Shown in pieces: positions 1-34,702 of a stretch of DNA of 34,702 nt (positions are counted from its first letter, which is position 1; each line of letters opens with the position of its first letter). The stretch lies in NCBI GenBank assembly GCA_964641285.1, contig CAZXKB010000029.1, forward strand, positions 1 to 34,702. Direction: 5' to 3'. This stretch comes from an uncultured Gammaproteobacteria bacterium. Its GTDB lineage: Bacteria > Patescibacteriota > Patescibacteriia > Patescibacteriales > CAZXKB01. The notes under the pieces are model-generated. The model worked only from the letters and a program-made list of their open reading frames with translations, had not been told where the DNA came from and searched no databases. A program made the translations under genes and the position numbers.

Positions 1-586
1 TCTTTATATTCTTTTGTTCTAAAAAATTTTTTACCTTTTGTAAATTTTCAATCTTAGCATAAATTACCATACCTTCTTCTTCTTTAATTATATCATCTAC
101 GCCTTTATCAATTAATTCCAATTCAAATTCTTCGCTTGGCAAATCTTTATTTTTCAGTTCTTCGCCTTTTATTCTAATTACCCCTTTTTGTTCAAAATTC
201 CACATTACTGAACCAAGAGAACCTCCATATTTAGTAAAAATATGACGGATATTAGCGGCACTACGATTCTTATTATCAGTTAAAGCTTTTATAATAAACT
301 GTGATTTGACCGGTCCAAAGCCTTCATATATTAATTCTTCAATTTGTTCTCCGCCTAATTCACCTGTACCACGCTTAATCGCCCGATCAATATTATCTTT
401 CGGCATATTAGCTGTTTTGGCTTTATCAATTGCAATCCGTAAACTAAAATTCGTTTCTGGATTTCCGCCCTTTTCTCTAGCGGTGATAGTAATAAGGTTG
501 CCTAATTTAGTAAAAATAGCCCCTCGTTTGGCGTCAGTAGTCGCTTTTTGTCTTTTAATTGTAGACCATTTAGAATGACCGGACAT
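1..586 (-). CDS. yebC: YebC/PmpR-family (TACO1-like) transcriptional regulator; C-terminal end lies outside the window
   Basis: Absent from the ORF track because it is open at the window edge. The reverse-strand ATG at 586-584 reads MSGHSKWSTIKRQKATTDAKRGAIFTKLGNLITITAREKGGNPETNFSLRIAIDKAKTANMPKDNIDRAIKRGTGE..., the hallmark YebC N-terminus. The frame stays open to base 2. Confidence 0.9.
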   Translation of the reverse strand, partial: MSGHSKWSTIKRQKATTDAKRGAIFTKLGNLITITAREKGGNPETNFSLRIAIDKAKTANMPKDNIDRAIKRGTGELGGEQIEELIYEGFGPVKSQFIIKALTDNKNRSAANIRHIFTKYGGSLGSVMWNFEQKGVIRIKGEELKNKDLPSEEFELELIDKGVDDIIKEEEGMVIYAKIENLQKVKNFLEQKNIK

Positions 587-659
587 AAAAAATAAAAATA
601 AAAATTTAATCGGTTTTAAAAAACAGGCCTTGCCTGATACGCCTTTACGATAACATGAA

Positions 660-688
660 TTGAAATATAAATCAATATCTTATATAAT
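660..688 (+). promoter_or_regulatory. sigma70-like promoter candidate for the isomerase gene
   Basis: TTGAAA (660-665), a 17-nt spacer, then TATAAT (683-688), 25 nt upstream of the ATG at 714. Chance matches are common in AT-rich DNA. Confidence 0.4.
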
Positions 689-713
689 GAAAGTGGATGA
701 ATTAAAATAGCTT

Positions 714-1787
714 ATGAACTTGGATAATCTCAAACAAATAAAAAAATTAGATCCAGGCCAAGTGACTAAATCAATTAAATTCCTTCCTGACCAAATCAGG
801 CAAGTTCTGGAAGAATCCCGCTTAATTAAAATACCAAAGGATTATAGCCGAATAACCCAGGTAGTTATTAATGGTATGGGCGGATCTAATATTGGGGTCG
901 GTATTGTCAAGTCCGCTTTTGGTGATCAAATTAAAGTACCGATAAGCATCGTGCCAGGCTATACTATACCAGCCCATGTTAATGAAAACACTCTCTATCT
1001 TATCTCTTCCTATTCCGGAACGACCGAAGAACCTTTAAGTATTTACCGGGAAGTTAAAAAACGTAACGCCAAAATTATGGGCATTACCCAGCATAGCAAA
1101 AAAAGTAAGCTGGAAAAATTAATGTTATCAGATAATATTCCTGGCTATATTTTTAAGCAAAAACAAAACCCATCAGATCAGCCGCGCTTAGGTTTAGGCT
1201 ATACTCTTTTTGGTATTGCCGTTCTTCTGGCAAAATCCGGTTTGTTTAAAATTAAAGTGAGGGAAATTGAAGATATTATTGCTAGTATGGAAATCTGGAG
1301 TCGGGAGCTTATGCCTGAAACTAAAATGAAAAATAATTGTGCTAAAAAAATTGCTGATAAATTATACGGTAAACAGCCTGTACTAATTGGGGCAGAATTC
1401 TTAATAGGTAATATCCGGGCGTTGCGTAATCAAATATGTGAAAACAGTAAAAATTTTGTTAGCTATTTAACTTTACCGGACTTAAACCACTTTGCCATGG
1501 AGGGATTATCTCATCCAGCCTCTAATAAAAAAAATTTAATTTTTTTGTTTTTCGACTCCTTACTCTATCATCCTCGTATACAAAAAAGAAGTGAATTAAC
1601 CAAGCAAATAGTTCAAAAAAACAAAATAGCAATAATCAGCCACGAATTAAAAAGTGAAAATAAAATTGCCCAAGCGTTTGAATTGCTCCAGCTCGGTACC
1701 TGGCTTAGTTACTACCTGGGTATTCTTAATAAAGTTAATCCGATAAAAATCCCCTGGGTTGACTGGTTTAAAGAACAATTAAAATAA
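714..1787 (+). CDS. Bifunctional phosphoglucose/phosphomannose isomerase family protein (SIS domain)
   Basis: 357-aa ORF. SIS-type motifs are present (INGMGGSNIG ... LISSYSGTTEE), and the length and layout are typical of the PGI/PMI family. Confidence 0.75.
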   Translation: MNLDNLKQIKKLDPGQVTKSIKFLPDQIRQVLEESRLIKIPKDYSRITQVVINGMGGSNIGVGIVKSAFGDQIKVPISIVPGYTIPAHVNENTLYLISSYSGTTEEPLSIYREVKKRNAKIMGITQHSKKSKLEKLMLSDNIPGYIFKQKQNPSDQPRLGLGYTLFGIAVLLAKSGLFKIKVREIEDIIASMEIWSRELMPETKMKNNCAKKIADKLYGKQPVLIGAEFLIGNIRALRNQICENSKNFVSYLTLPDLNHFAMEGLSHPASNKKNLIFLFFDSLLYHPRIQKRSELTKQIVQKNKIAIISHELKSENKIAQAFELLQLGTWLSYYLGILNKVNPIKIPWVDWFKEQLK

Positions 1788-1860
1788 ACTTAAGTTGACT
1801 TTTTGACTATCTTAATTTATAATTTCTTTAGTCCTAAAAAGGGACTATTTATTTTTATTT

Positions 1861-1932
1861 GCCGCCATCGTCTAGTGGTTAGGACATAAGGTTTTCATCC
1901 TTAAAACCGGGGTTCGATTCCCCGTGGCGGTA
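1861..1932 (+). tRNA. tRNA-Glu (anticodon UUC)
   Basis: Cloverleaf read by hand. Acceptor is GCCGCCA/TGGCGGT (G1-U72 wobble) and the D arm is GTCT..GGAC. The anticodon stem is TAAGG/CCTTA with loop TTTTCAT (UUC). The T arm is CGGGG-TTCGATT-CCCCG with discriminator A. No CCA is encoded. Confidence 0.88.
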
Positions 1933-1941
1933 CAAAAAATT

Positions 1942-3003
1942 ATGAAAATTTTAGGTATTGAAACCAGCTGCGATGAAACAGCGTCCGCGGTGATACAGGA
2001 ACAAAAGAATAATATTACTGTTCTATCCAATATTATTTCATCCCAAATTAATATCCATAAGAAATACGGTGGAGTTGTTCCGGAAGTAGCGGCCAGGGAG
2101 CATGTTTTGCAAATTTTACCAGTTATTAATGAGACGCTAAAAAAGGCTGGTCTCAAACGTCAAGAAGCGCCAAAAAAAATTAAAGTCATAGCCGTATCTG
2201 CTGGTCCCGGACTAATCACGTCTCTTCGGGTAGGCATAGAAACAGCTAAAATTTTGTCTTATGTATGGAAAATTCCAGCTATTGCTATTAATCATATTGA
2301 AGGTCATATTTACGCTAACTTTATTGATGATACAGATATTAAATTTCCATCCGTTATTTTAACAGTATCAGGCGGCCACACCATGTTGGTTTTAATGAAA
2401 GGACACGGCCGTTATCAAACTATTGGTGAAACCAGAGATGATGCGGCCGGCGAAGCCTTTGATAAAGCCGCCAATCTTTTAGAATTAGGTTATCCTGGCG
2501 GTCCGGCAATTGCAGCTGAAGCAAATAAATTTATAAAACGATACACTAAAACTTCAAACTTCAAACTTCAAACTTCAAATATAAAACTCCCTAGGCCGAT
2601 GATAAATTCCCCTAGCTTTGACTTCTCCTTTTCTGGTCTAAAAACAGCTCTATTGTATAAATTAAAAAAAGATAAAAATTGGCAAAAAAAATCCCCTGAA
2701 TACGCTTTCGAATTTCAACAAGCAATAATAGATGTTTTAATTAATAAAACTATTAAAGCCGCTCAAATATATAAAGCTAAAACCGTAATGCTCACCGGCG
2801 GTGTATCAGCTAATTATGAATTAAGAAAACAAATAACAAAAAATTTAAAAACTAAACTTCCAAAAATAAAATTTTTAATTCCTAACTTAAAATATACAAC
2901 TGATAATGCGGTCATGGTGGCTGTAGCTGGCTATTTTCATGCCGTAAAAAAAGATTTTACTCTTTGGCAAAAATTGAAAGCTGATTGCAATTTAAAACTA
3001 TAA
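1942..3003 (+). CDS. tsaD: tRNA N6-adenosine threonylcarbamoyltransferase TsaD
   Basis: The ORF-track start at 1924 overlaps the tRNA. The conserved N-terminus MKILGIETSCDETA begins at ATG 1942. The metal-binding INHIEGH motif, GGPAI and the C-terminal GGVSAN are present. Confidence 0.93.
   Translation: MKILGIETSCDETASAVIQEQKNNITVLSNIISSQINIHKKYGGVVPEVAAREHVLQILPVINETLKKAGLKRQEAPKKIKVIAVSAGPGLITSLRVGIETAKILSYVWKIPAIAINHIEGHIYANFIDDTDIKFPSVILTVSGGHTMLVLMKGHGRYQTIGETRDDAAGEAFDKAANLLELGYPGGPAIAAEANKFIKRYTKTSNFKLQTSNIKLPRPMINSPSFDFSFSGLKTALLYKLKKDKNWQKKSPEYAFEFQQAIIDVLINKTIKAAQIYKAKTVMLTGGVSANYELRKQITKNLKTKLPKIKFLIPNLKYTTDNAVMVAVAGYFHAVKKDFTLWQKLKADCNLKL
2551..2578 (+). repeat. Perfect heptanucleotide tandem repeat (ACTTCAA)x4 inside tsaD
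   Basis: Four contiguous exact copies at 2551-2557, 2558-2564, 2565-2571 and 2572-2578, encoding part of ...TKTSNFKLQTSNIKLP.... Confidence 0.95.
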
Positions 3004-3102
3004 TACTAGCTAATTAATAAAAAAACTCGAAAACACCACGTAAATATACTGATATTTAAATTTTAACTAATAATTTTATTAGTAATCTTATTAAATAGCA
3101 TC

Positions 3103-3138
3103 AAAAAAGAACGGGCTAATTTTTGTCCGTCCTTTTTT
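3103..3138. terminator. Bidirectional intrinsic terminator candidate between convergent tsaD and ppsA
   Basis: An A-run, then stem GAACGGGC (3109-3116) / GTCCGTCC (3125-3132) with one mismatch and one wobble, then TTTTTT (3133-3138). The T-run follows the hairpin on both strands. Confidence 0.5.
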
Positions 3139-3159
3139 ATTATATATAAATTCTCTTTA

Positions 3160-5544
3160 TTATTTTTTCTTTTCTAGACTTTTTTCCTTGGCTAGAACCG
3201 CCATGGTAGTTTTTATCACCGTATCCGGAATTAGGGAAATGCTATCTATGCCGCATTCAACTAAAAATTGGGCAAAGTCCGGGAAGTCACTCGGTGCTTG
3301 GCCGCAAATACCAACCTTGGTCTTCGTATCCCTGCCAACCTGTATTAAATATCTTATTAAAAATTTTACCGCTTCATTTTTTTCATTGGACGCGCCGGCG
3401 ACCTTAAGTATATCTCCGGCATCGCGGTCAATGCCTAAAGTCAATTGGGTTAAATCGTTGGAACCGATAGAAAAACCGTCAAATATCTCCGCAAATTTGG
3501 GTGCTAAAATAATATTGGAAGGAATTTCAGCCATAACATAAACTTCCAATCCGTTTTTGCTTTGCTTTAATCCGTTTTTAGCCATAATGGCCAGTACTTC
3601 TCTGCCTTCTTCCGCGGTGCGGCAAAAAGGAATCATTACTTTTAAATTAACTAGACCCATTTCATCCCGTACTTTCTTTAAGGCTGCACATTCTAATTCA
3701 AAGGCAGGTAGAAATTTAGGAGAATAATAACGGCTAGCTCCGCGCCAGCCGATCATAGGATTAGATTCTATCGGTTCATATTCTCTGCCTCCAATCAAAT
3801 CAGCATACTCATTGCTTTTAAAATCTGACAATCTAACAATCACATCTTTAGGGTAAAAAGCAGCCGTAATCGTGGCTACCCCTTCAGCCAGCTTGTCAAT
3901 AAAAAATTTAGTCTTGTTCTGGTAACCGATAGTAATTTGGTTAATTTTTTTCTTAACTGTTGAATTCTTAATTTTAGCATAATTAATCAAAGCCAAGGGA
4001 TGTACTTTGATATAGTTGTTAATAATAAATTCTAACCGGGCTAAGCCAATGCCGCTATTGGGAATAAAAGAGGAGGAAAAGGCTAAATCCGGTTCGCCCA
4101 AATTCATCATGATATCAGTTTTTGGTTTGGCTAAATTTTTTATATTAGTTTTTTTAACCTTAAAAGGAAGTTTGCCTTCATAAACATGCCCTACTTCGCC
4201 CTCGGCGCAACTCACCGTTACCGCTTGTCCGTTTTTTATTTTTTTTGTACCTCTATTCGTGCCCACTAAGCAAGGTATACCTAACTCCCGCGAAACAATA
4301 GCAGCATGGCAAGTTCGTCCGCCTTTGTCCGTCACAATAGCGGCGGCTATTTTCATAATCGGCTCCCAGTCTGGGTCAGTCATATCAGTAACCAGGACTT
4401 GTCCAGGCTTAAATTTTTTAATATCTTTAACGCCTAAAATTTTGTTAGTAGTTCCGGCCCCGATTTTACTGCCTACGCTTTGTCCAACAATAATAATTTT
4501 TCCTTTCCTGACTAGCTTATATTCTTCTAAAATATTATAATCGCGAATACTATGAATAGTTTCCGGCCTAGCCTGGGTTATATATAGTTGTTTTTCTTTA
4601 CCATCAAGGGCCCATTCTATATCCATGGGCCGGCCATAATGTTTTTCAATAATCATGGCCCAATCAGCTAATTTAATAACCTGAGCATCAGTGATTGATT
4701 GTTTTTGCTGGTCTACCTTCTTTACCTTTATATTTTTAACCGGTTGCATAGAACTGTTGTTGTATATCATTTTTAGATGTTTATGTTCGATTTTACGGGA
4801 AATAATAGCTCGGGTGGGTTTAAAGACATAAAATTCGTCTGGATTAACTTTGCCCTGAACTATGTTTTCGCCCAGGCCATAAATAGAATTAATTAAAACC
4901 GCATTAGTAAAACCGGATTCCGTATCAATAGTGAATATAACCCCCGAAGCAGCCAAATCAGAGCGTACCATTTTTTGGATTCCTGCCGACAAAGCAATTT
5001 TAAAATGATCAAAACCTTTATCGACCCGATAAGAAATAGCTCGGTTAGTAAACAAGGAAGTGATACAACGGCGAACGGCTAAAATAACATTTTTCTCACC
5101 ACGAATATTTAAAAAAGTTTCCTGCTGACCGGCAAAAGAAGCGTCTGGCAAGTCTTCGGCCGTAGCTGAAGAACGGACAGCGACATCAATTTCTTTTATT
5201 TTGTACACTTGGGATAATTGGTGATAAGCTTTTAAAATATCTTTTTCTAAATCTTTGGGAAATTCAGCTGACATAATTGCCTGGCGTACTTTAACTCCTC
5301 GTTTCATTAAATCAGTTACTTTATGCGTATTAAGCCCTTTTAAAATCTGCTTAATCTCTTTTTTTAGTCCTGCTTCCCCTAAAAAATAATTATAAGCGTA
5401 CGCCGTGGTGGCAAAACCGTTTGGGACATACACTCCTTGGCTGGTTAACTTCTGATACATTTCCCCCAAAGAAGCGTTTTTACCACCAACTTGCGGTACA
5501 TCCTTAATAGAAATTTGATTAAAAAACTTGATAAATTTTGACAT
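3160..5544 (-). CDS. ppsA: Phosphoenolpyruvate synthase (pyruvate, water dikinase)
   Basis: 794-aa ORF with N-terminal ATP-grasp region VGGKNASLGEM. The phospho-histidine swivel motif is GGRTCHAAIVSRELGIPCLVG, followed by a C-terminal PEP-utilising TIM barrel (GSNDLTQ). Confidence 0.93.
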   Translation of the reverse strand: MSKFIKFFNQISIKDVPQVGGKNASLGEMYQKLTSQGVYVPNGFATTAYAYNYFLGEAGLKKEIKQILKGLNTHKVTDLMKRGVKVRQAIMSAEFPKDLEKDILKAYHQLSQVYKIKEIDVAVRSSATAEDLPDASFAGQQETFLNIRGEKNVILAVRRCITSLFTNRAISYRVDKGFDHFKIALSAGIQKMVRSDLAASGVIFTIDTESGFTNAVLINSIYGLGENIVQGKVNPDEFYVFKPTRAIISRKIEHKHLKMIYNNSSMQPVKNIKVKKVDQQKQSITDAQVIKLADWAMIIEKHYGRPMDIEWALDGKEKQLYITQARPETIHSIRDYNILEEYKLVRKGKIIIVGQSVGSKIGAGTTNKILGVKDIKKFKPGQVLVTDMTDPDWEPIMKIAAAIVTDKGGRTCHAAIVSRELGIPCLVGTNRGTKKIKNGQAVTVSCAEGEVGHVYEGKLPFKVKKTNIKNLAKPKTDIMMNLGEPDLAFSSSFIPNSGIGLARLEFIINNYIKVHPLALINYAKIKNSTVKKKINQITIGYQNKTKFFIDKLAEGVATITAAFYPKDVIVRLSDFKSNEYADLIGGREYEPIESNPMIGWRGASRYYSPKFLPAFELECAALKKVRDEMGLVNLKVMIPFCRTAEEGREVLAIMAKNGLKQSKNGLEVYVMAEIPSNIILAPKFAEIFDGFSIGSNDLTQLTLGIDRDAGDILKVAGASNEKNEAVKFLIRYLIQVGRDTKTKVGICGQAPSDFPDFAQFLVECGIDSISLIPDTVIKTTMAVLAKEKSLEKKK

Positions 5545-5569
5545 AAATATAAATCCGAATCTATCCCGC

Positions 5570-5617
5570 TAAAAATGAAACGAATGCCGCTGATTGCGAA
5601 ATGCTTTACGGCATTCG
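5570..5617 (-). terminator. Hairpin plus U-tract downstream of the DUF4870 gene and upstream of ppsA (terminator or attenuator)
   Basis: On the minus strand: CGAATGCCG-(19 nt)-CGGCATTCG (9-bp stem, 5609-5617 / 5581-5589) followed by TTTCATTTTT. A second hairpin, GCCCG-AGCAGA-CGGGC (5617-5632), abuts it. Confidence 0.4.
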
Positions 5618-5664
5618 CCCGTCTGCTCGGGCAGGCAAGTAATTCGCATAATTAATATTATTTT

Positions 5665-6003
5665 TTATAAATTTATTTTTTTGCTCCAGGTATAAATATA
5701 AGGCATCTTCCACCACTCGCCATTCAGAGCTTTAATAATGCCTATAACAGATATAACCAGAAAAGCCAGCATTAATAACTGCCCGAAAACAGGAAACCAC
5801 ATTAGCAAACTGCCGATAAGTTCAAGGATAAACAAAACCAATCCTTGTTTAGCATGAAATTGGGCAAATTTGGATTTTCGTTTACCCAGTAAAGGGACTA
5901 AAAATAAAATCCAGGCGTAAGATAGGGCGGCAATAACTTTATTCTCTTCAATGTCTTTGTCTTTTCTCCCTGAAGTCGAAAATGATTTTTTTACTTCTGG
6001 CAT
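5665..6003 (-). CDS. DUF4870-like small membrane protein
   Basis: 112 aa. It has a charged N-terminus, then LSYAWILFLVPLL..SKFAQFHAKQGL and further TM segments, the pattern I associate with DUF4870. Confidence 0.6.
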   Translation of the reverse strand: MPEVKKSFSTSGRKDKDIEENKVIAALSYAWILFLVPLLGKRKSKFAQFHAKQGLVLFILELIGSLLMWFPVFGQLLMLAFLVISVIGIIKALNGEWWKMPYIYTWSKKINL

Positions 6004-6081
6004 AATTTTATAGTTTTAATAATTATTATATTATTTTATCTAATATCATCATAGCATAAAATTTGTTATAATAAAATTAAA

Positions 6082-6109
6082 TTGACAAATGAATTTAAAT
6101 ACTATAAAT
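6082..6109 (+). promoter_or_regulatory. sigma70-like promoter candidate for tRNA-Leu
   Basis: TTGACA (6082-6087), a 15-16-nt spacer, then TATAAAT (6103-6109). The tRNA 5' end at 6121 sits 12 nt downstream. Confidence 0.45.
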
Positions 6110-6120
6110 GTTATATTAAT

Positions 6121-6205
6121 GCGGACGTGGCGGAACTGGTAGACGCGCATGGTTTAGGACCATGTGGGGAAACCCGTGAGAGTTCAAGTCTCTCCGTCCG
6201 CACCA
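6121..6205 (+). tRNA. tRNA-Leu (anticodon UAG), class II with long variable arm, CCA encoded
   Basis: Acceptor is GCGGACG/CGTCCGC. The anticodon stem is CATGG/CCATG with loop TTTAGGA. The variable arm is GGGG-AAA-CCCG and the T arm is GAGAG-TTCAAGT-CTCTC. The 3' end is ACCA. Confidence 0.93.
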
Positions 6206-6222
6206 AATTAATTCTATTAACT

Positions 6223-6909
6223 ATGATTAAACAAAAATTTATTATTTCTCTAGGCGGCTCTTTAATCGTCCCGCCAACTGGTATTGATTGGAAATTCTTG
6301 AAAAAACTTCGGACCTTAATTTTAGAGCAGACAAAAAGAAACAAAAAATTCTTTATTATTACCGGCGGCGGTACTACCTGCCGCCAGTACAATGAAGCCG
6401 CAAAAAAAATTACTACTATAACATCTAATAACTTAGACTGGTTAGGTATCTATTCTTCTCATCTAAATGCTTGCTTACTTAAAGCTCTGTTTCGTAAAAC
6501 CGCTTATACGGAAATTATTAAAGACCCAACTATTCATTTTCGCACAAAGAAAAAAATTATAGTTGGCGGCGGTTGGCGACCCGGCTGGTCAACTGATTTT
6601 GTCGCTACCATAATTGCCCAAGAATATAAAATTAAAACCATTATAAATTTATCTAATATTGATCATGTTTATGACAGGGATCCGAAAAAGTACAAAGGAG
6701 CTAAAAAAATAGAGCAACTTAGTTGGCCGGATTTTAGAAAAATTGTCGGGTATAAATGGTCGCCTGGCCTTAATAAGCCGTTTGATCCCATTGCTTCGCA
6801 AAAAGCCCAAGAGCTTGGTCTACGGATAGTAATTATAAATGGCAAAAAATTAGACAATTTAAAAAAATTCTTGGCTGGGAAAAAATTCAAAGGAACAATA
6901 ATAAAATAA
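6223..6909 (+). CDS. pyrH: UMP kinase, archaeal-like (amino-acid kinase fold)
   Basis: The ORF-track start at 6082 reads through the tRNA, so the real start is ATG 6223 (MIKQKFIISLGGSLIV...). ITGGGTTCRQY and the ~228-aa length resemble archaeal-type uridylate kinases. Confidence 0.7.
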   Translation: MIKQKFIISLGGSLIVPPTGIDWKFLKKLRTLILEQTKRNKKFFIITGGGTTCRQYNEAAKKITTITSNNLDWLGIYSSHLNACLLKALFRKTAYTEIIKDPTIHFRTKKKIIVGGGWRPGWSTDFVATIIAQEYKIKTIINLSNIDHVYDRDPKKYKGAKKIEQLSWPDFRKIVGYKWSPGLNKPFDPIASQKAQELGLRIVIINGKKLDNLKKFLAGKKFKGTIIK

Positions 6910-6933
6910 AAAAGTAATTAGTTTTTTAATTAA

Positions 6934-6964
6934 ATCGCTTAAATTTTTTAGCGGTTTTTATTTT
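6934..6964 (+). terminator. Weak intrinsic terminator candidate after pyrH
   Basis: Stem ATCGCT (6934-6939) / AGCGGT (6950-6955) with one G-U wobble, followed by TTTTTATTTT. Confidence 0.3.
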
Positions 6965-6965
6965 G

Positions 6966-6974
6966 TGCTATAAT
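6966..6974 (+). promoter_or_regulatory. Extended -10 promoter candidate for comM
   Basis: TGcTATAAT (TG at 6966-6967, TATAAT at 6969-6974), 44 nt upstream of ATG 7018. Confidence 0.35.
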
Positions 6975-7017
6975 AAAATTTAGAACTTAATAATTAGATA
7001 TTAGAAAGTTTACTAAT

Positions 7018-8538
7018 ATGTCTTCAAAGGTATTATCTGCGGCTGTCATTGGCCTGGATGCCGAAATTGTAGAAGTAGAAGCAGATACCGGCGGCGGGGA
7101 GCATGGCATATTTACCATTGTCGGTTTGCCTGATGCCGCGGTGTCAGAGTCGCGAGAAAGAGTGCGCAGCGCCATTAAAAATTCTGATTTTTATTTCCCC
7201 AAAATTAAAGTAACTGTTAATCTGGCGCCTGCTGACTTAAAAAAACATGGACCGAGCTATGACTTGCCGATTGCAATTAGTGTTTTAGTCACTACTGATA
7301 AAATCAACATCCTGAAACCGCTGGAAAAAATGTTATTTGTAGGAGAACTGGCTTTGAATGGAGACGTAAGACCGGTTAACGGCATTTTGCCTATTGCCCT
7401 GAAGGCGCAAAAAGAAAATATAAAAACTTTATTCGTGCCTAAATTAAATGCCCAAGAAGCTAAATTGGTAAAAACGTTGGAGGTAGCGCCAGTTGACAGC
7501 TTAAAACAACTAACCGAACATCTAGAAGGTAAGGCTGTAATTAAACTAATGCCAACCAGCGACTTTGATTTTTCCAATATAAAAATTTTACACGACATGG
7601 CTTATATTAAAGGGCAGGAACACGTAAAACGGGCTATGGAAATTTCTGCGGCTGGCGCTCATAATATGCTTATGAGTGGCCCGCCAGGAGCAGGAAAAAC
7701 ATTAATTGCCCGCACTATGCCCTCTATCCTGCCTAATTTAACCTTGGAAGAAGCTTTGGAATTAACCAAGATTTACAGCGTAGCCGGATATCTACCGCCA
7801 GACATCGCTTTGATAACCAGCCGCCCTTTTCGTTCGCCCCACCATACCGCTTCGGGCGTAGCTTTGGTCGGCGGTGGTACCTGGCCCCGGCCTGGTGAAA
7901 TATCAATGGCTCACCGTGGTGTCCTGTTTTTAGATGAATTTCCGGAATTCCCACGCCAAGTCTTGGAAAATTTACGCCAGCCGTTAGAAGATGGGGTAAT
8001 TCATGTCAGCCGAGCCGCCGGAAATTTAAGCTTCCCGGCTAAATTTATTCTTATTTCCGCTATGAACCCCTGCCCTTGCGGCTATTATGGCGATAAGGAA
8101 AAAAATTGTACTTGTTCAGTGGCTCAAATTATTAACTATCGAAAAAAAATATCAGGCCCGATTCTTGACCGCATAGATCTCCACCTGGAGGTGCCCAGGA
8201 TAAAATTTGATAAATTATCTTCTGAAACTTTAAGTGAAAAATCTAAAATTATTAAAAACAGGGTGCAGGCGGCAAGACAAATTCAACAACTAAGATTTAA
8301 AAATGCGCCCTTTATAACCAACTCGGAAATGACCTCTGAAGCAGTTAAAAACTTTTGTCAAGTTGATAATACTTCAAAGCAACTTCTTAAAAATGCCGTA
8401 GACCAGATGCATTTGTCGGCTCGAGCTTATTTTCGCATCCTAAAAATAGCACGCACTATCGCTGATTTAGCCGGTATGGAAAAAATTTTACCGGCCCATA
8501 TAGCCGAATCCCTGCAATACCGGCCGAAGGTGGAGTAA
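7018..8538 (+). CDS. comM: YifB/ComM-family Mg-chelatase-like AAA+ ATPase
   Basis: 506 aa. It has an N-terminal Lon-protease-like domain (GLPDAAVSESRERV), Walker A (GPPGAGKT), Walker B (VLFLDEF) and the Cys cluster CPCGYYGDKEKNCTCS typical of the family. Confidence 0.9.
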   Translation: MSSKVLSAAVIGLDAEIVEVEADTGGGEHGIFTIVGLPDAAVSESRERVRSAIKNSDFYFPKIKVTVNLAPADLKKHGPSYDLPIAISVLVTTDKINILKPLEKMLFVGELALNGDVRPVNGILPIALKAQKENIKTLFVPKLNAQEAKLVKTLEVAPVDSLKQLTEHLEGKAVIKLMPTSDFDFSNIKILHDMAYIKGQEHVKRAMEISAAGAHNMLMSGPPGAGKTLIARTMPSILPNLTLEEALELTKIYSVAGYLPPDIALITSRPFRSPHHTASGVALVGGGTWPRPGEISMAHRGVLFLDEFPEFPRQVLENLRQPLEDGVIHVSRAAGNLSFPAKFILISAMNPCPCGYYGDKEKNCTCSVAQIINYRKKISGPILDRIDLHLEVPRIKFDKLSSETLSEKSKIIKNRVQAARQIQQLRFKNAPFITNSEMTSEAVKNFCQVDNTSKQLLKNAVDQMHLSARAYFRILKIARTIADLAGMEKILPAHIAESLQYRPKVE

Positions 8539-8589
8539 TGAATAAGTTCATGTTATAATAATAATATAATAAAGATTAAAAAATTTATT

Positions 8590-9999
8590 ATGAAAAACAA
8601 ATTATTTATATTTTTACTCATTTTTGCTCTCATTTTAATTTCTGGATTTGGTTGTCAAATATCTGATAAAGCAACTCAAGAAGCCATGAAGCCAATTACT
8701 TTAAACTACTGGCGAGTATGGGACGGGCCTGATGATTTCGCAGAAATTATCGCCAACTATAATCAAATACACCCGAATATTACTATAAAATACCGCAAAC
8801 TCCGCTATGATGAATACGAACAAGAATTAATAGAGGCTTTCGCTACCGACCGCGGGCCTGATATATTTTCTATTCATAATACTTGGACAAGAAAATACCA
8901 GTCCAAAGGGCTAATTTCACCCATGCCTAATTCAATTACTATGGCTTACCCGGTAATTAAAGGTAAACTTAAAAAACAGATTATTTCCGAACTACAAACT
9001 ACCAAAAGCCTAACATTAAATAAACTAAAAACTGATTTTGTTGATGTGGTTTATGATGATGCGGTAATAAAAGTTATAGATGAAAAAACCGGCCAAACGA
9101 AAGAACAAATTTTCGGCTTACCCCTGTTTATTGATACCCTGGCTATGTATTATAATAAAGATTTATTTAACAACGCTGGTATTACCAGCCCGCCGCTTTA
9201 TTGGAATAGAGAATTTCAGCAAGATGTAAAAAAATTAACTAAGCAAAACAACAAGGGGCAACTGGAACAATCAGGCGTGGCATTAGGCGGCAGTGATAAT
9301 ATAGAACGTTCCAGCGATATCCTGTCAATATTAATGATGCAGAATGGCGCGGTTATGATGGATGATAATGGTATAGTAAAATTCCATCAAAGGCCGGAAA
9401 CTTTTCAGGATAAAAGCTATAATCCAGGACTGGATGCCCTGCGCTTCTATGCTGATTTCTCTAACCCAGCTAAAGAAGTATACAGTTGGAATAATACCTT
9501 GAAGAACTCTATGGATTTATTTGTTCGTAACAAATTAGCCATAATGTTCGGCTACGCATATATGCTACCACAAATTCTCAGTAATCCTAAATTGAATTTT
9601 GAAATTACAAAATTGCCGCAGATTGAAGGCAACCCTCAAAATATTAACTTTGCCAACTACTGGGTAGAAGTTGTCTCTAATAAAAGCCAATACATTCCTG
9701 AAGCCTGGGATTTTATCCAATTTATTACCAGGGCCGAACAGGCTAAAATTTATTTAGATAAAACGAAAAAGCCTACTGCCCTGCGCTCTTTAATAGAGGG
9801 GCAAATAGACGACCAGGATATAAGCACATTTGTGGAGCAGGTATTAACAGCTAAAAGCTGGTACAAAGGCAATGATGCTAATGCAGCTGAAGCCATTATG
9901 AAAGAAATAGTGGACAAAGTTGTCTCCGGCCAAGATGAGTTAGATGATATTATCAGTGTCGGCGCCAGAAAAGTACAACAAACAGTCTATAAAGAATAA
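8590..9999 (+). CDS. Extracellular solute-binding protein (ABC family 1 type), probable lipoprotein
   Basis: 469 aa. A signal peptide ends in SGFGC (lipobox-like). The body resembles a sugar-type SBP (NYWRVWDG..., PDIFSIHNTW, FGLPLFIDTLAMYYNKD). Confidence 0.7.
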   Translation: MKNKLFIFLLIFALILISGFGCQISDKATQEAMKPITLNYWRVWDGPDDFAEIIANYNQIHPNITIKYRKLRYDEYEQELIEAFATDRGPDIFSIHNTWTRKYQSKGLISPMPNSITMAYPVIKGKLKKQIISELQTTKSLTLNKLKTDFVDVVYDDAVIKVIDEKTGQTKEQIFGLPLFIDTLAMYYNKDLFNNAGITSPPLYWNREFQQDVKKLTKQNNKGQLEQSGVALGGSDNIERSSDILSILMMQNGAVMMDDNGIVKFHQRPETFQDKSYNPGLDALRFYADFSNPAKEVYSWNNTLKNSMDLFVRNKLAIMFGYAYMLPQILSNPKLNFEITKLPQIEGNPQNINFANYWVEVVSNKSQYIPEAWDFIQFITRAEQAKIYLDKTKKPTALRSLIEGQIDDQDISTFVEQVLTAKSWYKGNDANAAEAIMKEIVDKVVSGQDELDDIISVGARKVQQTVYKE

Positions 10000-10022
10000 T
10001 AAAAAAATTATCAATTTAAATT

Positions 10023-10481
10023 ATGTCTGTTATGCTAAGTAAAAAATTATTATTTTGCTATATTGTTATATTGTTTATTAGTTTTAGTCTTCTATTTATT
10101 AATTCTTGTTTTGCCCAAAAGTCAATTCTGGGATTGGAAAATGCTTGCAATTGCAATAATCTTACTAGCTCTTCTTCTGGCGAATGCCAAAAATATTGCA
10201 AAGGAGATTATGAATTAAATGATTTTGCGCAATTATTTGTTAACGTGGCTAAATGGATTTTAGGGATTTCCGGCTCTTTGGCCCTGCTGGCTTTTATCTA
10301 TGGCGGTATTATGTTTTTAGTTTCCGGGGGTAGTAGCGAAAGAGTGGCGAGCGCCAAACAAATAATTATTGGCGCGGTCATCGGTTTGATTATTGTTTTT
10401 ACCAGTTATATAATTATTGGCTTTATTTTTAAAGCCCTGGGACTAGAGGTGGATTGGTATAACTCTAATTGGTTCAACTAA
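10023..10481 (+). CDS. Small TrbC/VirB2-like (T4SS-pilin family) membrane protein with Cys-rich N-terminal segment
   Basis: 152 aa. It has a signal/TM segment, then CNCNN...GECQKYCKGDY. The characteristic two-TM hairpin follows: LALLAFIYGGIMFLVSGGSSERVASAKQIIIGAVIGLIIVFTSYIIIGFIF. Confidence 0.55.
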   Translation: MSVMLSKKLLFCYIVILFISFSLLFINSCFAQKSILGLENACNCNNLTSSSSGECQKYCKGDYELNDFAQLFVNVAKWILGISGSLALLAFIYGGIMFLVSGGSSERVASAKQIIIGAVIGLIIVFTSYIIIGFIFKALGLEVDWYNSNWFN

Positions 10482-10534
10482 TTAAATTCTTAAAATTAAA
10501 ACCAGAATTTCACCATAATAAAAATAATCTTAAT

Positions 10535-11215
10535 ATGATTACCTTTAAAACTAATAAAATCTCTTATGAATCTGATTATATCGGCCAACAGCTACGCCAG
10601 GCCAGGCAAAATAAAAATATCACTCTGGAGGAAGCGTCTAAAAAATTAAATATTAATATAAAATATTTAGAAGCTATAGAAAACGGCCAGCTAAATAAGT
10701 TGCCGACCGGAATTTATAAAAAAAATTTTTTGCGGGAATATACCCTATTTTTAAAAATAGACCCTGTAGAAATTTCGGAGTTGTATAACTCAAAAGCTAA
10801 AAACAAACAAGGAGAAAAAAATTTATTTACTAAAAAAATTCCTCATTTCTTTTACTTTTTAGCTATTCCAAAAATTATTAAAAATACTATCATATTATTC
10901 GTCGCTTTAATTTGCCTGGCTTATTTAATTTATGGCGTAAGCAATATTATCTCTCCGCCTAAATTGATAATTACTAATCCACCGGAAAATTTCACTACCC
11001 AAAAAAATACTATTAATATTTCCGGTCTAACTGAACCAGGAGCAGAAGTAATTATTAATGAAGAAATTATATCTATCAATACAGATGGATTTTTTACTAA
11101 AAAAATAAATTTGAAAAATGGCTTAAATACTATCTATATTACTTCTCAAAAGAAATATAGCCGAAAAAATGAAATTATTAAAAATATTTTAGTAAAAGAC
11201 GCCATAAACCAATAG
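10535..11215 (+). CDS. RodZ-like protein: Xre-type HTH domain, one TM, extracytoplasmic C-terminal domain
   Basis: The likely start is ATG 10535, because the track start at 10469 overlaps the upstream gene. Motifs are IGQQLRQARQNKNITLEEASKKLNINIKYLEAIENG, then TM ILFVALICLAYLIYGV, then a beta-rich C-terminus. Confidence 0.55.
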   Translation: MITFKTNKISYESDYIGQQLRQARQNKNITLEEASKKLNINIKYLEAIENGQLNKLPTGIYKKNFLREYTLFLKIDPVEISELYNSKAKNKQGEKNLFTKKIPHFFYFLAIPKIIKNTIILFVALICLAYLIYGVSNIISPPKLIITNPPENFTTQKNTINISGLTEPGAEVIINEEIISINTDGFFTKKINLKNGLNTIYITSQKKYSRKNEIIKNILVKDAINQ

Positions 11216-11356
11216 CAACAACTTAAAATTCCAAGGAATAAACATCCGTATTTGCTAAAAAATTTATAATGTTGCAATTTTTTATAAAATAGCTTAAGGT
11301 GTTTATAGACAAGGAGGCTTTTAACCTCTTTTATTATTAGTTATTATTTAAAAAAT

Positions 11357-12397
11357 ATGCCTCAAGACAATAAAAACAAAGGGGAGGAAAAGGAAATAAA
11401 TGAAAAATTTCAAGCAGCGGCGGCGGCTATGGAGCAAATTAAAAATAGATTTGGCGAAGGCGCCATAATGAAATTCGGCGAGGCTAAAAAAGCAAACGTG
11501 GATGCAGTCCCAACCGGTTGTTTGTCTCTTGATATTGCCCTTGGGATTGGCGGAGTGCCCAGAGGAAGAGTAATTGAAATTTTTGGACCCGAGGCATCAG
11601 GAAAAACAACTTTAGCCCAGCATATTGTGGCAGAGGTGCAAAAAATAGGCGGTATTGCCGCCTTTGTGGACGCCGAACATGCCCTTGATCCTGATTATGC
11701 TACTAAAATCGGGGTAAATATTAAAGATATGTTAATCTCCCAGCCAGATACCGGGGAACAATCGTTAGAAATAGTAGAAACTTTGGTCCGTTCTAACGCG
11801 GTTGATGTTGTTGTTATTGATAGTGTCGCTGCTTTGGTACCGCGAAAAGAAATTGAAGGAGAGATGGGCGACCAGCATATGGGCCTGCAAGCCCGGCTCA
11901 TGAGCCAAGCTTTAAGAAAATTAACCGGCATTGTCGCTAAAACTAAAACTGTAGTTATCTTTATCAACCAAACCCGCATGCGTATCGGTGTATTTTTTGG
12001 AAATCCAGAAACCACTACCGGCGGCACCGCTTTAAAATTTTATTCTTCGGTCAGAATTGAAGTCAGGCGATCAGCCCAAATTAAGCAAGCTGACAAAATT
12101 ATCGGCAACCGAGTTAAATGCAAAGTAGTTAAAAATAAAGTGGCGGCTCCATTTAAAACCTGCGAATTTGATATTATGTATAATGAAGGCATTTCCATTG
12201 CCGGTGATTTGCTTGATATCGGAGTCGTTTATAATATTATCAACAAATCAGGCAATTCGTATTCTATGGGAGATAATAAACTTGGAGTAGGTAGAGAAAA
12301 TGCAAAAAAATTTTTACGGGCAGATAAAAAATTAATGAAAGAAATTAGAAAAAAGATATTAAGCGAAGTAAAAGCGCGGGAAATGGAAGAATTGTAA
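11357..12397 (+). CDS. recA: Recombinase RecA
   Basis: 346 aa. Walker A is GPEASGKTT, and the protein is unmistakably RecA-like throughout ([33 protein letters not shown]). Confidence 0.97.
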
Positions 12398-12445
12398 ACA
12401 TACAAAAAAACGAAAATTAACAAATTAAATTAACAAAATAAAAAA

Positions 12446-12475
12446 GGCTCTTATGAATAAAGGGTCTTTTTATTA
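12446..12475 (+). terminator. Intrinsic terminator after recA
   Basis: Stem GGCTCTT (12446-12452) / AAGGGTC (12460-12466), in which two pairs are G-U wobbles valid only on the + strand. The loop is ATGAATA, followed by TTTTTATT. Confidence 0.5.
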
Positions 12476-12523
12476 TTCTCAAATTCTTTTTTCGTGTATT
12501 TTAGTATATTGTATGTATGCGGG

Positions 12524-13081
12524 CTATGCTCGCTCAACATACTCGCCCGTATCCGTATTAACTCTGATCATATCTCCCTCATTAACAAACAAAGGGGCGT
12601 TTATCTTGGCGCCGGTTTCTAGCTCCACCATCTTAGTGACACCGCCGGCAGAATTGCCCTTTACTCCTGGTGGCGCGCTTACTACCTTAAAATCTATTTT
12701 AACCGGCAGTTCAATAGCTATTGATTGACTATTAAAATACAACACATCAACATCTATGCCATCTTTTAAAAATTTTTGCTTTTCCCCAATCTTTTCAAGC
12801 GTTAGGCTAAACTGCTCATATGTTTCGCTATTCATAAAATGGGCATGGCTTTCATCTTTATACATAAAACTAGCCTTTTTTTTCTCAATGTCCGCCTCTT
12901 CGCATTTTTCACTTCCTTGAAAAGTTTTTTCTAAAATACTGCTATTAATCAAATTGCGCAACTTAGTTTTAAGCACTGCACCGCCACGAGCCATCTTATG
13001 ATGATCGGTTTTGATTACTAAATACGGTTCATTATTAATTTGAACAACCTTGCCTATTTTTATCTCATTAAAATTAAGCAT
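12524..13081 (-). CDS. efp: Elongation factor P
   Basis: 185 aa. MLNFNEIKIGKVVQINNEPYLVIKTDHHKMARGGAVLKTKLRNL... aligns position by position with EF-P, with an Arg at the loop tip. Confidence 0.95.
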   Translation of the reverse strand: MLNFNEIKIGKVVQINNEPYLVIKTDHHKMARGGAVLKTKLRNLINSSILEKTFQGSEKCEEADIEKKKASFMYKDESHAHFMNSETYEQFSLTLEKIGEKQKFLKDGIDVDVLYFNSQSIAIELPVKIDFKVVSAPPGVKGNSAGGVTKMVELETGAKINAPLFVNEGDMIRVNTDTGEYVERA

Positions 13082-13119
13082 AAAAATATAATACTAATCT
13101 ATTTAATTTATCAATCTAA

Positions 13120-13341
13120 TTATTTGTTCACAAAAGGCAGCAGGGCCATTATTCTAGCTCGCTTAATAGCAATAGCTAATTTCCGCTGGTGCCACGAACA
13201 AACACCAGTTCGTTTCCGGGGTAAAATCTTCATATGAGAATTAACAAACCGGCGAAGAGTCTGCGGATTCTTATAATCAATTTCTTTAATATTATTTATA
13301 CAAAAATAACATTGTTTTTCTTTTTTAATTGTGTCTGCCAT
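13120..13341 (-). CDS. rpsR: 30S ribosomal protein S18
   Basis: 73 aa. CYFC...IDYKN...LRRF...KILPRKRTGVCSWHQRKLAIAIKRARIMALLPF. Confidence 0.93.
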   Translation of the reverse strand: MADTIKKEKQCYFCINNIKEIDYKNPQTLRRFVNSHMKILPRKRTGVCSWHQRKLAIAIKRARIMALLPFVNK

Positions 13342-13626
13342 AAATTATTAAAAAATATTTATCTTGTATTTCCATGATTTTATATTATCCTTTTATAATA
13401 TTTAATCACTCAAAACATAAACAGCTAATTCAAAAATAATACGAACAAACTAATTAAACATAATAAAAATTTCATCAAATCCTTATATGATTCGCATAAA
13501 CTGTTCTGCTAGATGGGATAGTCCCGAGTCTATTCTTTGCATTATTTACATGTACCGAATTCGTAATACGGCATTCAATCCTACTTTCATTCGCATAGGC
13601 GACATTTGTAATGTCGCATCTAATAA

Positions 13627-14109
13627 CTAAAATGGTATATTCTCAACCTTGATTTCTTCTTCGTTTGGATTTACTTCTCCGGCCGACGACTCATTAACAT
13701 CATCCACTAATTCTGGTGAAGATTCCTGCTCCGCGGGTGAGGGTGGTTCTCCTTCGGGAGTAGATACTCCGGAAACACCGCCAGCCCGATCCAGCATAAT
13801 CATATTTTCGGTAATAATTTCCGTACGATAACGCTTCATCCCGTCCTGACCTACCCAGTCTCGTGTTTGTAAACGACCTTCAATATAAACTTTTGAGCCC
13901 CGGCGTAAATATTGCCCGCAAATTTCTGCTAATCTCCTCCAAGCAACTACATTATGAAATTCTACTCTCTCTTGCCGCTGTCCCGATTGGTCTGTCCAAA
14001 TTAAATTGGTGGCCACGGCGAAAGATGCAACTGCTACACCCGAAGGCGTATTTCTAACTTCTGGGTCTCGAGTTAAATTCCCGATAATCATAGCTTTGTT
14101 TAAGTTCAT
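13627..14109 (-). CDS. ssb: Single-stranded DNA-binding protein
   Basis: 160 aa. OB fold (MNLNKAMIIGNLTRDPEVR...FHNVVAWRRLAE), a disordered acidic tail, and a terminal ...ENIPF. Confidence 0.93.
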   Translation of the reverse strand: MNLNKAMIIGNLTRDPEVRNTPSGVAVASFAVATNLIWTDQSGQRQERVEFHNVVAWRRLAEICGQYLRRGSKVYIEGRLQTRDWVGQDGMKRYRTEIITENMIMLDRAGGVSGVSTPEGEPPSPAEQESSPELVDDVNESSAGEVNPNEEEIKVENIPF

Positions 14110-14239
14110 ACTCTTTTGCTGCCCTATAATTATCCATAAAAAAAATACGGATAACTACGAGTGCTAATAAATTAGTTAAAATAATACCAAAATTTAAACA
14201 AATTTCACTTAATAGTGGCAGAACCTCTGAATTTAAACA

Positions 14240-14713
14240 TTATAACAAATCATCGGTATCTAAAATCTTATCAAGTTTTTTATCCAAATCTTTTAAATCT
14301 ACTTTACCTTTAACCTTCTCTTCTTCTATTTTTTCTTTTTTCTTTGCTTTAATAGCAATTTTTTCAGATATTTCTCTTTCTTTTTTAATTTCCTCAAGCG
14401 TTTTAACTTTTTTAACCACCATCTGGTAGCGCAAAATATCCCTGGACATCTGTAAGACTCTGTTTATCTTCTCTATTTTATCTCCCTTAATATCAAACTC
14501 TACTAAATTATAATATCCATAGTTAAAATGCTTTATGGGATAAGCTAATCTTTTTTTTCCCCATTCCTCTGTTTTGGTAATATTGCCACTATTATCCTTT
14601 ATAATCCTATCCACTTTTTTGATAATGGGCTTTAATTCGTCTTCAGAATATTTATTGGAAATTATGTAAAGTAGTTCATAATGAGGAATCTCTACTTTTT
14701 TACTTTTTGACAT
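14240..14713 (-). CDS. rpsF: 30S ribosomal protein S6 with K/E-rich C-terminal extension
   Basis: 157 aa. HYELLYII...EEWGKKRLAYPI...GYYNLVEF is the S6 core, and the last ~55 aa are a lysine/glutamate-rich tail. Confidence 0.85.
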   Translation of the reverse strand: MSKSKKVEIPHYELLYIISNKYSEDELKPIIKKVDRIIKDNSGNITKTEEWGKKRLAYPIKHFNYGYYNLVEFDIKGDKIEKINRVLQMSRDILRYQMVVKKVKTLEEIKKEREISEKIAIKAKKKEKIEEEKVKGKVDLKDLDKKLDKILDTDDLL

Positions 14714-14815
14714 AATTTTATAACTATTAATTTAATTACTAAAAATAAAAATCTCTAATATTTTCAATTCGCCAATGGACAAATTATAAAACTGAGATTT
14801 TTATAAACATGTCTT

Positions 14816-14858
14816 TAATCCCAATTATTTCTCGGGATTACCCTAAAATATTTTTAGG
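14816..14858 (-). promoter_or_regulatory. Twin adjacent hairpins in the putative rpsF 5' leader
   Basis: TAATCCC (14816-14822) / GGGATTA (14834-14840), immediately followed by CCTAAAA (14842-14848) / TTTTAGG (14852-14858). They lie 100-145 nt upstream of the rpsF ATG (14713). Confidence 0.3.
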
Positions 14859-15058
14859 ATATGGAAAAGATATTATATTCAATTTTCCTTCCACAATAGC
14901 ACTCTAACACAAACTATAAGAAATTGCAAGATTTCAATATTTATGCTAATTTTTTAATATTAAATACAATTATAGCTTGCCTATATGCCCTTGTTTAATA
15001 ATAGATTAAGGCTTTACTTAGTAGAAAAAAACAGAGATAGGTATTAACAATATATTTT

Positions 15059-16246
15059 ATGACATATTTCTTTATTTTAGGCAGTAACCCTGCCCTATCA
15101 ATAGAAGAACTCTCGGTAGTCTTTAATTTAAGCTCATTAGAAAAAACGGTTTATGAATTGCTCCAGGCAAATGTTTTTATATTAACAACGGAACGAAAAT
15201 TTGATGCTGGCCAAATGATAAAAAAATTAGGTGGAACTATAAAAATTGGCAAAATTACTGCCATAGTTAAAAAAAATGAAAAAGAAAAAATACTGCCGGA
15301 AATAACTAAACTATTAAAGCCAAAAGCTAAAAAATTTAAATTCGGTTTTTCCTATTATGGACCAAAAAAATTTAATATCCAAAAATTAGCTATGGCTGTT
15401 AAAAAATTCCTGAGGGAAAAAGAAATTAGCTGCCGCTGGGTGACGAGCCGCGAAAAAAATCTCTCCAGTGTAGTTGTCGAACAAAATAAATTAACAACCC
15501 AGGGAATAGAAATTGCCTTAATAGAAAATAATAAGAATATATTAATCGGACAAACCCTAATCGTACAGCCATTTAAAGAATTATCATTCCGCGATTACGG
15601 CCGTCCGGCTAGAGACGACTACGCCGGCATGCTCCCGCCCAAGCTAGCGCAAATAATGATTAATCTGTCTGGCGCTAAACCAATAGACACCATCTTAGAT
15701 CCTTTTTGCGGCTCCGGTACTATCTTGACTGAAGCCATGTTGATGAATTATCAAAATTTAATCGGTTCAGATATTTCAACTAAAGCTATTAATGATACTA
15801 AAAAAAATATTGACTGGACAAAAAATAAGTTTCCAATTTCCAATTTTAAACTTCAACTACACAATGAAGATGTTGCCGGGTTGTCAAAATTTATATTGCC
15901 TAAATCTATTGGCGCTATAATTACCGAGCCCTATCTTGGCCCACCCAGAGGAAAAGTTAATATAAAACAAACCGTAAAAAAACTGGAAAACTTATATTCA
16001 GAATCTTTGGCTGAATTTAAAAAAATGCTAAAGACTAATGGACGAATAGTTATGGTTTGGCCAATTTTTCAACAATCCATCTTTCTATTCCCCGATCTAA
16101 ATGGTTTTGAAATTATTAGCCCAATACCACAAAATATAAAAAATAATAAACTTATTGAATTAACTGCTCGTAAAACAATCATTTACGGCCGGCCAGGCCA
16201 AAAAATTTGGCGGGAAATAGCAGTCTTGACAAAAAGCCAACTATAA
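15059..16246 (+). CDS. SAM-dependent RNA/DNA methyltransferase, Trm11/UPF0020-like
   Basis: 395 aa. SAM motif I is LDPFCGSGTILTEA, preceded by GMLPPKLAQIMINL. The motif IV-like sequence is ITEPYLGPP. An N-terminal non-catalytic domain of ~170 aa is present. Confidence 0.6.
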   Translation: MTYFFILGSNPALSIEELSVVFNLSSLEKTVYELLQANVFILTTERKFDAGQMIKKLGGTIKIGKITAIVKKNEKEKILPEITKLLKPKAKKFKFGFSYYGPKKFNIQKLAMAVKKFLREKEISCRWVTSREKNLSSVVVEQNKLTTQGIEIALIENNKNILIGQTLIVQPFKELSFRDYGRPARDDYAGMLPPKLAQIMINLSGAKPIDTILDPFCGSGTILTEAMLMNYQNLIGSDISTKAINDTKKNIDWTKNKFPISNFKLQLHNEDVAGLSKFILPKSIGAIITEPYLGPPRGKVNIKQTVKKLENLYSESLAEFKKMLKTNGRIVMVWPIFQQSIFLFPDLNGFEIISPIPQNIKNNKLIELTARKTIIYGRPGQKIWREIAVLTKSQL

Positions 16247-16350
16247 GATAAGTTAAATAAAATTAATTAGCATTCTGTACTTTTAAAACTAAAGGGGAAA
16301 TATTTTATTTTTTCAACAATTTTCTGAATTTATAGAAAAAGGAGAAAAAA

Positions 16351-17307
16351 ATGGAAAGCTCAGGAAAAACATTTGGAATTATTGTTTTGGGTTTGCTGGT
16401 TATTATTTTCGTCTTATTATTTAATAATAACCACCAAAAAACAAAGTTATTAATGCTTGAAGGGAAAAGGTCCCGGGTTAACGCCATGAATATTGCCGTG
16501 GTCACTCAGAACAAAAAATTAAAAAGAAATTTAACTGACAAAATACTAAGGCTAGAAAAAACAGAAGAAGAACTTAAGCAAATGACCAGGGATGCTGAAT
16601 CAAATACTGATACAGTTGAACTTCTTTCCTATGAAAATGAACAATTAAAAGGAAAGGTATCTATGCTAGAGAAGACTGCGGCAAGACAAAGAAGAGGCCT
16701 GGGGATTTTTGATGATCACTACAAAGAAAAAATTGCCGCATATATCCGGACTAACCAAAAACTAGCCCAAGATAAAGCAAGGCAAACAGTCATAATTGCT
16801 GATAAAGATAAAAAGCTGTATTATTGTATCCAGGCCAATGATAAACTCTTATCTGAAAACAGCAAACGGCAAATAATGATTACCAAGCTGGAAGACAAAC
16901 TGCGAAAGAATAATCCCTCTATCATAAAAAAAGCGCCTTTTACAATTCGTTTTGACTTAAACAGATGGGATATTTGTGGCCAGGAAAAGAAAAATCTTGA
17001 GCATGATGCTGAATGGCTATTAGAATATTGGAAATATGCCCTGGCAAATAACTTACAGTTTTGTATTATTGGCTACTGTTGCCAAAAGGGAACATCGACA
17101 TACAATTGGGGGGTGGTCGGCAGTAAACGGGCGCTAACCGTTGAGCGGGCTTTTATTAAGGCTCTAATAAATGACGGTGCCACTAAAGATGAAGTTAACA
17201 AACTTCTTCGCCCTTTATCGGCAGGCAAATACAGACCAGAACATAATAAGCCCTGTGATAACCGGAAAGTTGAAATATATTTACTCAAAAAACCAATCGG
17301 CAGTTGA
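16351..17307 (+). CDS. Membrane-anchored coiled-coil protein with divergent OmpA/MotB-like C-terminal domain
   Basis: 318 aa with an AAAGGAG RBS. It has an N-terminal TM (FGIIVLGLLVIIFVLLF) and ~180 aa of heptad-like K/E/L-rich sequence. The C-terminus is FTIRFDLNRWDI...FCIIGYCCQKGTSTYNWGVVGSKRALTVERAFI...DNRKVEIYL, following the OmpA_C pattern. Confidence 0.5.
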   Translation: MESSGKTFGIIVLGLLVIIFVLLFNNNHQKTKLLMLEGKRSRVNAMNIAVVTQNKKLKRNLTDKILRLEKTEEELKQMTRDAESNTDTVELLSYENEQLKGKVSMLEKTAARQRRGLGIFDDHYKEKIAAYIRTNQKLAQDKARQTVIIADKDKKLYYCIQANDKLLSENSKRQIMITKLEDKLRKNNPSIIKKAPFTIRFDLNRWDICGQEKKNLEHDAEWLLEYWKYALANNLQFCIIGYCCQKGTSTYNWGVVGSKRALTVERAFIKALINDGATKDEVNKLLRPLSAGKYRPEHNKPCDNRKVEIYLLKKPIGS

Positions 17308-17344
17308 AGCAGCTAAAAAAACCATAAAATTAAAGGAGTTGAAT

Positions 17345-17383
17345 AAAAAAATCGTTGTCACTTTTTAAGGACAACGATTTTTT
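17345..17383. terminator. Bidirectional intrinsic terminator between convergent genes
   Basis: AAAAAA-ATCGTTGTC (17351-17359), a 10-nt loop, then GACAACGAT (17370-17378)-TTTTT. The 9-bp stem is perfect and is flanked by A and T runs. Confidence 0.7.
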
Positions 17384-17395
17384 AATTAGTCTATT

Positions 17396-18460
17396 TTATT
17401 TACTAAACAAAAATCGACAAATATCTCCATCCTGCACTATATAGTCTTTGCCCTCAGTCCTAATTAAGCCTTTTTCTCTAGCCGCTTGTTCACCGCCCGC
17501 TTCAATAAACTCCTGCCAGTTAATTACTTCGGCCCGGATAAAACCTCTTTCCATATCAGTATGAATTCTGCCCGCGGCTTGAGAAATTTTTGCCCCCTCC
17601 TCCACAGTCCAAGCCCGAGTTTCTTCAGACTTAATTGTAAAAAACGTTATTAAATTAAGCAATTTATAAGAAGTCTTAATTAATTTTTCCAATCCGCTTT
17701 GCTCCAAGCCAAGTTCTTTAATATATTCCTTTTGTTCCGCTTCGGCCAAATTGGAAATTTCTTCTTCTAGTTTGGCATTAATCTTTATATATTCTCCATC
17801 CCAACTATCAACAACTGGCTTATTGTCCTGTTCATCTTCATTTATCGCATAAATAATAGGCTTTGTGGTTAATAAATTTAAACTTTTTATAATCTCTTTC
17901 TCTTCTTTGCTTAATTCAAGTTCATGGACGGATTGGCCGGCTTCTAAAACTTGCTTAATTTTTTCCAACAAGCTCTGTTTTTCTTTTATCTCTTGATTGC
18001 CGCTTTTAGCTTCTTTTATAATTTTGGCTAAACTTTTTTCAATAGTTTGGAGGTCAGCCATAATTAATTCCATATTAACTATTTCCTTGTCGCTGGCTGG
18101 GTCAATTTTTCCATGTACATGGATTACTTTGTTATCACTAAAAACTCTAACTACCTCGCAGATAGCATTACATTCTCTGATATGAGATAAAAATTGATTG
18201 CCCAGGCCTTCGCCCTTATAAGCGTCTTTAACTAGGCCAGCAATATCAACAAATTCAATAATTGTAGGTGTAATTTTTTTAGGATTGGTTATGGCAGCAA
18301 TTTCTTCTAAACGTTCATCCGGCACCACTACTGCTCCCACGTTAGGATTAATTGTGCAGAAAGGATAATTTGATGCTTCTACTTTTCTCCTGGTTAAAGC
18401 ATTAAATAAAGTGGACTTACCCACGTTAGGTAATCCAACTATACTAATAGATAACGACAT
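17396..18460 (-). CDS. ychF: Ribosome-binding ATPase YchF
   Basis: 354 aa. The G1 motif is GLPNVGKSTLFNALT, followed by NYPFCTI, DIAGLVKDA, a coiled-coil insert and a TGS-like C-terminus. Confidence 0.95.
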   Translation of the reverse strand: MSLSISIVGLPNVGKSTLFNALTRRKVEASNYPFCTINPNVGAVVVPDERLEEIAAITNPKKITPTIIEFVDIAGLVKDAYKGEGLGNQFLSHIRECNAICEVVRVFSDNKVIHVHGKIDPASDKEIVNMELIMADLQTIEKSLAKIIKEAKSGNQEIKEKQSLLEKIKQVLEAGQSVHELELSKEEKEIIKSLNLLTTKPIIYAINEDEQDNKPVVDSWDGEYIKINAKLEEEISNLAEAEQKEYIKELGLEQSGLEKLIKTSYKLLNLITFFTIKSEETRAWTVEEGAKISQAAGRIHTDMERGFIRAEVINWQEFIEAGGEQAAREKGLIRTEGKDYIVQDGDICRFLFSK

Positions 18461-18663
18461 TTTACTTTTGTAATATTAACTATTTTATCTTAACAAACTA
18501 ATAATCATTTTACAATTACTTGATAATAGCATAACTTATGCTTATTTGTTTTTTTTGACAACAAGTTAAAGCCCTAATGGGCAAAAATAACAATTTAAAA
18601 ATATTATAATTTTTTAATCTTTATTTAATTTCTTTATAATATATTTAATATATAAACTAATGG

Positions 18664-18692
18664 TTGGCAAATTATATTATTTAATATATAAT
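18664..18692 (+). promoter_or_regulatory. sigma70-like promoter candidate for the two-component operon
   Basis: TTGGCA (18664-18669), a 17-nt spacer, then TATAAT (18687-18692), 60 nt upstream of ATG 18753. Confidence 0.4.
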
Positions 18693-18752
18693 AATTCAAT
18701 CAAATATGGACGCAAGGTTATAGAATTAACTTAGCGTTACATAAAAAAATAT

Positions 18753-19439
18753 ATGACTATACTAATAGTTGAAGATGAAATAAAAATTACTCGTTTCATT
18801 AAAAGGGGCTTGGAAATGGAGCATTACACTGTTGATGCGGCGTATGACGGCCAGGAAGCTTTGGAAAAAGCTGAAATAAATAATTACGATTTAATTATTT
18901 TAGATATTATGCTGCCGAAAATGGATGGCTTGGCAGTCTGCCAAAAATTACGGGAAAACAAAATTGATACCCCGATAATAATGCTTACTGCCCGAGACAC
19001 GGTGGAGGACCGCATTAAAGGCCTTGATATGGGAGCGGATGACTATCTTATTAAACCTTTTGCTTTCGGTGAATTAGTAGCTCGGGTACGGGCTTTACTC
19101 CGGCGGGAAAAAACAGTTAAATCAACCAAGCTTCAAATCGGCGACCTAATTTTAGACCCGGCTACGCATGAAGTTTATCGAGAAAATAAAGAAATACCAC
19201 TATCAAGCAAAGAATATCGTCTCCTAGATTATATGATGCGACGACCAAGCCATGTTTGTACCCGCACTATGATTGGTGAACACATTTGGGGATATAATTT
19301 TACCGATGATTCCAATGTTATTGATGTCTATATTAGCTATCTTAGGCGTAAAATTGACAATGGCTTTAAAAATAAATTAATCCATACGGTTCGCGATGTC
19401 GGCTATAAAATCCAGGATAAAACAACCAAAAAAAATTAA
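18753..19439 (+). CDS. OmpR/PhoB-family response regulator (REC + winged-helix DNA binding)
   Basis: 228 aa. ILIVEDE...DLIILDIMLPKMDG...ADDYLIKPF, then the winged-helix output EYRLLDYMMRRP...IDVYISYLRRKI...IHTVRDVGYK. Confidence 0.92.
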   Translation: MTILIVEDEIKITRFIKRGLEMEHYTVDAAYDGQEALEKAEINNYDLIILDIMLPKMDGLAVCQKLRENKIDTPIIMLTARDTVEDRIKGLDMGADDYLIKPFAFGELVARVRALLRREKTVKSTKLQIGDLILDPATHEVYRENKEIPLSSKEYRLLDYMMRRPSHVCTRTMIGEHIWGYNFTDDSNVIDVYISYLRRKIDNGFKNKLIHTVRDVGYKIQDKTTKKN

Positions 19440-19450
19440 CTTAATCTAAA

Positions 19451-22400
19451 ATGAAGTTAATAAACAAAATAACCCAAATTAAACAAATCATTACTCCAAT
19501 CTGTGATTTAAAAACCACCTTTGATTCTTTATTACAAAAAATTGAATTAATAAAGGGAGAGCTGAATTTAAATAAAATTTATTATACTATTGGCGATGAA
19601 ATGAAAAAAGTGAAGATTAGTACGGTTATTTCCATAATAGATGACGCAAGAGAAAATGCAATTGTAAGATATTTTAAATTAAAAAATGCTTACCAGGAAG
19701 GTTTTTTTGAGGAAAGGCTCCAGAAAATAAAAATTACTAAATTTAAAATGCACCAACAAGTATTTAATAAAAAACAAACTGTTTTTTGTAAAAATAGAAT
19801 TGGACAGCTTAAAAAAAATTTGCCTGGCTTAAAATCATTTCTAAATAAAATTGAAGAAAGCAACTCAATCATTTCGCCTCTTATTTTAAAAGGTGAAGTA
19901 ATTGGCGTTTTGGAAATCTTTTCAAAAAATTTAACTAAAAAGGATGTTAATTTTGTCAAAAATTTTACTCAGGATTTAACCCTTAGTATTGCCAATACGA
20001 TTCTTTTTCAGGAAATAAAAAAATCAGAAGAACGTTACCGGGAATTATGGGACAACGCTCCGGTAGCTTATCATGTTTTAGATACCAGGGGCATAATTAG
20101 GAAAGTTAATAAATCCGAAGCTAAAATGCTCGGCTCTCCCCAGGAACTAATGATTGGCCGTTCAATTTTCGAATTTATATTGCCAGAGCAAAGAGCCGAA
20201 GCCAGACAAAGATTTAAGAAAAAAATATCCGGAGAAAAAATTCCAAAAACAGAAAATAGAATATATGTTAAAAGGGGCGGCACAAAAATTTATGTGTCTA
20301 TTGATGATATTTTGGAATATGATCATACTGGCAAAATTATTGGCATACGAACAACCATGATTGATATAACCGAACGCAAAAATGCAGAAAAAGTATTAAA
20401 AATAAAAAACGATGCCATTGAATCTTCCCTTGATGCGATTGCCATATCTGATTTAGGCGGGAAAATAACTTATGTTAACCCGTCTTTTCTTAAATTCTGG
20501 AATTATAAAAATAAAAATGAAGTCATCGGTAAATCGGCGGCTGAATTCTGGCGGTCAAAAACAAAAGCAGCTGAAATTATAAAAATCCTAAAGAAAAAAA
20601 ATAAATGGTCCGGCGAACTAATGGCCAAGAAAAAAAACGGAAGCTTTTTTAATGTTCAAATTTCAGCTAGCGTAGTAATGAACGAGGCCGGAAAACCCAT
20701 TAGCCTTATGGCTTCATTTGTCGATATTACAAAGCTAAAAACAACACAAAGGGCTCTTTTGGACAGTGAAAAAAAATACAGAAAATTGGTAGATAACGCT
20801 AATGATGGCGTAATTATAATTAACACTAAAGGTTATATAACTTTTGCCAATAAAGCTTTTTGCAAAATAAGCGGTTACAGCAAAAAGGATTTGACTAATT
20901 TTCACTTTTTTAGATTAGTACACCCCGATGAACTTGATGCAATAAAAAAACGCTTTCAAGGCAGGTTAAAAAGAGATGGGATAGCACCAAATTATGAATT
21001 TAAGGCTATTGATAAAAAGGGAGGGATAAAATTCGTAAGTACATCCGGAACTCCGATGGTAGAGGGCGGCAAAACAATCGGAGTCCAAGAGATTGTCAGA
21101 GACATTACAGAAAAGAAGAAGTTACAAAAAAAAATCGAGCAAGCCAAAGAACATTTTGAACAAATAATTGATACTATTCAAGATGGTATTTGCGTTATTG
21201 ATAGAAATTTTAAAATTGTCGGCTGTAATAAAGAATTTGCTAAACAGGCAAAACTTTCTTTCTCGCAAATTAAAGGCAAAAAGTGCCAGGAAGTTATTCC
21301 GCATTATAAAAATGAATTATTCAAAAATCATTGTGCTCACATGATGTGCGGTAATGGCTGTCTGGTTGATAAGGTTTTTTTGGAAGGAAAAAAATTATCA
21401 TTTGTTGAAAGAGAAAAAGATAATATGGGAAAAATATTTTATCACAGAATTATTATTTTTCCGGCCAAAAATAATAAAGGTGAAGTCTATCAAATTGTTT
21501 TAGTTGTTGAAGATATCACCGAGGGAAAAAAGGCTGAAGAAAAAATAAAACAACTCCATGAATTTAATAAAAGAATATTGGATAATTCTCCTGTTAGTAT
21601 TATAGTTTTAGATAAAAAGGGTATAGTAATCGCGGTTAATAATTTAGCCAAAAAAATAATGAATAAAACAGACGAGCAAGCCATAAACAGGAAACTAACA
21701 AATACTAAAAGTATTAAAAATAATAAAGAACTCTTAAAAAAGTATCACCTATTATTAAGGGAAGGGAAGCCATTTTTCTATAAAAATATGTCTTATTCTC
21801 CGGAAAAAAGCAAAAAGCAACTATTTTTAAATATTATCGCCGTGCCTCTATTTGACAAAAACAAAAAAATTGATGGGGCTATTTCTATGGCTTTAGATAA
21901 CACAGAAGCGATTTCAGCTAAAAGGAAATTGGAAGAATTGAACCGAAATTTAGAACAAAGAGTTATAGAAAGAACAAACCAGCTTGATAAAATCAATAAG
22001 CAACTTAATAAAATCTTAGAACTCAAGTCAAAATTTATATCAGACGCTTCCCATGAATTAAGAACGCCATTAACCATCATACAGGGCAATCTAGATTTGG
22101 CTATTCGCGAAACTAAAAATCTAAACAATGATATCCCGGAAACTTTTAGCTTAATTAACAAAGAAATAGAACAAATATCCAGCATTTTAACTGATTTAAC
22201 CATGTTGACTAACTCCGACTCCCAGACAGAAAGACTGGCATATGAAAAAATTGATTTAGCCCAATTAATTAAAGCTGTAAGCCAGTCATTGGGAATCTTG
22301 GCCTTGCAAAAAAATATAACAATTAAAAACAAAGCAAGCTCTGATAATTTTAATATTATGGGCGATGAGGCTAAATTAGAAAAATTATTGCTTAATATTG

Positions 22401-22738
22401 TTCGTAACGCCATTAAATATAATAAGGAAAATGGCTGGGTTAAAATTTGGACTGAAAAAATTAATGATGAAGCAAGGATTATTGTAGAAGATAATGGTCT
22501 TGGTATTCCGAGGCAGGATTTGCCCTATATTTTTGAACGCTTTTATCGAGTAGATAAATCCAGGTCACGAAATGAAGAAGGCGGAACAGGGCTGGGTTTA
22601 TCTATTGCTAAATGGATTGCTGAGGCCCATAAGGGCAAAATTAGCGCGGAAAGCACTTTGGGTAAAGGCTCAAAATTTACCATTCATCTACCATTGGATT
22701 ATAAAAATCAGAAAAAAGCTATTGGCTTATTCGAATAA
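19451..22738 (+). CDS. Soluble sensor histidine kinase: GAF-like + five PAS + HisKA + HATPase_c
   Basis: 1095 aa, starting 11 nt after the RR stop, with no hydrophobic TM run. The N-terminal GAF-like domain ends in ILKGEVIGVLEIFS. Five PAS-like blocks are each closed by a DITE(R/K)K-type motif. The H-box is SHELRTPL (His868), with N-box NAIKYN, G1 DNGLGIP and G2 GGTGLGLSIA. Confidence 0.9.
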   Translation: MKLINKITQIKQIITPICDLKTTFDSLLQKIELIKGELNLNKIYYTIGDEMKKVKISTVISIIDDARENAIVRYFKLKNAYQEGFFEERLQKIKITKFKMHQQVFNKKQTVFCKNRIGQLKKNLPGLKSFLNKIEESNSIISPLILKGEVIGVLEIFSKNLTKKDVNFVKNFTQDLTLSIANTILFQEIKKSEERYRELWDNAPVAYHVLDTRGIIRKVNKSEAKMLGSPQELMIGRSIFEFILPEQRAEARQRFKKKISGEKIPKTENRIYVKRGGTKIYVSIDDILEYDHTGKIIGIRTTMIDITERKNAEKVLKIKNDAIESSLDAIAISDLGGKITYVNPSFLKFWNYKNKNEVIGKSAAEFWRSKTKAAEIIKILKKKNKWSGELMAKKKNGSFFNVQISASVVMNEAGKPISLMASFVDITKLKTTQRALLDSEKKYRKLVDNANDGVIIINTKGYITFANKAFCKISGYSKKDLTNFHFFRLVHPDELDAIKKRFQGRLKRDGIAPNYEFKAIDKKGGIKFVSTSGTPMVEGGKTIGVQEIVRDITEKKKLQKKIEQAKEHFEQIIDTIQDGICVIDRNFKIVGCNKEFAKQAKLSFSQIKGKKCQEVIPHYKNELFKNHCAHMMCGNGCLVDKVFLEGKKLSFVEREKDNMGKIFYHRIIIFPAKNNKGEVYQIVLVVEDITEGKKAEEKIKQLHEFNKRILDNSPVSIIVLDKKGIVIAVNNLAKKIMNKTDEQAINRKLTNTKSIKNNKELLKKYHLLLREGKPFFYKNMSYSPEKSKKQLFLNIIAVPLFDKNKKIDGAISMALDNTEAISAKRKLEELNRNLEQRVIERTNQLDKINKQLNKILELKSKFISDASHELRTPLTIIQGNLDLAIRETKNLNNDIPETFSLINKEIEQISSILTDLTMLTNSDSQTERLAYEKIDLAQLIKAVSQSLGILALQKNITIKNKASSDNFNIMGDEAKLEKLLLNIVRNAIKYNKENGWVKIWTEKINDEARIIVEDNGLGIPRQDLPYIFERFYRVDKSRSRNEEGGTGLGLSIAKWIAEAHKGKISAESTLGKGSKFTIHLPLDYKNQKKAIGLFE

Positions 22739-22777
22739 TCCTTACATTTCTATTCAAAAAGTGGTGTATTGGAGCGG

Positions 22778-22806
22778 TTGACAAACTTTATTTACTATGT
22801 TAATAC
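22778..22806 (+). promoter_or_regulatory. Possible separate promoter for the REC-radical SAM gene
   Basis: TTGACA (22778-22783), a 17-nt spacer, then TAATAC (22801-22806). The -35 is good and the -10 is weak. It lies in the 157-nt gap after the kinase stop. Confidence 0.3.
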
Positions 22807-22895
22807 GGTTTTATACATTAATCTGCTCTTTTTATTTATCAGAAGTTAGAATGGGCAATATTTAGACAAAAAATTTACCGAAAAGGAGGTGAAAA

Positions 22896-24218
22896 ATGAT
22901 GAAAAAAGGCAATGTGTTAATAATTGACGAAGATATAGGCATAGCCACAGAAACAAAAGAATTTCTTGAGCAGAAAGATTATAAAGTTGAAGTCGCTCAT
23001 GATGGAGCCATGGCCTTACAATCCCTGCAATCATCCAAATATCATATACTGATTACAGATTTAAAATTACCAGAAATAAACGGAATTGAATTAATAAAAG
23101 AAGTAGTGAAAAAAGATCGGGATATAGCAATAATTCTAGCTACGGAATCTGCAGAAACAGAAACGATTGCCGGTGCCAAAGAACTAGGGGTAAAAGAATC
23201 AATTTCTAAGCCATACTCATTCGAATTTCTTTATAAAACAATCAGCAGACTTTTGGCTGATAAAGCTCTTGGCAAAAAAAAGAAAAACTTTCTAAGACGC
23301 CTTCAAGCAACAACGGAGATAGAATTAATTCACAGAAGCACTATTGATATTGAAAGATACACTTCCGGGTCAGAAAATCTATTTTGCCTCATGAACAATT
23401 CACAGGTAGTCCTTATTATCCTTTACTTATTCCATTTACAAATCAGGCATGGTATTTGCTTATCGGTTTCGCTTGGTTGTCCAAAAAATTGCTCTAAATG
23501 TTTTTCTGGAACACAAATGGATTTTGTTAGGCACTTTTCTGCTGAGGAAATGCTGGCTATGGTTAAAATAGCTTTAAAGGAAAGCTTCTATTTTGATGAG
23601 TCTTTCTGGCTTTATGACATGCCCTTCTTTGTTGCAGTAATGGGTTCGGGTGATATTGCTTTCAATTTTAATGAAACTATTCAGGCCATGGAAAAGTTGC
23701 ACCAACTTTTTCCTGAAAGATTTATCTGTAATATTTCCACTGCTTTCAGTAAAGGGGTTAAACAATTAAGGGCTTTTGTAAAAAATCAACTAAAAACTGC
23801 TAAACGGCCCTTTATGCCTAATTTGCAAATCTCGCTAGACAGCACCAGAGAAAAGACTAGATCGTCCATAATTGACTCGGACGAGAATCCACTTATCTTT
23901 ATCAAGGAGGCTGAAAAATACTATGATTTAACACGAAAGATAGTTATAGCTAATTTTGTCATGTGTCAGGGTATAAATGATACCAAAATAGAAATGCGGG
24001 AAATAATTAAATCTCTAAGCCCAGAAAAATTTAAAATTAAAATGTCTAAATCAAAACTTCCTCCCGGGAGCAAGCTAATTTCTGCGCCGGAAGAAAGTAT
24101 CAAAAACATAGCTGATTCACTTGAAAAATCCGGATTTGAAGTGGAGATATTTGATGAGAAAAAACAAATGGGGTTTGAAACCGGAGGAAGCTGTGGCAGT
24201 ATTGTCCATCACTTTTAA
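22896..24218 (+). CDS. Fusion protein: CheY-like receiver domain + RlmN/Cfr-family radical SAM methyl synthase domain
   Basis: 440 aa with a strong RBS, AAGGAGGTG (22883-22891). The REC domain has D11/E12/D13, D55 (ILITDLKLP), T83 and K105-P. The radical SAM part has C188-x6-C195PKNC199SKC202, then MGSGD, ISTA, ISLDS and a C-terminal GGSC433GS. It is colinear with RlmN. Confidence 0.8.
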   Translation: MMKKGNVLIIDEDIGIATETKEFLEQKDYKVEVAHDGAMALQSLQSSKYHILITDLKLPEINGIELIKEVVKKDRDIAIILATESAETETIAGAKELGVKESISKPYSFEFLYKTISRLLADKALGKKKKNFLRRLQATTEIELIHRSTIDIERYTSGSENLFCLMNNSQVVLIILYLFHLQIRHGICLSVSLGCPKNCSKCFSGTQMDFVRHFSAEEMLAMVKIALKESFYFDESFWLYDMPFFVAVMGSGDIAFNFNETIQAMEKLHQLFPERFICNISTAFSKGVKQLRAFVKNQLKTAKRPFMPNLQISLDSTREKTRSSIIDSDENPLIFIKEAEKYYDLTRKIVIANFVMCQGINDTKIEMREIIKSLSPEKFKIKMSKSKLPPGSKLISAPEESIKNIADSLEKSGFEVEIFDEKKQMGFETGGSCGSIVHHF

Positions 24219-24261
24219 GGGTAATTTCGTTATTATAAACTAATGAAATTACCCTTTTTTA
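24217..24261 (+). terminator. Intrinsic terminator after the REC-radical SAM gene
   Basis: Perfect 12-bp stem AAGGGTAATTTC (24217-24228) / GAAATTACCCTT (24245-24256), followed by TTTTA. Confidence 0.65.
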
Positions 24262-24358
24262 TTGTAAAATTTTTAAAACTAACTATTGGCTTTAATTAAA
24301 TAAAAAAAACAAACCGGCTATTGGGTCGTCTTCTAAAAACATTAATAAAATTGTTCCG

Positions 24359-24769
24359 CTAGTTTTTAACTATAGTAATTATTATCTCTCTTTCTCTCGG
24401 CTTTTCGTCAAAATCAATTAGAACAATCTGCTGCCAGGCACCTAGTTGTAACTGCCCATTTTCTATGGGTACGGTTATATCCGGTCCGACTAAAGCCGCT
24501 TTAATATGGGCGGCGCCATTATGATCACTCCAGCGCTGGTGATGTTTATAATCTGCTTTTTCCGGTGCCATATTTTCAAAAACATTTTTTAAATCTTCAA
24601 TAATTCCGCTTTCGTATTCCATGGTCGTGAGAGCCGCTGTGGACCCGGAAACAAAAATTACCGCCACGCCTTCCCGGATGTCACTCTTCTTCACTGCTTC
24701 AGCTATTTTCCCAGTTATATCAATAAAATCATAATGGCCTTTAGTTTGAATTATTATCTTTTCCCGCAT
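24359..24769 (-). CDS. yjbQ: YjbQ/UPF0047-family protein (secondary thiamine-phosphate synthase-like)
   Basis: 136 aa. DITGKI...GVAVIFVSGSTAALTTMEYE...DHNGAAHIKAALVGPDITVPIENGQLQLGAWQQIVLIDFD matches the UPF0047 pattern. Confidence 0.85.
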   Translation of the reverse strand: MREKIIIQTKGHYDFIDITGKIAEAVKKSDIREGVAVIFVSGSTAALTTMEYESGIIEDLKNVFENMAPEKADYKHHQRWSDHNGAAHIKAALVGPDITVPIENGQLQLGAWQQIVLIDFDEKPREREIIITIVKN

Positions 24770-24788
24770 AAATTAATATTGACAATTA

Positions 24789-25388
24789 TTATAATAATTG
24801 AAAATAAACAACTAATGCTAATATGATTAAACCAATAGTAGTAATTTCTTTAACATATCGCCACCTGGCAATTTTTTCTGCCATATAAATTACTAATAAT
24901 ATCTGTATTATCGTGGCCATATAAATTCCAATAACAGTAGCAATTTGGCTTACTAAGGAACCGAAAAATAAAGGGGTGAGAACAATAAAATCATCAATCA
25001 AAGTTATAAATGAAACTACAAAGCCTATGCCAACTAAACGCCAAAAACGCATGCCTGATATTTTTATTTCCACTTTCTTTTTGGTTCTTTCTATTCTCTT
25101 TACTTCTTTTTTGCCTAAAAAATCAAAGTAAACTAAAATCGCTAATAAAAAAATTAAACCGGAAGTAATAATCCGCGTATAAGGAAATTCTTCCAGGATA
25201 GAAGAAAGTGTCCAGGCTAAAATAATAGCTGCGGTCACCGCCGATAAATTACCAATGGAAAAAGCGATTCTTCCCATTCGGGCCCTGGTCACCTGCGCAA
25301 TTATAGGAATGCGGGTAATCGTATCGTCAAAACTCGCCAAAGCCTTAGCTAAAGCGCCAGCGATAAAATATTTTATTATATTCAACAT
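24789..25388 (-). CDS. Polytopic membrane protein, possibly CadD/LysE-superfamily-like
   Basis: 199 aa with about 6 TM segments in two halves. Each half is opened by an xDD motif (SFDDTITRIP and LIDDFIVLTP), separated by a basic loop. It sits 19 nt upstream of yjbQ, so the two are probably an operon. The family call is tentative. Confidence 0.35.
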   Translation of the reverse strand: MLNIIKYFIAGALAKALASFDDTITRIPIIAQVTRARMGRIAFSIGNLSAVTAAIILAWTLSSILEEFPYTRIITSGLIFLLAILVYFDFLGKKEVKRIERTKKKVEIKISGMRFWRLVGIGFVVSFITLIDDFIVLTPLFFGSLVSQIATVIGIYMATIIQILLVIYMAEKIARWRYVKEITTIGLIILALVVYFQLL

Positions 25389-25436
25389 ATTTAATAAATT
25401 ATATTTTTATTTTACCATTTTTATCTTAAAAATTCG

Positions 25437-25469
25437 ATTATAAAAAATTACGTAATTAATTACGTAATT
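25437..25469 (-). promoter_or_regulatory. Tandem 12-bp palindromes (operator candidate) abutting a TATAAT box upstream of the membrane-protein/yjbQ operon
   Basis: AATTACGTAATT occurs at 25446-25457 and again at 25458-25469; each copy is self-complementary. On the minus strand they are followed after TTT by TATAAT (25442-25437), about 50 nt upstream of ATG 25388. Confidence 0.4.
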
Positions 25470-25543
25470 CTTAAACTTTCTTATAATAAAAAATCGCATC
25501 CTCCGTCCTGCTAATTTATACTTCTGTAAAAACAGGGAATTGG

Positions 25544-25576
25544 AAAAAATAAAAAACACTCCTGATAGAGGGGTGT
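25544..25576 (-). terminator. Intrinsic terminator after the doc gene
   Basis: On the minus strand: ACACCCCT-CTATC-AGGAGTGT (8-bp stem, one A-C mismatch) followed by TTTTTTATTTTTT. Confidence 0.5.
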
Positions 25577-25631
25577 CTTAGTTGGGCGACTTGATAAAAT
25601 ATCAGGATTAAAATTATCTTTAATAATATTT

Positions 25632-26060
25632 TTAATCCCTATCCCGTAATCTCTTTTTAATAAACTTTTCTGTAAAATCAACCACTTCTTTTTTCGCTTC
25701 CGGCGGACTTTCCGCCACCCAACGAGCAAAATTGTATAATTCTACTTTATCAGCTCTTAACCATTTATTGTTCAAAAATAAAAAAACAAACAAGGTTGTT
25801 ACCGCTATTCTTTTATTGCCATTCTGAAACGGATGATTTTTAATAAGCAAATAGAATAAAATAGCGGCTTTACCAATAAACCCCTTATACAAATATCCTC
25901 TATTAAATTTCTGAAACGGGGCCATAATGCAACTTTCCAGTATATGCGGGTATCTGGTCTCAAAATCAGGAATTGGTTCATCCCAACTCATTGTTTGTAC
26001 TGCCAGCTCATGAGCAATATGTTTTATTTTTTCAATTGTAATATTTTGAATCTTATTCAT
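25632..26060 (-). CDS. doc: Doc (death-on-curing)/Fic-family toxin
   Basis: The Fic motif HPFQNGNKR is present. The start is chosen at ATG 26060 (MNKIQNITIEK...), which overlaps the upstream stop by 8 nt (ATGAATAA). The track start at 26126 would overlap by 74 nt. Confidence 0.85.
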   Translation of the reverse strand: MNKIQNITIEKIKHIAHELAVQTMSWDEPIPDFETRYPHILESCIMAPFQKFNRGYLYKGFIGKAAILFYLLIKNHPFQNGNKRIAVTTLFVFLFLNNKWLRADKVELYNFARWVAESPPEAKKEVVDFTEKFIKKRLRDRD

Positions 26061-26322
26061 TGCCAAGCATTTTAAGTGTATCGCCATATTCTTTAATCGC
26101 CTTAGCAACACCCTTGCCAATTTCATTTTTAGTTTTATCAGTTAACCCACTACCAACTATATCTTCTAAGTCTTTTTTATAAATAATATAATTCCTTCCC
26201 ATTTTTTCTGCTTTTAATTGGCCTCTTTTAATTTTATTAAATACAGCAATACGACTGATATTTAAAATTTCAGCTAATTCTTTAACTGTATAGTAATTTT
26301 TTTTATTTTCATTATTGCCCAT
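26053..26322 (-). CDS. Excisionase/MerR-type HTH DNA-binding protein, putative antitoxin of Doc
   Basis: 89 aa. YYTVKELAEILNISRIAVFNKIKRGQLKAEKMGRNYIIYKKDL is an HTH_17-like motif. The gene sits upstream of doc and is translationally coupled to it. Confidence 0.65.
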   Translation of the reverse strand: MGNNENKKNYYTVKELAEILNISRIAVFNKIKRGQLKAEKMGRNYIIYKKDLEDIVGSGLTDKTKNEIGKGVAKAIKEYGDTLKMLGNE

Positions 26323-26327
26323 ATATC

Positions 26328-26381
26328 TGTTAACTTATATTTATAGATTAACATATGTTAACTTTATAGTCAATAGTTAAC
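26328..26381 (-). promoter_or_regulatory. Cluster of GTTAAC palindromes in the TA-operon promoter/5' UTR (operator candidate)
   Basis: GTTAAC occurs at 26329-26334, 26357-26362 and 26376-26381. The first two are embedded in a repeated TGTTAACTT spaced 28 bp apart. All lie within 60 nt upstream of ATG 26322. Confidence 0.35.
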
Positions 26382-26427
26382 AAAAAAATACCGCTAAAAT
26401 TAGCGATATTTATAAACCTTAATAAAA

Positions 26428-26495
26428 TGGGGTGGCTAGAAGGCCCTCCTTCGCTTGCGCTTCGGCGGGTAAAAATTGAACCCTGGTTCAATACG
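26428..26495 (-). pseudogene. tRNA-His 3'-half duplicate interrupted by a GC-rich hairpin
   Basis: Bases 26428-26440 are identical to 26546-26558 (TGGGGTGGCTAGA, i.e. the acceptor 3' strand plus CCA). Bases 26474-26484 are identical to 26562-26572 (the T-loop region). In the real gene 3 nt separate these blocks; here it is 33 nt (26441-26473). No 5' acceptor strand is present. Confidence 0.5.
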
Positions 26496-26504
26496 CCTCT
26501 TAAT

Positions 26505-26543
26505 CACACAAAAATAAAGCAGGGCATCTACCTTGCTTTATTT
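26505..26543 (-). terminator. Intrinsic terminator after tRNA-His
   Basis: On the minus strand: AAATAAAGCAAGG-TAGATG-CCCTGCTTTATTT (12-bp stem with one bulge) running into TTTTTGTG. Confidence 0.55.
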
Positions 26544-26545
26544 CT

Positions 26546-26620
26546 TGGGGTGGCTAGAGGGAATTGAACCCTCGTCACAGGCGCCACAAGCCCGTGTTCT
26601 ACCATTGAACTATAGCCACC
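26546..26620 (-). tRNA. tRNA-His (anticodon GUG) with encoded G-1 and CCA
   Basis: The reverse complement GGTGGCTATAGTTCAATGGTAGAACACGGGCTTGTGGCGCCTGTGACGAGGGTTCAATTCCCTCTAGCCACCCCA folds as a cloverleaf. The anticodon loop is TTGTGGC, and G-1 pairs with C73 as in bacterial tRNA-His. Confidence 0.93.
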
Positions 26621-26698
26621 ATAATCCTATACCGAAGGGCGGTAATCTAAAAAATGCAAAATTACAAATTTCTAATTACTAATTTCAGATTGCCCAAT

Positions 26699-27232
26699 CT
26701 AAATCCTATAAAAATAAACCTTCTCATGTTTATCAGCCTCTATTTCTTTCTCGCTGGTCATGTTGGGCAAAAAAAAGGCATAGCTGATAATTATTGTACC
26801 GGACCGACACTCCTGCTTAAATTTATCTTCCAGCTTTCTCATCATGTCCGGGTTTAAGTAGCAATAAATAACATTAGCCTCATTTAAATCAACTTTAAAT
26901 AAATTCTCTTTTTTTAATATTAGCTTGTCTTTTAAAAAACTGTTTTGAATTTGGCCAAGCAAATAAGGTAGAAACGAATATTCTACTCCAACTAACTTGG
27001 CTCTGGGATATTTTTTCCGGCAAGCATGTAAAAATCCGGCACGCCCACAGCCTAATTCATAAATGGTCGCATCATCTTCAACTTTTAATTCCTCTATTAT
27101 CCTCTTGATGACCTTTGGTCTAGTGCAAACAAAAGGGGCGAAACCCCGAAAACAAATATTATAAAATTGAACAGTGAAAAATACCAAAAAGATTAAGATT
27201 AAAATTAACAAAATAAATAAAGCTACAGCCAT
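26699..27232 (-). CDS. Membrane-anchored class I SAM-dependent methyltransferase
   Basis: The track ORF extends through tRNA-Arg, so the real start is ATG 27232 (MAVALFILLILILIFLVFF = TM). SAM motif I is IYELGCGRAGF. Confidence 0.6.
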   Translation of the reverse strand: MAVALFILLILILIFLVFFTVQFYNICFRGFAPFVCTRPKVIKRIIEELKVEDDATIYELGCGRAGFLHACRKKYPRAKLVGVEYSFLPYLLGQIQNSFLKDKLILKKENLFKVDLNEANVIYCYLNPDMMRKLEDKFKQECRSGTIIISYAFFLPNMTSEKEIEADKHEKVYFYRI

Positions 27233-27292
27233 ATTTTTAAAATTATTTATTAGTAATTTAAATGTAAAATTTATCTTATTTCTTGTCAATTG

Positions 27293-27364
27293 TACGCCCA
27301 GGGGGAGTCGAACCCTCATAGCCAGCTTAGAAGGCTGGTGTTCTATCCGTTGAACTATGGGCGC
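27293..27364 (-). tRNA. tRNA-Arg (anticodon UCU)
   Basis: The reverse complement is GCGCCCATAGTTCAACGGATAGAACACCAGCCTTCTAAGCTGGCTATGAGGGTTCGACTCCCCCTGGGCGTA. The anticodon stem is CCAGC/GCTGG with loop CTTCTAA. There is a G1-U72 wobble and one A-C mismatch in the T stem. No CCA is encoded. Confidence 0.82.
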
Positions 27365-27482
27365 AAATTTTAATAGCAACCTAATCAAAAAATGTAATTT
27401 ATTCTAAAATAATATGCGTAAAATAAAATTGCCCGATATGACAACAGCTAAAATATACCAAAATTTCACCAATAAGTCAATC

Positions 27483-27511
27483 TTGCCATTTTTTTTAAAT
27501 TATGCTATGGT
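27483..27511 (+). promoter_or_regulatory. Promoter candidate for rpsO
   Basis: TTGCCA (27483-27488), a 17-nt spacer, then TATGGT (27506-27511). Confidence 0.3.
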
Positions 27512-27541
27512 TAGCTAGTGTATTAACTAAATAATAATATA

Positions 27542-27582
27542 CCTTATCTTGGATATGGAATTTTGCCATTTCTCGGATAAGG
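27542..27582 (+). promoter_or_regulatory. Hairpin in the rpsO leader whose 3' arm contains the Shine-Dalgarno
   Basis: CCTTATC (27542-27548) pairs with GATAAGG (27576-27582). The SD AAGGA is at 27579-27583, 7 nt before ATG 27591. There is an inner ATGG/CCAT helix. Confidence 0.3.
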
Positions 27583-27590
27583 ATCAAATT

Positions 27591-27992
27591 ATGCTGGATA
27601 AAAAAACCAAACAAAAAATAATTAACAAGTTTAAAATTCATGACACTGATACTGGCTCCACTCAGGTACAAATCGCCATTTTGACTGAAGAAATTAAACA
27701 ATTAACAGAGCATCTTAAGGCCCACAAGCATGATCATTCCTCCCGTCGGGGTTTGCTTAAAAAGGTAGGTGAAAGAAGGCGATTATTAAAATATTTGCAA
27801 AAAGAAGACGAAAAAATATTTGCTGATTTAGCCAAAAAATTAAAATTGAAAATTGCTAAAAAAATGGTTGAAGATGAACAGGAAAAATTAAAAATAGAGC
27901 AAGAATTACTAGCCAAACAAGAAATAAAAGTCGATAACGGTTTACTTGAGGAAAGTAAAATTGAAAAAAATAAAAATCTTAACCATAGCTAA
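27591..27992 (+). CDS. rpsO: 30S ribosomal protein S15 with K/E-rich C-terminal extension
   Basis: The start is chosen at ATG 27591 (good SD; the track start at 27549 adds a non-conserved MDMEFCHFSDKDQI). FKIHDTDTGSTQVQIAILTEEIKQLTEHLKAHKHDHSSRRGLLKKVGERRRLLKYL is the S15 core, and about 45 further residues follow. Confidence 0.9.
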   Translation: MLDKKTKQKIINKFKIHDTDTGSTQVQIAILTEEIKQLTEHLKAHKHDHSSRRGLLKKVGERRRLLKYLQKEDEKIFADLAKKLKLKIAKKMVEDEQEKLKIEQELLAKQEIKVDNGLLEESKIEKNKNLNHS

Positions 27993-27997
27993 AATCT

Positions 27998-28495
27998 ATG
28001 ATAAAACATCGAGACCAAAGAATAGGAGTGTTGATAGATGTAGCCAATATGTATCACTCGGCTAAAAACCTGTATAACAAAAAGGTTAATTTCAAAGAAG
28101 TTCTAAAAGAGGCGGTAGCCGGCCGTAAATTAATTAGAGCTACGGCTTATGTTATAAAAACAGAAACGGAAGAAGAGATGCCTTTCTTTGAGGCTCTAAG
28201 CCAACAGGGGTTTGAGGTAAACATGAAAGATCTGCAAATTTTTGCCGGCGGGGCCAAAAAGGCGGACTGGGATGTCGGCATTACGGTTGATGCTATAAAA
28301 TTAGCTGACAAGCTTGACGTTATAATTTTGGTTACTGGCGACGGTGATTATCTGCCTTTAGTTAGCTACTTACAAAATACTAAGGGTTGTCTGGTAGAAA
28401 TAATAGCTTTCCGCCAAACTGCTTCTACTAAATTAGTTGAAGAAGCTGATGATTTTATTAATTTAAGTGAAAATAAAAAATTCCTGCTAAGATAA
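27998..28495 (+). CDS. NYN-domain (LabA/DUF88-like) protein, putative ribonuclease
   Basis: 165 aa. RIGVLIDVANMYHS...ADWDVGITVDAI...DVIILVTGDGDYLPLV matches the acidic-residue pattern of NYN/LabA. It starts 5 nt after the rpsO stop. Confidence 0.8.
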   Translation: MIKHRDQRIGVLIDVANMYHSAKNLYNKKVNFKEVLKEAVAGRKLIRATAYVIKTETEEEMPFFEALSQQGFEVNMKDLQIFAGGAKKADWDVGITVDAIKLADKLDVIILVTGDGDYLPLVSYLQNTKGCLVEIIAFRQTASTKLVEEADDFINLSENKKFLLR

Positions 28496-28540
28496 TACTC
28501 TTAAAAAATATTTTACTTATAAGTATTAATTAATAATTAT

Positions 28541-28687
28541 TTGGCCGTTAGATAAATAGCGCTGTGGGAAATTCTCATAGTCCTGTAATCTGATGGCCAA
28601 GTAGGAAAAAGTAAATGCAAAAATTAAATACAGGATGGCGGAAAAAATTATAAAATTTTAAATTGTCATTTTTTTATTTTTGCATTT
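28541..28687 (+). promoter_or_regulatory. Structured 5' leader of pnp
   Basis: A 13-bp stem pairs TTGGCCGTTAGAT (28541-28553) with ATCTGATGGCCAA (28588-28600); two of its pairs are G-U, valid only on the + strand. An alternative pairing is TCCTGTA (28581-28587) with TACAGGA (28629-28635). An 11-bp inverted repeat, AAATGCAAAAA (28613-28623) / TTTTTGCATTT (28677-28687), ends 10 nt before ATG 28697. Confidence 0.45.
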
Positions 28688-28696
28688 TAAAAAATT

Positions 28697-30994
28697 ATGA
28701 ATAACGAACAAGTGTTTAGTACCCAATGGCTTGGCCGCACTCTCACTATCAAAAGCGGTAAATTAGCCAAACAGGCTAATTCGGCTGTTACTGTCCAATA
28801 CGGAGACACCGTAGTTTTGGCTACGGTCGTAGAAGCCAAAGAAGAAAGGGAAGGCATAGACTTTTTCCCCTTAATGGTTGATTTTGAAGAGCGCTTTTAC
28901 GCAGCCGGTATTATTAAAGGCTCTCGCTGGGTAAAAAGAGAAGGCCGGCCGTCAGACGAGGCCATTTTAACCGGCCGCATGATTGATCGCTCTATCAGGC
29001 CTCTTTTTCCCGATGAAGCCCGCCAGGAAGTACAAGTAATAATTACTGTTTTATCCGCCGACCAAATAAACGACCACGATATTGTCGCCCTCTTAGCGGC
29101 TTCAACCGCCTTAGCTGTCTCCGGACTGCCATGGACTGGCCCGATCGGCGGAATAAGAATAGGGCGAGTTGACGGACAATTTGTCTTTAATCCTACCTAC
29201 GAAGAAAGGGGGAAAAGCGACCTTGATTTAATTGTAGCCGGTACAGATAAAAAAGTAATTATGATTGAGGCTGGAGCCCATGAACTAAAAGAGGAAGAAA
29301 TGCTTAAAGCTATTCGCTCCGGACAAAAAGAACTACAAAAATCCATTGAGTTGATAAAAAAAGTGAAAAAAGAAGTAAAACCTCTTCATTGGGTGGCTAA
29401 AAAAGAAAAGAATTTAAGCTCAGAAGAAATAGAAGCTAAAAAAGAAAAGGAGGATTTGATTAGCCTAACAAACGAATGGCTGGAAAAAAATATAAAAGGT
29501 ATTCTGTTTGATAAAATATACTACACTAAGGGCGAAAGAAAGGCCGCCGTAAAAGCCATTAAAGAAAAATTAGATGGTTACTTAACGGAAAAAGGCGTTG
29601 GTAAAGATAAGCGGGAATATGTGCTTAAACAATTAGTTGATCCACTGGTAGAAGCAGAGGTGACCAAAGAAATCCTGGAAAATAAACGCCGAGTTGACGG
29701 CCGCGGATTAGATGAAATCAGATCACTGTCTGCTGAAGTGGAAATCTTACCCAGAAATCATGGCTCCGGACTTTTTTCCCGCGGAGAAACACAAATCATG
29801 TCTATTGTTACTCTGGGCCCCTCTAGCATGGCTCAATCCCTGGAGGGCATAGAGGGAGTCGGCACAAAAGGATTTATGCATCATTATAATTTTCCTCCTT
29901 TTTGTACGGCTGAAACCAAACCGATACGTTCAGCCGGGCGTCGGGAAATTGGACATGGAGCTTTAGCGGAAAAGGCCCTTTCGCCTATAATTCCGGACAA
30001 AGAAAAATTTCCCTATACCATCAGGGTAGTCAGTGAAACTTTAAGCTCTAACGGCTCTTCTTCTATGGGTTCTACCTGCGCCTCCTCTCTTTCTTTAATG
30101 GATGCCGGCGTACCGATTAAAAAAGCCGTAGCTGGCATCGCTATGGGGCTGGCCTCCAATAAAGATATGAGTCAATGGGAAATTTTAACTGACATCCAGG
30201 ACTTAGAAGACGGCCCTGGTGGTATGGATTTTAAAATAACCGGTACGGTTGACGGCATTACCGCTATTCAACTAGACACTAAAACTACCGGTTTAACTGA
30301 TGAAATTATTGAAAAAACCCTTAAACAGGGGCTAAACGCCCGCCTGCAAATTCTCAAGGTGATGAATAAGGCCATAGACAAGCCACGAGCCGATCTTTCG
30401 CCATATGCTCCGCGCATTATTAGCTTCCATATTGATCCGGACAAAATACGCGATGTTATCGGCGCTGGAGGAAAAACTATTAACAAAATCATTGAAGAAA
30501 CAGGAGCCTCTATTGATATAGAAGATGATGGGCTGGTTATGGTTTGCGGCACCGATAAGGTTGGCAGCGCTCAAGCGGTTGAACAAATTAAAAATATAAC
30601 CCGCGAATTTCAAGTGGGTGAAATTTTCACCGGCAAAGTTGTCCGCTTAATGGACTTTGGCGCCTTTGTAGAATTAGCTCCCGGCCGGGATGGCATGGTG
30701 CATGTAAGCGAATTAGCTCCTTATCGCATAAATAAACCATCTGACTTTTTAGATATTGGCGACAATGTGGGAGTAAAAATAAAAGAGATTGATGAACAGG
30801 GCCGGGTTAATTTAACCATGCTCGGGCTTACCGAGAATGAGCACCTGTGGAAAGACGGGAAAGGCAAAACTACTGCTTATCAAAGAGATAACTACCGCAG
30901 TACCGGGAGACAGGGGCGGTTCCAGCCCCGGGGTGGCGGCCAGAGTCGGTTTAATCAACGAAATAATAAAAATAATTTCAGACCTCAAAGGTAA
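28697..30994 (+). CDS. pnp: Polyribonucleotide nucleotidyltransferase (PNPase) with Arg/Gly/Gln-rich C-terminal tail
   Basis: 765 aa. It has two RNase PH domains (FPLMVDFEERFYAAG; RVDGRGLDEIR...), a KH domain (IGAGGKTINKI) and an S1 domain (GKVVRLMDFGAFVEL). An extra ~55-aa tail contains RQGRFQPRGGGQSRF. Confidence 0.96.
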   Translation: MNNEQVFSTQWLGRTLTIKSGKLAKQANSAVTVQYGDTVVLATVVEAKEEREGIDFFPLMVDFEERFYAAGIIKGSRWVKREGRPSDEAILTGRMIDRSIRPLFPDEARQEVQVIITVLSADQINDHDIVALLAASTALAVSGLPWTGPIGGIRIGRVDGQFVFNPTYEERGKSDLDLIVAGTDKKVIMIEAGAHELKEEEMLKAIRSGQKELQKSIELIKKVKKEVKPLHWVAKKEKNLSSEEIEAKKEKEDLISLTNEWLEKNIKGILFDKIYYTKGERKAAVKAIKEKLDGYLTEKGVGKDKREYVLKQLVDPLVEAEVTKEILENKRRVDGRGLDEIRSLSAEVEILPRNHGSGLFSRGETQIMSIVTLGPSSMAQSLEGIEGVGTKGFMHHYNFPPFCTAETKPIRSAGRREIGHGALAEKALSPIIPDKEKFPYTIRVVSETLSSNGSSSMGSTCASSLSLMDAGVPIKKAVAGIAMGLASNKDMSQWEILTDIQDLEDGPGGMDFKITGTVDGITAIQLDTKTTGLTDEIIEKTLKQGLNARLQILKVMNKAIDKPRADLSPYAPRIISFHIDPDKIRDVIGAGGKTINKIIEETGASIDIEDDGLVMVCGTDKVGSAQAVEQIKNITREFQVGEIFTGKVVRLMDFGAFVELAPGRDGMVHVSELAPYRINKPSDFLDIGDNVGVKIKEIDEQGRVNLTMLGLTENEHLWKDGKGKTTAYQRDNYRSTGRQGRFQPRGGGQSRFNQRNNKNNFRPQR

Positions 30995-31010
30995 AAAATA
31001 CTTAACCTAA

Positions 31011-31044
31011 AACAGCCGCCAAAAAAGTGGCTGTTTTGCTTTTA
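31011..31044 (+). terminator. Intrinsic terminator after pnp
   Basis: AACAGCCGC (31011-31019) pairs with GTGGCTGTT (31027-31035), giving 9 bp with one G-U. The loop is 7 nt, followed by TTGCTTTT. Confidence 0.65.
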
Positions 31045-31140
31045 TGTCTTCTTCTCCGTAGCTATAATTACTTTATGCTTTGTTTAAGTTCTGTTATAAT
31101 ATTAAATAAATAAAACATACTTAAATTACATCAAGAATAT

Positions 31141-32118
31141 ATGCCTACTTCCAAACAAAAATCCTTGTCTCGCTCTGGCTCCCGGCAAAATAAACAACCA
31201 GCCGGGCAAATCCGCAAGGCTTATTTACTGAATAAATATGTCATTATTACCCCCGGCCGGATTAAACGTCCCCGGGACATCAAAGAACAAACTATTATTG
31301 AACGAACCGCTAACTGCCCTTTTTGTCCGGAAAACATTATTAAAGATAATATCGTTGATGAAATAAAGGGTGGCCACAATAAAAATTGGCAGGTCTTAAG
31401 TATAAAAAATATTTACCCGGCTGTTACTCTGAATAACGGAAAAGCTTATGGCACTCAAGAAGTGGTCATAGAAACGCCCAACCACATCAAGGAACTGGCT
31501 GAATTAGAAGAAGGCCAAATTGAAAAAGTTTTACGAATGTACGCCCGCCGCACCAAAGCTATTAGCAAGATAAACAAAATTGAATACATTCTCTGTTTTA
31601 AAAACCAAGGCTCTAAGGCCGGCGCCTCTATTGTCCACGCCCATTCCCAAATTTTTGCCACTAATATTGTCCCCCCGGATCTCAGAGAAGAGTCAGGACT
31701 AGCTCAGTCTTATCGCGTTGAACATAAAACTTGCCCTTATTGCGATATCCTTGCCAAAGAAATGAAAAGTAAACGAAAAATCTTTGAAGACAATAATGTT
31801 GCCGCCTTTACTCCTTACGCCAGTGAGTATCATTACGAAGCCTGGATATTCACTAAACGCCATCTGGACAACATCGCCAATTTAGACAACCAGGAATTTA
31901 AATCTTTTGCTAAAATTTTAAAAAAAATATTAGTAAAACTCCAAGGCCTTGATTTATCTTTTAATTTTTTTCTCCATGATGTTCTGCCTGACAAAAACCA
32001 GCACGTTTATTTAAAAATTCAACCCCGCGATAGTATTTGGGCTGGGATAGAGCTTGGCTCAGGGCTGGTAATCAATTCCATCCCTCCTGAAACAGCGGCC
32101 AAATATTATAGAGAATAG
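31141..32118 (+). CDS. GalT-like nucleotidyltransferase (HIT superfamily; galactose-1-phosphate uridylyltransferase / ADP-glucose phosphorylase type)
   Basis: 325 aa. It has an N-terminal Zn-knuckle (CPFCPEN), a second CPYC pair and the catalytic H-x-H-x-Q motif (VHAHSQIF). Confidence 0.65.
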   Translation: MPTSKQKSLSRSGSRQNKQPAGQIRKAYLLNKYVIITPGRIKRPRDIKEQTIIERTANCPFCPENIIKDNIVDEIKGGHNKNWQVLSIKNIYPAVTLNNGKAYGTQEVVIETPNHIKELAELEEGQIEKVLRMYARRTKAISKINKIEYILCFKNQGSKAGASIVHAHSQIFATNIVPPDLREESGLAQSYRVEHKTCPYCDILAKEMKSKRKIFEDNNVAAFTPYASEYHYEAWIFTKRHLDNIANLDNQEFKSFAKILKKILVKLQGLDLSFNFFLHDVLPDKNQHVYLKIQPRDSIWAGIELGSGLVINSIPPETAAKYYRE

Positions 32119-32190
32119 ATTAATTTAATTTAAAGTCTACTGTTAATAATCCATTTAATAAATCTAAAATCGCCAATCAACAATTAAGTT

Positions 32191-34702
32191 ATGCCCATCC
32201 CGCAATTAAACTATAAAAATAAAAAATCCCAAAGTTGGCGCACAGGCAAAAAAAAGTATTATATTTCCAGAAAGAAAAAAAGTAACTGGAGCGGACAAAA
32301 AAAGGGTAAAAGCAAAAATAGAAATACTAGCCTTTTTGATAGTGGAAAAAAATGGCTCTATAGCTTTAAAAGAAAATTTCTAATTATCGCCTCACTAACA
32401 ATGCTGGCTGGCATTTTATCTATCCTTTTAATGGTCGCTTGGATATCACGGGATTTGCCCGACCCTAACCGCTTAATTGAGCGCGAAATTGCCCAAAGCA
32501 CGAAAATTTATGACCGAACCGGCGAGACTATTCTTTATGATATTCACGGCAGTGAAAAAAGGACCATGGTCAATATAGAAGAAGTTCCGGATTATTTGAA
32601 ATGGGCCACGATTGCTATTGAAGATAAAAATTTTTATGAGCATAAAGGCATAAGTCTTTGGGGCATATTCAGAGGCGTTGTTTGGCAAACTATTCGCGGG
32701 AAAAGAGCCCAAGGCGGTTCAACTTTAACTCAACAGTTTGTAAAAAACGCCATTCTAACTCCGGAAAGAAAAATTACCCGCAAAATTAAAGAATGGATGC
32801 TTTCCTATAAAATTGAAGAAAAGTTCTCTAAAGACGAAATTCTACAAATGTATTTTAATGAAATACCCTATGGCTCCACCGCTTACGGGGTAGAGGCGGC
32901 GAGCCAGCGCTATTTTGGCAAAAGTGTTAAAGAAATAAATTTACCTGAAGCCGCCATTCTCGCCGCTTTGCCGCAAGCCCCTAGCCGCTATTCGCCTTAT
33001 GGATCAAATAAAGATTTATTAATCTCAAGACAGCACTATATCCTGGATTTAATGCTAGAGCAGGGTTATATTACTGAGGCCAAAGCTGAAGCGGCCAAAA
33101 TGTATGAACTAAAATTTGAACCCCCGGCGGAAAAAATAACCGCTCCGCATTTCGTTATGTATGTAAAAGAAATCCTTTCGGAAAAGTACGGCGAGAAAAT
33201 GGTTGAACAAGGCGGTTTAAAGATATATACGACTCTGGATTTATATAAACAAAAAATTGCCGAGGAAATAATCGCAGACCGGGCGGAAAAAAATGAAGAA
33301 AACTGGGAGGCGACCAATGCGGCTTTAGTTTCCCTGGACCCGAAAACCGGACAAATTTTAACTATGGTCGGCTCAAAGGACTATTTCAATGAAGAAATTG
33401 ACGGCCAGGTAAATATCACTACCAGCAACCGACAGCCCGGCTCCTCGCTTAAACCCCTAATCTATTCAACCGCTTTTTTAAAAGGCTATACGCCCAATAC
33501 TATCCTTTACGATGTGGTCACCAACTTCTCCCATGACCCGAGTGAACCTTATGAACCACATAATTATGACAGCCAAGAACATGGCCCGGTTACTATTCGC
33601 CAAGCTTTGGCCGGCTCCCTTAATATCCCGGCGGTTAAAACTATTTATTTGGCTGGCATAGACAACGTTTTGGATTTAGCTCAAGACGTAGGTTATACTA
33701 CTTTGAACGACCGCGACCGCTTTGGCTTGTCCTTGGTCTTGGGTGGCGGGGAAGTAAAATTGATTGAGCACGCCAATGCCTACAGCGCTTTTGCTCGCGA
33801 GGGTATTTTGCATCCCCTTAATGCTATTTTAAAAATAGAAAATGCTGAGGGCGAAATCATTGAAGAATTCTCTTTACAGGAAAAAAAGGTGCTTGACTCT
33901 AAAATTGCCCGCCTGACAAACGACATTCTATCAGATAATAGCGCTCGGGCTTTTGCTTTTGGGGAAAGAAACTGGCTAACTCTGGGTTCCCGGCCGGTAG
34001 CGGCAAAAACCGGCACCACTAATGATTATCGCGACGCCTGGACGATTGGCTATACGCCGTCAATTGTTACCGGGGTTTGGGTCGGCAACAATGATAATAG
34101 TGAAATGAAACGAGGGGCTGCCGGAGGCACGGTTGCCGCGCCTATTTGGCATGACTTTATGGAAAAGGTTTTAGGAGATACGCCAATAGAATATTTTAAA
34201 AACCCCGATATTGCCAAAACCGGCAAGCCAGTCCTGGACGGCGAGGCCGGTATGGCTAAAACCGTAAGAATTGATACGGCTTCCGGCCTGCTGGCTACGG
34301 AGTTTACACCCGAGAATTTAATTGAGGAAAGGGTTTATTTTGAGCCTCACTGCATTCTCTATTTTGTTAAAAAAGACGATCCGCTCGGCGATCCCCCTAA
34401 AGACCCGGCTAAAGACCCGCAATTTGACTTGTGGGAAGAACGGGTCTTGGCCTGGGCGGAGAAAGAGGCTACTTCCACTCTGGCTGCCGAGCCCTTGCCG
34501 ACTGAATTTGACAATCTGCACTTAGAAGAAAATCTGCCCAAAGTTGAAATCCTTGCCCCAACCAATAACCAGACCATGCTTAACTCCTTGCTCGTAGCCC
34601 GCCTTAAAGCCACCGCTCCCCGAGGCATTTACAAAGCTGAATATTACATTGATGATAATCTGCTTTTTGTTAATTATTCTTATCCTTTTAATCTGGAGAA
34701 AA
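32191..34702 (+). CDS. Class A penicillin-binding protein (GT51 transglycosylase + transpeptidase); 3' end outside the window
   Basis: Not in the ORF track because there is no stop before the window end. From ATG 32191 there is a basic cytoplasmic tail and one TM (LIIASLTMLAGILSILLMVAWI). GT51 motifs are EDKNFYEHKG and GGSTLTQQ. Transpeptidase motifs are SxxK (GSSLKP), SxN (GSLNIP) and KTGTT. Confidence 0.92.
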   Translation, partial: MPIPQLNYKNKKSQSWRTGKKKYYISRKKKSNWSGQKKGKSKNRNTSLFDSGKKWLYSFKRKFLIIASLTMLAGILSILLMVAWISRDLPDPNRLIEREIAQSTKIYDRTGETILYDIHGSEKRTMVNIEEVPDYLKWATIAIEDKNFYEHKGISLWGIFRGVVWQTIRGKRAQGGSTLTQQFVKNAILTPERKITRKIKEWMLSYKIEEKFSKDEILQMYFNEIPYGSTAYGVEAASQRYFGKSVKEINLPEAAILAALPQAPSRYSPYGSNKDLLISRQHYILDLMLEQGYITEAKAEAAKMYELKFEPPAEKITAPHFVMYVKEILSEKYGEKMVEQGGLKIYTTLDLYKQKIAEEIIADRAEKNEENWEATNAALVSLDPKTGQILTMVGSKDYFNEEIDGQVNITTSNRQPGSSLKPLIYSTAFLKGYTPNTILYDVVTNFSHDPSEPYEPHNYDSQEHGPVTIRQALAGSLNIPAVKTIYLAGIDNVLDLAQDVGYTTLNDRDRFGLSLVLGGGEVKLIEHANAYSAFAREGILHPLNAILKIENAEGEIIEEFSLQEKKVLDSKIARLTNDILSDNSARAFAFGERNWLTLGSRPVAAKTGTTNDYRDAWTIGYTPSIVTGVWVGNNDNSEMKRGAAGGTVAAPIWHDFMEKVLGDTPIEYFKNPDIAKTGKPVLDGEAGMAKTVRIDTASGLLATEFTPENLIEERVYFEPHCILYFVKKDDPLGDPPKDPAKDPQFDLWEERVLAWAEKEATSTLAAEPLPTEFDNLHLEENLPKVEILAPTNNQTMLNSLLVARLKATAPRGIYKAEYYIDDNLLFVNYSYPFNLEK

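Follow-up and report, generated by a model that had tools for sequence, protein, structure and literature searches.

Which reaction would be carried out, and on which substrate, by a protein in which the receiver of a two-component system is followed in one reading frame by a radical SAM domain of RlmN type? The gene that raises this question lies in the window, i.e., the whole stretch of DNA analysed, 34,702 nucleotides in length. Favoured here as reasonably probable is a two-domain response regulator: a phospho-gated, divergent class A radical SAM methyl synthase, paralogous to RlmN and with a non-canonical substrate. The gene and its parts are as follows.

22896..24218, + strand: the fusion gene, encoding in 440 aa a receiver followed by an RlmN-like radical SAM domain; intact, uninterrupted ORF.
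22911..23255, + strand: receiver domain, residues 6–120, with D11/E12/D13, T83 and K105-P106 (Pfam, AF2, Foldseek).
23058..23060, + strand: codon of D55, the predicted phospho-acceptor Asp, located after strand β3 (residues 51–54, AF2); invariant in family alignment A1.
23220..23300, + strand: long α5/linker helix, residues 109–135, with the basic motif KKKKN-LRR at its end (AF2); K129 invariant.
23319..23426, + strand: three long β strands, residues 142–177 (AF2 model).
23457..23501, + strand: C188, then the [4Fe-4S] motif C195-x3-C199-x2-C202 (alignments); invariant within the family.
23448..24155, + strand: radical SAM core, residues 185–420, with MGSGD (249–253), NIST (279–282) and ISLDS (312–316) (AF2, Foldseek, alignment A3).
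24192..24194, + strand: codon of C433 in GGSC433GS, counterpart of C355, the methyl-carrying Cys of RlmN (alignments, AF2).

Receiver complete. All residue numbers of an earlier note on this DNA were re-checked on the 440-aa protein and are correct, and the CheY-like receiver that it claimed, with D55 and the acidic, Thr and Lys-Pro positions listed above, is present in full. Response_reg (PF00072) matches residues 7–116 (E=8e-23; 81.1 bits versus a cut-off of 30.2; Pfam). TM-scores of 0.85–0.92 (normalised to target length) and rmsd values of 1.0–1.9 Å are obtained against solved receivers (Foldseek). The AlphaFold2 (AF2) model of the fusion protein is characterized by a pLDDT of 87 and a pTM of 0.86 and contains, in order, a (βα)5 receiver, the linker helix, the three β strands, the radical SAM core and a C-terminal tail with C433. 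Confidence is low in this tail, which is probably flexible. The strands at 142–177 are presumably the counterpart of the β′ sheet extension, with strands equivalent to β′1–3; in RlmN and Cfr this extension joins the N-terminal domain to the core (PMC13001441). Sequence and model together confirm a complete, phospho-competent-looking receiver joined to a radical SAM domain of RlmN/Cfr fold.

For an artefact in which an assembly chimera or a frameshift has joined two genes, one for a receiver and one for a radical SAM protein, nothing speaks apart from its possibility in principle; unfused members of the family (P0014; L012, positions 1324–2343) do demonstrate an enzyme half that exists by itself. 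Such an artefact was ruled out and is given practically no credence: fusions in which the linker (KKK-N-LR...) is kept recur, at 29–80% identity, on independent JGI, Logan and NCBI contigs, the ORF is uninterrupted, and the AF2 model is confident over the junction.

The fusion is very rare and the combination undescribed; both kinds of component are already known. Eight fused proteins, that of the window included, were found among 5.8e9 sequences (35–100% identity); the other seven of these come from JGI, Logan and NCBI assemblies and have the same architecture (35–78% identity). An exhaustive HMMER search of 1.84e9 representatives returned only nine proteins at E<=1e-30; it also yielded three more distant fusions (29–33% identity, A3). 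P0006 seems truncated at its N terminus only because a TTG start was miscalled. Strict family-motif patterns, which distant members may escape, gave only spurious receiver matches in 185,579 GTDB species genomes; close members of the family are absent from the GTDB representatives. The scan of metagenome contigs added only the unfused form (L012/L013) and a canonical RlmN. No description of a receiver fused to RlmN/Cfr and no radical SAM output domain of response regulators were found in the searched literature, which accords with the statement of the earlier note that no characterised example of this output type was known to it.

The enzyme half is colinear with RlmN/Cfr, as had been proposed. 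TIGR00048 (RlmN, NCBIfam) matches residues 110–435 (E=2.4e-19; 69.5 bits versus a cut-off of 290). Among all PDB sequences, the C-terminal 314 aa match RlmN and Cfr only (6fz6, E=3e-10; E. coli RlmN 3rf9, 0.019; Cfr 9p0p, 0.047). The top 11 PDB fold matches of the AF2 model are likewise RlmN and Cfr, RlmN being first, followed by Cfr and then by receivers; against RlmN structures the E-values are 2e-15 to 5e-12, and the same fold is superposed at 3.1–3.5 Å rmsd in the better superpositions, over 290–346 aligned columns (Foldseek). The HMMER and MAFFT (A3) alignments agree that C188 corresponds to C118, C195/C199/C202 to C125/C129/C132, and C433 to C355 of E. coli RlmN; both mechanistic cysteines and those of the cluster are thus retained, as claimed. 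D55, K105, P106, C188, C195, C199, C202 and C433 are invariant in A1.

Compared with RlmN (E. coli YfgB; m2A2503/m2A37), the fusion has in common the CX3CX2C motif, the C118/C355 equivalents, the MGxG(E/D), S-T and S-L motifs, the three strands before the core (β′ extension) and the flexible C-terminal tail, at about 18% identity. It differs in the N-terminal part, which is an HhH2 domain in RlmN and a receiver in the fusion. No match to RlmN_N (PF21016, HhH2, RNA-binding) is obtained in the fusion protein even at E<=1 (Pfam); the domain is present in 36 of 150 scanned proteins (best search matches plus three family members). In the earlier note the receiver was said apparently to replace this domain. 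The domain is indeed absent and the receiver stands in its place, but the nearest relatives are already devoid of it, and the receiver probably displaced nothing.

The substrate side also differs. Altered with respect to RlmN are T116 (G186 in the fusion), N172 (F245), T209 (N279), A231 (Q311), the E of E-Y (N353), N-L-I (K382-x-S384) and R344/K345 (F419 for R344); 46 canonical-type sequences have T/N/T/A/E/N-x-I/R at these places. A three-residue insertion precedes the loop of the methyl-carrying Cys (EIFDEKKQMGFETGGSCG in the fusion, RKTRGDDIDAACGQL in RlmN; A3). Residues in contact with the RNA backbone in the structure of Cfr with rRNA (PMC13001441) are replaced, their counterparts in the fusion being G186, F245, A247, F419 and D420. 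Cfr R327, which binds the substrate ribose (RlmN R344), is an invariant Phe in the fusion family.

Cfr (m8A2503) shares with the fusion the superfamily and, as judged from the alignments and the AF2 model, the two-cysteine mechanism and the fold. It is farther from it than RlmN, the PDB match (E=0.047) covering the C-terminal third only, and the four serines of its phosphate clamp (S103, S151, S153, S187) are G, F, A and N in the fusion. Cfr models (TIGR04432/NF000424, cut-off 530–550 bits) are not among the best 25 NCBIfam matches, the weakest of which has 45 bits. No link between the fusion and antibiotic resistance of Cfr type is in evidence. Net charge and pI of the enzyme half, compared with those of RlmN and Cfr, do not discriminate RNA binding. 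In summary of its assignment, the protein has the marks of a class A radical SAM methyl synthase (CX3CX2C, resolving and methyl-carrying cysteines, RlmN/Cfr-type fold in the AF2 model), and it departs from RlmN proper in the TIGR00048 score, the RlmN_N domain and the canonical substrate-side residues.

That the fusion is nevertheless a functional RlmN/Cfr, methylating 23S A2503 and/or tRNA A37 under two-component control as the earlier note had it, is considered unlikely. Consistent with it are the exclusive PDB sequence matches and best fold matches to RlmN and Cfr, the retention of both mechanistic cysteines and of the cluster motif, and the name 'adenine C2-methylase RlmN.../CheY-like' given to the family member P0002 by the JGI pipeline; moreover, rlmN is incompletely conserved in CPR bacteria (PMC12641178), so that a lineage could rely on a variant, and RlmN is known as a stress-responsive enzyme (PMC10336011). 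Opposed to it are the score of 69.5 versus 290 bits, the absence of the RNA-anchoring HhH2 domain, the changed RNA contacts (R344 to F419, T116 to G186, N172 to F245) and the altered E-Y and N-L-I motifs, which belong to the signature of another clade. Even in a clostridial clade of Cfr-like proteins, far nearer to Cfr than the fusion is, A2503 activity is already absent (PMC5062987). In L002, the genome that encodes the 54%-identical P0004, a canonical RlmN (343 bits; cut-off 290) is located 5 kb from the fusion gene. Since a canonical RlmN coexists with it there, the fusion is a paralogue and not the housekeeping RlmN. A canonical rlmN, for which the earlier note suggested a search of the rest of the genome, was thus found in a related genome; none lies within the 34.7-kb window.

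The clade in question consists of short RlmN-like proteins (about 255–320 aa; e.g., P0019–P0036), which by profile score are next nearest after the fusion family. Without receiver and likewise without RlmN_N; 130–185 bits against the RlmN model; ending ...GCGQL mostly kept. The derived signature, Q311, N353, K382-x-S384 and F(Y)419 in the fusion numbering (A, E, N-x-I and R in canonical RlmN/Cfr), is shared. It is present in 8/8 family members of alignment A4 with residues at these places, P0017 being a fragment with gaps at four positions, and in most of the 88 short relatives in A4. In the NJ tree the fusion family is monophyletic (100% bootstrap) and has a long stem; its nesting among the short forms is supported by a bootstrap of at most 53%, and the long branch could affect the placement. 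Several short-clade proteins, unlike the fusion family, are fused or adjacent to nucleotide hydrolases; the fusion partners are a dGTPase-like HD domain (P0037), Ham1 (P0081) and NUDIX (P0110, P0141). The two short-clade neighbourhoods inspected (L021, L022) each have a dGTPase-like HD gene beside the short-clade gene. Viral contigs searched with short-clade motifs contained canonical-type RlmN genes only, and none with NTPase neighbours.

Because the fusion appears to come from a clade without the HhH2 domain and has altered substrate-contact residues, 23S A2503 and tRNA A37 are probably not its targets; it would act on RNA at a different site or on a free purine nucleotide. C-methylation of a free purine nucleotide and not of rRNA/tRNA, the modified nucleotide serving on command of the kinase as a signal or an antimetabolite, is put forward tentatively, by analogy with receiver-GGDEF regulators. 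It is suggested by the nesting clade, which is without RNA-binding domain and has fusions to (d)NTP hydrolases from three families unrelated to one another; by the dGTPase-like HD genes that adjoin the short-clade genes of L021 and L022; by the HAD phosphatase genes that follow the fusion, on the same strand, in two loci of the family (L001, L019); and by the invariant Phe in place of the ribose-binding Arg (Cfr R327/RlmN R344). If this is correct, class A radical SAM methyl synthases would gain a first member that acts on something other than RNA, and two-component signalling a first output domain of radical SAM type. With a nucleotide as substrate, the fusion would represent a novel kind of regulated modification of nucleotides; with RNA, a signal-controlled epitranscriptomic writer. 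The C118A variant of RlmN has been caught in a covalent cross-link with the tRNA on which it acts (PMC13001441), and a C188A variant of the fusion should by analogy trap its own substrate, which makes the substrate question tractable.

The fusion gene is the third of a unit of three genes, accompanied by the following features.

18664..18692, + strand: promoter-like site TTGGCA-17-TATAAT, 11/12, upstream of the unit (consensus match only).
18753..19439, + strand: first gene, OmpR-family response regulator (Response_reg plus Trans_reg_C); 80–91% identical across seven loci.
19451..22738, + strand: second gene, histidine kinase of 1095 aa, putative phosphodonor (Pfam); same position in six other loci.
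22885..22891, + strand: Shine-Dalgarno sequence GGAGGTG, from which the ATG at 22896 is separated by 4 nt (sequence reading).
24217..24256, + strand: terminator-like hairpin, 16-bp stem and T run, its start overlapping the end of the stop codon (terminator scan).

No terminator-like site is located in the gap between kinase and fusion. Totals of the promoter and terminator scan are at shuffled expectation; only individual strong sites are cited. The order regulator, kinase, fusion is conserved in the window, in L001, L002, L004, L005 and L007, and in the very divergent L019. Adjacent to the fusion gene, as the earlier note stated, the kinase is cytoplasmic and is matched in Pfam by GAF, about five PAS, HisKA and HATPase_c. 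One of its PAS domains has a Cys-rich motif, HCAHMMCGNGC, which L001 and L007 keep in part and the other loci lack; as a clue to the signal it was dropped, being poorly conserved among the loci.

Kinase specificity residues are normally borne by helix α1 of the receiver. In the fusion this helix does not resemble its counterpart in the OmpR regulator of the same unit and also varies between loci, while the H-box region of the kinase, located in four loci, is conserved among them; on these grounds, phosphotransfer from the adjacent kinase is without support from sequence. Identity to the window is 26–74% for the fusion receiver, 31–80% for the radical SAM part, 80–91% for the OmpR regulator and 66–80% for YchF. 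The faster evolution of the fusion than of its neighbours could reflect relaxed constraint.

The rate of evolution bears on another reading, regarded as improbable, in which the radical SAM half has no turnover and the protein acts as a phosphate sink in competition with the OmpR regulator or as an Fe-S/SAM/oxygen-sensing input to the kinase. In its favour, no other gene of the unit evolves as fast as the fusion; in P0093, a syntenic distant orthologue, Ser is present instead of the resolving Cys; receivers are partly degenerate in P0013, P0015 and P0018, and some members have none; and the cluster of canonical RlmN is able to sense reactive oxygen species (PMC10336011). Against this stand the cluster cysteines, C188 and C433, together with G252/D253, S281/T282, S313 and R322, all invariant or nearly so in the fusion family at a divergence down to 35% identity. 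Such conservation of the cluster, of both mechanistic cysteines and of the SAM-motif residues argues for selection on catalysis, and not only on cluster binding.

The architecture resembles that of response regulators with enzymatic output. CheB methylesterase, PleD/WspR (GGDEF), RpfG (HD-GYP) and PorX consist, as does the fusion, of receiver, linker and enzyme domain and are encoded beside a kinase gene; the fusion differs in its radical SAM output, a type of which the searched literature gave no example. Receivers of PorX and RssB are among its sequence and fold matches. Receivers of NtrC1/DctD type, with extended α5, are among its best PDB receiver matches and are aligned through the linker to residues 136–147 (1zy2, 1ny5, 4l4u). 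Unlike NtrC1/DctD, the fusion has no AAA+ or DNA-binding part.

The preferred reading, a phospho-gated methyl synthase paralogous to RlmN, would operate as follows. D55 of the receiver would accept a phosphoryl group. Phosphorylation may switch the enzyme through the α4-β5-α5 face and the long linker helix, either by altered dimerisation or by altered packing of the receiver on the β′ extension and the C-terminal tail. The predicted catalytic set is complete: a [4Fe-4S]/SAM site, methyl-carrying C433 on a flexible tail, and resolving C188. From the residues retained, Cys-mediated radical methylation of an sp2 carbon is expected, most plausibly of an adenine ring. The conserved unit of regulator, kinase and fusion suggests that one signal would evoke transcriptional (OmpR regulator) and enzymatic (fusion) outputs together. 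The fusion offers an experimental handle on the role of the numerous RlmN/Cfr-like paralogues by which A2503 is left unmethylated, and on phosphorylation as a post-translational switch of radical SAM chemistry.

Minor matches. PADLOC defence models gave weak matches only, driven by the receiver. A Pfam match to TusA at residues 387–422 of the fusion (E=0.055) and an Rfam match to SNORD36 inside the kinase gene (E=0.13) were treated as chance. An origin in Patescibacteria/CPR is a guess, prompted by relatives known from metagenomes only and by two features of the window. The window has a G + C content of 35.5% and contains a T4SS-pilin-like gene.

The window protein is a response-regulator receiver fused to an RlmN/Cfr-type radical SAM half. 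Within the class A radical SAM methyl-synthase superfamily it is best assigned to a new clade, and among response regulators to a new type of output. It is rare, uncharacterised and amenable to experiment. The observation of the earlier note is confirmed, with every residue number correct; its interpretation is partly supported. Features of the fusion gene:

22896..24218, + strand: fusion ORF, without interruption, 440 aa.
4 nt 5' of the fusion ORF, + strand: Shine-Dalgarno GGAGGTG, read from the sequence.
24217-24256, + strand: hairpin with 16-bp stem and T run, its start overlapping the final bases of the stop codon.

Response_reg occupies residues 7-116 (Pfam, E=8e-23) and the RlmN model TIGR00048 residues 110-435 (NCBIfam, E=2.4e-19), as anticipated, though the latter is below its cut-off. 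RlmN and Cfr are the sole matches to the C-terminal 314 residues among all PDB sequences. The AlphaFold2 model made from the family alignment (pLDDT 87, pTM 0.86) predicts a (beta-alpha)5 receiver, an unbroken alpha5/linker helix (109-135), three long strands (142-177), a radical SAM core and a low-confidence tail with C433. Closest PDB folds to this model are ten RlmN chains, next Cfr, next receiver domains. The RlmN/Cfr plan comprises an HhH2 domain, a beta'1-3 extension, a partial TIM barrel and an unstructured C-terminus (PMC13001441); the predicted fusion protein is alike, but the receiver would occupy the HhH2 position.

Two alignments, one by HMMER to E. coli RlmN and one by MAFFT of 19 sequences with E. 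coli RlmN and S. aureus Cfr among them, give the same residue correspondences. C188 corresponds to RlmN C118, C195/C199/C202 to C125/C129/C132, C433 to C355, MGSGD to MGMGE and ISLDS to ISLHA. D55, K105, P106, C188, C195, C199, C202 and C433 are invariant across the aligned fusion family, and both mechanistic cysteines are retained, as claimed. The receiver is phospho-competent. The cluster/SAM/two-cysteine apparatus is complete and kept down to 35% identity.

The fusion is genuine and conserved, and few proteins have it. When the enzyme half was searched by word index against 5.8 billion proteins, eight relatives and one distant RlmN-like protein came back. All eight relatives (429-460 aa) bear a receiver and can be aligned over their full length at 35-78% identity, which answers the concern about a chimeric assembly join. 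The apparent truncation of one, P0006, is a miscalled TTG start: the gene call begins 42 nt late (contig L004, 8362-8403; GGGGGTG precedes the TTG), and the corrected start brings back the DDD pocket and receiver beta1. Of 1.84 billion representative proteins searched exhaustively with HMMER, only nine reached E<=1e-30, after which the score fell steeply. A motif scan of 185,579 GTDB species genomes found no close family member. No description of a receiver-radical SAM or receiver-RlmN protein was found in the literature searched, in line with the earlier note; the JGI pipeline labels one member 'RlmN / CheY-like', nothing further.

By sequence the enzyme falls outside both RlmN and Cfr, and its assignment to A2503/A37 chemistry lacks support. 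Against the RlmN model (cut-off 290 bits) the window protein scores 69.5 bits and remaining family members 25-40 bits. RlmN_N (Pfam) is missing, and is present in 36 of 150 scanned proteins. Five alignment positions split 46 canonical-type sequences (A311, E353, N382-x-I384, R419, window numbering) from 88 short proteins lacking the N-terminal domain (about 255-320 aa; Q, N, K-x-S, F/Y). The fusion family has the short-protein signature at every position where members have a residue. RNA contacts were mapped from the listing for the Cfr-rRNA complex, in which four serines clamp the U2504 phosphate and R327 (RlmN R344) touches the A2503 ribose (PMC13001441). The serines are replaced by G186, F245, A247 and N279 in the fusion protein, and the arginine by invariant F419, with D420 as neighbour. 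A canonical rlmN lies on a related contig: L002 (12445-13452, - strand) encodes a 335-aa RlmN that passes TIGR00048 at 343 bits, 5 kb from the gene of P0004, which is 54% identical to the window protein. Canonical RlmN and the fusion thus coexist in a related organism.

In neighbour-joining trees the family (13 sequences, two unfused) forms one clade with 100% bootstrap and a very long stem (0.62). It nests among the short proteins, away from E. coli RlmN, the L002 RlmN and Cfr; nearest neighbours include receiver-fused P0093 (53% support) and pseudo-receiver-bearing P0018. Support for the deep nesting is weak, and the long branch may have influenced it; the signature residues that are shared agree with it. 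The receiver had been proposed to replace the RNA-contacting domain. That domain is indeed absent, but nesting and signature suggest that the receiver was added to a lineage probably already without it.

The short clade is large and uncharacterised, and keeps both mechanistic cysteines. Among the top 150 matches, four of its proteins carry C-terminal nucleotide-hydrolase domains of three unrelated superfamilies, and a dGTPase-like HD gene adjoins the short-clade gene in both neighbourhoods examined:

P0037: C-terminal HD + HD_assoc, dGTP-triphosphohydrolase-like.
P0081: C-terminal Ham1/RdgB, XTP/dITP diphosphatase-like.
P0110 and P0141: C-terminal NUDIX.
L022 (P0019), 86-1411 with 1464-2339: short-clade gene and dGTPase-like HD gene side by side.
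L021 (P0027), 104-1003 with 1028-2017: short-clade gene and dGTPase-like HD gene side by side.

No literature on such hydrolase fusions was found. In two fusion-family loci (L001 and L019) a HAD-IA phosphatase gene comes after the fusion gene on its strand. By Rosetta-stone logic these associations point to free purine nucleotides as substrate or product of the short clade, which may be a class A methyl synthase on free nucleotides; the lack of an RNA-binding domain and the replacement of Arg by Phe fit this. The proposal would bear only indirectly on the fusion family, which, unlike these proteins, has no hydrolase fusion and lies on a long branch, and for which it is tentative and rather improbable. 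In another short-clade protein, P0052, the fusion partner is a class I SAM methyltransferase.

In the proposed mechanism, SAM would methylate C433, a 5'-deoxyadenosyl radical would activate this methyl group for addition to an sp2 carbon, and C188 would resolve the adduct; phosphorylation of D55 would gate this chemistry. NtrC1-type receivers are among the top matches of the receiver, with alignment running on through the linker helix, which makes a switch via alpha4-beta5-alpha5 and this helix plausible, by dimerisation or repacking. The fusion is the fastest-evolving gene of its unit (receiver 26-74%, radical SAM part 31-80% identical to the window). Its alpha1 helix is unlike that of the OmpR regulator and not conserved among loci, whereas conservation is seen in the H-box region of the kinase at the four loci where this was located; the adjacent kinase is therefore no more than a candidate phosphodonor. 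Receivers of P0013, P0015 and P0018 are eroded. The receiver is lost from P0014 and from the L012/L013 protein, each of them still preceded by a kinase gene.

The L012 protein (1324-2343, with neighbouring ORFs 68-1087, 2246-3316 and 4467-5054; also L013) is a 339-aa unfused member keeping the linker motif. A histidine kinase gene (judged by eye to be HisKA/HATPase-type) stands directly before it; after it come two radical SAM genes, of which the first at least is SPASM-type, and unknown ORFs, a context unlike the usual three-gene unit. P0093 (L019, 5623-6954) is a syntenic, very divergent receiver-fused orthologue whose subfamily has only one further fragment, P0039, among 5.8e9 proteins. It has Ser at the resolving-Cys position (RlmN C118); cluster motif and methyl-carrying Cys are kept. 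In RlmN, change at C118 traps the enzyme-substrate adduct.

Linkage of the fusion gene to a kinase and a transcriptional regulator is conserved. The order OmpR-family regulator, kinase, fusion gene is identical in the window, L001, L002, L004, L005 and L007, on a single strand with gaps of 60-190 bp; flanking genes vary. L019 keeps the order though its fusion protein is only about 24% identical. The kinase has multiple PAS, HisKA and HATPase domains, with GAF additionally in the window copy. Because a strong promoter-like site lies 5' of the window regulator gene and no terminator-like site was found between kinase and fusion genes, the three genes would most simply form one transcription unit with two outputs.

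The regulator (window 18753-19439; counterparts in these five contigs and L019) is unusually conserved: 80-91% identity, above housekeeping YchF (66-80%) and far above the kinase sensor region (38-72%). Kinase residues 627-637 (21329-21361) form a Cys-rich HCAHMMCGNGC within one PAS domain, a possible metal or redox ligand, partly kept in L001 and L007 and missing from other orthologues. Within the coding sequence of the kinase, at 22122-22199 (+), Rfam gives a SNORD36 match (32.8 bits, E=0.13) that barely exceeds its gathering score and is almost certainly chance. At 25632-26322 (-), some 1.4 kb downstream of the fusion gene, the genes of a Fic/Doc-family protein (164 aa) and a small HTH_17 protein (89 aa) overlap; the pair looks like a Doc-type toxin-antitoxin. 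The mechanical ORF 26699-27388 (-) overlaps tRNA-Arg(UCU) (27292-27364, -), so its true start must be further downstream; the shortened 196-aa product has no Pfam match, and its roughly positional L001 counterpart (10023-10805) is a class I methyltransferase (Pfam). At 32188-34701 (+) an open frame, at least 838 aa long, continues past the window end.
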